Translations under genes and position numbers: made by a program
Origin: Candidatus Bipolaricaulota bacterium
Lineage (GTDB): Bacteria > Bipolaricaulota > Bipolaricaulia > UBA7950 > UBA9294
Assembly: GCA_023132915.1 (NCBI GenBank)
Contig: JAGLXM010000145.1
Location: 1 to 49,832 of the forward strand
Length of the DNA: 49,832 nucleotides
Direction of reading: 5' to 3'
Part shown: positions 1 through 49,832 of the stretch, one piece after another
How the letters are laid out: each line of letters opens with the position of its first letter
Position numbering within the stretch: the first letter of the stretch is position 1
The notes under the pieces: generated by a model
Told to the model about the DNA's origin: nothing
The model's input: only the letters and a program-made list of their open reading frames with translations
Databases searched by the model: none

Positions 1-2
1 AA

Positions 3-1319
3 GTGCGGTCTATCCGCTACGATGGAGGCATGGAGCGCCTGAAGTTTGGTGAGTCTGGACCGCCGCCCTTGGCGGAGATGATGAGGCCGACTGACCTCGA
101 TGAGATCGTGGGCCAAAAGGAGATTCTCGGGGCAGGAGCGCCGTTGCGGACCCTCATTGAGCGGGGTAACTATCGCTCTTTTCTCTTCTGGGGACCGCCG
201 GGAACCGGGAAGACGACGGTGGGACATATCATTGCTCAACACTCGGGGGTCCACTTTGTTCACCTCTCGGCTGCCCTCTCCGGGGTGAAAGAGGTGCGCG
301 CGGCGCTTTCGCGTTCGCAGGTGCGCTCGGAAAGCGAGGGTAAGCGCGATCTGCTGTTCCTCGATGAGGTCCACCGTTTCAATCGCGCACAGCAGGATGT
401 TTTGCTCCCTTACCTGGAGGAGGGGAGTGTCATCTTTATCGGGGCGACGACGGAGAACCCGTCGTTTGCTTTGACCTCAGCGCTCCTTTCGCGCTGCCAG
501 CTGTTCTGCTTTTCGCCCCTTTCTGAAGCGGAGATGAAAGTGGTGCTGCGCCGCGCTTTAAAGGATGCTAGGGGCCTTGAGGGACGCTACGAATTGACTT
601 CTGAGGCGGCGGATACGTTGATCGCTCTCTCTGACGGCGATGCGCGCCGCGCGCTCACTACGCTGGAGCTTGCCAGTTCGATCGCCACGGGAACAGTAAT
701 CGATGTCAAGTTGATCGAACAGGCCCTCCAACGCAAAGGGCTACGCTACGATAAAGCGGGCGAGGAGCACTACAACCTGATCTCCGCGCTGCACAAATCG
801 ATTCGTAACTCCGATCCCGACGCTTCCCTCTACTGGTTGTCGCGGATGATCGAGGCGGGTGAGGATCCCCGCTACCTGGCGCGGCGGCTGATCCGCATTG
901 CCTCCGAGGATATCGGCCTCGCTGATCCTAACGGATTGGAGGTCGCCCTCGCCGCGCGCGAGGCAGTAGAGGCGGTCGGCCTTCCTGAGTGTGACCTGGC
1001 CCTAGCCCAGGCCGCAGTCTATCTCGCCTGCGCCCCAAAGAGCAATGCCCTCTACCTTGCGCTGGGGGAGGCGAGGCAGGACGTGATGAAGCGCCCGAAC
1101 GAGCCGGTTCCCCTTCACTTGTGCAATGCACCTACACCGTTGATGAAACGGCTTGGCTATGGGAAGGGGTATAAGTACGCGCACGACTTTGAGGAGGGGA
1201 TCGCCCCGATGGACTGTCTCCCTCCATCTTTAAAGAGGAGGAGATACTACCGACCAAAAAGATCTGGACTTGAACGAGAACTTAACGAACGATTAGAGAA
1301 GATCAGAAAAGATAAATGA
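3..1319 (+). CDS. rarA: replication-associated recombination protein A (RarA/MgsA, AAA+ ATPase)
   Basis: Walker A GPPGTGKTT and Walker B LLFLDEVHRF. MgsA-type C-terminal helical region (HYNLISALHKSIRNSDPDASLYW). The ORF begins at the window edge, so the start is uncertain (GTG at 3 or ATG at 30). Confidence 0.9.
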   Translation: MRSIRYDGGMERLKFGESGPPPLAEMMRPTDLDEIVGQKEILGAGAPLRTLIERGNYRSFLFWGPPGTGKTTVGHIIAQHSGVHFVHLSAALSGVKEVRAALSRSQVRSESEGKRDLLFLDEVHRFNRAQQDVLLPYLEEGSVIFIGATTENPSFALTSALLSRCQLFCFSPLSEAEMKVVLRRALKDARGLEGRYELTSEAADTLIALSDGDARRALTTLELASSIATGTVIDVKLIEQALQRKGLRYDKAGEEHYNLISALHKSIRNSDPDASLYWLSRMIEAGEDPRYLARRLIRIASEDIGLADPNGLEVALAAREAVEAVGLPECDLALAQAAVYLACAPKSNALYLALGEARQDVMKRPNEPVPLHLCNAPTPLMKRLGYGKGYKYAHDFEEGIAPMDCLPPSLKRRRYYRPKRSGLERELNERLEKIRKDK

Positions 1320-1426
1320 GCGAAGTAATGGAGTAAGGTCAAACCGATCGATTATCAACGTGACAGCGGGCAAAGGGGGAAGGCTAAGCCGCGCAGTGAA
1401 GTGGGTATGGGTTATAAGGTGCGGGA

Positions 1427-1597
1427 TTACTTCTTCTTCCTTTCCTCGCGGTCGAGGTACTGCAGGATCGCCTCTACGACCAAGTAGTTGAGCGAGCGGT
1501 CCTTTACCCTGGCAAGCTTGGTGAGTCTCTCAACCGGGTTTCTAGCGGTCTTACCTTTGGGAATGTAGATTGATAAGGTATTCACCCTGTTGACCAT
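1427..1597 (-). CDS. small ribbon-helix-helix (CopG/Arc-like) DNA-binding protein, 56 aa (below the ORF-track cutoff)
   Basis: Hand translation: MVNRVNTLSIYIPKGKTARNPVERLTKLARVKDRSLNYLVVEAILQYLDREERKKK. GGGGGTG Shine-Dalgarno (SD) sequence 6 nt before the ATG. TTGTCA-17-TATAGT upstream on the minus strand. Beta-strand (LSIYIP) plus two-helix pattern. Clear paralog at 33541-33714. Confidence 0.6.
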   Translation of the reverse strand: MVNRVNTLSIYIPKGKTARNPVERLTKLARVKDRSLNYLVVEAILQYLDREERKKK

Positions 1598-1686
1598 ATT
1601 ATTCACCCCCTTTCAGATTTATTAACTATAGTACAATAAATATCGCTTGACAAGAGGCCTTTTCGAGGGAGAGCTTGTGGGGTACG

Positions 1687-1971
1687 ATGAGAAATATGAC
1701 CAAGCGAGTGCATCTGTTTGTCTCCGGTCGCGTCCAGGGGGTCTACTTCCGCGCGCACACGCATAAGAAGGCGCGGGCGCTTGCTCTGGCTGGCTGGGTG
1801 CGCAACCTCCCTGATGGGCGAGTGGAGATCGTTGCCGAGGGAGGGGAGGAGAAGGTCGCTTCCTTCCTCGACTGGGTGCGCCTAGGCCCGCCGGCCTCGC
1901 GGGTGGAGGACGTGGAGCTTGAGTGGGCAAAGCCCCAGGACGAGCGAGGATTTCGTATCCGGTACAGCTAG
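1687..1971 (+). CDS. acyP: acylphosphatase
   Basis: VHLFVSGRVQGVYFRAHT...GWVRNLPDGRVEIVAEG matches the acylphosphatase signature. About 90 aa. Start ambiguous (TTG 1675, ATG 1687 or ATG 1696). Confidence 0.85.
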   Translation: MRNMTKRVHLFVSGRVQGVYFRAHTHKKARALALAGWVRNLPDGRVEIVAEGGEEKVASFLDWVRLGPPASRVEDVELEWAKPQDERGFRIRYS

Positions 1972-1981
1972 CGGTGCAGCC

Positions 1982-3622
1982 TTACTTCTGTTTCTCGTAG
2001 ACGTAGCGCTTGATGTCGAGCTTGACGCTCTTCTCGAAAGGCTGATCGACCAGCGAGACCAAATCCTTGTTTTTGATCCGCTTGAAGACAGCCAGATTCT
2101 CACTGCGCAGCTTAATCTTTTCCCAGATGTGATCGAGGGCCTTGTCAGGGTCAGTGATCCCCTGTTCCTTGAGGAGCGTCCAGTTTGGATAGATCATTGC
2201 CGCTACCGCTGGCGCCCCCTGGCGCTCTCCTTCGTGGATCATGATCTCCTCGATCGCTGGGATGTTCAGAAGTTCCCACTCGATCTCTTCTGGGTAGACG
2301 TTCTCTCCCGTCTCAAGAACGATCACGTTCTTGGCCCGGCCGGAAAGGATGAGCCTCCCTGCCTCTAGACGGCCGAGGTCGCCGGTGTGGAACCAACCCT
2401 CCTCGTCGATGACTTCTCGCGTTGCCTTTTGGTTCTTGTAGTATCCGGCCATCACGTTTGGCCCCCGGGCGAAAACCTCACCGATTCCGTTCTCATCTGG
2501 GTGATCGACCCGGATCTCCACTCCTTTAATGGCGGTCATCCCCGGGTCTTCGGCGAACACTTCACAGGTAGTAAGCAGAGGTGAGGTCTCAGTAAGGCCG
2601 TAGCCTTCTAAAATTCCGATGCCCATCCGGCGGAGTCCACTCGCCACCTCGGGGTTTAGGGGCGCCCCGCCCGAGGTTAAGAAACGGAAGTCCTTTCCGA
2701 ACAGCTTTCGTGTCACCAACTTTCCCATCAGGGTGGGGGAGAGGCGATCGATAGTCCTCTTTATAAGGCTCTTTTCAATCGACTGGCGTATTTTTCCATA
2801 AAGAATATGGTATAGCTTGGGAACACCGAGGAGGAACGTCGGCCTTGCCTTTAGCATGACCTGGGCGAGGTTTCGGTCGACTGGTGCGTATGTTGTTGTG
2901 CCACCCGTGCAGATTGGGCAGATCAGGGTGACTGTAAGTCCATAGATGTGATGCCAGGGGACGATGGAGAGGAAATTATCCTTAGAAGAGAGGTCGACGA
3001 TTTTGATGGTGGTGAGGGCATTGGAGGAGATGTTGGCGTGGGTGAGCATTGCCCCTTTAGCGTTCCCGGTGGTTCCCGCGGTGTACATCAGTATCGCGAG
3101 ATCATCTGGGCTGACCTTGACTGAGGGAAGAGGTTTTTGGCGGAGGACGAGGGCATCGAGGAAGAGGATCTCGTCTGTCTCAGGGCGATCCATCGAGATC
3201 AGAAAGAGGTCCGAGAGGGAACGTTCTTTGATTGCTTCTAATTCGCTCACTTTGCCGCCCGAAAGAACAATCCCCTTTACCTCAGCCTCAGTAAGAATCC
3301 GTTCGATCTCACCTTGCTGTAATTCCGGGTCGAGGGGGACTACAGCAGCACCACAGTGGAGTATCCCGAAGAAAGCGGTTGCCCACGCGGCGCGTGGCTT
3401 GGAGATAAGGGCTACCTTGTCCCCCTTCTTGACTCCCAGCTCGGCAAGGGCGGCGGCAAAACGGCCGACCGTCTCTCCCAGTCGGCTGTAGGAGATCTCA
3501 TTCAGAATAAGCCGGATACCCCGGCCCTGTTTTCTCTCCTTGGGGATCAGCATGCGTAACGCGACATCCTCAGGGTGATCAGTAACCGCCTCGTTGAATA
3601 GATCATTGATCGTTGGATACAT
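1982..3622 (-). CDS. long-chain acyl-CoA ligase (AMP-forming, ANL superfamily)
   Basis: AMP-binding motif MYTAGTTGNAKGAMLTH, GYGLTE and GWFHTGDLG motifs, 546 aa. Confidence 0.85.
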   Translation of the reverse strand: MYPTINDLFNEAVTDHPEDVALRMLIPKERKQGRGIRLILNEISYSRLGETVGRFAAALAELGVKKGDKVALISKPRAAWATAFFGILHCGAAVVPLDPELQQGEIERILTEAEVKGIVLSGGKVSELEAIKERSLSDLFLISMDRPETDEILFLDALVLRQKPLPSVKVSPDDLAILMYTAGTTGNAKGAMLTHANISSNALTTIKIVDLSSKDNFLSIVPWHHIYGLTVTLICPICTGGTTTYAPVDRNLAQVMLKARPTFLLGVPKLYHILYGKIRQSIEKSLIKRTIDRLSPTLMGKLVTRKLFGKDFRFLTSGGAPLNPEVASGLRRMGIGILEGYGLTETSPLLTTCEVFAEDPGMTAIKGVEIRVDHPDENGIGEVFARGPNVMAGYYKNQKATREVIDEEGWFHTGDLGRLEAGRLILSGRAKNVIVLETGENVYPEEIEWELLNIPAIEEIMIHEGERQGAPAVAAMIYPNWTLLKEQGITDPDKALDHIWEKIKLRSENLAVFKRIKNKDLVSLVDQPFEKSVKLDIKRYVYEKQK

Positions 3623-3752
3623 GATTGCCTCCTTTGTAAAGGTGACGCTTGATGTTCATCGTGCTCGTCTTTTGAAACGGGCGATTGGGAAAGCGGTTAA
3701 CCGTGCGTGTAACTAACTTTGGAATCGTCAAATACACGTGGGATCGCCTCCC

Positions 3753-4715
3753 TTAAGATAGGTACTTCTCCGCCTCGATGGCGGCAATGGCTCCATCTCC
3801 AGCGGCAATGACAGCCTGTGCGTAGCGGCTGGTAACGATGCGTGCGTCTCCGGCGGCGAAGACCCCTGGGAGATTGGTGCGCAGGCGATCATCGGTGATG
3901 ATGTATCCGTGCTCATCCAGGTCGACTGTCCCCTGCAGAAAGTCCGTCTCGGGGAGGTGTCCAATGTTGATGAACAGGCCGTCGACCTTCGCCTCTTCCA
4001 CTTCGCCGGTGGTAAGATCCTTTAAGAGGACCCCTGTAAGGCGTTTCTCTCCCACTACCTTATCCACTACCTTGTTCCATAAGAAGGTGATCTTGGGGTG
4101 TTCCTGTGCCTGTTTCTTCAGGATCGGCGAGGCGCGCAGAGCATGCGGGTCGCTTCTTTGATGGCGGACGATGATCCCTACCGACTCCACGAACTTGGTG
4201 AGGAAGAGTGCCTCGGTCAGACCCGAATCACCCGCTCCCACCTCGAGAATCTTCTTTCCTTGGAAGAAATAGCCGTCGCACGTGGCGCAGTAGGAGACAC
4301 CCTTGCCCTTGAGGCGCTTTACACCATCTGCCGAGATTTCACGCGGCCGCGACCCTGTGGCGATAATTACCGACCGTGTTTCAAACTCCCTCCTTGCTCC
4401 CTTAATCCGATAGTGGTGGGAGGTGGGCTCGATCCCAGTTACCTCATCGAGGAGGATCTCCGTACCCAACCGTTCTGCCTGCTTGCGCATCTGTTGCATC
4501 AACTCGGGTGCGCTGGTCTTCTCCTCAAAACCGGGGAAGTTCTCGATAAAATCGGTCTCGTTTAGCTGTCCGCCAGGGACGGCCTTCTCGAGAAGTAAGG
4601 TGGAGAGAAGCGCACGCCCGGTGTAGATCGCCGCAGTAAGCCCAGCTGGCCCTCCGCCAATGATCACAACATTGTATGGCTTGCCCTCGCGCATAAGCCC
4701 GATTATAGGGGACAC
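3753..4715 (-). CDS. trxB: thioredoxin-disulfide reductase
   Basis: FAD motif IIGGGPAGLTAAIY, redox-active CATCDG, NADPH motif GAGDSG, 320 aa. Confidence 0.92.
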   Translation of the reverse strand: MSPIIGLMREGKPYNVVIIGGGPAGLTAAIYTGRALLSTLLLEKAVPGGQLNETDFIENFPGFEEKTSAPELMQQMRKQAERLGTEILLDEVTGIEPTSHHYRIKGARREFETRSVIIATGSRPREISADGVKRLKGKGVSYCATCDGYFFQGKKILEVGAGDSGLTEALFLTKFVESVGIIVRHQRSDPHALRASPILKKQAQEHPKITFLWNKVVDKVVGEKRLTGVLLKDLTTGEVEEAKVDGLFINIGHLPETDFLQGTVDLDEHGYIITDDRLRTNLPGVFAAGDARIVTSRYAQAVIAAGDGAIAAIEAEKYLS

Positions 4716-4931
4716 CTATTGGAGGTCAAAGTCCTCGAGCGAGAACACGTCCTTTGCTTTCTCGATCACTTGTTGGATTTTCAGCTTTGCTTGGTCGAGT
4801 TCAGTCTTGATCTTCGCGGCAAGGGCGATTCCTTCCTCGAATAGGCGAAGCGCATCCTCCAAGGGAAGATCCTCCTCCTCAAGGTGTTTGGTGATCTCTT
4901 CCAATTTCCTTAGGGTCTCGTCAATCTTCAA
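4716..4931 (-). CDS. xseB: exodeoxyribonuclease VII small subunit
   Basis: 71-aa helical protein (LRKLEEITKHLEEEDLPLEDALRLFEEGIALA). Overlaps the xseA stop by 4 nt. Confidence 0.85.
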   Translation of the reverse strand: MKIDETLRKLEEITKHLEEEDLPLEDALRLFEEGIALAAKIKTELDQAKLKIQQVIEKAKDVFSLEDFDLQ

Positions 4932-6172
4932 CTCTCTATTACCTCCTCCACCTGCGACAGGATCCTTCCGTTTAAGAGACGGGTTTCAATCCGCTCTCCC
5001 GGGGAGAGGAAAGTGACGTTACGGAGTGGGGTTGGCTTACCAGGGGTGAAAGTGAGGGAGTAGCCGCGGCGAAGAGGTAAGGAGGGGTCGGCAAGGCGCA
5101 GGAGATCCTCCAACCTAGTCGCATCGCGCTGGCGCTTCTTCCACGCCTCTCCGGTCAGTCGGAGGAGCTCAGCGAGGCGTAGATCGAGTCCCTGGGCAAG
5201 CATCTCTACCCTTCGTCCGGGGATGCGGAAGATGTATCCCTTGAGGTGTGTCTGCAGCCCTTGTACTCTGCGTTCGAGGAGGGCGCGCATGCTTCGCTGC
5301 GATTTTGCAAGGAAGGCGACAAGAGAGGTGAGGACCTCAAAGTGATCAGGGGTGACGAGCTCGGCGGCGGCCGAAGGGGTAGGGGCGCGCAGGTCGGCGA
5401 CGAAGTCAGCAATGGTGAAGTCGATCTCGTGGCCGACGGCCGAGACGATGGGGATCTCGCAGTCAAAGATCGCCCGAGCGACCCGCTCCTCGTTGAATGA
5501 AGCGAGGTCCTCGAGCGACCCACCGCCGCGACCGACGATCAATAGATCAAGCGGGGTCTCGCGCTGGTTGAATGCCTCTGCTCGCGCGATCGCCGTGACG
5601 ATCTCCTCGGCAGCGATTTCACCTTGGACCGAGCTTGCGAAGAGATAGACCTCGGCGAGGGGCCAGCGCCGCTTAAAGACTGACCCAATATCGCGGATCG
5701 CTGCTCCGGTGGGCGAGGTTACTACCCCGATGCGTTGCGGAAAAGCAGGGACCGGCTTTTTGTGAGTTTTGTCGAACAGACCTTCTCTTCCGAGCTTTTC
5801 TTTCAATCGTTCAAAGGCGAGCTGTAGCGCTCCCACGCCGGCCGGCTGGATAATGGAGACGACGAACTGATAACGGCCCCGCGGCTCGTAGATGGTTAGT
5901 CGCCCATAGGCGAGGATCTCCATCCCATCCTCGATTGTAGGAGAGTAAAGAAACGCCGAGCGCCCTTTGAATCGGACCGCGGAGATCTGTGATTCCTCGT
6001 CTTTAAGTGTGAAGTAGAGGTGTCCAGACATCGCGCGGGTCAGGTTAGAAACCTCCCCCTTCAACCAAACGGATCCGATCTCACCCTCCAGGATCTGGCG
6101 GGCCTTGCGGTTCAGTTCGGATATAGTGTATATTCGCTCTTCGTGCATCTTCTTATGGAGTGTATCTTCCAC
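4928..6172 (-). CDS. xseA: exodeoxyribonuclease VII large subunit
   Basis: N-terminal OB fold (YTISELNRKARQILE...VWLKGEVSN...SGHLYFTLKD), central catalytic region and coiled-coil C-terminus, 414 aa. Confidence 0.9.
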   Translation of the reverse strand: MEDTLHKKMHEERIYTISELNRKARQILEGEIGSVWLKGEVSNLTRAMSGHLYFTLKDEESQISAVRFKGRSAFLYSPTIEDGMEILAYGRLTIYEPRGRYQFVVSIIQPAGVGALQLAFERLKEKLGREGLFDKTHKKPVPAFPQRIGVVTSPTGAAIRDIGSVFKRRWPLAEVYLFASSVQGEIAAEEIVTAIARAEAFNQRETPLDLLIVGRGGGSLEDLASFNEERVARAIFDCEIPIVSAVGHEIDFTIADFVADLRAPTPSAAAELVTPDHFEVLTSLVAFLAKSQRSMRALLERRVQGLQTHLKGYIFRIPGRRVEMLAQGLDLRLAELLRLTGEAWKKRQRDATRLEDLLRLADPSLPLRRGYSLTFTPGKPTPLRNVTFLSPGERIETRLLNGRILSQVEEVIES

Positions 6173-6239
6173 GTGTCAAAAAAGGAAGGGAAAGCAGGAA
6201 TCCTTGAAAACCAGGAGTTTCCTCGCTATAGTTTCACCT

Positions 6240-6626
6240 ATGTACGATGGTGGCAAAGGTCGATTTCCTGCCACTATGCGACTTAAGAAAAGGTCGGATT
6301 ACAAACGAGTCTATCGTTGCGGGGTGGCGAGGAAAAGAACATATTTTTCTTTTCACATCTTCCAAAGAGAAGGGCCAGCAAGGCTGGGGATTGTGATTCA
6401 GCGGCGATGGGGAACCGCGGTAAAGCGCAATCGTATTAAGCGGGTAATTCGGGAGACCTTCCGTCGAAACAGTGAGCTCTTCACTGGGATGGACATCATC
6501 TTACGACCGCACGAGGTGTGCCAGGGGTGTGAAGCGGAGGAGGTCAAGCGATTGTTAATTAAAGAGTTTCGCGAGGTCGCTGGCACGGAGGTGAAAAGTG
6601 AACAAGGAAAAAGTCTTTCTGACTAA
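6240..6626 (+). CDS. rnpA: ribonuclease P protein component
   Basis: FPATMRLKKRSDYKRVYRCG...RLGIVIQRRWGTAVKRNRIKRVIRE is typical of RnpA. Start ATG 6240 or 6276. No rpmH upstream. Confidence 0.8.
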   Translation: MYDGGKGRFPATMRLKKRSDYKRVYRCGVARKRTYFSFHIFQREGPARLGIVIQRRWGTAVKRNRIKRVIRETFRRNSELFTGMDIILRPHEVCQGCEAEEVKRLLIKEFREVAGTEVKSEQGKSLSD

Positions 6627-7080
6627 AGAGGGAAATGCGCTGATGCAGCAGGAGCTCGAGCATGCTAAGAAGATCCTCTACGAGGAGATTCCTGAGAAGC
6701 TGAAGGCCTCAAAGCTGAACGGAGGGGATCTGCGCGAGAACAAGGAGTACATATACCTACAGAGCGAGCAGCAGTACTACGAGCGTGAGGTGCAGCGTAT
6801 CACCTCGATCCTGGAGAGAGCGGAGATCATCCCCGATGAGGAGATTTCAGCGGAGGAGATCGGTATCGGGTCTAGCTTCATCCTTCAGGATCTCGACATC
6901 ATGGAGAGCGGGACCTTTAGCCTCGTGAGCCCGGTTGAGGTCGACTTGGAGAAGGGCAAGATCTCCATTGTCTCACCGGTGGGGAAGGCCCTCCTCGGAA
7001 AAGCCGAGGGGGATGAGGTCAAGGTTGATCTCCCTTCAGGGGCGACGCACTTTCGTGTCATCGCGATCAATAAAAAATGA
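6598..7080 (+). CDS. greA: transcription elongation factor GreA
   Basis: FLTKEGNALMQQELEH...GDLRENKEY...SPVGKALLGKAEGDEVKV. GGAGGTG SD before the GTG start. Overlaps the rnpA 3' end. Confidence 0.9.
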   Translation: MNKEKVFLTKEGNALMQQELEHAKKILYEEIPEKLKASKLNGGDLRENKEYIYLQSEQQYYEREVQRITSILERAEIIPDEEISAEEIGIGSSFILQDLDIMESGTFSLVSPVEVDLEKGKISIVSPVGKALLGKAEGDEVKVDLPSGATHFRVIAINKK

Positions 7081-8549
7081 ATGAGCCTCCGATCCAGGCC
7101 AGGCTGGAGAAGCTTAAAGGACTGAGGGAGAAAGGGATTGATCCCTATCCTGCCCGTTTCTCTCGCAGTCATACCATCGGCGAAGTAAGCGCCCGTTTTT
7201 CCTTTCTTAAAGAGGGGGAGAAAAGTGGCGAGCAGGTGACGATCGCTGGTCGGCTGGTTGCCCTCCGTCGTATGGGTAAGGCTTCGTTCCTCGACTTACG
7301 GGATGGAAGCGGCAAGATCCAGGTGCATGCGTCTGCCGGCAGGCTCGGCGAAGAGCGTTACCAAGAGTTGTGCTCAAGCGACATCGGCGACTTCATCGGG
7401 GTGAGGGGCGATGTCTTTCGCACCAAGATGGGAGAGTTGACGGTGGAGGTAGCGGAATGGTCACTTCTTTCAAAGGCACTCCGTCCCTTGCCGGAGAAGT
7501 GGCATGGCTTGAAGGACATTGAGCTTCGTTATCGCCATCGCTCGCTTGACCTGGTCGCTAACCAGGCGGTGCGGGAGGCGTTCGTCCGCCGTTCCCGCAT
7601 GGTCTCCGCGATGCACCGCTTCCTTGACGCTCGCGACTTCCTCGAAGTAGAGACGCCGATGATGCAGCCGATCGCTGGTGGAGCGACGGCACGGCCGTTC
7701 GTCACCCATCACAATGCACTGGACATCGATCTCTACCTGCGCGTTGCCCCCGAGCTCTATCTGAAGCGGCTGGTGATTGGCGGCCTGGAACGGGTCTATG
7801 AATTGGGGAAAAGCTTCCGCAACGAGGGGGTTTCCACTGAGCACAACCCTGAGTTCACCATCCTGGAGATCTACGAGGCGTACTCCGACTACGAGGGGAT
7901 GATGTCCCTCGTGGAGGAGTTGGTGGCAACAAGCGCTCAGGCGGCCGTGGGTTCGACGCGTATTACCTACCAGGAGAACGAGATTGACCTTTCCCCTCCC
8001 TGGCAGCGGATCGGCCTCGTACAAGCGGTGGAAGAAGCCACTGGCCTTTCCCTTGATGGAGTTACAGAGTCAGACATTCGAAAGCAAGCTCGAAAGAAGG
8101 GGATCGAGCTTCCAGAGCTCTCACACGGGAAACTCATCGAGCACCTGTTCGAGAGGTTCGTCGAACCCGGGCTGATTCAACCGACGGTTGTCAAGGACTA
8201 TCCAATGGACATCTCGCCGCTTGCCAAGAGGAAACAGGGCACGGAAGGACTCGTGGAGCGGTTCGAGTTGTTCATCGGTGGGGTGGAGATCGCCAATGCT
8301 TTCACCGAGTTGAACGACCCCATCGACCAACGCGCTCGCTTTGAGGACCAGGAGCGTCTGCGAGAGGCTGGGGATGATGAGGCGCAGCGAATGGACGAGG
8401 ATTTCTTGTTTGCCTTGGAACATGGGATGCCGCCGACCGGCGGGATTGGGATCGGAATCGACCGATTGGCTATGCTCTTTACTGACTCTCCCTCCATCCG
8501 CGACGTGATCCTCTTTCCCACCCTGCGGGCAAGGGAGGCAAGAAGGTGA
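7077..8549 (+). CDS. lysS: lysine--tRNA ligase (class II)
   Basis: OB anticodon-binding N-terminus and class II motifs (FRNEGVSTEHNPEFTILEIYEAY, GGIGIGIDRLAMLFT), 490 aa. Confidence 0.95.
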   Translation: MNEPPIQARLEKLKGLREKGIDPYPARFSRSHTIGEVSARFSFLKEGEKSGEQVTIAGRLVALRRMGKASFLDLRDGSGKIQVHASAGRLGEERYQELCSSDIGDFIGVRGDVFRTKMGELTVEVAEWSLLSKALRPLPEKWHGLKDIELRYRHRSLDLVANQAVREAFVRRSRMVSAMHRFLDARDFLEVETPMMQPIAGGATARPFVTHHNALDIDLYLRVAPELYLKRLVIGGLERVYELGKSFRNEGVSTEHNPEFTILEIYEAYSDYEGMMSLVEELVATSAQAAVGSTRITYQENEIDLSPPWQRIGLVQAVEEATGLSLDGVTESDIRKQARKKGIELPELSHGKLIEHLFERFVEPGLIQPTVVKDYPMDISPLAKRKQGTEGLVERFELFIGGVEIANAFTELNDPIDQRARFEDQERLREAGDDEAQRMDEDFLFALEHGMPPTGGIGIGIDRLAMLFTDSPSIRDVILFPTLRAREARR

Positions 8550-9115
8550 GTACTTGGACGCGCCTAGTGAGTCGATGGGACCTTGCTATCGAGGAGCTTC
8601 TGCGCTGGGATGCCGAAACTATGCAGGCGATCAGCGGGCACCCTCTTCTCAAGAGGCTTTCACTCCTGTTCGTCATTGCCACCTACCTCGGCGATGGTTA
8701 CCTGTGGGGTGGGCTTGCCCTGGGGTTGATCATATTTGGCTCACCGATCGACCGGAGCTATGTGTTGGTCGGATTAGGGATTTCGATCGTCAATATCGCT
8801 GTTTTCCGTCTGTTCAAGCTGCTGTTCAATCGCCCACGACCGGCGCTGGTCTTTTTTGGCCTCCGCTCACGTTTGATCGACAGCTACTCCTTCCCCTCTG
8901 GACATGCCACTATCTCGTTCGGGATTGCCTGGGTAATCACCGTATGTTATCCGAACATCCTCATCCAGCTCGCCGCATACTTAGTTGCGATCATAATCGC
9001 CTTTTCTCGTGTCTATGTGAGGGAGCACTACCCACTTGATGTCATTTGTGGCGCACTCCTCGGTTCGTTTACCGCTGCCTATCTCCTTCCTGTGTTCGAG
9101 CGGTTTCTCTTTTGA
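8546..9115 (+). CDS. PAP2-family membrane phosphatase
   Basis: PAP2 motifs KLLFNRPRP, SFPSGHA and SRVYVREHYPLDV. Several transmembrane segments. Confidence 0.8.
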   Translation: MSTWTRLVSRWDLAIEELLRWDAETMQAISGHPLLKRLSLLFVIATYLGDGYLWGGLALGLIIFGSPIDRSYVLVGLGISIVNIAVFRLFKLLFNRPRPALVFFGLRSRLIDSYSFPSGHATISFGIAWVITVCYPNILIQLAAYLVAIIIAFSRVYVREHYPLDVICGALLGSFTAAYLLPVFERFLF

Positions 9116-9182
9116 CAGTGAGGGTTTGCGCACCGTACAATAAAGGGCGTTGCATTAAGGAGCGCAGCGTAAGGAGAGATTA

Positions 9183-10412
9183 ATGAAAAGACATACTTCC
9201 CAACGCGCGTTAGGGACACCGCGTTCTGCAATCCGTGAACTCCTCAAGTTGACTGAGAAACCGGAGATCATCTCGTTCGCCGGTGGGCTCCCCGACCCTG
9301 AGACCTTTCCACACGAGGAGTTGGCCAAGATTGCGGCCGACGAGCTGCGTGGGCATTACCGTAACGTTCTTCAGTACGGGCTGAGCGAGGGGAGCCAGAC
9401 CTTGCGCCGCGCGGTGATCGACTGGCTGCGGACGCAGGGACTGGACCTGAGCTTAAATCAGGTGCTGGTAACGACCGCCTCGCAGCAGGGGTTGGACTTG
9501 TTAGCCAAGGCATTCCTTGACCCAGGAGATGTCATCTTCTGTGGCCTGCCCACCTATCTGGGGGCGATCCAGTCGTTTAGCCTGTTCCAGGCTGATAAGA
9601 TCGGGGTCCCGCTGCAAGAAGATGGGATGGACCTCGACGTCCTCGAGGAGCAGATCGCTGAGGCGAGGCGAGTGGACAAGGTACTCAAGGCGATCTATGT
9701 GATCCCTGACTTTCAGAATCCGGCTGGGATCACGATGTCACTTGAGAAGCGCAAGCGCCTGCTTGAGATTGCCCGACAGGAGGACTTGCTGATCTTCGAG
9801 GATAACCCCTATAGTCAGCTCCGGTTCGCGGGAGAAGCGGTGCCGACGCTTAAGAGCATGGATGAAAACGGTCGGGTGATCATGCTCTTTACCCTATCCA
9901 AGGTGTTGTCGGCGGGACTGCGACTGGCATTCCTGATTGCCCAGGAGGATCTGATAGAGATCCTTTTGCGGATGAAGCAGGCCTCGGACCTGTGCACCTC
10001 CAAGCTCACGCAGCATCTGGCGGCTCGGTACATCAAAGACTACGGAATGGAGGATCACCTGAGGATTTTGCGCGAACGCTACCGCGCCAAGCGCGACGCG
10101 ATGATCGCCGCGCTCGAGAAGTACATGCCAACGGAGGAAGGGATCACTTGGACTCGTCCTGATGGCGGCCTGTTCCTGTGGGTCCGTCTTCCCGAGGAAG
10201 TTGATACCGAGGAGATGTTTCCCCGAGCTTTGGAACATAACGTCGCATATATAGTCGGAAGCGCATTCTACGTCGATGGTAGCGGGAAGAACACGATGCG
10301 CCTTTCTTTCTCCGTAAACAGCGAAGATGAGATTGAAGAGGGGATCAAACGTCTCTGTCAGGTCGTGCGCGAGGAGCTTGCCGCCAAGCGCGTCGGGCTC
10401 ACCGTGGCGTGA
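9183..10412 (+). CDS. PLP-dependent aminotransferase, class I/II (2-aminoadipate/aromatic aminotransferase-like)
   Basis: ISFAGGLPDPETFP, PDFQNPAG and TLSKVLSAGLRLAF (candidate PLP lysine), 409 aa. Confidence 0.8.
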   Translation: MKRHTSQRALGTPRSAIRELLKLTEKPEIISFAGGLPDPETFPHEELAKIAADELRGHYRNVLQYGLSEGSQTLRRAVIDWLRTQGLDLSLNQVLVTTASQQGLDLLAKAFLDPGDVIFCGLPTYLGAIQSFSLFQADKIGVPLQEDGMDLDVLEEQIAEARRVDKVLKAIYVIPDFQNPAGITMSLEKRKRLLEIARQEDLLIFEDNPYSQLRFAGEAVPTLKSMDENGRVIMLFTLSKVLSAGLRLAFLIAQEDLIEILLRMKQASDLCTSKLTQHLAARYIKDYGMEDHLRILRERYRAKRDAMIAALEKYMPTEEGITWTRPDGGLFLWVRLPEEVDTEEMFPRALEHNVAYIVGSAFYVDGSGKNTMRLSFSVNSEDEIEEGIKRLCQVVREELAAKRVGLTVA

Positions 10413-10532
10413 AAATTTTCCACTTTGCAAGGACCGTGTGAGTTCAACATCGGGGGCAAGCCCCGACGCTACGAAATACTGTTCCAAATGATGATTTCTC
10501 TGTAGCGTCGCCGCTTGTCTGCGACGTTCCTC

Positions 10533-11591
10533 CTAGCGCAGGATGTCAGGGAGGGCTTCGATAAACCTAGTCACCAACCGGACTGTGTTCTCAAAGTCGT
10601 TCAAGCGCAGGGTGGAGGTCGGCGAGTGGATGAACCGACAGGGGACAGAGACGACTCCGGAGAGGACCCCCGCTCGGGAGAGGTGTATCGCGCCGGCGTC
10701 AGTCCCTCCATAGGTGGGTAATTTGTATTGGTACGGTATTGTCGCTTCTTCAGTGACTGCTGCCTGTTCCAATGCTTCGACCATCCGACGGGAGACGATG
10801 ATCGTGTGGTCAGCGACCGTGATTGCTGGGCCGCGACCGAGGCGGACCGGCTGATTTTCCTCGGGGATCCCGGGCATGTCCGCCCCGATCGTCCCCTCCA
10901 GGGCGAGGGCAAGATCCGGATCGATCTGATAGGCGGCGGTGCGCGCCCCGCGCAGCCCCACCTCCTCACCGATGACAAAGGAGAGGACGAGGTTCACCTT
11001 GAGATCTCTCTTCGCTAGCCGACGCGCCGTCTCGATCATCACCGCGCACCCCACTCGATCGTCGAATGCTTTCCCCGTGACGTAGCCTGAGCAAAGCTCG
11101 GTGAACGGGTAGTGGATCGTGAGCGGGTCACCGATGTTTATCCCCATGTCAGCGGCTTCCTGCCGTGAAGAGGCTCCCACATCGATGAACATCTTTTCGA
11201 GAGGAATCGGTTGTTTTCGTTCCTCCTCTTTTAAGATATGTGGTGGGGCGGAACCGATCACCCCGTAGCGCTTCTCGCGCGAACGGGTGAGGATTTCAAC
11301 GCGGTGGCTGGGGATAATCCGCTCATCCCACCCGCCGAGCGGGGCGAAACGAAGGTACCCGTTCTCATCGATCCACTTCACCATGAATCCCACCTCGTCC
11401 ATGTGGGCGTCGAGCATCAGGGTGAACTCCTCTTTCCCCGTCCGCGTTGCGAAAAGGTTCCCCAACGTATCGGTCTTTACCTCATCGACGTACGGTGAAA
11501 CAAGGTCCGTGATCCTTTCTCGTACCTCATCCTCAAAGCCGGAAACACCGAACGCGTCTGAAAGCTCTCGCAGAAGATCGATCAGTTCCAT
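10533..11591 (-). CDS. M42-family metallopeptidase (FrvX/PepA-like aminopeptidase)
   Basis: LLRELSDAFGVSGFEDEVRE, AFDDRVGC, GEEVGLRGA. AGGAGGC SD 6 nt before the ATG at 11591. Confidence 0.85.
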   Translation of the reverse strand: MELIDLLRELSDAFGVSGFEDEVRERITDLVSPYVDEVKTDTLGNLFATRTGKEEFTLMLDAHMDEVGFMVKWIDENGYLRFAPLGGWDERIIPSHRVEILTRSREKRYGVIGSAPPHILKEEERKQPIPLEKMFIDVGASSRQEAADMGINIGDPLTIHYPFTELCSGYVTGKAFDDRVGCAVMIETARRLAKRDLKVNLVLSFVIGEEVGLRGARTAAYQIDPDLALALEGTIGADMPGIPEENQPVRLGRGPAITVADHTIIVSRRMVEALEQAAVTEEATIPYQYKLPTYGGTDAGAIHLSRAGVLSGVVSVPCRFIHSPTSTLRLNDFENTVRLVTRFIEALPDILR

Positions 11592-11845
11592 CAAAAAGCC
11601 TCCTTTCGAAGTCAAGGAAGATTATAGAGGCCGGTTTTACTCTTGCAATCAGAGAAAGGAATCGCCCTTGGGAGCTTGCTCCAAATGGAGGAGCTATGGC
11701 AACCTATTTGAGTAAATCTTTTCCGCTACTCAGTTTCAAGCCCAAACCCTACCCAAGCCTTTTACCGCAGAGGGCGCTGAGAAATTGAGAGATTGGATGA
11801 TCGGGAGATTGAGATGTTAAATCACTCACTCTCTCACTCGTTAAA

Positions 11846-12665
11846 TTAATCAATCCCTTCCTCTGCGCGCTCCAACGCGGCTAGAAGCGTCCTTTTGGTG
11901 AGGAGGGACCGTTCGGCAGGATGTTCGAGAAAGGGCGAAACGTCCTCTGAAACGGAGATCCAGTCGAGCTGTTCCAACCTTTCACCGATGATTGACCGCC
12001 AGTTCTCATTCGTCACACGATCATCTTTCCAACCCGTCTGTTGAAGCGCGTTGTTCAGCAAGGACGATGTTGGGAACAACGGGCTCTGACCGAGTGAGGT
12101 ACCACAGAAGGTCATAGAGATCGCGTCCCTTGGTGTAGGATCGCATAAGGAGGGCGTGGATCTTCCCAGCCATCAGTGAAGGAAGGTCGTGGTGCCATAA
12201 TTCAAGCAGGAAGTGTCGGTTGATCACCGTTTGTTCGGTCTTTGCCCCAGGCGGAGGGTTCGTATCGATCTCAACCTTGATCGACAGCTTCTGAGTCCGG
12301 TGAGTGTTCAGTCCTGCCTCGTAGAGGAGTCCGGGAAACCGAAAGAAAGCTGAGTGCACCGCTTTCCCCGTCTTTGGATGCACTGACACCTCAAACCCTG
12401 CCTCGGTAAGGTCCGTCTCGGCTGCTTGGAGCAGTGTGTCAAGGCTGTAACCGGTTTTGCGTTCTAGGGAGAAATCAAGATCCTCGGAGAACCGAGGAAT
12501 GCCATAGATGAAACGGAGTGCGGTGCCGTCGACAAACGCCAGTTGCTCAAACGCCCGCTTTCCCTGAAGCGAGTAGAGGATGTGCGCCTGGAGGTACTCC
12601 CGCAGGAGATTTGCCTTCTGAGGCTCCGGTGTCTCTTTAACCAGTTGCAGCGCTCTATCCTTCAT
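11846..12665 (-). pseudogene. abiEii: AbiEii/AbiGii-family nucleotidyltransferase toxin, interrupted by a 1-nt frameshift near 12062
   Basis: Frame A (12021-12665): ...FVDGTALRFIYGIPRFSEDLDFS...YTKGRDLYDLLWYLTRSEPVVPN. Frame B (11846-12061) continues LLNNALQQTGW...SPFLEHPAERSLL. The joined length of about 273 aa is typical for the family. ATGA overlap with abiEi. Confidence 0.75.
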
Positions 12666-13297
12666 AGGGAAACCTCCTTGAGCAGTGCTTCGCGATGGGT
12701 GAGGAAACGCTCGACGCCTCGGTCAATTTTAGGCACCTTGATCCGGCGGGCAAAAGCGGAGAGCCGCTCTGGATCGATCTGGTCGAGGTTCTGGAACCGC
12801 ATCTCCTCGATTCGGGAAAGGGGGATCGGGCCGCTCCAGAAATAGAAGAGGTCGACGAGCGCCTTCTCCGGGAGGGCGATTGTGACCTCGATCCCACGGA
12901 GGAGGACCCTTTCAAAGCCGAAGAAGAGCCTTGATTGCACGTGACGGTAGCGAAACGTTCCAAGTGGAGTCTCCTGAACGACTGGACGCCTCGTTGTCAC
13001 GGAAGTGAGAACGGGTGTCGATTCAGGGATGAGCCCGTACCAGGAAAGGGCGCGTTCGAGGCTGACGTAGGAGGGATAGACAAGGCGGTTTGCCAGGTGT
13101 TCGAGCGGGGGATCGATCCTCCGATACGGTTTGGCTATCATGTACTTTCCGCGCGCAAGCTTGACCAACCGGCCGTTTGCCACCCAACGGCTCAATTGTA
13201 CTTGTAGCGCGCGTGGGTTGGGCTGACCGGCATAGACCATCGCCGGTTCAATCACCGGGCAGTCCCCGAAGCGTTTCAGAAAAGTCTCCCAATTCAT
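12662..13297 (-). CDS. abiEi: AbiEi-family type IV antitoxin / transcriptional regulator
   Basis: MNWETFLKRFGDCPVIEPAMVYAG...LSRWVANGRLVKLARGKYM (winged-helix N-terminus). Translationally coupled to the downstream AbiEii-like ORF. Confidence 0.75.
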   Translation of the reverse strand: MNWETFLKRFGDCPVIEPAMVYAGQPNPRALQVQLSRWVANGRLVKLARGKYMIAKPYRRIDPPLEHLANRLVYPSYVSLERALSWYGLIPESTPVLTSVTTRRPVVQETPLGTFRYRHVQSRLFFGFERVLLRGIEVTIALPEKALVDLFYFWSGPIPLSRIEEMRFQNLDQIDPERLSAFARRIKVPKIDRGVERFLTHREALLKEVSL

Positions 13298-13334
13298 AGC
13301 GAAAGTATAGCAAAAATGATATTGTTTTGCAACG
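13229..13334. repeat. left copy of an imperfect direct repeat of about 100 bp (abiEi first 23 codons plus promoter)
   Basis: Manual alignment with 14179-14273: 59/72 identical over the coding part and 21/24 over the upstream part. This copy has a 10-nt indel (13301-13310). Confidence 0.8.
13304..13332 (-). promoter_or_regulatory. candidate abiEi promoter (TTGCAA-17-TATACT), probably giving a leaderless mRNA
   Basis: The -10 element ends 6 nt before the ATG and there is no SD. Tandem 10-nt repeats TGCAACGTTA (13328-13337) and TGTAACGCTA (13343-13352) overlap or flank the -35. Confidence 0.45.
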
Positions 13335-13546
13335 TTAATGATTGTAACGCTATAGCTCTCGCCCGTGGGGTGGGGAGTCCAGGCCCCATTGCCCTTCTGG
13401 TTATCATCAGCGAGATCATCTATGCACCTGATCGTCTCTCGAAGTTTCGTATGCTCATCCCCACCACCGCCTCCATCCCAGAGAGAGTCGTTGCTCTTGA
13501 CTAGCGGTCTGAATTTGATACCATAAAAAGGCCGGAGGTGGTAGCG

Positions 13547-13822
13547 ATGAACATTTCTACAGACATCAAGTCGGTGACATATCTCAAGTCCAGAGCAGCG
13601 GATCTATTGAAGCAGGTCAATGAGACTCGTCGCCCTGTAGTCATTACGCAAAATGGGGAACCAAGAGGAGTATTGCAAGACCCAAAGAGTTATGAAAACA
13701 TGCGAAATGCTATAGGAATTTTAAAACTTCTATCACAGGGTGAAGAGGATATTAAGAATGGCAGATCGAAATCTCAAAAAAGTGTATTTGAAAATATAGA
13801 GAAATTACTGACAGGTAAATGA
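13547..13822 (+). CDS. Phd/YefM-family type II antitoxin
   Basis: SVTYLKSRAADLLKQVNETRRPVVITQNGEPRGVLQD. GGAGGTGG SD. 4-nt overlap with the downstream toxin. Visibly AT-richer than its surroundings. Confidence 0.8.
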   Translation: MNISTDIKSVTYLKSRAADLLKQVNETRRPVVITQNGEPRGVLQDPKSYENMRNAIGILKLLSQGEEDIKNGRSKSQKSVFENIEKLLTGK

Positions 13823-14169
13823 GCGAGAAATACGAGGTACTGTGGGCTGCAACAGCTGAGGATGATTTAGCTAATATTGTAGACTACGTAGTCAATGACA
13901 GCCCTTCAAACGCGCTGAAAATACTACAAAAAATCAAAGAAACGGCCTCTCAGCTTTATCATTCCCCCGAGCGCGGACGCATCGTGCCAGAATTACAAGA
14001 TCAAGGTATCCTGCAATATCGAGAGTTGATTGTTCCCCCTTGGCGGATCATGTACAGAACAGCGGGGAAGAAAGTATTCGTCCTATCCGTGCTCGATTCA
14101 CGAAGAAACGTAGAAGACATTCTACTGGATCGACTCATTAAACCAAGAGGATATAACGGATACCAATGA
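13819..14169 (+). CDS. ParE/RelE-superfamily type II toxin
   Basis: YEVLWAATAEDDLANIVDYV...PERGRIVPEL...YRELIVPPWRIMYRTAGKKVFVLSVLDSRRN is ParE-like. Coupled to the Phd-like gene. Confidence 0.75.
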   Translation: MSEKYEVLWAATAEDDLANIVDYVVNDSPSNALKILQKIKETASQLYHSPERGRIVPELQDQGILQYRELIVPPWRIMYRTAGKKVFVLSVLDSRRNVEDILLDRLIKPRGYNGYQ

Positions 14170-14178
14170 AGTGTGGCT

Positions 14179-14273
14179 GGCATAGACGATTGCTGGTTCG
14201 ATCACCGGGCAGTTCCCGAATTGTTTGAGAAAGGTGTTCCAGTTTATAGCATAAATGATATTCTTCTGCAACG
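14179..14273 (-). pseudogene. abiEi' fragment: degenerate copy of the abiEi 5' end and upstream region (ATG mutated to ATA)
   Basis: Encodes INWNTFLKQFGNCPVIEPAIVYAS, compared with MNWETFLKRFGDCPVIEPAMVYAG in the intact gene. Starts 9 nt after the parE-like stop. Confidence 0.75.
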
Positions 14274-14459
14274 ACATCAGGTAGTGCTTGTCCCGCCAAG
14301 CCTGTCGTACTTGTTCCAGCAGCTTCATATCTACATCTTGCCATGCAAGGATCTTCTTGCCGATATTTGTACAGAAACGTGGTGGAAAGGCCATGTCTTC
14401 GCAGTTGGCATAAGGTAGAGCTCGTAGTATTATGTTGTAGGCTTGCAGACTAAGGTGGA

Positions 14460-15341
14460 ATGATCGTGGCTCCAACAGATCGAAGTACCCAAGAGCTGGT
14501 ACAAGAGGCCCTCGAAGTCCTTCGGTCCTATCACGCAGCAATCGGCCGAATGCTCAAGCATGACGGAGTGGACGAGGAGCACGGGAATCTTGTCGGTGGG
14601 TTGACTCACTTCACGGCGGAGCGGTGCAGAGCCGTCCTTGTTCTCGTGGCCAACGCGCAGGTCTGGGATGCGGAGATTGTCGCCCGCAGCGCTGCCGAGG
14701 CCACGCTCAAGATCCTCTTCATATCCTATTGTGAGCCATCCGAGAGAGAGCAGAGGATCGACGAGTTCTGGGGCGAGCTTGGAGACATTCAGCTGCTCCG
14801 CCGCTCGCGGCGAGCTCGGGAGGCGCTTGAACGGTTGTCGGACAAGACAGGGTCCGAGGCGACAGCGCTCAGGTCGCTCGTAGTCACTCCCGAGTGCGAG
14901 GGCGAGATACGCCGCAGTGTCCCACGATCTCGGCAGCGCGAACTCAACCAGAAGTGGTCCGCCTCAGAGATGTTGCGTAGCCTGGAGGACCCTCTACGGG
15001 TCCATTGGCCCGACGGAGTCCTATCGATGGCGAACTACTCGTATGGCATCGGTAGCAATCTTGTACATGGGGACGAGTCCGCGCTAGCGATGTTCAGAAA
15101 CTACCTGGACCTCGCTGCAGACGACCAGCGCGCCTATGAGCGGGGCCACTCCTCGAAGCTCATGCTTGACGTGACAGGATTCTTGATGCTGATCGCCTTC
15201 TCGCTGGTGGACAGCTGGGGAGTGGGAATAAAGTCGATCGATGAGGCATGCGCAGCACACCGCAGGCTGATGCCACGACTACTTGCTCTCAGCGACGGCT
15301 TCTATGAACGGCGAACTCAGGAGCAGGCTTGCTCCACCTAA
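14460..15341 (+). CDS. hypothetical all-alpha protein, 293 aa, no motif I can assign
   Basis: Long ORF with no competing ORF of similar length. Start ATG 14460 or GTG 14466 after AAGGTGG. Ala/Leu/Arg/Glu-rich. The stop codon is embedded in ACCTAAC. Confidence 0.6.
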   Translation: MIVAPTDRSTQELVQEALEVLRSYHAAIGRMLKHDGVDEEHGNLVGGLTHFTAERCRAVLVLVANAQVWDAEIVARSAAEATLKILFISYCEPSEREQRIDEFWGELGDIQLLRRSRRAREALERLSDKTGSEATALRSLVVTPECEGEIRRSVPRSRQRELNQKWSASEMLRSLEDPLRVHWPDGVLSMANYSYGIGSNLVHGDESALAMFRNYLDLAADDQRAYERGHSSKLMLDVTGFLMLIAFSLVDSWGVGIKSIDEACAAHRRLMPRLLALSDGFYERRTQEQACST

Positions 15342-15517
15342 CAAGGCGCTGCAGCTGACGGCGCCTGGCGTCGCGGGCCGTCGCGGCCTGATACTACTCA
15401 GGCGTTGCAGCTGAGCGGCGCGCCGTTGCGAGGACGCTACGCGCCCTCGCAACGGGGCTGCGGCTTACCATCCGCTACTGGTCGGCGCGTAGCGCCTCCC
15501 AACTCCCGCCGTTAAAT
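15336..15517 (+). other. GC-rich structured intergenic element with attC-like end motifs
   Basis: ACCTAAC (RYYYAAC) at 15336-15342 and GTTAAAT (GTTRRRY) at 15511-15517. Two copies of GGCGYTGCAGCTGA(S)CGGCGC at 15345 and 15401 that can also pair through the CAGCTG palindrome. A perfect 11-bp hairpin CCGTTGCGAGG/CCTCGCAACGG at 15423-15455. Confidence 0.35.
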
Positions 15518-15607
15518 GATGTATTTCGAACATAACTCCTTAAGTCCATGCCGCAAAAACACCGGGCTCCAATATCATACAGCCGTTTGACCTGCGGATA
15601 ATGGCCT

Positions 15608-15690
15608 TCAGGGAAGCCCAAGGATCTCGACGATCCGCTCGGCCAGGGGTTTGGGAATCTTGGGGAGGGAGGCGATCTCTTCGATATTGC
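15608..15690 (-). pseudogene. uvrC' fragment: duplicated 3' end of uvrC
   Basis: 70/83 nt identical to 16621-16703 by manual alignment. Encodes NIEEIASLPKIPKPLAERIVEILGLP, compared with SIEEISSLPEIPKPLAERIVETLGRP at the real UvrC C-terminus. Confidence 0.8.
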
Positions 15691-15797
15691 GTATATGAGT
15701 CGCGCAGGCCAGCCAGATTTGGCTATAGCCAACATTGGCTATTCTCTTTCGAGCCAGGCGCAGAAGACCCTGTCTGTCACGGAAAGTATAGGTGCGT

Positions 15798-15814
15798 GTC
15801 TTGCAATCCAACAC
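15798..15814. repeat. 17-nt perfect direct repeat GTCTTGCAATCCAACAC (copy 1)
   Basis: Identical 17-mer at 16495-16511. The two copies bracket the relE-phd cassette. A 10-nt core TCTTGCAATC also occurs at 11641-11650. Confidence 0.85.
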
Positions 15815-15838
15815 ATCGTTACAGGCTATCTTGTTCTG

Positions 15839-16105
15839 TTAGGTGCTTTCTGCTTCAACCTTCTGCCAGAACTCCTTGTGTTCTACGCCTCCCGTCTCCC
15901 GAATCTGCTGCCGCGCTGTATTCAATATCGTTCGAAATCTCGGCGTGTAGACCAGTATCAGCCGCTCCAGCTCTTCCTCGTCTTCTACCGGCAGCAACAC
16001 CGCCACCGGCTTCCCGTACCGTGTCACCACTACCGGCCCCTCTGCGGACGCTTTCAAATAGGCGCTGAACCGTGCCTTCACCTCTGCTACTGACACTATC
16101 TTCAT
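15839..16105 (-). CDS. Phd/YefM-family type II antitoxin
   Basis: MKIVSVAEVKARFSAYLKASAEGPVVVTRYGKPVAVLLPVEDEEELERL. ATGA overlap with the upstream toxin gene. Confidence 0.8.
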   Translation of the reverse strand: MKIVSVAEVKARFSAYLKASAEGPVVVTRYGKPVAVLLPVEDEEELERLILVYTPRFRTILNTARQQIRETGGVEHKEFWQKVEAEST

Positions 16106-16422
16106 AGTTCCACTTCCTCTCCACCTATGACCAACCGATTTTCCTCTTTCACCCCTATTGCCAGGATGTACACCTTCTCCTGCTCCCGATCTATTTCGTA
16201 GAACACCCGAAATCGGTTGTTCGGCCCAAATCGTACCTCCCACTCTGCTTCAAAGACCACGGTGCGCTTCAATGGCTTCCGGTTCCTTGTTTCTACATCC
16301 GGCTCAAACTGTAGTTGTGCTTCAATCTCGTTGCGAATCAGCGCATAGTATTTGCGCTCAATCACCTGTAGCTGTTTCTTTACTTCCCGTGCATAAATCA
16401 GGGTAAAATGTCGCTTCGACAT
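16102..16422 (-). CDS. RelE/ParE-superfamily type II toxin (the toxin gene comes first)
   Basis: FTLIYAREVKKQLQVIERKY...WEVRFGPNNRFRVFYEIDREQEKVYILAIGVKEENRL, 106 aa. Confidence 0.7.
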   Translation of the reverse strand: MSKRHFTLIYAREVKKQLQVIERKYYALIRNEIEAQLQFEPDVETRNRKPLKRTVVFEAEWEVRFGPNNRFRVFYEIDREQEKVYILAIGVKEENRLVIGGEEVEL

Positions 16423-16435
16423 CGTTATGACCCTA

Positions 16436-16463
16436 ATTATAGTCAGAATACAGGGGGAGTCAA
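16436..16463 (-). promoter_or_regulatory. near-consensus sigma70-type promoter TTGACT-16-TATAAT for the relE-phd operon
   Basis: Minus-strand sequence ttgactccccctgtattctgactataat lies about 14 nt upstream of the toxin ATG. Confidence 0.55.
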
Positions 16464-16494
16464 CCTCTCTCGCTCAAAAAAGAGATGGGATTGC

Positions 16495-16511
16495 GTCTTG
16501 CAATCCAACAC
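16495..16511. repeat. 17-nt perfect direct repeat GTCTTGCAATCCAACAC (copy 2)
   Basis: Here it forms the 3' arm of the hairpin GGATTGC-GTCTT-GCAATCC, nested inside an outer inverted repeat CCTCTCTC/GAGAGAGG (16464-16532). Confidence 0.85.
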
Positions 16512-16621
16512 CAGAGTTCAGTGGGAGAGAGGAACTCCTTCTAAAGTTTCTTTGATCCGTACCTTACGTGATTACTGAACTTCAGTATTCCGTAGTCATT
16601 TGAACGCCGGATAGTTGATCT

Positions 16622-18469
16622 TCAAGGCCGCCCGAGGGTCTCGACGATCCGCTCGGCAAGGGGTTTGGGAATCTCGGGGAGGGAGGAAATCTCCTCGATG
16701 CTCGCACGCGAGAGCCGATCGAGTGAGCCGAAACGCTTGATGAGCGCCGATCTTCTCTTCGGCCCTACACCTGGGATCTCATCTAGCTGTGAGGAGAGCG
16801 AGCGGCGGGCGCGCAGCCGGCGGTGATAGGTGATCGCGAACCGATGGGCCTCATCGCGGATCTGGCGGAGCAGGAGAAGCGCTTTGCTATCAGGTGGAAG
16901 GCAAATCGGGTCCGACTTTCCAGGCTGAAAGACCTCCTCGTGACGCTTGGCGAGACCGATCGTCTCGATCCCATCGACCTCGAGTTCGGTCAAGACCGAT
17001 ACCGCGACGTTCAGCTGCCCCTTCCCCCCATCGATTAGCAACAAGTCGGGAAACTGTGAGAACTTCCCGCGCGACACGCTGGGATCGTTTAACTCGGCTA
17101 AGCCGCGGCGGAAACGACGGCGGAGGACCTCGGCCATCATCGCGTAGTCGTCCGGTTTCCCTCCAAAGCGCACCTTGAACCTACGGTAGGCGTCGCGCAG
17201 GGGACGTCCGTTCTCGAAGACGACCATCGACCCGGTCGCCTCCCCTCCTTGCGTGTTTGAGATGTCGAACGCTTCGATCCGCTGCGGGAAAGAGGAGAGT
17301 GAGAGTGCTTCGGCGAGCTCGGCCAGGGCGGCGCTTGACTCTTCGCGGAGCGAAGTCGTGATTCTCTCCCCTTTAAGGGAATAGCGCGCGTTTTCGTTCA
17401 CCATCTCGACCAATCGGTGCTTCTCCCCGCGTTGGGGAACCTTCAATCTTGCACGCTTCCCGCGTAGGGAGGAGAGCCACGCACCGATCCGCTCGGCGTC
17501 CGGGATCTCCGTTGGAAGGAGGACCTCCTGTGGGATAGTTGTCGCCGCGGCGTAGTACTGGGCGAGGAAGGCGGAGAGGACCTCCTTTACACTCGGTTCT
17601 TGAGGGGCGCGTAGGTGAAAGGTCTTCCGGCCGCTTAACCGTCCCTCGCGGATGAGGAAGACCTCGGCACAGGCGCGATCCTTATCGATCGCGATCCCGA
17701 TCGCGTCGCGGTCGATTGTATCAGGAAGAGCGACCGACTGCCGTTCAAGGGCGCGGCTAAGCGCGGTGATCTGATTCCGTATGTTCGCTGCCTGCTCGAA
17801 CCGCTTCTCCACGGCTGCCGCCCCCATCCGCTCTCGCAGGCGCTTTACCAACCCAAAGGTCCGTCCATCGAAGAGCATCGCTGCTCCTTCGACGGCTTGA
17901 GCGTATTCCTCCTCGCTCACGAGATTGGCGCACGGTCCCAGACACCGGCCGATATGGTAGTTGAGGCAAGGCCTGCGCGGCTTCTTTAAGGGGAGGGTAA
18001 GGTTACAGGTGCGAATCGGGAATAGCTTCTGGGCGAGCTTGAGGGTCGATCGCATCGCCTTGGCGTTGGTATAGGGGCCGAAGTAACGGGCCCCGTCTTT
18101 GTGTCGGCGGCGGACGATCATCACTCGCGGGTAGGGTTCATCGGTGATCTTTAGGTAGGGATAGCGCTTGTCGTCGCGCAGGCGGATGTTGAACCGCGGC
18201 TGGTGGCGCTTGATCAGGCTGTCCTCGAGGATGAACGCCTCTGCCTCGGTGGTGGTCTTGATAACCTCAAGGTCAGCAATCTCAGACACCAACGCTCGTG
18301 TCTTTACCTCCATCCCCTGAGTTGAGTGAAAGTAGGAGCGGACTCTGGTTTTGAGCACCGCGGCCTTCCCCACGTAGATCACTGCCCCTCCCGCGTCCTT
18401 CATCAGGTAAACCCCGGGCGAGGAGGGAAGTTGAGCGAGCTTCTCAGTGATACGATCGGTTGTCGGCAT
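16622..18469 (-). CDS. uvrC: excinuclease ABC subunit C
   Basis: GIY-YIG N-terminus (PGVYLMKDAGGAVIYVGKA), UvrBC-interaction and RNase H-like regions, C-terminal (HhH)2. Start ATG 18469, with in-frame alternatives up to 18511. Confidence 0.93.
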   Translation of the reverse strand: MPTTDRITEKLAQLPSSPGVYLMKDAGGAVIYVGKAAVLKTRVRSYFHSTQGMEVKTRALVSEIADLEVIKTTTEAEAFILEDSLIKRHQPRFNIRLRDDKRYPYLKITDEPYPRVMIVRRRHKDGARYFGPYTNAKAMRSTLKLAQKLFPIRTCNLTLPLKKPRRPCLNYHIGRCLGPCANLVSEEEYAQAVEGAAMLFDGRTFGLVKRLRERMGAAAVEKRFEQAANIRNQITALSRALERQSVALPDTIDRDAIGIAIDKDRACAEVFLIREGRLSGRKTFHLRAPQEPSVKEVLSAFLAQYYAAATTIPQEVLLPTEIPDAERIGAWLSSLRGKRARLKVPQRGEKHRLVEMVNENARYSLKGERITTSLREESSAALAELAEALSLSSFPQRIEAFDISNTQGGEATGSMVVFENGRPLRDAYRRFKVRFGGKPDDYAMMAEVLRRRFRRGLAELNDPSVSRGKFSQFPDLLLIDGGKGQLNVAVSVLTELEVDGIETIGLAKRHEEVFQPGKSDPICLPPDSKALLLLRQIRDEAHRFAITYHRRLRARRSLSSQLDEIPGVGPKRRSALIKRFGSLDRLSRASIEEISSLPEIPKPLAERIVETLGRP

Positions 18470-18516
18470 GTTTCCTTTTTGCATGTTAGTCAAGAGGAAG
18501 AAGGGACTCAAACTGG

Positions 18517-18805
18517 CTAGATAATCCGTTCCAGACGCGAGTTGGGGGTGATCCCAGGAATCCTCCCTCGTTTGGCGACCGGGCGGCCCTCGATCTGTTT
18601 GATGTCAGCGGTGAAGTCGATCGGGGAAGCGCTGGAGATGGCGCTTCCGACCCCGAAGGCGTCGACCGGTGCCCTTTGTTTCTGAAACAGGGAGATACGA
18701 TCCGGGTCGATCCCGCCGCGCTTCTTCGCCGCAGAACGGAGGGTATCCCTTCTCGAGGAAGCCGCGCTGCATGTCGATCACAACCAGTGCGCAATGATCA
18801 CTCAT
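18517..18805 (-). pseudogene. deletion remnant: isochorismatase/nicotinamidase-like N-terminus fused out of frame to the C-terminus of a nicotinate phosphoribosyltransferase-like gene
   Basis: Frame 1: MSDHCALVVIDMQRGFLEKGYP. Frame +1: KKRGGIDPDRISLFQKQRAPVDAFGVGSAISSASPIDFTADIKQIEGRPVAKRGRIPG...RLERII stop. About 290 nt in total, too short for either gene. Confidence 0.55.
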
Positions 18806-18858
18806 CCTGTCCGCCTTGCCAGGTCCTGCGGTCATCATAGACCCTGGACTAGGGAATT

Positions 18859-19806
18859 TCAACGGCCTTCCAGCGTGGAGGGACCGAGCCTCGGGGACGC
18901 TTTAGTCCGTTTTCGCCACTGTGCCAGGCTGGCGCCTCCCACAACCAGGAGCATGGCAGCGATCTGAATCGGAACAAGCCGCTCATCCAAGGCCCCCCAG
19001 GCGATCAGTGCCGTACCCAGCGGAGCGAGGTTTAACATCACGTTCGCCTCTACGGCTGTAAGATGCTGTAACGAGTGGTTAAAAAAGAGGTAGGCGATCA
19101 GGGTGTTCACCGTCGCGAGTCCCAGGATCACCCCCCAGGCGAAGAGGGGCATGTGAGGGATTCCCTCGAGCCATCCGGCAAGAAGGAGGAGAACACCGCC
19201 GCCGATCCCCAGTGGGAGCGCCGTCAGGGTCACATTCTCCACCTGGCGATCACGGGCCACCTCACGTGCTAGCACTGGAAACGCAGAAAAACTAAGGATG
19301 GCAATGGCGAGGAGACCAAGTGGAAGCGGGTCTCCCAACTCTAACCCAGGGGAGAAGAAGAGGACACTCCCACCGATCGTGATCGCGAGCCCCATCAGTT
19401 GAACGGGACGCGGCCGTTCCTTGAGCCGCACTATCCCGAGCAGCAGAACCGGGATCGGGGCCAAGCACAGGGCGAGCGAGCCTGTAGTGGCTGAGAGCGT
19501 TTTAAGGGCAAGAAATAGGGCACCGTTTCCGATCGTGTACTGGGCAAAACCCATGAGGGTAAACCGCGACCACTGCGCTTTGGTGAGAAAGGGTGATCTT
19601 CTCTGTTGCTTCAAGAGCCACGGGAGAAGGAACAGGAAAGCAAGGAAGTAGCGCAAACCAGCCACGGTGAACGGGCCTGTGTAGGTGAGCGCCACCTTCA
19701 CCCCTACGAACGACGAGGACCAAATAAGGGCCGTGAGGAGCGCCTCCGAAACTGCAAGCAGGTGACCCGGATGAGACGGAGCAAGCTCTTCAGTGTGTTT
19801 CCTCAT
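18859..19806 (-). CDS. DMT-superfamily transporter (two EamA domains)
   Basis: Ten predicted transmembrane segments and an EamA-like pattern (ALIWSSSFVGVKVAL...). Start taken at the ATG at 19806. Confidence 0.8.
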   Translation of the reverse strand: MRKHTEELAPSHPGHLLAVSEALLTALIWSSSFVGVKVALTYTGPFTVAGLRYFLAFLFLLPWLLKQQRRSPFLTKAQWSRFTLMGFAQYTIGNGALFLALKTLSATTGSLALCLAPIPVLLLGIVRLKERPRPVQLMGLAITIGGSVLFFSPGLELGDPLPLGLLAIAILSFSAFPVLAREVARDRQVENVTLTALPLGIGGGVLLLLAGWLEGIPHMPLFAWGVILGLATVNTLIAYLFFNHSLQHLTAVEANVMLNLAPLGTALIAWGALDERLVPIQIAAMLLVVGGASLAQWRKRTKASPRLGPSTLEGR

Positions 19807-20059
19807 GGGAAGATGATGATATCCGAAAGGGCGCTGTTGTTTCTTTTTTTCACGCGTGGAGTTCACAAAACGTCCATATGTCCTCCACGTAAGCTCCACA
19901 CACAGGGCGTAGACTTGTGATAGAGCAAAAAAGTACCTCCTTACCAGGAAGATCCGAGACAAGAAGCCGGAAGGGGCCCCGAAAAGGGGCCTCTTCTTCC
20001 TTGATCTTGCCTGCGGGGAGAGCCTAGGGTATCATCACACACCAGAGACTCGAAGGTTA

Positions 20060-20392
20060 GTGATTCCCACAGTGCGAAATTTTTTTGTAAAATACTTGTT
20101 ATTCTGGGTACGCCGTGCCAAGCACCTTGCCGATGCTCACGGCTTGGATCTGCGGGTCTTCCTCTTTCTCTCTTTGTTGGGGTACCTGATTCAGGGGCTC
20201 TACTTCCTTCCCTGGTTTAAAGGGAAGAGCGTTGACCTCGGCCTCCTAGTCTCCCTCAGGTTCGTCGGACTTGTCGGACCGTTCTACATCCTGCTTAAGG
20301 GAAAGAAGATCGCGGCGGTGCTCAATCTCTCCCTTGTCGCAACCTGGTCTTTCAACACCGCCTGGCACGTCTGTCACTTTGTCTACCTTTAG
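20060..20392 (+). CDS. hypothetical small membrane protein
   Basis: 110 aa with three hydrophobic segments and no recognisable motif. Confidence 0.45.
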   Translation: MIPTVRNFFVKYLLFWVRRAKHLADAHGLDLRVFLFLSLLGYLIQGLYFLPWFKGKSVDLGLLVSLRFVGLVGPFYILLKGKKIAAVLNLSLVATWSFNTAWHVCHFVYL

Positions 20393-20434
20393 TACCCTCT
20401 TGCGGTGATGAAGCCCTGTCTTCCTTTCCAACCC

Positions 20435-20977
20435 CTAAATGTAATAATGCATCCCGATCCCGCCGGAGAGGAACGAAAAGTTAAGCGGGTCGAACAGGTC
20501 CCAGGTGAGGCCGTACTCAAACGTGCCCACCAGCCGATCGAGCCAGATTCCCTCAACCTCGATCACGCCCATTCCGGAGAGGATCGCCCCTTCCATACTG
20601 GAGTGGATCATCGGCTGTTTAATACCCTCCGTGGGAGGCGTTTCTTCCTCTTCGAAGGCGAATGTGATCGCAGCGCCACCGGAGAAGTAGTAGTTGACGT
20701 TCTCATCCTGCCGGACCGGATAGAGGAGCTTTCCAGAGAGCGTCAGTTCGAGCCGCCGCACTTCGTAATCGCCCTCCACATCACGGGACGTCGGGTTGGG
20801 GAAGATGTTGAACTCGAACCCGATCCCCTCGGCGTTGAAGAAACGGACGCTTAACCCGGTGAACGGATAGTTGATCTGGATTCCGATTCCCCATCCCTTG
20901 TCTGGGAGGCCAGCTTGACCGATCAGAGCGAACAACAAAACAAGCCCGAATGTCAGCAGAAAAGACCTCTTGATCAT
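20435..20977 (-). CDS. hypothetical secreted / outer-membrane beta-barrel-like protein
   Basis: Signal peptide MIKRSFLLTFGLVLLFALIGQAG. Alternating aromatic/Gly-rich beta-strand pattern and an aromatic C-terminus (GMHYYI). Confidence 0.55.
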   Translation of the reverse strand: MIKRSFLLTFGLVLLFALIGQAGLPDKGWGIGIQINYPFTGLSVRFFNAEGIGFEFNIFPNPTSRDVEGDYEVRRLELTLSGKLLYPVRQDENVNYYFSGGAAITFAFEEEETPPTEGIKQPMIHSSMEGAILSGMGVIEVEGIWLDRLVGTFEYGLTWDLFDPLNFSFLSGGIGMHYYI

Positions 20978-21044
20978 GATTTCCTCCTTTGTGCACTTTG
21001 TGTGGACATCACTTTACCGTTCCGCTCCTTGTGGTGTCAACTGG

Positions 21045-21072
21045 TTGATCAGTTAAAGAGCGCCGTTATAAT
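21045..21072 (+). promoter_or_regulatory. candidate promoter TTGATC-16-TATAAT for tRNA-Ala
   Basis: Hexamers at 21045-21050 and 21067-21072, 13 nt upstream of the tRNA 5' end. Confidence 0.5.
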
Positions 21073-21085
21073 GTTGTTTGCTAAT

Positions 21086-21161
21086 GGGGGTGTAGCTCTA
21101 ACGGGAGAGCGCCTGCTTTGCACGCAGGAGGATGGCGGTTCGAATCCGCTCGCCTCCACCA
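21086..21161 (+). tRNA. tRNA-Ala (anticodon UGC), CCA encoded
   Basis: The cloverleaf folds by hand: acceptor GGGGGTG/CGCCTCC with the G3:U70 Ala identity pair, anticodon loop TTTGCAC, T-loop TTCGAAT. Confidence 0.92.
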
Positions 21162-21274
21162 GAACAAAGCCGAATCGCTCTGTTTAAGTGGCTTTTCGCT
21201 GCTTCTCCCCAACAGATCCGAGATACACGAATGGAGAACGGTGTTTCATCCTGGTGGGTAGTCCTGCAAGTAGC

Positions 21275-21303
21275 TTGACAAATTCCCGAGCCGTAACTAT
21301 TCT
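21275..21303 (+). promoter_or_regulatory. candidate promoter TTGACA-17-TATTCT for the 1260-aa gene (very short or no leader)
   Basis: The -10 element ends 9 nt before the ATG at 21313. No SD is visible. Confidence 0.4.
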
Positions 21304-21312
21304 CAGTTTAAG

Positions 21313-24300
21313 ATGAATGGGGGAATCTTCACGCTTTCCAGGGAAGAACTGCGGCGGCTTGACTCGACGGAGGCAGTGCAAGCTTTCCGAGAGCTTCTGT
21401 GGGCGGAAGCTACAGCCCTTTCAATCGCGAAGAACCTCATCGATGTACCTGGCTCGATAAACGCGCGAGATGGAGGGATCGATGCCAAGGTAGAGGGCGT
21501 AACCGTTGGCACGGGGCAAGGAATCATTAAGGCCGGCACAACCTGCTATCAGATCAAGGCGGGAAAATTCAGTCCAACTCAGCCCGCGAACATCACCAAG
21601 ATTCTTTGTCGCCCATCTCCCAACAACCACGAATTGCAGCCTAAGGTCAAGACATGTCTTGACCAGGATGGTACGCTGGTAGTCGTGCTATTCGGGAACG
21701 ATAGCCCTGATCAGACTGATAATCAGCTGAAGAACCTATACATTAGCAGGCTTTCGAAAATCGATGTCAGATACAAGTCCGCAACAGTGGAGGTTTGGAG
21801 ACAGAGCAAGTTGTTGGGTTTCTTCCAGCGATTTCCTTCTCTTGTTCTCAAACTGAAGCGCTATGACAATGCGCCTTTCAAGTTCCACGATAGCTGGGCG
21901 GACGAACCGGAAATGCGAAGGCGTCTTGAAGTCGGACAACATCAAGAATCGCTGATCGCCGAGGTTCGGGAGGTTCTAAGGCGTGATGCCGATGGCGCTA
22001 TTCATCTGCGTGTGAGCGGCGCTCCAGGGATTGGCAAAACGAGACTGATTCTCGAAGCAACTCGTGCAGAGGACCTTGCTCCGCTCGTCATATACTGCCA
22101 ATCAGCATCCGTCTTTCGCGACAGCCTGCTCTTGCATCAGATGACCCGGAGAGACAACGAAGGTCGTGTCCTACTTGTCATCGATGAGTGTGCTGCTGGG
22201 GAGAGCGCTGAGTTCTGGAACGGCTTGGCATCGATGGGCTCCCGGCTCAAACTGATCACGATCCATCACGAGGCGAATCCTACTAGCGGACGTACTGTCC
22301 GAGTCGAGATTCCGCGACTGGGCGATGACCAAGTGGAGAAGATAATGGCTAGCTACGATATCCCTGAGGAGCAAGCTACTAGGTTCGCCAGCTACTGCAA
22401 AGGATCTCCACGGGCAGCACACGTGCTAGGGCAGAACCTAGCCGCCAATCCAGAGGATCTGCTACGGACGCCGGACACTGTTCTCGTATGGGATCGCTGG
22501 GTCGCAGGGCGAGATGATCTCGACAGTCAGGTCGTTCGAGAGAGGCGCACGGTTCTTCGCTATCTCGCATTGTTTAAGGGTTTCGGTTTCGGTCCACCGT
22601 ATGGCGGTGAAGCAAGAGCTATTGCAGGTATGATCGAAGGCGCAGACCGGGCAATTACACTGCCTAAGTTCTCTGAGATCATCCAGGGACTCAGGCAGCG
22701 GAAGCTCCTGCAAGGTGAGACAACGCTCTACATTGCACCGGACGTCCTGCACATCAGGCTGTGGAGCGAATGGTGGGATACGTACGGGCCTACAATCGAT
22801 ATCGTCGATTTCGTTAACCGATTACCGTTCGAACTGCGTGAAGGTTTCTTCGAGATGTTTCGCTATGCCCGGGAATCCGAGATCGCTTCTAGAGCTGTTG
22901 AGCGACTAGTCGGCCCGGGTGGACCGTTTTGGGACACGGAGCTCCTTCAGACAGAGCTTGGTGGTAGTTTTTTTCGCGCATTGACTGAAGCCAATCCTCG
23001 AGCAACGCTGCGATGCCTTGAGAACTCTATTCCCAACTGGGGTCTGGAGCGGATTCTTCAATTCACAAGCGGCAGACGCCAGAGCATTGAAGCACTTCAG
23101 CTCATCTGCGTGTGGCGCGAACTCTTCGCTGGTGCAGCAAGAGTACTGCTCCTCTTGGCGGAAGGAGAGAACGAGAGCTGGGCCAACAACGCTACCGGAG
23201 TTTTCGTAGACCTCTTTTCTCCAGCTCCCGGACGAGTGGCTCCAACAGAAGCGTCTCCAGAAGAACGGTTTCCGGTACTGAAAGAAGCGCTTCTTTTTGG
23301 CACGGACGCGCAGCAAGCCATCGCCGTCCAAGCCTGCGGCTCTGCCTTGAGTACAGGCCCATTCATGCGTATGGCTGGGCCCGAGCATCAGGGCCTTCGA
23401 CCCGAGGCGCAGCTCTGGAGCCCAAGGAGCAGGCAAGAGCACATCGATGCGTACCGCCGGGTGTGGGGTCTGTTGGTCGAGCATCTTGGCAACTTGCCGG
23501 ACACAACTCGCAGTGAAGCAGTCTCAATCCTCCTTCGGCAAGCTCAAGGACTAGTGGCAATCCCCGAACTCGAAAACCTCGTTCCGAACGACATCGGAAA
23601 ACTTGTCGAGCAGGGAATTGCATCCGACCGTGAGGTTGTGTCGACCGCTGCAGAGATCCTCCACTACCACGGCAGCGGTCTGTCGCCAGGTGCGCGGTCT
23701 CGCTGGGAGGCGCTACACGCCAGTCTGGCTGAGGCCGACTTCCATTCAAGATTGCGGCGCTACGTTGGCACCGCCCTGATATCGGATCACTTCGACGAAA
23801 CCGGGGAAAGAACTGACCGGAAGCAGTCAACGCTTGCTGAACTTGCTGAAGAAGCTCTCAATGATCTCGCACTTCTCGGTCCCGAGCTTCCCTGGCTAGT
23901 CACTGCCGAAGCAGAGGATGGTTACAGATTTGGCTATGAACTAGGCAAGAGAGACATTGAATCCTCTCTACTCCCGGGGCTGCTCGACGCACAGAAGGGA
24001 GCTGGGATTGCCGGAAGCTTAATGCTTCTGAGCGGATACCTTTGTGCGGTATCGGAGCGGGATGCTGCGAAATGCGAAAACCTCTTTGATGGCTTGCTGG
24101 AGAACAAGGACACGGCGGGCTGGGTGTTCGAGCTGGTATGGAGAAGCGGTGTAGTCACAGAGCGCACTACGAGAGTGATTCTTGGACTGCTGCGCGAGGG
24201 ATCTCTTGATCCGACAGACTTGCGCATGTTCGCATACGGCGGGCGCGTTCAGGATCTTTCGCAGGACATGTTTGAAAGCTGGGTTGAGATTCTTGTTGAC

Positions 24301-25095
24301 GGCCCCTCAGCTGAATACCTTTCGACGGCGCTGGTTCTGTCTAGGATGTACGAGGAGCAGACCGGATCGAGTGTGCCTGACCCCCTTCTGGAGAGGCTTC
24401 TTCTTCACTCTGTTTGGTTCTCCGAGGTCTCCAATTCATTGTCAAGCCAGACTGACGACTGGGCATGGTGCGAGCTCGCGACGCGGCTCATTGCACGCAA
24501 ACCTGAGGCAAGGCGCTTACTTGCCGAGAAGGTCCTCATGAACTTTGGTTCGAGGGGAATTGTATCGGGCAGACGCGTAGGGAGTGTGGTCAAGTTTCTC
24601 GCGAGGACGATCGATGAGGCTCCGGCGGAGTTGTGGGACCTCATCTCGCCCGATCTTGCCGACGGAGATACAAGGACATTCTGGATCAAGCAATGGCTCC
24701 AAGGAAGTGATTCGTTTGGATTGGTGCAGAATGGGGCACTTGAGCTGTTCCCCACCGAATTGATCTGGAGATGGGTCGAGGAAGATCCCAGCGAACGGGC
24801 CCCCATCCTTGCCTCACTTGTGCCCAAGGATTTGGGCGCCGACCCCTCCTATACGAGGGAACTCCTTGTTCGATACGGGAATATCGAGGGCGTACCGGTG
24901 GCCCTGAACGGCAGATATGCAAATGAGGGGTGGACGGGCCCGGAGAGCGAGCACTTTACGAAACGAAGAGACCACTACCTATCGATCCGAAATGATGAGT
25001 CGGATGTGCGGGTGGTGAGTTGGCTTGACAAGTACATCGAGTACTTGGACTACATGATCCGGCGTGCCGAGATTGAAGAGGAGAGGGAGGCATAG
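21313..25095 (+). CDS. Mrr-like PD-(D/E)xK nuclease / STAND-type P-loop NTPase / long helical C-terminal region (Avs-like single-gene candidate defence protein)
   Basis: aa 24-85: FRELLW...ARDGGIDAKVEG...CYQIKAGK (D53, D57, Q80-x-K82). Walker A VSGAPGIGKT (aa 234-243, nt 22018-22041). Walker B VLLVIDE (aa 286-292, nt 22168-22188). About 900 further residues are Leu/Ala/Glu/Arg-rich with no catalytic motif. Confidence 0.65.
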   Translation: MNGGIFTLSREELRRLDSTEAVQAFRELLWAEATALSIAKNLIDVPGSINARDGGIDAKVEGVTVGTGQGIIKAGTTCYQIKAGKFSPTQPANITKILCRPSPNNHELQPKVKTCLDQDGTLVVVLFGNDSPDQTDNQLKNLYISRLSKIDVRYKSATVEVWRQSKLLGFFQRFPSLVLKLKRYDNAPFKFHDSWADEPEMRRRLEVGQHQESLIAEVREVLRRDADGAIHLRVSGAPGIGKTRLILEATRAEDLAPLVIYCQSASVFRDSLLLHQMTRRDNEGRVLLVIDECAAGESAEFWNGLASMGSRLKLITIHHEANPTSGRTVRVEIPRLGDDQVEKIMASYDIPEEQATRFASYCKGSPRAAHVLGQNLAANPEDLLRTPDTVLVWDRWVAGRDDLDSQVVRERRTVLRYLALFKGFGFGPPYGGEARAIAGMIEGADRAITLPKFSEIIQGLRQRKLLQGETTLYIAPDVLHIRLWSEWWDTYGPTIDIVDFVNRLPFELREGFFEMFRYARESEIASRAVERLVGPGGPFWDTELLQTELGGSFFRALTEANPRATLRCLENSIPNWGLERILQFTSGRRQSIEALQLICVWRELFAGAARVLLLLAEGENESWANNATGVFVDLFSPAPGRVAPTEASPEERFPVLKEALLFGTDAQQAIAVQACGSALSTGPFMRMAGPEHQGLRPEAQLWSPRSRQEHIDAYRRVWGLLVEHLGNLPDTTRSEAVSILLRQAQGLVAIPELENLVPNDIGKLVEQGIASDREVVSTAAEILHYHGSGLSPGARSRWEALHASLAEADFHSRLRRYVGTALISDHFDETGERTDRKQSTLAELAEEALNDLALLGPELPWLVTAEAEDGYRFGYELGKRDIESSLLPGLLDAQKGAGIAGSLMLLSGYLCAVSERDAAKCENLFDGLLENKDTAGWVFELVWRSGVVTERTTRVILGLLREGSLDPTDLRMFAYGGRVQDLSQDMFESWVEILVDGPSAEYLSTALVLSRMYEEQTGSSVPDPLLERLLLHSVWFSEVSNSLSSQTDDWAWCELATRLIARKPEARRLLAEKVLMNFGSRGIVSGRRVGSVVKFLARTIDEAPAELWDLISPDLADGDTRTFWIKQWLQGSDSFGLVQNGALELFPTELIWRWVEEDPSERAPILASLVPKDLGADPSYTRELLVRYGNIEGVPVALNGRYANEGWTGPESEHFTKRRDHYLSIRNDESDVRVVSWLDKYIEYLDYMIRRAEIEEEREA

Positions 25096-25328
25096 GGTCT
25101 TTTCAGTATGCCTTGGCCAACGTGCGCATCGGAAGAAGGTTCGCCAATCGTTCACGCCAGGCTCTACCAAGAAGGATTCACTCGATCGAACGATCCGCGC
25201 CCGTGCTGCAGCGCCGAGTCGGAGAGATGGTGAAGGAGAACGCGAGCACCGGACCTATCGGGTGGATAAATATCCTACGTGGCCGCCGTCCCTGTTCATG
25301 CTCATCTTGTATGAGACAACTTTTTGCG

Positions 25329-25357
25329 TTGACTTGAAAAGGCGATAGCTTTACAAT
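25329..25357 (+). promoter_or_regulatory. candidate promoter TTGACT-17-TACAAT for frr
   Basis: Hexamers at 25329-25334 and 25352-25357, 21 nt upstream of the frr ATG. Confidence 0.55.
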
Positions 25358-25378
25358 TTCGCAACTGAGGTGTTTCCT

Positions 25379-25936
25379 ATGCCAGAACAGGCTAAGCGCG
25401 AGATGCTCGATCACATGGGTCGAAGCATTGAGGTGCTTAAAGGTAATCTAGGCAAGGTGCAGACCGGTCGAGCCAACCCCGCCATGGTCGAGGACGTTAT
25501 TGTCGATTACTACGGGGCCCCAACCCCGATTAGGCAGCTAGCGACTATCGTAGCTCCGGGTCCGGATCTTCTAGTGGTGCAACCCTATGACAAAACCCAG
25601 ATGGGCGCTGTTGAAAAGGCAATCCTCGCTGCCGATTTGGGCCTTAACCCGACCAATGATGGGAAGGTCATCCGGATCAAGATTCCTAGGCTTTCTGAGG
25701 AGCGCCGAGAGGAGCTGACGCGGATCATCAAGGCCAAGGGCGAGGAAACAAAGATAGCTCTGCGGAACATCCGCCGGGATGCAAACGAGAAGCTCGAAGA
25801 GATGAAGGGTAACGGCGAGATCTCAGAGGACGATTACCACCGTTACCGCGAGAAGAATGACGAGACGATCCACGAATACTCAAAGAAGGTAGAGGAACTG
25901 GTCGAGTTCAAGAGCAAGCAACTGCGCACCATCTAA
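25379..25936 (+). CDS. frr: ribosome recycling factor
   Basis: VQTGRANPAMVEDVIVDYYGAPTPIRQLATI...RIKIPRLSEERREEL...LRNIRRDANEKL. GAGGTG SD. Confidence 0.93.
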   Translation: MPEQAKREMLDHMGRSIEVLKGNLGKVQTGRANPAMVEDVIVDYYGAPTPIRQLATIVAPGPDLLVVQPYDKTQMGAVEKAILAADLGLNPTNDGKVIRIKIPRLSEERREELTRIIKAKGEETKIALRNIRRDANEKLEEMKGNGEISEDDYHRYREKNDETIHEYSKKVEELVEFKSKQLRTI

Positions 25937-25965
25937 GCTTGCTCAAGTTTATCGGGTCGCGAAAG

Positions 25966-26361
25966 ATGAACAATTCCCTAACCTCTGAGTTTATGAGGCT
26001 TTTTCGCCTGTGTAGCACGTTGGGGCTCTGCGGTGTGGCCGCTGGGGTCCTTGCTGGTCTCGGCTTAGTGGCCGCGGCACTTGGCGTGTTGATTGGGTGC
26101 GCGCTATTTACCTTGAATTGTTTCTTTTTGTACGAGGCTGGACACTCTTTGATCAAGGCGAGCTCTAAAGGAAGGGGAGGAGTGATCGCAGCGCTGTCGA
26201 GCCTGGGAAGGTTTCTCTTCCTTGCGGTTGCGTTAGCGCTGGTGACACGGATGGGGCACTCCGCCCTGTTCGCTGCCTGCGGAGGGATCTTTGTTGGTCA
26301 GGTAAACCTGCATCTGGGCTACCTTCGGCAGAGGAGGATCGCACGATGCTCGATCACCTAG
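25966..26361 (+). CDS. atpI: ATP synthase protein I (AtpI-like small membrane protein)
   Basis: Four hydrophobic helices directly upstream of and overlapping atpB. Start uncertain (TTG 25939 or ATG 25966). Confidence 0.6.
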   Translation: MNNSLTSEFMRLFRLCSTLGLCGVAAGVLAGLGLVAAALGVLIGCALFTLNCFFLYEAGHSLIKASSKGRGGVIAALSSLGRFLFLAVALALVTRMGHSALFAACGGIFVGQVNLHLGYLRQRRIARCSIT

Positions 26362-27041
26362 GGGAAAAGCTCATCCTGCATGTTACGATTGGCAGCTTCT
26401 CGCTGCGCTTTGACCTTATCACAGTCATCATGAGCTGGGTAGTGATCGCTCTTCTCGTCAGTCTCGCTCTTTATCTACGTCGCGGACTGCGCCAAAAAAT
26501 CGAGGAGAAACCAAACCGTATTCAGGCGATGGTTGACGCACTGATCGACCTGCTTAAGGAACAGCTGACCTCCAATTTTGCTTCGGAGAGGCTCGCCCGG
26601 GAGCTGTTTCCGTTCATTTCGACGTTGTTCTTGTTTGTCCTTTTATGCAACTGGATATCAGTCATCCCTTATTTCCAATCTCCCACGCAAGATCTTAACG
26701 TGACCTTCAGTCTAGCACTCCTTGTCTTTGTCATGTCTCAGGTATTCGCCTTCCGGATGAAAGGGGGGAGACGGTACTTCAAGGGGTTCATCGAGCCGTA
26801 TCCGTTCATGCTCCCCCTCAACATTGTGGGTGAGATCGCCAAGCCGGTTTCGCATGCGTTTCGTCTGTTCGGAAACATCTTTGGCGGGGCGATCCTGCTT
26901 GCGGTTGTCTCGGGCGAGCTTATTCCAGTAGTCGTTCCAGCGGCGCTTAACGCCTTTTTCGGGTTGTTTATCGGAGCAATTCAAGCGTTTGTGTTTGCCA
27001 TGCTTGCCGTTGCGTATATCAACGTGGCAGTGGAAAGTTAA
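26346..27041 (+). CDS. atpB: F0F1 ATP synthase subunit a
   Basis: Conserved stator arginine region AKPVSHAFRLFGNIFGGAILL, 231 aa, polytopic. Confidence 0.92.
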   Translation: MLDHLGEKLILHVTIGSFSLRFDLITVIMSWVVIALLVSLALYLRRGLRQKIEEKPNRIQAMVDALIDLLKEQLTSNFASERLARELFPFISTLFLFVLLCNWISVIPYFQSPTQDLNVTFSLALLVFVMSQVFAFRMKGGRRYFKGFIEPYPFMLPLNIVGEIAKPVSHAFRLFGNIFGGAILLAVVSGELIPVVVPAALNAFFGLFIGAIQAFVFAMLAVAYINVAVES

Positions 27042-27052
27042 AAGGAGGAGAT

Positions 27053-27328
27053 GTGTTACAAGATGCGCAGAACGTAGTTAGCGGAATTTCTGGTGCCGAC
27101 ATCGCCACCGCGGCTAAGTACCTCGCTGCCGGCTTTGTTATGGCAATCGGATCGATCGGATCGGCGATCGGGGAAGGGCTCGTAGCCGCACATGCCCTGG
27201 ACGGGATAGCCCGTCAGCCGGAGATGGAAGGGGCGCTGATGCGGACGATGGTCGTTGGACAGGCGATCACCGAATCGACCGGGATCTACTCCCTGGTAGT
27301 GGCGATCATACTTCTGTTTGTAGTGTAG
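27053..27328 (+). CDS. atpE: F0F1 ATP synthase subunit c (Na+-type two-carboxylate signature)
   Basis: Hairpin with the ARQPE loop. Helix 1 has AIGEGLV (E41). Helix 2 has GQAITESTGIYSLV (E74, S75, T76, Y79). GTG start after AAAGGAGGAG. Confidence 0.9.
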   Translation: MLQDAQNVVSGISGADIATAAKYLAAGFVMAIGSIGSAIGEGLVAAHALDGIARQPEMEGALMRTMVVGQAITESTGIYSLVVAIILLFVV

Positions 27329-27336
27329 GAGACCTC

Positions 27337-27861
27337 GTGAATCTCGAGTGGGGGAAGGTCGTCAAGAGTCTGAACTGGACCTTTATCTTCAATCTGGTCA
27401 ACTTTGCCATCCTCCTCTATTTGTTGAAACGGCTCCTGTTCAAACCGGCGCTTGCGTACCTCGATCGTCGACGGGAGCTGATTGCATCCCGGATGGAGTC
27501 GGCGCGGGCGGATGAGGAAAAAGCGGCCAAGCTCGCCGCTGAGCGGACAGAGGTCTTGAAGAAAGCCTACGAGCAGAGCCGTCAGATCGTCGAGAAAGCA
27601 CATGCCCAGGCGGAGGAGACTATCGTGGTAGCGAAGAGCGAGGCCAAGCATGATGCAGAGCGGATCCTTGATGATGCCCGCATGCAGATCGAGCAGGAAC
27701 GCGCGCAGATGGAACAGGAACTACGTCGTGCCTACGCAGAGATTTCGGTACTGGGAGCCTCGCGCGTTCTCAAGCGAGAGGTAAAGCTTAAGGACCACCG
27801 CCGGCTCCTCGATGAACTCCTTGCTGAGATCGATGAAGAGGCGTTGAGGATCAAGCAGTGA
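27337..27861 (+). CDS. atpF: F0F1 ATP synthase subunit b
   Basis: One N-terminal transmembrane helix followed by a long charged coiled coil. Correct operon position. Confidence 0.88.
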   Translation: MNLEWGKVVKSLNWTFIFNLVNFAILLYLLKRLLFKPALAYLDRRRELIASRMESARADEEKAAKLAAERTEVLKKAYEQSRQIVEKAHAQAEETIVVAKSEAKHDAERILDDARMQIEQERAQMEQELRRAYAEISVLGASRVLKREVKLKDHRRLLDELLAEIDEEALRIKQ

Positions 27862-28391
27862 AATCACGCGAGATCGCCCGCCGCTACGCCGAAGCGCTCT
27901 ATCGTCTTTCTTACGAGGAAGGGTGTGTTGATCAGATTGAGGCGGATTACCGTCGAGTTCTTGCCGAAATCACCGAGGTTCCCGACTTCGCCCGATTTCT
28001 GACCCATCCGCTCGTTTCGCGTGAGGAGAAGAACGGACTGGTCGAACAGGCCTTTCCGCAGATCTTAGGCTATCTTCGCAATTTATTTTCCCTACTCATA
28101 CGCAACGGGCGCGAGGACTACCTCGAACTGATCTACGAGGAGTTCCTCACCCTGCGCGCGGAGGAGGAGGGGATAATTCGGGTGAAGGTAGCTACGGCTC
28201 AGGAGCTGTCCTTGGAAAATCGCGATGGTTTGGTCAATCGTTTGGCAAAGGCGCTTGGCGGGCGAGTGGAGCTTGAGGAGAGGCTCGATCCGGACCTCCT
28301 CGGTGGAGTGAGAATAGAGGTGGACGGTAAGGTAGTCGATGGGACGTTGCGGGCCAAGCTTGAAGGATTGCGGACCCTGATCGAGGGATAA
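27858..28391 (+). CDS. atpH: F0F1 ATP synthase subunit delta
   Basis: [10 protein letters not shown] at the N-terminus, OSCP-like, 177 aa. Correct operon position. Confidence 0.88.
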
Positions 28392-28402
28392 GGGGGAGGA
28401 AG

Positions 28403-29914
28403 GTGGCAGCTACACGCAAGGACGAGATCAGTGCCATACTAAAGGAGCAGATAAAGGGGTTCCACTACGACCTGGAGATGGAAGAGGTTGGGGTGGTCGT
28501 CGAGGTAGGGGACGGGATCGCCCGCGTGTTTGGCTTACAGGGTGCGATGGCCGCCGAGATCATTGAATTTCCAAACGATATATACGGCTTGGTTCTCAAC
28601 CTGGAGGAGGAGAGTGTCGGGGTTGCCCTGTTTGGAGAGAGCGAATACGTTCAGGAGGGCGACGAGGTGCGCCGTACCGGGCGCGTTCTGGAGACGGTGG
28701 TAGGCGAAGAACTCCTCGGCCGTGTCGTCGATCCACTTGGTCGGCCGAAGGACGGAAAGGGGCCGATCGCCTCTACCAAGACGCGCAAGGCGGAGATCAA
28801 GGCCCCCGGCGTAGTAGAGCGCCAGCCGGTTAACACCCCACTTCAAACTGGCCTTAAGTCGATCGACGCCCTTACCCCGATCGGCCGTGGCCAGCGCGAG
28901 TTGATCATCGGCGACCGCCACACAGGAAAGACCGCAATCGCGCTCGATACGATCATTAATCAGGCGGGAAAAGGGGTCACCTGCATCTACGTGGCAATCG
29001 GTCAGAAGACCTCGACCATTGCCCGCGTGGTGGACACCTTGGAGCGTCACGGCGCGATGGCCTACACCACCGTGGTCGCCGCTGATGCGGATGACCCCAC
29101 GCCGATGCAGTACCTCGCCCCCTATGCTGGGTGTGCTATGGCCGAGTATTTCACCTACAAAGGCGAGGACGCATTTGTCGTCTACGATGATCTCTCCAAG
29201 CACGCTGTGGCCTACCGCGAGATGGCGCTGTTGTTGCGTCGGCCGCCCGGGCGTGAGGCCTACCCTGGTGATATCTTCTACACCCACTCGCGACTGCTGG
29301 AGCGGGCCGTGCGCCTGTCCGACGAACATGGCGGGGGATCGCTCACCGCATTCCCAATCATCGAGACTAAGGCCGGAGACATCACCTCCTATATCCCGAC
29401 GAACGTGATCTCCATTACCGACGGCCAAATTTACCTTGAGTCCGACCTGTTCAACCAGGGGTTCCGACCGGCGATCAATGTGGGGATCTCGGTCTCCCGG
29501 GTTGGGGGTGCGGCACAGATCAAGGCGATGAAACAGATCGCTGGCGAGCTTAGACTGGAACTCTCTCAATACCGAGAATTAGAGGCGTTTGCCGAGTTTT
29601 CCGCCGATCTCGATGAGGAATCGAAGGCCCAGCTTGCCCGAGGGGACCGCCTGATGGAGGTGCTGAAACAGGAGCAGTATCAGTCAATGCCGGTCGAAGA
29701 ACAGATATTGACGCTGTATGTGGCGGTGGACAACCACCTCGCCGATATCGAACTGGCCGAGGTTCGCCGTTTCGTTGAGGAATGGCTCCGCTTCCTTCAC
29801 GCCGAGCATGAGGAGATCTACCAAGCACTGCGAGAGGAGCAAGAGTTCACCGATGCCGTCAGGTCCCAGTTGGAGAAGGCAGTCGTCGAGTTCAAGGAAC
29901 GCTTCGGAGGATAG
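28403..29914 (+). CDS. atpA: F0F1 ATP synthase subunit alpha
   Basis: Walker [42 protein letters not shown], 503 aa. Confidence 0.96.
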
Positions 29915-30772
29915 ATGGCCATCGGTGTCCGTGCAATCAAGGGTCGAATCGGTAATATCGAGAATATTCGCCAGATCACCAGGGCGATGAACGCAATTGC
30001 CATGACCAAGGTGACGCGGATGAAGCGAAGACTTGGTGTAGCGCGGCCGTACATAGCGGCTCTGGAGGCATTCCTTGCTGCCCTCCTCGCTCAGATCGGT
30101 GAAGGCACCACGGGTCCGCATCCTTTAACTATCACTAATGGCTCTCCTTACGTGGGGATCCTGGTCCTCAACGCCGACCGCGGCTTATGCGGCCGATTTA
30201 AGGGGGATTTGAATAGGAAAGGGTATGACCTACTGAAAGAGCTCGATGAGAGAGGGAGGATTCTCGCCGGGGGAGAAAAGGCGCGTGCCTACTTTGCTCG
30301 TCAGCGTGTGGAGGTGCTCAAGGGCTACGTCCGCGTTTACGAGGACCCGACCACGGCGATTGCGCACAGGATGGCGTCCGACCTTATCTCCCTCTATTCT
30401 GAGGGAATGGTTGGTCGGGTAGTGCTGGTATACATGCGATTCATCTCCGATCTGGCTCAGCTTGTGATTGCAGAGGAGATTCTCCCAGTCAGGGTAAAGG
30501 CAAAAGGGCCTGAGGCGCTTGTCGAGCCAGACCTCAAGGATATGCTCGATTTCACCCTTCCTTTGTACCTTCAGGGCAAGCTCTTCTCCACGCTTTTAGA
30601 GACGAAGACGAGCGAGCATGCGATTCGCCGTCAAGCGATGAAGAACGCAACAGACAATGCAGATGAGCTGTTGAAGATTCTCACACGCTCCTATAATAAG
30701 GCAAGGCAACAGTCGATCACGCGGGAGATCGCCGACATCATGGGTGGAGCGGAGGCTCTCAGGGAGAGCTAA
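29915..30772 (+). CDS. atpG: F0F1 ATP synthase subunit gamma
   Basis: IKGRIGNIENIRQITRAMNAIAMTK at the N-terminus and ITREIADIMGGAEAL at the C-terminus. Confidence 0.93.
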   Translation: MAIGVRAIKGRIGNIENIRQITRAMNAIAMTKVTRMKRRLGVARPYIAALEAFLAALLAQIGEGTTGPHPLTITNGSPYVGILVLNADRGLCGRFKGDLNRKGYDLLKELDERGRILAGGEKARAYFARQRVEVLKGYVRVYEDPTTAIAHRMASDLISLYSEGMVGRVVLVYMRFISDLAQLVIAEEILPVRVKAKGPEALVEPDLKDMLDFTLPLYLQGKLFSTLLETKTSEHAIRRQAMKNATDNADELLKILTRSYNKARQQSITREIADIMGGAEALRES

Positions 30773-30794
30773 CGGGTGGATTAAGGAAAGGTAA

Positions 30795-32258
<1,464 letters not shown>

Positions 32259-32274
32259 GCGGCTGAAACGCCGC

Positions 32275-32907
32275 ATGTTCCGCTACACCCCCGCCGGTTT
32301 CCCGGATCCCGCTGCCTGTGGGGCGTTCTACGATGCACGCCATACCGCCTTTTCCGGCGACGACACGATGATCCTTGAGTATTCTAGCGTGCAGGCACAG
32401 CGACGATTGTTCGAGCGAGCGATCTCCCTCCTGCCGCCGAGAGGAAGGGTCCTCGACCTTGGCTGCGGCCTCGGAGACCTTCTTTCGTTCCTCGATGCTG
32501 AGGGCCTCCCCTACGAGAGCTATCACGGGATCGATGTGAGCGAGCGGATGGTGCAGGAGGCGTGCCGTCGCTTTGGCGATCACAAAGGTGCATCGTTCGA
32601 GGTGCTCGACGTCCTGACCGATCCTCTCGTCGCAGGGAGCTTTGACACCGGATATATCCTGAGCGTCCTCGGCTACCCGATCGGTGACGATCCGATGGTG
32701 ACGATGATGACGATCCTCAAGATCGCGTTTGCTGCTTGTAGAGTGGGAATCGTCTTCTCGCACCTTGTCACCGGAAGAAAAGAAGGATTGAAGTTCACTA
32801 GCGTGCCCGAGGAGATGGCCGCCCACTGCGAGGCGGAATTCGGGGCACAAACACAGATCGACGACGACGGGATCGACTTTACTTACCTCATTGCCCTGCG
32901 CCACTGA
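32275..32907 (+). CDS. class I SAM-dependent methyltransferase
   Basis: Motif I VLDLGCGLGDL and post-I GIDVSERMV. Occupies the position where atpC normally sits. Start ATG 32275 (alternative 32233). Confidence 0.7.
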   Translation: MFRYTPAGFPDPAACGAFYDARHTAFSGDDTMILEYSSVQAQRRLFERAISLLPPRGRVLDLGCGLGDLLSFLDAEGLPYESYHGIDVSERMVQEACRRFGDHKGASFEVLDVLTDPLVAGSFDTGYILSVLGYPIGDDPMVTMMTILKIAFAACRVGIVFSHLVTGRKEGLKFTSVPEEMAAHCEAEFGAQTQIDDDGIDFTYLIALRH

Positions 32908-32985
32908 TTTTCTATCTCCCTGTCTAAAGAGTTTTCCATACAGCACTGCATAGATTGCTTAGTCAACCTGGCATCATAGCTCGGA

Positions 32986-33014
32986 TTGACGGCACCTGAC
33001 GAAGTCCCTATAAT
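32986..33014 (+). promoter_or_regulatory. consensus promoter TTGACG-17-TATAAT for the tRNA-Cys/tRNA-Val pair
   Basis: Hexamers at 32986-32991 and 33009-33014, 11 nt upstream of tRNA-Cys. Confidence 0.65.
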
Positions 33015-33025
33015 TGTTTTTGCCT

Positions 33026-33097
33026 GGCGGCGTAGCCAAGTGGAAAGGCAAGGGACTGCAAATCCCTGATTCAGCGGTTCGAATCCGCTCGCCGCCT
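33026..33097 (+). tRNA. tRNA-Cys (anticodon GCA), CCA not encoded
   Basis: Hand-folded: acceptor GGCGGCG/CGCCGCC, discriminator U73, anticodon loop CTGCAAA, T-loop TTCGAAT. Confidence 0.9.
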
Positions 33098-33104
33098 CTT
33101 AAAT

Positions 33105-33180
33105 GGGTGGTTAGCTCAGCTGGGAGAGCGCATGCTTGACGTGCATGAGGCCACAGGTTCGAGTCCTGTACCACCCACCA
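33105..33180 (+). tRNA. tRNA-Val (anticodon GAC), CCA encoded
   Basis: Hand-folded: acceptor GGGTGGT/ACCACCC, anticodon stem CATGC/GCATG with loop TTGACGT, T-loop TTCGAGT. Confidence 0.9.
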
Positions 33181-33540
33181 AGTCTTTCTTGTTTCGAGTC
33201 TTAAGAGGGTGAGATGGATGCTTGACATTTGACCTGTAACGCCATTTTGTGCTAGGGTAAAAAGCCTTGAGCCCATATCGCGGCTCATGTGCCCTAAGCG
33301 CTCCCTTTGCCCTCTCCGGGTGGTGGGGGTGCTTTTTTGCCGCTTCTCAATATAATCTCCGAAGTGATCAAGTGGGGGAACAAACTTTCACACGCTTTTC
33401 TTCCATATTTCTTCCATGAAATTTTCTGGTTCCTGGCATAGAACGGACTGGATATCTTGCTATCCTATGAAGGATCGTCAATTCAGTGGGAATCACATGA
33501 GAAGAGGGGGAATAAGTTCCTTGATGAGGAGGTGAACCAC

Positions 33541-33714
33541 ATGGCTAAGAAGGAGATCCTCGACAAGCTCTCCATCTACATTCCACAAAGGAAGATGGAA
33601 GAAAAGCCGGTCCAGCGTCTGATCCGTTTGAGTGAACGGCGCGATCGGTCGATCAACTACTTAGTAGTCGACGCGATTCTTCAATACCTTAACAAGGAAG
33701 AGAAGAAAGGCTAG
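33541..33714 (+). CDS. small ribbon-helix-helix (CopG/Arc-like) protein, paralog of 1427-1597
   Basis: MAKKEILDKLSIYIPQRKMEEKPVQRLIRLSERRDRSINYLVVDAILQYLNKEEKKG. GAGGAGGTG SD. About 29 of 48 alignable residues are identical to the 1.4-kb copy by hand alignment. Confidence 0.6.
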   Translation: MAKKEILDKLSIYIPQRKMEEKPVQRLIRLSERRDRSINYLVVDAILQYLNKEEKKG

Positions 33715-33757
33715 CTTGAACGCGTCTTGCGAAGGCTCTGGCTCAGCAAGGTGATAA

Positions 33758-33801
33758 TTTGGTGCCCAAAGGACAAACGTCCTCGGGCACCAATTTTTTT
33801 T
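33758..33801 (+). terminator. rho-independent terminator
   Basis: Stem TTTGGTGCCC / GGGCACCAA followed by T8. Confidence 0.7.
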
Positions 33802-33805
33802 AACG

Positions 33806-34075
33806 ATCACCTCGGTATGCCGTGAGTACAGCGTCTCGGAGACAACCGTTCACCGTTGGCGGAACAGGTACCGTGGGGTGGACGAGGCACAACTGCGTAG
33901 GCTGAAGGAACTTGAGATGAGAACAGACGCTTAAAGAAGATCGTGGCCCAACAAACGATGGATATCGACGCGTTGAAGGATCTATTGGGAAAAGGATGGT
34001 GAGTCCTCCGGCCAAGTTCGGTGCTTTGGTTTCCATCGATCAGGGAACATTCCTTCTCACTGCAAGTGGTACATA
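33806..34075 (+). mobile_element. IS3-family transposase orfA remnant (5'-truncated, frameshifted, no orfB/DDE part)
   Basis: VCREYSVSETTVHRWRNRYRGVDEAQLRRLKELE. After a 1-nt shift near 33917 it continues DENRRLKKIVAQQTMDIDALKDLLGKGW stop (HTH plus leucine-zipper pattern of IS3 OrfA). Confidence 0.7.
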
Positions 34076-34716
34076 GAATGGGGTAGGTCAAGGGCACAGT
34101 TAATGAACGTCCGGTGTAGTGGGGTTTGCTTTACCACTTTCCTCAGTGTATGCTGGAAATACCTGTATTGGTAAAATGTGGACTAGAAAGAGTCATACTC
34201 AATGAGCTTGCAAAGATGCTTCGGCATGTGCCAATGCGAGAAAACGAGAACCAGCCTTAAACGTTGGCATAAGATGTTAAGAGAGTCCACATCCAATTGC
34301 TGTTCAATTGAATTTGATAAGTAAGATCTGCTGTCCTGGCCCTACTCAAGCCGATTTGACCAGCTAGGAGTTGCAAACGGAGGTTTCCTAGCTGTCTTGG
34401 AGACAAACGGGCTGGCATCGCTCCCAGCGCATTTGACCTCCTTTACGAGTAAGAAGCACGGAAAACGGAAACTGCGAGTGGTCATGAACAGAACCGTCTC
34501 GATGTCTAAACTAGGGTTGCAATTAGTTAGTCTAGTTTCGATTTTTGACGTTTCGTTTGAAGATGAGGCCTGGAAAGTAGTACACGGTTTTAACTAATGG
34601 TGTGATAGATCTTGAGAAAGGGGTGATGGGGGGAGGATAGCGTAGAATTGATAGACCTTTTGGACAGTTTTTAGTAAGATTGAGCGTACAAGATCTAAAT
34701 TTTTAGGAGGTATGGT

Positions 34717-36033
34717 ATGAGCAGTAGCGCCATATCGATCAAAACGGAAATCCCTGGCCCGAAGTCGCGTGAAATCACTGCCAAAAAGGAGCGGTATGTA
34801 CCGCTTGCATTCGAGACGCTCGCGCCCTTCTTTATCGCAGAAGGAAAGGGCGCTTTGGTGAAAGATGTGGATGGGAATCAGTTCATCGATTTTACCGGTG
34901 GCTGGGGCTGCCTGATCGTCGGTCACACACCAGATCGCGTGGTTGAGGCAATTCGCGACCAAGCGGGCAAGTTCGCGCACACGGACTTCACAGCGATCCC
35001 TTACGAGCCATTTGTCACACTTGCTGAACGTCTCGCTAAGCTGGCCCCCGGACCTTCTCCGAAACAGGTGGCCTTCTTCAACAGTGGGGCTGAGGCGATC
35101 GAGAACGCGGTCAAGATCTCCCGCAAGTACACGAAGCGAAAGGCGATCGTAGTGTTCGAGGGAGCGTTCCACGGCCGCACCCTTCTCACGATGACCATGA
35201 CGCACAAGGCATCGCCGTACAAAGCAGGATTTGGGCCGTTTGCACCGGACATCTACCGCCTCCCCCTTCCCAACCCGTATCGCAACAACATGCAATTTGA
35301 GGACTTTGAGCGCGCGTTGATCGCGCTGGTCGATCCTGAAGAGGTTGCCGCGGTCGTGATCGAACCACTGCAGGGAGAAGGTGGGTTCATCGTTCCAGCT
35401 GATGGATTTCTGGAGTATCTGCGTGAACTGACCACCAAGCATGGGATCCTCTTTGTCGCCGATGAGATTCAAAGCGGGTTCGGCCGCACAGGCAAGTTTT
35501 TCGCCATCGAGCATTACGACATCGAACCCGATCTCATCGCTATGGCAAAGTCGATCGCGGCCGGACTCCCGCTGTCTGGTGTGATCGGAAAGAAAGAGAT
35601 CTACGATCGCATTCCAGGGAGTTCGATCGGAGGGACGTACGTCGGCAACCCCATCGCCTGTCGAGCAGGGATTGAAGTATTGAACATCGTAGAAGAGGAT
35701 AAGCTCCTCGACCGAGCGGTCGCCATTGGTAAGTTCACCCGGAAACGTTTTGAGGACGTGAAGCGTAAGTACTCTATCATCGGCGATGTGCGCGGCCTGG
35801 GCGCCATGGTCGGCATGGAACTCGTCAAGGACCCGGTCACAAAGGAGCCGGCCAAGAAGGAGTGTTCTGCTGTGGTGCAGGAATGCCTTCGTAATGGGCT
35901 TATCATGCCGAGCGCCGGTCTATATGGAAATGTGCTACGTATGTTGGTGACCCTCGCCATCACCGATGAGCAGCTTAACGAGGGGTTGGATGTCCTGGAT
36001 GCCGCCCTGGCCAAGGTTGCGGGTGGCAAGTGA
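34717..36033 (+). CDS. class III PLP aminotransferase (4-aminobutyrate aminotransferase-like)
   Basis: DVDGNQFIDFTGGWGCLIVGH, FNSGAEAIENAVK, ADEIQSGFGRTGKFFA. TAGGAGG SD. Confidence 0.88.
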   Translation: MSSSAISIKTEIPGPKSREITAKKERYVPLAFETLAPFFIAEGKGALVKDVDGNQFIDFTGGWGCLIVGHTPDRVVEAIRDQAGKFAHTDFTAIPYEPFVTLAERLAKLAPGPSPKQVAFFNSGAEAIENAVKISRKYTKRKAIVVFEGAFHGRTLLTMTMTHKASPYKAGFGPFAPDIYRLPLPNPYRNNMQFEDFERALIALVDPEEVAAVVIEPLQGEGGFIVPADGFLEYLRELTTKHGILFVADEIQSGFGRTGKFFAIEHYDIEPDLIAMAKSIAAGLPLSGVIGKKEIYDRIPGSSIGGTYVGNPIACRAGIEVLNIVEEDKLLDRAVAIGKFTRKRFEDVKRKYSIIGDVRGLGAMVGMELVKDPVTKEPAKKECSAVVQECLRNGLIMPSAGLYGNVLRMLVTLAITDEQLNEGLDVLDAALAKVAGGK

Positions 36034-36079
36034 GATGGTTTCGCGGCCATTCGATGTCGATTCGCAAGGAGGAGGTAAC

Positions 36080-36981
36080 ATGCTGAGAATCGGTAAGGAA
36101 ACAAGGACCTACTTCTATGACCCGCGTAACCAACCGATTGCCCGCGCCTCGGTGAAGGATACCGTCGTCTTCGAAACGGTTGACTGCTTCGATGATCAGC
36201 TAAAGACGGAGAAGGACCTGGCGCACACGATAGACATGTCGCACATGAACCCAAATACGGGTCCCCTGTTCATCGAAAACGCTCAACCAGGAGACATCCT
36301 GGTTATTCGAGTCCTCGACATCGAGCCCGAGGGTCACGCGGTGGCGACTCTCATCCCTGGGGAAGGGGTCCTCCAGGATCGGGCGCCGGGGCCGGTGACG
36401 AAGATCTGCACTATCCAAGATCGGAAGACAGTTTTCAACGAGGATATCGTCATCGAACCCAGGCTGATGATCGGCACGATAGGCACCACGCCCTTGGACC
36501 GAACGCCGACCGGGCTTCCAGGCGACCACGGTGGCAACATGGACGTTCCCACAATGGGGATCGGGGCATCACTCTATTTCCCGGTGTTCGTCCCCGGCGC
36601 CCTGCTGCAGATGGGGGATGTGCATTCGGCGATGGGCGACGGCGAGATCTGCATCGGCATGGAATGTGGTGCCGAAGTGACGGTAGAGATCCAGGCGCTG
36701 ATCAAGGGCAGATTCCTTCCAGGCCCCAAGTAGAGAACGAACACCGTTGGGGAATCGTCGCCAACGCAAGGACGTTTGAAGATGCCGCTCGCCTTGCTGT
36801 CCGGCGGACCGCTGACTTTCTCACCCAACGACTCGATATGCCGCTCGAAGATGCCACCCTGCTCATCAGCACCGCGTGCGACCTCAAGGTCGCCCAGTGG
36901 GCCGATGCGAACTATGACACGGTCGTTTATGTCGAGGTTCCCAAGTATCTGGACAAGAGAGGACGTCTTCAATCGCTTTGA
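36080..36981 (+). pseudogene. acetamidase/formamidase-family protein, interrupted by a 1-nt frameshift near 36718-36726
   Basis: Frame 1 (36080-36733): NPNTGPLFIENAQPGDILVIRVLDIE...GDHGGNMDV...LQMGDVHSAMGDGEI. Frame 3 continues RPQVENEHRWGIVANARTFEDAARLAVRRTADFL...TACDLKVAQWAD. The joined length is about 300 aa. Confidence 0.7.
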
Positions 36982-37077
36982 CATCTCTTGTCACGCGAAG
37001 TTGGGGCGCCAGGAACCAGCAAGGGTAGGTGATAGTGTCAGAGTGTAATTAGTGAGTGGTTGGCCATCTTGCAAGGG

Positions 37078-37104
37078 TTTTGATTGCCGTTTTGGCAATC
37101 AAAA
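37078..37104. promoter_or_regulatory. perfect 11-bp inverted repeat TTTTGATTGCC-GTTTT-GGCAATCAAAA (candidate operator)
   Basis: Lies about 115 nt upstream of the 37220 aminotransferase gene and is not followed by a T-run. Its core resembles the GGATTGC-GTCTT-GCAATCC hairpin at 16487-16507. Confidence 0.35.
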
Positions 37105-37219
37105 TGGTGATAGAGTATTGCCATCCAAGAGGCCTGTACAGAAAACCATGCTTAGGTTATTCCACAACTCTTTTACTAGTATGCCGCAATTGACCGATGC
37201 GACCTAACGGAGGGTTCTC

Positions 37220-38545
37220 GTGTTAAACTGCTCTGAAGCTGACTATTTAAAGCGAGATCGCGCCCTCATCGCTGAGTCGATGAAGATCCGCTTCTTTCCT
37301 ATTCTTTTGGAATCGAGTAAGGGCTGTTGGATTCGAGACACGCAAGGCAAGGAGTATTTAGATTTCAGTGCCAGTTGGGCGGTTGCCAATACCGGATACG
37401 GGCACCCCAAGGTGGTTGAGGCCGCCTGCGAGCAGGTTCGCAAGACCACAATGAACTCCCACATCTCGATTCCGTCGCCGGTAACCGTTGAACTGGCAGA
37501 GAAGCTGGTCGGGCTTATGCCCGGCGACTTCGCCCAGAAGGTGTGGTTTGGACACTCGGGCTCAGAAGCCGGGGATCTCGTCGCAAAATTCCTGCCCATT
37601 GCCAAGCAGCGCCCGAAGATTATCTCTTTCGAGGGCAGTTACCATGGGCAAACGCTCGGAGCAGCGGCTCTCTCTGGCCACAGTGCTTCGGAGAGATTCT
37701 CCGGGAGCACGTTGATGGCCAAGGTTCCTTATCCCAATCCCTACCGTTACGACGGGGATGAAAACGCCTGTTGTGAAGAGCACTTGAGCAATATCCGCCG
37801 CTTGCTGAGCCACTCTGACCACGACTACGCCGGCCTCATCGTCGAGCCGATCTTAAGCGATGGAGGGGTGATCGTCCCACCTGATGGCTTCCTGGAGGGG
37901 TTGGGAGCGCTCTGCAGAGAGCACGACCTTTATTACGTGATCGACGAGGTGAAAGCCGGGTTTGGTCGTACGGGACAGCTGTTCGCCTTCCAACACTCGC
38001 GGGCCCTTCCGGATGCAGTGATGCTGGGGAAACCCATGGCATCAGGCATTCCACTCAGCGCGGTGGTTGGACGGGCGGAGATCCTCGATGCGGTGCCGAG
38101 CGGCCATATGATGACCACGGCCGGAAACCCAGTGGCATGCGCTGTGGGGTTAGCAACACTCACCGTCATTCAACAAGAGGGGTTGGTAAAGCGGGCTGCA
38201 AAATATGGGGCCAGGCTAAAAGAAGGGTTGCAGATGCTTGCCGAACGGTATCCTCAAATCGGCGACGTGCGCGGGAGAGGATTGATGATCGGCGTGGAGT
38301 TGATCGTCCCCGAGACGGTTGCGCCCAATCCCGCGCTTGTGGCACAGCTCTGCTTCCGCGCCAAAGAACTGGGGCTGATCCTCTTCTACGTGGGGACATC
38401 CTCTAATGTCATTGAAATCACTCCCCCGCTGATCGTTGACGAGGAGGAAATCGCTCGCGGCATCGAGCTCTTTGAGCAGGCGCTCGCTGATGCGCTGGCC
38501 GGCAAGGTGTCAAGCGCTGACCTCGCCCCTTATCTCGGCTGGTAG
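37220..38545 (+). CDS. class III PLP aminotransferase
   Basis: QGKEYLDFSASWAVANTGYGHP, GHSGSEAGDLVAKF, IDEVKAGFGRTGQLFAF. GTG start after ACGGAGGG. Confidence 0.85.
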   Translation: MLNCSEADYLKRDRALIAESMKIRFFPILLESSKGCWIRDTQGKEYLDFSASWAVANTGYGHPKVVEAACEQVRKTTMNSHISIPSPVTVELAEKLVGLMPGDFAQKVWFGHSGSEAGDLVAKFLPIAKQRPKIISFEGSYHGQTLGAAALSGHSASERFSGSTLMAKVPYPNPYRYDGDENACCEEHLSNIRRLLSHSDHDYAGLIVEPILSDGGVIVPPDGFLEGLGALCREHDLYYVIDEVKAGFGRTGQLFAFQHSRALPDAVMLGKPMASGIPLSAVVGRAEILDAVPSGHMMTTAGNPVACAVGLATLTVIQQEGLVKRAAKYGARLKEGLQMLAERYPQIGDVRGRGLMIGVELIVPETVAPNPALVAQLCFRAKELGLILFYVGTSSNVIEITPPLIVDEEEIARGIELFEQALADALAGKVSSADLAPYLGW

Positions 38546-38598
38546 TTCCTTTCCCTTGGCAAGCTGGGGGCCGGGCAAGGATAGTCGAAGGCTTAGCG

Positions 38599-39351
38599 CT
38601 AGCGACTTGCCAGTCCTCCAGCGATCTCGCCGCCGTCGATGACGATGGTCTGTCCGGTGATGAACGCAGCCTGGTCGGAGGCGAGGAAGGCAAACAGGGC
38701 AGCCACTTCGTCCGTCCGGCCCACCCGTCTCAGGGGCACCTTGTTCTCAAATGCGTGCAGCATCTTAGGTGTGTACTCCGCCTCCTGCATCGGCGTGAGG
38801 ATGAAGCCCGGACAGACGGCGTTGACGCGCACCGTCGGTGCGAGTTCGAGTGCCATCGAACGGGTCAACTCGATCACCCCGGCTTTTGAGGCGTTGTAGT
38901 CGGCGTAGAACGGATAGCCCATTATCCCGTTGGTCGATCCCATGTTGAGGATCACACCGCCATTGCCAACGAGCATCCGCTTGGCCGCCTGCTGAGCGAC
39001 GAAAAAGATGCCGGTCAGGTTGACGTCCAGGACGCGGCGCCACTGCTGTAGCGTGATCTCCATGAACGGGTTTCGCACACTGATTCCCGCGTTGTTAATC
39101 AGGACATCCAGCCTGCCCAAGCGGCTGTCTAACTCATCGAATGCGCGGCTCACCTCATCGGCGCAAGCGACGTCCGCCTGGATCGTGCTGCTCAAGGCGG
39201 GCAACTCCTTCTCGATTTGCGCAAGTGCCTCTGGGTTGCAGTCCAGGACGACAACCTGCGCCCCCTCGTCGAGGAACCGCTTGGCCGTTGCAGCGCCGAT
39301 GCCACTCGCTCCACCGGTGACCAGAACGCACTTATCCTTCAATCCACGCAT
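38599..39351 (-). CDS. SDR-family oxidoreductase
   Basis: VLVTGGASGIGAATA, NNAG, YNASKAG catalytic motif. Confidence 0.85.
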   Translation of the reverse strand: MRGLKDKCVLVTGGASGIGAATAKRFLDEGAQVVVLDCNPEALAQIEKELPALSSTIQADVACADEVSRAFDELDSRLGRLDVLINNAGISVRNPFMEITLQQWRRVLDVNLTGIFFVAQQAAKRMLVGNGGVILNMGSTNGIMGYPFYADYNASKAGVIELTRSMALELAPTVRVNAVCPGFILTPMQEAEYTPKMLHAFENKVPLRRVGRTDEVAALFAFLASDQAAFITGQTIVIDGGEIAGGLASR

Positions 39352-39362
39352 CCAACCCTCCT

Positions 39363-40160
39363 TTAGCTGGATCCGGCCAATCCGCCGCCGTCGACAAGGA
39401 GTGTGGTCCCGGTGACGAACGACGACGCGGCGCTCGCCAGGTACAACACGGCTTGCGCGATCTCTTCCGGACGTCCCACCCGACCGAGCGGCCGATGAAC
39501 CGACTCTGCCAGGATCGCTTGATGCGACTGGCCAAGCTGTTCCGCTTCGTTAGCGAGCATCGGCGTGTCGGTATCGCCGGGACAGACGGCGTTCACCCGG
39601 ATATTCTGCGGTCCATGGTCAAGGGCCATCGCTTTGGTCAATTGAATGACCGCACCTTTGGAGGCGCAGTAGGAGACGGCATCTTTGCCACCGACCAGCC
39701 CCCATCCTGATCCGGTGTTGACGATGACGCCGCCACCGGCTTTGACCATTACCGGGATGGCCGCCTTTGACATCAGGAAGACCGATTTGACGTTCGCCGC
39801 CATGACCCAGTCCCACTCCTCCTCTGTCGTCTCGATCACTGAGGCGCGGCGGGTGACCCCGGCATTGTTGAACAGAATATCGAGCTTTCCCCATCTTGCC
39901 ACGGTCCGGTCCACTGTCCGTTGGCAGTCGCTGGCACGTGTCACGTCGCAGCGGACGAACATCGCCTCTCCGCCGTCGTCTACAATGGCCTCGGCAACCG
40001 CTTCGCCCGCCTTGACGTTGATATCGGCGATCGTCACCGCCGCCCCTTTGCGGGCAAAGAGCGCTGCCGTGGCCTTTCCAATTCCGGAGGCCCCTCCTGT
40101 GATCAGGGCCACTTTTTCGGCCAGGATGTTGCACGATTTTCGTTTGGCTTGATCGGACAT
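39363..40160 (-). CDS. SDR-family oxidoreductase
   Basis: ALITGGASGIGKATA, NNAG, YCASKGA catalytic motif. 11-nt gap to the next SDR gene. Confidence 0.85.
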   Translation of the reverse strand: MSDQAKRKSCNILAEKVALITGGASGIGKATAALFARKGAAVTIADINVKAGEAVAEAIVDDGGEAMFVRCDVTRASDCQRTVDRTVARWGKLDILFNNAGVTRRASVIETTEEEWDWVMAANVKSVFLMSKAAIPVMVKAGGGVIVNTGSGWGLVGGKDAVSYCASKGAVIQLTKAMALDHGPQNIRVNAVCPGDTDTPMLANEAEQLGQSHQAILAESVHRPLGRVGRPEEIAQAVLYLASAASSFVTGTTLLVDGGGLAGSS

Positions 40161-40244
40161 CGGTTTATGACCACCTCCTAAATGGTTCGCTTTGCTCCTT
40201 GCTGACTCCGCTACGCCGCGCCCTTTAGCGCTTCCGTTTCAGGA

Positions 40245-41393
40245 TCAATTTTCACCGGCATAAGAGATCTTGTAAATGCTGTATTCTCCATATCCACACA
40301 CGACGCGGGTATAGCCGCTGAGCCATCGATCCGTTTCCGGATCACCGGTGTCGACTAAGAACGGTCGCCCCCTCAACGCATCCATCTTTTCCGGGGTCGC
40401 TACCACAATGATATTCGCTTTCCCAACCTGCTTGATGATCTTGGGGCTAATTTGCTGATTTCCCCTTCCGAATAGGTACCCCTGCCCTCCTATCGGGGTG
40501 ACGATGATCCTTGAGGTGCGGCCTTCGAGAAGGTTCAGGAGTTGTGCCTCATTGACGTCACTCGCGAGAAGCTTGTCTTTCCACACGACATCCACACCGA
40601 TGAGCGTCTTATCCAACCCTAGCTTGGACAGGATCGCGCGGGTTGTCGTCCCAGGCCCGACAATGTATAGAGGCTCATCCTCCATGTGGTCGATGATTTG
40701 GAGAGCAATGGTCTCCATGGCAACCTTGTCCCTTCCGCTGCTTGGAGTCTTTGCTCCTTGGACCAACCGGTCCTCATGCGGAACTCTGAGATACCCATAC
40801 AACTTAGCAGTGACGATGCCCTGCCGAAGCGCGTCTTCATCGATATCCATTACTTCCGCCTCGCGCTCGCGTCGGATACGTCCTTGCAGGCTCGCCAAAG
40901 CGAGGTCCCCCGCACTGATCGGGCTTACCGCGAATACTGCTGACTGCATCTTCACTCCCGTGGGAATCCCAAGTACAAGCAGGGTATCGTCGATCGCATC
41001 GGTGATGTCCCTTGCCGTTCCGTCCCCGCCGGCAAACAGAAGCAGATCCACCCTCAGCCGTTGCATCTCTCGGGCAGCACGCGCGGTATCGGCCGCGGTG
41101 GTCTGGCCCGCCACAATCGAACCGATGACTGTGTGATCCAGGCCACAACGTTTTGCCGCCTCTTCTCCCATCTCAGCCGGATAGGTGTAAAGCATGAGTT
41201 CATCCTTGATCGGTTTGAGACGTTCCAGCACTTGCGCCGCGCGATGAAGCGACTGTGGGACAGCGCCCAGCCGCAATGCCTGCTGCTGGATTGCTGCTCC
41301 ATCGCTCCCTTTGAGCCCGACCCTTCCACCGAGACCTGCAACCGGATTGACGATGAGCCCCAACCTCCTCCCGTGATCAGCGCATATTGACAT
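40245..41393 (-). CDS. ATP-NAD kinase-fold family protein (AcoX-like)
   Basis: LGLIVNPVAGLGGRVGLKGSDG and LLLFAGGDGTARDI (GDGT motif of the NAD kinase / diacylglycerol kinase fold). Start taken at the ATG at 41393. Confidence 0.65.
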   Translation of the reverse strand: MSICADHGRRLGLIVNPVAGLGGRVGLKGSDGAAIQQQALRLGAVPQSLHRAAQVLERLKPIKDELMLYTYPAEMGEEAAKRCGLDHTVIGSIVAGQTTAADTARAAREMQRLRVDLLLFAGGDGTARDITDAIDDTLLVLGIPTGVKMQSAVFAVSPISAGDLALASLQGRIRREREAEVMDIDEDALRQGIVTAKLYGYLRVPHEDRLVQGAKTPSSGRDKVAMETIALQIIDHMEDEPLYIVGPGTTTRAILSKLGLDKTLIGVDVVWKDKLLASDVNEAQLLNLLEGRTSRIIVTPIGGQGYLFGRGNQQISPKIIKQVGKANIIVVATPEKMDALRGRPFLVDTGDPETDRWLSGYTRVVCGYGEYSIYKISYAGEN

Positions 41394-41400
41394 AAGACAT

Positions 41401-42990
41401 TCAGCCCTTCTTGCCTCTCTCGGTCTTCTTGAGATAGGCCCTCCACGTAATCGCCCACTGAGATGGGTCATCGAATGGGGCCTGATCGGTCCGGTGCACG
41501 GTGCTGTTGTGTGGCGCTGTCTTCACCCTGTCCGAATCGGTGTAGGCCTCGTGTGCGACGTGCTTCAAGATCTCCACGTACTCATCGAGATCCGCCTTGG
41601 AGAAGGATTCCGTCGGCTCAAGGGTACATGGTTCGGGCACGATGAACGGATGGTGGCTCGTCCAATAGTGCACCCCGAAATCCGCCGCGCGCAACCCGAT
41701 CTCCTCGGAATGGACGCCGGTCTCCTTACACAGTTTCTCCCAGCTATAGCGAACCTGCTCGATACGCCGCTTTCCTTTAGCATAGGGGGCGCTCACCCCG
41801 GGGATCTCCAACATCTTCTTTAAAAGGTAGTTGTTGTTTAAAACCGCGGTCTTGGAGACCTCCTTAAGTCCCTCTGCGCCGAGGCTCATCACCCAGGCGT
41901 AGGCCTTGAGAACAGCAGGCACGACGCCGTAGAAGGCGCGCACCTTACCGATGCTCTGCGGGCGGTTGTAATCGAGGTAGTAACGTTCCCCATCGTAGGC
42001 CAGCACCGGTGTGGGAAGAAACGGGGAAAGGGCTTCGATGACGCCGAGCGCCCCTGCGCCGGGTCCGCCGCAGCCGTGGGGGGTGGAGAAGGTCTTGTGC
42101 AGGTTGAAGTGACACAGGTCAAAGCCGGCTTCCCTGGCTCGGGTTATCCCCAGGACGCCGTTCGCGTTCGCCTGGTCGTAGAAACAGAGTCCCCCGGCCT
42201 TGTGAACCACATTCACGAATTCGGCGATCCGGGGATTGAAGATCCCGGTGTCCTCGGGGTTGGCGGTCATCAGGCCGGCTGTTCGTTCAGAGACCGCTTC
42301 CTTAAGCGCGTTTAAATCCGGATAGCCATCGTCATCCGGATAAAGGGTAATGACGTTGAATCCCGCTGTCTTAGCACACGCCGCATCGGAGGGGTGGGAG
42401 AAGATCGTCGTGATGATCTCATCCCGCTGCCCGGTGTCTCTGCGCGCGGCATGATACGCACGGATAATAGAGGCCGCCGCGTAGATCGCAGCTGATCCGG
42501 CTCCCAGCTGCAAGGAGAATCGATCCAGCCCCGAGATCTCCTTGAGGATCTGCTCGAACTTGTACATGATCTCGAGGATTCCCTGCACCGTCTCTTCCGG
42601 CTGTAGCGGATGAAGCTCGGTGATCTGTGGGGTGCGGGCCAGCTGTTCGTTGATCTTCGGGCTGTATTTCATCGTGCATGTGCCTTGACCGATGTCGATG
42701 TTAAGGTCAAGCCCCAAGTTCTCTTGCGACAGACGCATGTAGTGCCGGACGACCTGCGGCTGCGCCATCTCGGGGAGGTCAAGGGGCGTCTTGCGCCGCA
42801 GCATGTCAGGAAGCGCGGACGTAACATCGCCCACCGCGTCGCGTATCCCATCCTCAATCGGGGGAGGGAGAATCCCCCGCTCTCCCGGGTTACTGAGTTC
42901 AAAGATGATCGGTTCATCCCACTTCGCTTGGTGGAACCGGCGCAAGTTAGGCCGCCCATCGGTGTAGCGCTTCTCGGTTATGCTCTGCAT
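41401..42990 (-). CDS. gcvPB: glycine dehydrogenase (aminomethyl-transferring) subunit 2-like
   Basis: FNLHKTFSTPHGCGGPGAG (PLP lysine motif), 529 aa. Follows gcvPA with a 1-nt gap. Confidence 0.85.
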   Translation of the reverse strand: MQSITEKRYTDGRPNLRRFHQAKWDEPIIFELSNPGERGILPPPIEDGIRDAVGDVTSALPDMLRRKTPLDLPEMAQPQVVRHYMRLSQENLGLDLNIDIGQGTCTMKYSPKINEQLARTPQITELHPLQPEETVQGILEIMYKFEQILKEISGLDRFSLQLGAGSAAIYAAASIIRAYHAARRDTGQRDEIITTIFSHPSDAACAKTAGFNVITLYPDDDGYPDLNALKEAVSERTAGLMTANPEDTGIFNPRIAEFVNVVHKAGGLCFYDQANANGVLGITRAREAGFDLCHFNLHKTFSTPHGCGGPGAGALGVIEALSPFLPTPVLAYDGERYYLDYNRPQSIGKVRAFYGVVPAVLKAYAWVMSLGAEGLKEVSKTAVLNNNYLLKKMLEIPGVSAPYAKGKRRIEQVRYSWEKLCKETGVHSEEIGLRAADFGVHYWTSHHPFIVPEPCTLEPTESFSKADLDEYVEILKHVAHEAYTDSDRVKTAPHNSTVHRTDQAPFDDPSQWAITWRAYLKKTERGKKG

Positions 42991-42991
42991 T

Positions 42992-44389
42992 TTAGCTCAC
43001 CACCTCAGTCAAGGCATCGACCAATCGGTCCAGATCAGCTTTCGTGTGAACTTCGGTCACGCAATACAAGGCGCTCTCGCCAAGCTCGGGGAATTCGCTG
43101 GTTAGGCTCTTCCCACCAAAGATCTTGTAGTTTAGAAGTGCTGCGTTGATTTCCGCCACAGCCTTGCCCGTGCCATCGAAATTGACCCCGAACTCCTTGA
43201 AGTGAGGGGCTGCAAAGATCGGCGCCTTGACCCCGTCTATCTCCGAAAGCTTAGCCATTAGGTACTTCGCGCGTTGCATCACGCCCTCGCCGAGTTCCTG
43301 CATCCCCTGCGGCCCCATCAGTGCCAAGTACACCCCGGCTGTGATCCCCCACAATGCAGAAGCAGTCCCGACGAATTCCTTGCCCTCCTCCCGTTCTGCA
43401 AACGAGGTCCGCTCATAGGCCACATCACCGAAACCGTACTCGCCTTCTACAGATGTCGGGGCAATTCCGAATAAGCGAGACGGATACTCCATCACGTACT
43501 TCTCTTCATCGCGTGTGGCGATGAACCCGGCATGGCCACCACCGAATTGCATGTGCATCCCCAGCGACTGAATGTCGCCACAGACGATATCGGCACCATA
43601 GTCCACTGGAGGAGCCATTACACCCAACGAGATCGGATCGACACCAACGACGCAGATTCCCCCATGGTCGTGGACAATTTCGGCGATCTCATCTCCGTGC
43701 GCTTCGAGGGAACCAAGGTGGGAGGGATTCTCGAAATAGACGGCTGCTGTTTTCGACGAGATGGCAGTTTGGAGTGCCGACAGATCGATCTGGCCAGTCT
43801 TGGCATCGTAATCAAGAAGCCTGATCTGTAGATTTGGGGCACAGTAGTCCCTGATCTTCGATAGGACTGCAGGATGGATCGTCTTAACGATCAAGGCTTC
43901 CTGGCGTCCGGTGATCCTTGCCGCCATGCGGACGGAGGTCGCTGCAGCTTGCAAGCCATCATAGGTCGGCACATTGACGACATCCATGTTCAGAAGCTCA
44001 CCCATCATACTGGCATACTCGAACAGCGCTTGGAACCGACCGTGGTCATCGTACGGCTCACCGGCGTAGGCGGTGAGGAACTCACTGCGCTGATTGATTT
44101 CATCACATACTGCGGGCACATGGTGTTGGTAGCACCCCGCTCCCAAAAAGCTGAGATACTCCTGACAGGTCCTATTTCTCGAAAGGATTCCCTCCACATG
44201 CCGTTTCAATGCACATTCGGACAGAAGCGATTCGGGTAGATTCAGAGGCTTCTTGAGTCGGAGAGCTTCGGGGACATCCTCGTAGAAGTCCTCTTCACTC
44301 CTCGCTCCTACCCCCTTGAGCATCTCCTGTTTTACCCTGGGCACGGAGTTCGGAATGTAGGGGTAAACGATTGCTCGATTTTCGCTCAT
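42992..44389 (-). CDS. gcvPA: glycine dehydrogenase (aminomethyl-transferring) subunit 1-like
   Basis: YPYIPNS...FLGAGCYQHHVPAV...EFLTAYAGEPY. AGGAGG SD 8 nt before the ATG at 44389. Confidence 0.85.
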   Translation of the reverse strand: MSENRAIVYPYIPNSVPRVKQEMLKGVGARSEEDFYEDVPEALRLKKPLNLPESLLSECALKRHVEGILSRNRTCQEYLSFLGAGCYQHHVPAVCDEINQRSEFLTAYAGEPYDDHGRFQALFEYASMMGELLNMDVVNVPTYDGLQAAATSVRMAARITGRQEALIVKTIHPAVLSKIRDYCAPNLQIRLLDYDAKTGQIDLSALQTAISSKTAAVYFENPSHLGSLEAHGDEIAEIVHDHGGICVVGVDPISLGVMAPPVDYGADIVCGDIQSLGMHMQFGGGHAGFIATRDEEKYVMEYPSRLFGIAPTSVEGEYGFGDVAYERTSFAEREEGKEFVGTASALWGITAGVYLALMGPQGMQELGEGVMQRAKYLMAKLSEIDGVKAPIFAAPHFKEFGVNFDGTGKAVAEINAALLNYKIFGGKSLTSEFPELGESALYCVTEVHTKADLDRLVDALTEVVS

Positions 44390-44435
44390 ACGCACTGCCT
44401 CCTTTATCAGTCACCAGGTGATGACGTTTGGTTCC

Positions 44436-44467
44436 CCCAAGGCATCTTTTTTTTCAGATGCCTTGGG
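44436..44467 (-). promoter_or_regulatory. 11-bp perfect hairpin in the gcvPA upstream/leader region
   Basis: CCCAAGGCATC - 10-nt T-rich loop - GATGCCTTGGG, 47-78 nt upstream of the gcvPA ATG. No flanking T-run on either strand. Confidence 0.3.
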
Positions 44468-44836
44468 ACATCTCCGCCGCATGTTCCATACTTTATAGCG
44501 CATCCCCCCTTGCTGAAACGATTTTTAGGGATCGATGGTTACAAGACTAAGACTATCGGATTTTTGATCAACATTCGATCATTTTACTCCAGGTGGCGTA
44601 TCCAAGAGCACTCCTAGCTAAAGCTCCCCTAAATGATACTGGGACCTCGATCCAAATGCGACGACTCTCAACAAGCCAGTCTGAAGGAATCGCTTTCGCA
44701 TCCGATCCATCACTTCCCCAAAAAGCCAAACCAAGTGGCCAGAGCCCTTCCGAGTTGGCAACCTCGCAACTTTAGAGGTACAACTGTGACCCAAAGGATT
44801 CTTAATCTCCGCTATCTTTGCTCGAGGAGGATGAGC

Positions 44837-45172
44837 ATGGAGAACATTAGCTTTGATGATTGGAAGAAACTGCAGATTAGGGTCGGCAAGATTCTGGAGG
44901 TGCAAAGGGTACCAAAGACGGACAAACTTTATCGATTGCAAGTCGACATTGGTGCGGATGACCCAATGCAAATTGTTACCAGTTTGGTACCCTACTATTC
45001 GAAAGAGGAATTGGTTCATCAGACGATCATCGTCTTGGTTAATCTGCAGCCAGCCTGCTTTGCAGGAGAAATCTCGGAAGGGATGCTCCTTTGTGCCGAA
45101 AAGGACGATGGCAGCGAATGTGTACTTTTGACTGTGCAAAAGGACATCGATGTCGGAACTCTCATCACCTAA
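44837..45172 (+). CDS. tRNA-binding domain protein (CsaA/Trbp111-like, OB fold)
   Basis: LQIRVGKILEVQRVPKTDKLYRLQVDIGADDPMQIVTSL...VLVNLQPACFAGEISEGMLL. GAGGAGG SD. Confidence 0.8.
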   Translation: MENISFDDWKKLQIRVGKILEVQRVPKTDKLYRLQVDIGADDPMQIVTSLVPYYSKEELVHQTIIVLVNLQPACFAGEISEGMLLCAEKDDGSECVLLTVQKDIDVGTLIT

Positions 45173-46311
45173 AAGTCTCGACGCGCAGCCCTGGAACTGT
45201 GCCCGCTTTTTGCTTCATCGAGCGCCATTGCGATATTCTCAAGACCAGTCGCTAGCTCCTGCCTTGTGGGCCATCCATAGCCAATCCTGAAGTACCGGTC
45301 ATCCTGCTCGAACCAGTGACCTGGGCCAACAAAGGTTTTGTAACGGTCCCACAGTAAGCGGTAAAATTTCCTCACATCGACTTCCATATCCTCCCTGATC
45401 CTAGGAAAACACACTGCTCCTCCTTTGGGTCGTATGTATTCCAGATCGGTCTGAGTCTTCATCCAGTCGCTTAAGACCTCGAAGTTCGCTTGCACATGGG
45501 CGTTGCCGTCGCTAATCAACTGGTCTTTCCTTTCTAGGACTGAGAGGGCAATCTTCTCATCGACCACTGAGTTACAGATGTTGATCTGCTCTTTCACGGC
45601 AAGAAAGGATTCCAGGAGAGAAGTGTTTCGCATTGCAATCCATCCGATGCGAATCCCTGGACAACCGTATGCTTTTGAGAGGGTCGATATACTGATTGCC
45701 TTTGGGCTCAAGGACGCTGCGGTTGGCAGTTTCGCATGAAAGGTGAGCTCGCGATAGGTCTCATCGAAGATGAGAAAAGTGTCAGAAGATTCAGCTATCG
45801 CGATGACCGCTTCCAAGGTGTCTTCGGAAATCATCGTTCCTGTTGGGTTATGCGGATGAGTGAGGCTGATCAGTTTGGTCTGTGGAGTTACCAGGTGCTT
45901 GAGCCTGTCTACGTCTAATTCGAATTGGGCTTCGAAGTGTAAAGGAAGGACATCCACTGTGCAGCCCAACGAGCGCGGCACCTCGTAGTTGGAGGGATAG
46001 TTTGGATGTTCCACGACTACGTGATCGCCCGGTTTGAGAAGTGTGGCCGCGACGACAAACAGGGCTTCTGCAGCACCACCGGTCACGAGAATCTGATCAA
46101 AGGGAAGCCCATCATACTGTTCGGCGATCTGTTCGCGAAGGGCAGGTTGCCCCCAGTGATGGCCGTAGCACATAAGAATTTTCCCCAGATCGATGTCTAT
46201 TCCACGGAGGTAGCGATCTGGGACCGAGCTCTCACTCAAGTTGTAGTCGATGGCACCATACCCGTATTCCTCAGGAGACTCCCTCTCTATCGCCATACGC
46301 TTAAACCGCAT
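45169..46311 (-). CDS. PLP-dependent aminotransferase, class I/II
   Basis: IDYNLSESSV, HPHNPTG, STLSKAYGCPGIRIGW (PLP lysine), 380 aa. Confidence 0.82.
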   Translation of the reverse strand: MRFKRMAIERESPEEYGYGAIDYNLSESSVPDRYLRGIDIDLGKILMCYGHHWGQPALREQIAEQYDGLPFDQILVTGGAAEALFVVAATLLKPGDHVVVEHPNYPSNYEVPRSLGCTVDVLPLHFEAQFELDVDRLKHLVTPQTKLISLTHPHNPTGTMISEDTLEAVIAIAESSDTFLIFDETYRELTFHAKLPTAASLSPKAISISTLSKAYGCPGIRIGWIAMRNTSLLESFLAVKEQINICNSVVDEKIALSVLERKDQLISDGNAHVQANFEVLSDWMKTQTDLEYIRPKGGAVCFPRIREDMEVDVRKFYRLLWDRYKTFVGPGHWFEQDDRYFRIGYGWPTRQELATGLENIAMALDEAKSGHSSRAARRDF

Positions 46312-46396
46312 AATAGAATCATCTCCTCATAAAGTGCCTTATATTGTCCGCAAACAGGTTACCAGTTAGACCATGTCTTAAAGCTTGGTTTGCACC

Positions 46397-47386
46397 TCAG
46401 ACCTCGATCGGTTCTCCCAGACCCTTTTCCGTTGCCTTTCGATAGGCCAGCAAGGCTATCACCGTATCCTGCACACCGACACCAGTTAGATCACATATAG
46501 TGATCTCTTCATCCGATCTACGGCCAGGCTTTTGGCCGGAGGAAAGCTGTCCCAGCTCGATGATCTCGTCATCCTGGGGAATAATGCCTTCCTCCAGTCC
46601 GTGATGCAACTCACCCAGGCGAAAACACTGCGATTTCCGGTCACAGGCTAGAAGATCAGCATGACGCAGCACGTCAGCGTGCAGCTCCTGCTTCTCCTCA
46701 GCATCAGCTCCCATCGCTGTGATGTGTAGTCCGGGGTGTAACCACTGGGCCTTCAGGTAAGGATCGTGCGATGGCGTCGTTGTTACTACGACATCGCTGC
46801 CTCTGACAACAGCCTCTGCATCCTCCGCCTTCATGATCTCCACACCCAGCACTGGTGCCATCTCTGAAGCGTACTGCTCAACCTCCTCGGGAATTATGCC
46901 GTAGATCATCAGTCTCCGAAAGTCACGCACTAGCTTTAGAGCCATCATCTGGTAGCGAGCTTGTGCGCCAGTCCCGATGACGCCGGCTGTATCGATCTTC
47001 TCACGGGCAAGATACTTGGCTGCTATTGCACCCGCAGCACCAGTGCGCACATTGGTCAAATAGCCGTTATCCAACATGAGCGCCTCAGGGACGCCGGTCT
47101 TGGCGCTTACGATCACCATTAGGCCACTGCCACTGGGCAAACCCAAGCGGTAGTTTTCGAAGAACCCTGAGGCTATCTTGATGGCAAAGCTGTCGAGTCC
47201 CCGTATATAGGCGGTCTTGACGTCCACCTCACCTTTATTCTCCGGGATGTCAACTCGCATTATGGGTGGTATGGTGGCCATCCCATTAGCCAAGCGAGTA
47301 AAACCATCCTCAACGATCTCAATCGCCTCTTGGTCCATCCCTACGCATCTCCGAATCTCAGACTCCGTCAATATAGTGATCGCCAT
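46397..47386 (-). CDS. ornithine cyclodeaminase / mu-crystallin family protein
   Basis: GYLTNVRTGAAGAIAAKYLA and VIGTGAQARYQ (Rossmann motif). AGGAGG SD 5 nt before the ATG at 47386. Confidence 0.82.
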   Translation of the reverse strand: MAITILTESEIRRCVGMDQEAIEIVEDGFTRLANGMATIPPIMRVDIPENKGEVDVKTAYIRGLDSFAIKIASGFFENYRLGLPSGSGLMVIVSAKTGVPEALMLDNGYLTNVRTGAAGAIAAKYLAREKIDTAGVIGTGAQARYQMMALKLVRDFRRLMIYGIIPEEVEQYASEMAPVLGVEIMKAEDAEAVVRGSDVVVTTTPSHDPYLKAQWLHPGLHITAMGADAEEKQELHADVLRHADLLACDRKSQCFRLGELHHGLEEGIIPQDDEIIELGQLSSGQKPGRRSDEEITICDLTGVGVQDTVIALLAYRKATEKGLGEPIEV

Positions 47387-47447
47387 CTTCACCTCCTTCG
47401 TGGTGTGTCCAGCCGCCGTCTCTGCTGGGTACTACCTCAACGACCGC

Positions 47448-48572
47448 TTATCTCTGGAGCTCAACAATCAACTCATGGATATGGTCCAGCCCTGCCTGAA
47501 GATAGTCAGGCGGCAGGCCAAAACCGATCCGCAGGTAATGATCCATGCCGAAGTGGTCTCCTGGAACGATGAAGACGCTCTTCTCACGCATCAACCGCTC
47601 TACTAATTCCGCGGAGTTGATATCGAGATGATAGCGAATGAAGGCGATCGCCGCGGCCTGCGGAGGAACCAGAGTGAAGGTGCCTTCGTGGCGCGCCAGC
47701 CATTCCTCCAAGATGGGAAAGCCTCGGCGGATGTAGCTGCGGGTGCGCTGGAGCAGGCGGGGGCGCACCTTCGGAGACAGTGCAATCGCTGCGAGCTTGT
47801 TGGCGAGCATGGTCGCACTGATCGCCGTGTATTCATGGCGAGCCCAGATTTCATCCACCATGTCCGGCGACCCCACCACCCACCCGATTCGCAGTCCTGG
47901 TAGGCCATAGGCCTTGCTCAAGCTGTTTGTCGCCAGCACCTTGTCGTACCGGCCCCAGAACGAGGGTGTCTGGGTATTGCTCAGCCGTTCGGCTCCACTG
48001 TAGACCTCATCGGCGAGAAGCCAGGCCCCTACCCGCTCAGCAACGGCTACGATGGCCTCCATCTCCGCTTCAGTGAGAATATGCCCTGTGGGGTTGTTCG
48101 GGTTACAGACGGCGATGAGTTTCGTTTGCTCCGTAATGACATCGTTTAATTCATCCAGGTCCGGGGCCCAGCCCAGATTTTCTTTGAGATGAAAGGCTCG
48201 TACTTTCGCTCCAAGGTTTTGAGCGACGCCCCAGATCTGCATGTAGTTGGGGAGCATGACCACAATCTCCTCTCCCGGCCTAAGAAGGGTTTGCAGCGCG
48301 TTAAAATTGGCCTCGGCACAGCCGACGGTGACAAGCACATTGTCGGGGCCAGCACCGGGATAGAGGGAAGTGATCTGCTCTCGTAGCTCGGAAATGCCGT
48401 TTGCCTGGGCGTATCCCAGCTTGGTGGTCAGCAGTTCCTCAACCACCGCCGGGTCGTCCACCAGCTCGCGGGCGGTGATGGGGTGAACCCCGCTCTCTGA
48501 CAGATTGTAGTCGACAACATTTTCCCATTTGGACATCATGCGTTCCATGGCGAATGGCTGAAAAGTGCTCAT
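47448..48572 (-). CDS. PLP-dependent aminotransferase, class I/II
   Basis: VDYNLSESGV, NPNNPTG, NSLSKAYGLPGLRIGW. AGGAGGG SD 8 nt before the ATG at 48572. Confidence 0.82.
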   Translation of the reverse strand: MSTFQPFAMERMMSKWENVVDYNLSESGVHPITARELVDDPAVVEELLTTKLGYAQANGISELREQITSLYPGAGPDNVLVTVGCAEANFNALQTLLRPGEEIVVMLPNYMQIWGVAQNLGAKVRAFHLKENLGWAPDLDELNDVITEQTKLIAVCNPNNPTGHILTEAEMEAIVAVAERVGAWLLADEVYSGAERLSNTQTPSFWGRYDKVLATNSLSKAYGLPGLRIGWVVGSPDMVDEIWARHEYTAISATMLANKLAAIALSPKVRPRLLQRTRSYIRRGFPILEEWLARHEGTFTLVPPQAAAIAFIRYHLDINSAELVERLMREKSVFIVPGDHFGMDHYLRIGFGLPPDYLQAGLDHIHELIVELQR

Positions 48573-48650
48573 ACGTTGCACCCTCCTTTTCCTCCCTGAT
48601 GCAAGATCTATTTTAAAATAACCTAACGCCGAAAAAACGGTCTGTCGAAG

Positions 48651-49646
48651 TTAACCTCCAGGGAGACGGTACTTCTCGGCAACCTTCAAGAGCACCGGCA
48701 GATCGACATTGCTGCCGCTAAGAACGACTACCACGTTGCGCCCAAGCTCTCCCACCCTTCGATGCAGAAGTGCTGCTATCCCCACGGCCCCACCGCCCTC
48801 TACAACAAGGCGATGCTGCTCCAAGCAAAAGGCCATCGCCTCCGCGATCTCCTCCTCCGAAACCAAGACGGCCTCGCCAACGTAGCCTTGGCACATGCGG
48901 AAGGTGTAGTGATTGACCGGACCGAGCCCTCCTACCAGGGCGTCGGCGATGGTCTCCTCTTCTTTCATCTCAACCGGTTTTCCCGCCTTTAGACTGTGGT
49001 ACATGACCGGTGCGCGATCCATCGTGACCCCGATCACTCGAATCGCAGGATTAGCAGATTTGAGTGCCAATGCGATCCCTGAGATCAGCCCACCTCCTGA
49101 GAGCGGCACAATGGCCGTATCGATCTCGGGGAGGTCCTCCAACAGTTCCAAGCCGATGGTGCCTTGACCAGCGATGACAAACGGATCATCAAACGGGTGA
49201 ATCATCGTCAATCCGCGTTTCTTCTGGAGCCTAAACGCGTGCTCCGTGGCATCATCGTAGGTCTTGCCATGCATCACGATCTCGGCGCCGAGGTGTTTCA
49301 GCGCATCAATCTTGTTCCGGGGAACTCCCTCCGAGAGGCAGATTACCGCTTGGATGCCCAATGTCTTGGCCACATAGGAGACGGCCCGACCGTGGTTGCC
49401 GGTGGAGACGGCGATGACTCCTCTTGTCTTTTCTTCCTCGGTGAGGTTGAGCATCTTATTGGCAGCTCCACGAATCTTAAAAGAACCTGTCTCCTGCAAC
49501 CCCTCAAGCTTTAAATAGACAGAGGTGCCTACATGGTCTTCTAATATAGGGCTACTGACCAGAGAAGTCCGCAAGACAATTGGAGCGATCCGCTGCTTGG
49601 CGAGATAGATATCGCGCATCGTTACAGCGGAGTTTGAAGCTATCAA
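48651..49646 (-). CDS. threonine/serine dehydratase-like PLP enzyme (fold type II)
   Basis: LKLEGLQETGSFKIRGAANK (PLP lysine) and GGGGLISG. Start uncertain (TTG 49646 or ATG 49619). Confidence 0.82.
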   Translation of the reverse strand: MIASNSAVTMRDIYLAKQRIAPIVLRTSLVSSPILEDHVGTSVYLKLEGLQETGSFKIRGAANKMLNLTEEEKTRGVIAVSTGNHGRAVSYVAKTLGIQAVICLSEGVPRNKIDALKHLGAEIVMHGKTYDDATEHAFRLQKKRGLTMIHPFDDPFVIAGQGTIGLELLEDLPEIDTAIVPLSGGGLISGIALALKSANPAIRVIGVTMDRAPVMYHSLKAGKPVEMKEEETIADALVGGLGPVNHYTFRMCQGYVGEAVLVSEEEIAEAMAFCLEQHRLVVEGGGAVGIAALLHRRVGELGRNVVVVLSGSNVDLPVLLKVAEKYRLPGG

Positions 49647-49832
49647 TTCTCCCTCGCTTTTGTTTGAGAGACAACGTCCCGCTTGAAAGTGGCCCAGATT
49701 ATCCTGGCTTTGATCTTAACAGGCGTTTACGCAACCCCTGCAGGGAGAACTCTCCCTCCCCCATGATTCCCTGCAAAGCACTGCGATTCTCAGGATCCTC
49801 TCCTGCGGATTGCCTTTGTTCTTGCTATCACC

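Follow-up and report, generated by a model that had tools for sequence, protein, structure and literature searches.

A solitary Bipolaricaulota gene for a probable antiviral STAND receptor distantly related to Avs8A

What does the large, stand-alone gene at positions 21313–25095 of the window (the whole 49,832-nucleotide stretch of DNA that was analysed) do for its host, a Candidatus Bipolaricaulota bacterium, and to which known system is it related? The gene is read from the forward strand, starts with ATG and encodes 1260 residues; as first described, it begins 151 bp downstream of a tRNA-Ala(tgc) gene (anticodon UGC; 21086–21161, forward strand). The original prediction was of a stand-alone, Avs-type defence gene in which an effector nuclease is followed by a STAND NTPase and then by a helical-repeat sensor. 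That outline is upheld by homology to Avs8A, by AF2 models and Foldseek, by invariant residues, by accessory and mobile spread, and by defence neighbours in other genomes. Its product is probably an antiviral STAND (Avs) immune receptor that acts as a single protein and belongs to a deep clade (clade III) of the Avs8 superfamily.

A sigma-70-type promoter, TTGACA–17 nt–TATTCT (21275–21303, forward strand; −35 hexamer 21275–21280, −10 hexamer 21298–21303), ends 9 nt upstream of the ATG, and no Shine–Dalgarno sequence is visible before the ORF, both as originally noted. Together, this spacing and the missing Shine–Dalgarno sequence imply a leaderless or near-leaderless mRNA. A scan returned four promoter-like sites against 2.1 ± 1.5 expected, and the three on the forward strand lie directly 5′ of the tRNA, the 1260-residue gene and frr, respectively. 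The −35 and −10 hexamers and the 9-nt distance to the ATG are retained in homologues with 89%, 83% and 72% protein identity. Hexamers, spacing and ATG distance are kept in four of four Bipolaricaulota-type homologues, including that of locus L007, where the rest of the upstream flank is unrelated; the layout is not general across the wider homologue family. The gene uses more A/T-ending codons than the atp and frr genes, as had been judged by eye: its GC3 of 0.590, the second lowest in the comparison of window ORFs, stands against 0.62–0.73 for those genes and 0.678 ± 0.048 for 28 ORFs of the window. Its overall GC is unremarkable. The 180-residue ORF upstream, first labelled OMP-like, has no Pfam or PADLOC match.

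AF2 models and Foldseek comparisons divide the polypeptide into an effector, a STAND NTPase and a large repeat sensor. The N-terminal effector domain (residues 1–205; 21313–21927, forward strand) is a candidate PD-(D/E)xK-type, Mrr-like nuclease. Its AF2 model (pLDDT 90.5, pTM 0.85) is a small α/β domain with what looks like PD-(D/E)xK topology, running from α1 (residues 18–35, containing E32) through β-strands 43–44, 58–63 and 75–82 to an α-helix at 91–98 and a β-strand at 121–126; this α-β-β-β-α-β core order and the placement of the motifs fit the PD-(D/E)xK fold. D53-G-G-I-D57, at the start of β2 (21469–21483, forward strand), supplies putative metal-binding acidic residues, and Q80-I-K82 in β3 (21550–21558, forward strand) is the putative (E/Q)xK catalytic motif. 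All 109 homologues keep D53, G55 and D57 unchanged, and likewise Q80-I-K82, which Avs8A also has; D53, G54, G55 and D57 are invariant in a 20-sequence N-domain alignment that includes Avs8A. DGGxD and QxK, and with them the putative catalytic residues, are kept without variation in the window family and the Avs8A family alike.

Of the proposed Mrr-type nuclease, the motif and the modelled topology stood, and direct profile and structure matches did not materialise. None of the 20 N-domains, Avs8A's among them, matches Pfam Mrr_cat (PF04471) even at E 10, nor does the full-length protein, and Foldseek against the PDB returns nothing at E<0.001 for the N-domain, its best, weak matches being EcoO109I (E 0.23) and Cap4 (TMq 0.44, E 1.1). 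The domain aligns with the Avs8A N-domain by hhalign (probability 99.2%, E 1e-19), and nuclease activity of Avs8A has been demonstrated experimentally (10.1101/2025.07.02.662641). The label 'Mrr-like' is an indirect one, suggested by motif, predicted topology and homology to Avs8A. The type IV restriction endonuclease Mrr shares with the N-domain a PD-(D/E)xK-type motif, the β2 acidic residue, the β3 QxK and the α-β-β-β-α-β order. Unlike Mrr, the window protein has no winged-helix DNA-recognition domain, and its nuclease-like domain would serve a STAND receptor as output module.

The STAND NTPase module (residues ~205–490; 21925–22782, forward strand) comprises a P-loop nucleotide-binding domain, a helical domain and a winged helix, as judged by Foldseek and hhalign. 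Its Walker A motif, G236-APGIG-K242-T243 (22018–22041, forward strand), is present as predicted, the motif proper spanning residues 236–243 rather than 234–243; among the 109 homologues, G239, G241 and K242 are invariant, and conservation reaches at least 90% for G236 and T243. The Walker B motif VLLVI-D291-E292 (22168–22188, forward strand), with its first valine at residue 286, is the hhhhDE element foreseen at residues 286–292, in which D291 is invariant and E292 at least 90% conserved. G364-S-P366 (22402–22410, forward strand) is a putative GxP-type motif in the helical domain of the STAND module, which we take to be the STAND GxP signature after Leipe et al. 2004; G364, S365, P366 and R367 are each conserved in at least 90% of the homologues.

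Pfam profiles for AAA_16 (21.6 bits, cut-off 32.6) and NB-ARC (10.7 bits, cut-off 23.5; E 0.31) score below their cut-offs, and the expected STAND assignment came from fold comparison instead. Foldseek matches Apaf-1 (E 1.4e-6), NRC2/3, Roq1, CED-4, NOD2 and SAMD9, all with probability 1.00, and hhalign matches the Avs8A NTPase (98.7%, E 3.5e-16). At the level of the modelled fold, the STAND match is clear despite the sub-threshold Pfam scores. Apaf-1, CED-4, the plant NRC/Roq1 NB-ARC proteins, NOD2 and SAMD9 share the fold of NTPase, helical domain and winged helix with the window protein (Foldseek probability 1.00, E 1e-6 to 1e-4). The eukaryotic STAND/NLR proteins differ in their effectors (CARD, TIR or CC) and sensors (WD40 or LRR), and identity to them is 12–16%.

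The remainder of the protein (residues ~491–1260; 22783–25092, forward strand) is predicted to be a HEAT/ARM-like α-solenoid sensor by AF2, Foldseek and hhalign. The earlier description of this part as helical and motif-free agrees with an all-helical AF2 model (pLDDT 90.6), whose Foldseek matches are SF3B1, importins, CAND1 and FANCI, and with the absence of any Pfam or NCBIfam match to the C-terminus. The top 150 matches to the sensor all have this one architecture, with no effector swapping seen among them.

Sequence comparison indicates that the protein is a distant member of the Avs8/PD-lambda-4 superfamily, in a deep clade (clade III) that is sister to that of Avs8A (clade I). A PADLOC search, which had been proposed as a check, matched PD-Lambda-4_A (now Avs8A) to residues 5–711 with E 3.9e-23 and 79 bits, covering only positions 3–712 of 1283 (55% of the profile length). 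Genuine Avs8A scores 1777 bits over positions 1–1283 of the same model, and the 1260-residue protein does not reach the full-length match needed for automated calling. BLASTP against genuine Avs8A (Enterobacter cancerogenus WP_222892472.1 served as reference) gives 21% identity, colinear over residues 4–684; the two proteins are ~17–21% identical and alignable along nearly their whole length. Profile–profile alignment of the family with Avs8A by hhalign has a probability of 100% and E 1.2e-43 over 1205 of ~1270 columns (6–1266 against 2–1276 of 1283), and each module is significant alone except the last ~300 residues; the reversed-sequence control for the modules was negative. Intermediate proteins, such as that of Thalassobaculum, align almost end to end with the profile of either family.

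In a neighbour-joining tree of 1218 columns, the window family, together with Pseudanabaena and with Haloarcula basal, forms a clade apart from Avs8A; Avs8A groups with Burkholderia and B. cereus sequences, and an intermediate clade separates the two. The tree and 17% identity place the 1260-residue protein outside the Avs8A clade sensu stricto. The suggestion of an undescribed lineage with an unrecognisable C-terminus was overstated, as the gene falls within the Avs8/PD-lambda-4 superfamily and only its last ~300 residues are too diverged to match alone.

Avs8A of E. coli ECOR07 (WP_000963924.1) has the same domain order and near-equal size (1283 against 1260 residues), and shares an N-terminal DGG[IV]D...QxK domain, a STAND NTPase and an α-helical repeat sensor with the window protein. 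Both belong to families of accessory genes with other defence genes near. Avs8A gives defence by itself, with no need of Avs8B (10.1101/2025.07.02.662641). The window gene likewise stands alone, and PADLOC finds no Avs8B-like neighbour among the flanking ORFs; because Avs8B is dispensable, its absence is not decisive for Avs8 membership. The two differ in that the GSP (GxP) motif of the window family is replaced by GNA at the same place in Avs8A, and in that residues 950–1260 of the window protein are not recognisably similar on their own to the distal sensor of Avs8A. Avs8A hosts are Gammaproteobacteria, and a survey found PD-Lambda-4 in Proteobacteria only, whereas hosts of the window family include Bipolaricaulota, Poribacteria, Chloroflexi, candidate-phyla-radiation bacteria and archaea. 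The same logic of effector nuclease, STAND NTPase and TPR-like sensor is found in Avs3 and Avs4 (Mrr/Cap4-type nucleases) and Avs7 (Cap4), yet none of the Avs1–5 PADLOC profiles matches the protein, and no Avs3, Avs4 or Avs7 structure is among its top 50 Foldseek matches.

The Avs logic, in which oligomerisation and the degradation of DNA are set off by a monomer of a phage protein, was reportedly set out by Gao et al. in 2022. This sequence of events holds for the nuclease-bearing Avs families (10.64898/2026.01.04.697583). Avs8A has lambda gpE (Kd 127 nM) as a ligand, along with other HK97 capsid proteins, and capsid binding switches on its Mg/ATP-dependent dsDNase; mutants of the nuclease no longer defend (10.1101/2025.07.02.662641). 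That Avs8 senses capsid protein also emerged from an independent screen (10.64898/2026.01.04.697583).

For the window protein, a mechanism of this kind is, taken as a whole, the likely one. The gene's own promoter, whose layout is seen in the DNA, would give constitutive protein from a leaderless mRNA. Avs biology suggests an autoinhibited monomer as the resting state. Upon infection, the C-terminal α-solenoid would wrap a monomer of a conserved phage protein, for which homology to Avs8A makes an HK97-fold major capsid protein the most likely candidate, with the caveat that the distal sensor has diverged. Ligand binding would cause the STAND NTPase to oligomerise in an ATP/Mg-dependent manner, probably into a tetramer, and so bring together the N-terminal PD-(D/E)xK domains with their putative catalytic residues E32, D53, D57, Q80 and K82. 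If Avs8A biochemistry is a guide, the assembled nuclease would degrade dsDNA of phage and host alike, favouring no particular sequence, and the infection would be aborted at the cost of the cell.

The step most exposed to an alternative is the ligand: the same Avs-type STAND nuclease might respond to a portal, terminase or tail protein, or to a host perturbation, instead of the major capsid protein. The proximal and middle sensor is clearly homologous to that of Avs8A (hhalign 97.9% for residues 561–800 and 80% for 700–1000; 91% for 700–1260), whereas residues 950–1260 reach a probability of only 10.6% (E 0.003) and are no more than colinear, and the ligand may therefore be another. Two deep branches lie between the window clade and Avs8A, and core phage proteins are sensed by related Avs families too, a different one by each (10.64898/2026.01.04.697583). 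The same work shows that unrelated sensors may converge on one target. Against a different trigger stand the nearly end-to-end colinearity with Avs8A at similar length and the intermediate proteins that bridge both profiles. Another trigger is a possibility to be taken seriously, if a tentative one; by analogy with Avs8A, the ligand is possibly an HK97 capsid protein.

Comparison of genomic sites showed the gene to be accessory: it travels as a cassette from one chromosomal site to another, and from phylum to phylum and domain to domain, with neither a dedicated partner nor an integrase. The mobile single-gene cassette (21210–25155, forward strand), consisting of promoter, CDS and ~60 bp of 3′ sequence, is the sole stretch common to 89%-identical homologues in other contexts: by blastn, L006, L102 and L103 match the window at 21210–25155 only (89.3%), and L101 at 21231–25113 only (85.4%). 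A right-hand synteny breakpoint was placed at 25324 by blastn of five loci (L087, L090, L091, L093 and L095), alignment and gene maps. From there on, the window is 93–99% identical in DNA to related strains that carry a patatin gene, not the 1260-residue gene, upstream of frr, and whose AtpE is identical to the window's. A 99%-identical strain lacks the gene at this site, and homologues at 89%, 83% and 72% identity occupy at least three further contexts, none of them seen in the window. Among these relatives, the gene is present or absent, and its distribution at large is patchy.

As originally described, no integrase was found at the window locus and no conserved partner gene, either among the flanking ORFs or across 78 family loci. 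The proposed tRNA landing pad was not supported by comparison: in 60 family loci, no tRNA lies within ~3.5 kb of the gene, close homologues lie at other sites, and no flanking or att-like repeats surround the gene. Its adjacency to tRNA-Ala is incidental. In the window, AbiE and two Phd/ParE pairs lie 5–9 kb upstream and the immediate neighbours are housekeeping genes (frr, the atp operon and uvrC). In genomes other than this one, defence or candidate-defence genes made up 4 of the 10 immediate neighbours sampled, and defence genes 1 of 10 in a second sample; a type IIG RM/PglX-like gene adjoins the family gene in 13 loci, and many Poribacteria loci have MoxR/DUF58/BatA-type neighbours, which are not defence genes.

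Housekeeping flanks, found both here in the window and at many Poribacteria loci, would also suit a non-immune STAND protein, for instance a signalling or regulatory ATPase, with a degenerate or DNA-binding PD-(D/E)xK-like fold as its N-domain and no part in defence. STAND clades with and without a defence role are interspersed, and the N-domain has no direct fold match to a nuclease. Yet its putative catalytic residues are invariant across 109 homologues, and the Avs8A N-domain, to which it is homologous, belongs to a demonstrated DNase (10.1101/2025.07.02.662641). The gene is moreover accessory, mobile and plasmid-borne, with defence genes enriched among its neighbours, and a role outside immunity is improbable.

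NTPase and nuclease are also coupled in McrBC- and GmrSD-type systems, and the D...QxK motif resembles Mrr's; both would suit a type IV (modification-dependent) restriction enzyme, in which an NTPase motor drives an Mrr-like nuclease to cleave modified foreign DNA directly, without protein sensing. Such an enzyme is very improbable here, since Foldseek shows a STAND-type NTPase (Apaf-1/NLR-like) and neither a GTPase nor a translocase motor, the 770-residue α-solenoid is typical of protein sensors, Mrr_cat does not match, and the closest characterised relative, Avs8A, has a protein trigger (10.1101/2025.07.02.662641).

The antiviral receptor proposed here would represent a widespread group. Clade III of the Avs8 superfamily comprises ~500 clusters at 50% identity from at least 219 species of many bacterial phyla and several archaeal lineages, some copies in the window family being plasmid-borne, and has evidently escaped standard tools. 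In family members from bacteria and archaea, sensor and NTPase are conserved to about the same degree, which fits recognition of a universally conserved tailed-virus protein. The kind of system is already known, and the Bipolaricaulota protein is a credible, if unsurprising, new member of it.

The 3.78-kb ORF at 21313–25095 (+) encodes a 1260-aa protein that sequence comparison places in the known Avs8 superfamily (formerly PD-lambda-4), as part of a distant clade that is uncharacterised; it is no orphan lineage, and the original prediction had considered an undescribed one possible. PADLOC does connect the protein with a named system, through a single match to PD-Lambda-4_A (E 3.9e-23), but this match pairs aa 5–711 with profile positions 3–712 of 1283. 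Whole-protein searches gave AAA_16 alone in Pfam, below threshold, and no match in NCBIfam; in the PDB, the best sequence match had an E of 0.04, with none significant and no solved structure sequence-related. PD-lambda-4 has been renamed Avs8, and its Avs8A protein, in which an Mrr-type nuclease is joined to a STAND NTPase and a repeat domain, has HK97-fold major capsid proteins as ligands (Kd 127 nM for lambda gpE) (10.1101/2025.07.02.662641; 10.64898/2026.01.04.697583). Capsid binding is followed by Mg/ATP-dependent degradation of dsDNA; defence is lost in Avs8A nuclease mutants and does not require Avs8B, the second gene (10.1101/2025.07.02.662641; 10.64898/2026.01.04.697583).

Against the PADLOC model, a genuine Avs8A encoded on an Enterobacter plasmid scored 1777 bits, spanning positions 1–1283, and it was colinear with the window protein over aa 4–684 at 21% identity. 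Profile–profile comparison of the window family, which comprises the homologs of the window protein, with an Avs8A profile made from 27 sequences extended over 1205 aligned columns (6–1266 versus 2–1276 of 1283), with a probability of 100% and an E of 1.2e-43. Comparison module by module gave probabilities of 99.2% for the N-domain (E 1e-19), 98.7% for the STAND module (E 3.5e-16), 97.9% for aa 561–800 (E 3e-13), 80% for aa 700–1000 (E 1e-5), 91% for aa 700–1260 (E 1e-6) and 10.6% for aa 950–1260 (E 0.003), against 0.2% (E 0.25) for a reversed-sequence control. These module-wise scores show homology between the window protein and Avs8A over almost all of their length, with the greatest divergence in the distal sensor. 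Both proteins combine a nuclease-type N-domain, a STAND NTPase and a repeat or solenoid sensor, and they share 17% identity in the tree analysis. The functional reading of the original prediction, a sensor nuclease directed against phage, is essentially right, and the feature is real.

The nuclease-type and Walker motifs noticed earlier are all found in the protein: D53-GGI-D57, Q80-I-K82, Walker A (G236...K242-T243) and Walker B (V286...D291-E292). Residues D53, G55, D57, Q80, K82, G239, G241, K242 and D291 do not vary across 109 aligned full-length homologs. The AlphaFold2 model of aa 1–205 (pLDDT 90.5, pTM 0.85) runs in the order α1 (18–35), a short β-strand, β 58–63, β 75–82, an α-helix and β 121–126. 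The nearly invariant residue E32 lies in α1, D53 and D57 precede β 58–63, and Q80 and K82 lie within β 75–82; the modelled order of elements is that of the canonical PD-(D/E)xK core. The predicted Mrr-type assignment gains from this topology but not from profile searches, as a Pfam scan at E 10 detected neither Mrr_cat nor another nuclease family in any of 20 isolated N-domains, that of Avs8A included. Searching the PDB with an N-domain profile returned nothing relevant, and Foldseek with the model returned nothing significant from the PDB, the weak matches being EcoO109I and Cap4. The nuclease assignment therefore stands on the motif, the topology and homology to an experimentally active domain.

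For the remainder of the protein (aa 195–1260), AlphaFold2 gave a model with a pLDDT of 90.6 and a pTM of 0.77. Foldseek matched this model to Apaf-1, the plant proteins NRC and Roq1, CED-4, NOD2 and SAMD9 at a probability of 1.00, and also to α-solenoids such as SF3B1, importins, CAND1 and FANCI. These two sets of matches indicate a STAND NTPase and, C-terminal to it, a HEAT-like sensor of ~770 aa. The STAND module of the original prediction is recovered by fold but only below threshold by Pfam, and the C-terminal region described as helical is modelled as a HEAT-like solenoid.

The window family comprises more than 170 clusters at 90% identity, nearly all of 1255–1285 aa and every one named 'hypothetical', and members occur in at least 219 GTDB species representatives. 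Bacterial carriers include many Poribacteria, Chloroflexi, Brocadia, Nitrospirae, Acidobacteria, and Saccharibacteria with other candidate-phyla-radiation bacteria; archaeal carriers include Aenigmatarchaeota, Methanophagales, Methanosarcinales and Nitrosopumilus, and further copies are borne on cyanobacterial and haloarchaeal plasmids. In a 2024 survey, PD-Lambda-4 was found in Proteobacteria only, and Bipolaricaulota were among the phyla with the fewest detected defence systems. A tree that includes plasmid-borne intermediates resolves at least three deep clades: clade I contains Avs8A with Burkholderia and B. cereus relatives, clade II contains Thalassobaculum, Rhizobium and Nostoc, and clade III is the window family, with Pseudanabaena inside and Haloarcula basal. 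With scores of 552 and 288 bits, the Thalassobaculum protein aligns to both profiles almost from end to end.

When only the sensor was used as query, an exhaustive phmmer search gave 493 clusters (50% identity) at E<=1e-30 and 2113 at E<=1e-3. Architecture was read from the full-length proteins among the top 150 matches, the shorter entries looking like contig fragments, and in these the sensor starts at about residue 550–590 of ~1260 aa. This uniform position indicates a fixed architecture without effector swapping, of which there were 0 cases among the top 150 matches. Family members conserve the sensor and the NTPase to a similar degree. A few homologs (P0031, P0035 and P0042; 1337–1340 aa) carry a ~75-aa N-terminal extension before the nuclease domain, and this holds a LexA DNA-binding domain (PF01726). 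Two diverged paralogs, 40% and 37% identical to the query, occur on one Poribacteria chromosome (OZ246960.1; loci L034 and L070).

The immediate setting of the gene, including the 151 bp that separate it from tRNA-Ala(UGC) (21086–21161, +), was reproduced on re-examination, as were the TTGACA-17-TATTCT promoter (21275–21303, +) ending 9 nt 5′ of the ATG and the lack of a visible SD before the ORF. Three promoter-like sites occur on the + strand here, placed exactly 5′ of the tRNA, the Avs8-like gene and frr, and a search for an intrinsic terminator 3′ of the gene found none. Rfam detected three tRNAs in the window and nothing else. The suspected bias in codon usage is borne out by a GC3 of 0.590 against 0.678 +/- 0.048 for 28 window ORFs, the second lowest value, with no anomaly in overall GC. 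Adjacent aminotransferase and ornithine cyclodeaminase ORFs at 45169–47392 (-) have a GC3 of 0.58–0.60 against a mean of 0.68, and may be another acquired segment.

The Avs8-like gene is accessory and mobile. Contigs with an identical ATP synthase c-subunit match the window at 93–99% DNA identity from 25324 onward, just 5′ of the frr promoter, and all carry a patatin gene directly 5′ of frr. The nearest of them, L087, is 98.7–99.4% identical from that breakpoint, and upstream of patatin it carries LPG-synthase and glycosyltransferase genes; none of this upstream DNA is present in the window. Since these genes are missing, the difference must be a large rearrangement, or a replacement, that stops at the frr promoter, and not the mere insertion of one gene; its left end was not located. 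The 229-bp spacer from the stop codon to the breakpoint (25096–25323) has no detected terminator, and its part at 25156–25323 is absent from cassette homologs and patatin-type strains alike.

Homologs of 89% and 83% identity have only 21210–25155 or 21231–25113 in common with the window, that is, the gene, ~100 bp of 5′ DNA including the promoter and at most 60 bp of 3′ DNA. Their contexts vary, one adjoining a RelB antitoxin gene and an MBL-fold gene. A 72% homolog in contig L007 lies between a tRNA-binding-protein gene and gcvP, which in the window are direct neighbours (gcvP, 42992–44395, -; tRNA-binding-domain gene, 44633–45172, +) across a divergent intergenic 'empty site' at 44396–44632. 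The L007 flanks are 75–81% identical in DNA to the Bipolaricaulota window, and on this evidence the bin labels of the closest homolog contigs ('uncultured Pirellulales' for L006, 'uncultured Thermotogae' for L007) are probably unreliable.

As originally described, the gene has no integrase and no partner: att-like direct or inverted repeats flanking it were limited to short chance matches, and neither an Avs8B-like nor another conserved partner occurs, the biggest neighbour cluster being lineage-specific and reaching 13 of 78 loci. The proposed tRNA landing pad does not hold as a family trait, with a tRNA within ~3.5 kb in 0 of 60 other loci, and the proximity in the window is incidental. The assembly of sample ERZ23498622 is interrupted within tRNA-Ala, one contig ending at 21131 and another beginning at 21077, which points to a population with alternative junctions or with a second, identical tRNA-Ala. 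The promoter and leaderless layout are kept in four Bipolaricaulota-type cassettes but not family-wide, as TAnnnT precedes the start by 5–12 nt in 16 of 76 loci versus 97 of 726 control ORFs; a family-wide leaderless layout as a possible aid to cross-domain transfer was accordingly rejected. Many Poribacteria copies have a promoter of their own (TTGACA/TATCCT) and a short leader that contains an SD, within a conserved stretch of upstream DNA (TTGACA-N17-TATCCT...GGAG).

AbiEi/AbiEii and two Phd/ParE pairs lie 5–9 kb upstream of the gene. AbiEii (12021–12665, -; PADLOC E 2e-57) and AbiEi (12662–13297, -; E 2e-49) form a complete AbiE abortive-infection/toxin–antitoxin system ~8 kb upstream. The Phd/ParE pairs, at 13547–14169 (+) and 15839–16422 (-), are bracketed by direct repeats of ~80 nt, at 13224–13300/14174–14250 (81% identity) and 15606–15685/16620–16699 (88%), respectively. 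For both pairs, one of the two repeat copies extends into an adjacent gene, over the AbiEi 5′ end or the uvrC 3′ end, a pattern that looks like cassette insertion with long target duplication. Among ten large genes sampled directly beside family members in other genomes, four encode PDC-S01, a type III methyltransferase, a GajA/OLD-like protein and PDC-S15. A type IIG RM/PglX-like gene adjoins a family member in 13 loci, and the Pseudanabaena plasmid copy adjoins a DrmD-like helicase, a methyltransferase and an IS1 element.

Alongside the architecture, the intact catalytic and NTP-binding residues, the Avs8A homology and the accessory, mobile status established here, a mechanism may be proposed from Avs8A and Avs biology. 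The solenoid of a resting monomer would bind a monomeric phage protein, the STAND module would then oligomerise with ATP, and the clustered N-terminal nucleases would degrade dsDNA, aborting infection. By analogy with Avs8A, a capsid protein is the likeliest ligand, though only tentatively so because the distal sensor has diverged. Somewhat less probably, clade III could be a functionally distinct Avs family, its distal sensor directed at another conserved virion protein or at the capsids of both bacterial and archaeal tailed viruses. The clade amounts to ~500 clusters at 50% identity, from Bipolaricaulota, Poribacteria, Chloroflexi, candidate-phyla-radiation bacteria, cyanobacterial and haloarchaeal plasmids, methanogens and Nitrosopumilus. 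If the capsids of both sets of viruses were recognised, one receptor design would have remained unchanged across both prokaryotic domains, spreading as a self-promoted single-gene cassette.

The gene brings neither a new mechanism nor a new architecture. The experimentally characterised Avs8/PD-lambda-4 had been reported from Proteobacteria only, so the range of the superfamily is greatly widened: a large clade of it escapes automated tools and occurs in many little-studied bacterial phyla and in archaea. The locus is a clean case of a defence gene moving as a promoter-bearing single-gene cassette without integrase or repeats, and clade III offers natural sensor variants on a fixed architecture for studying how recognition of capsids or other patterns diverges.
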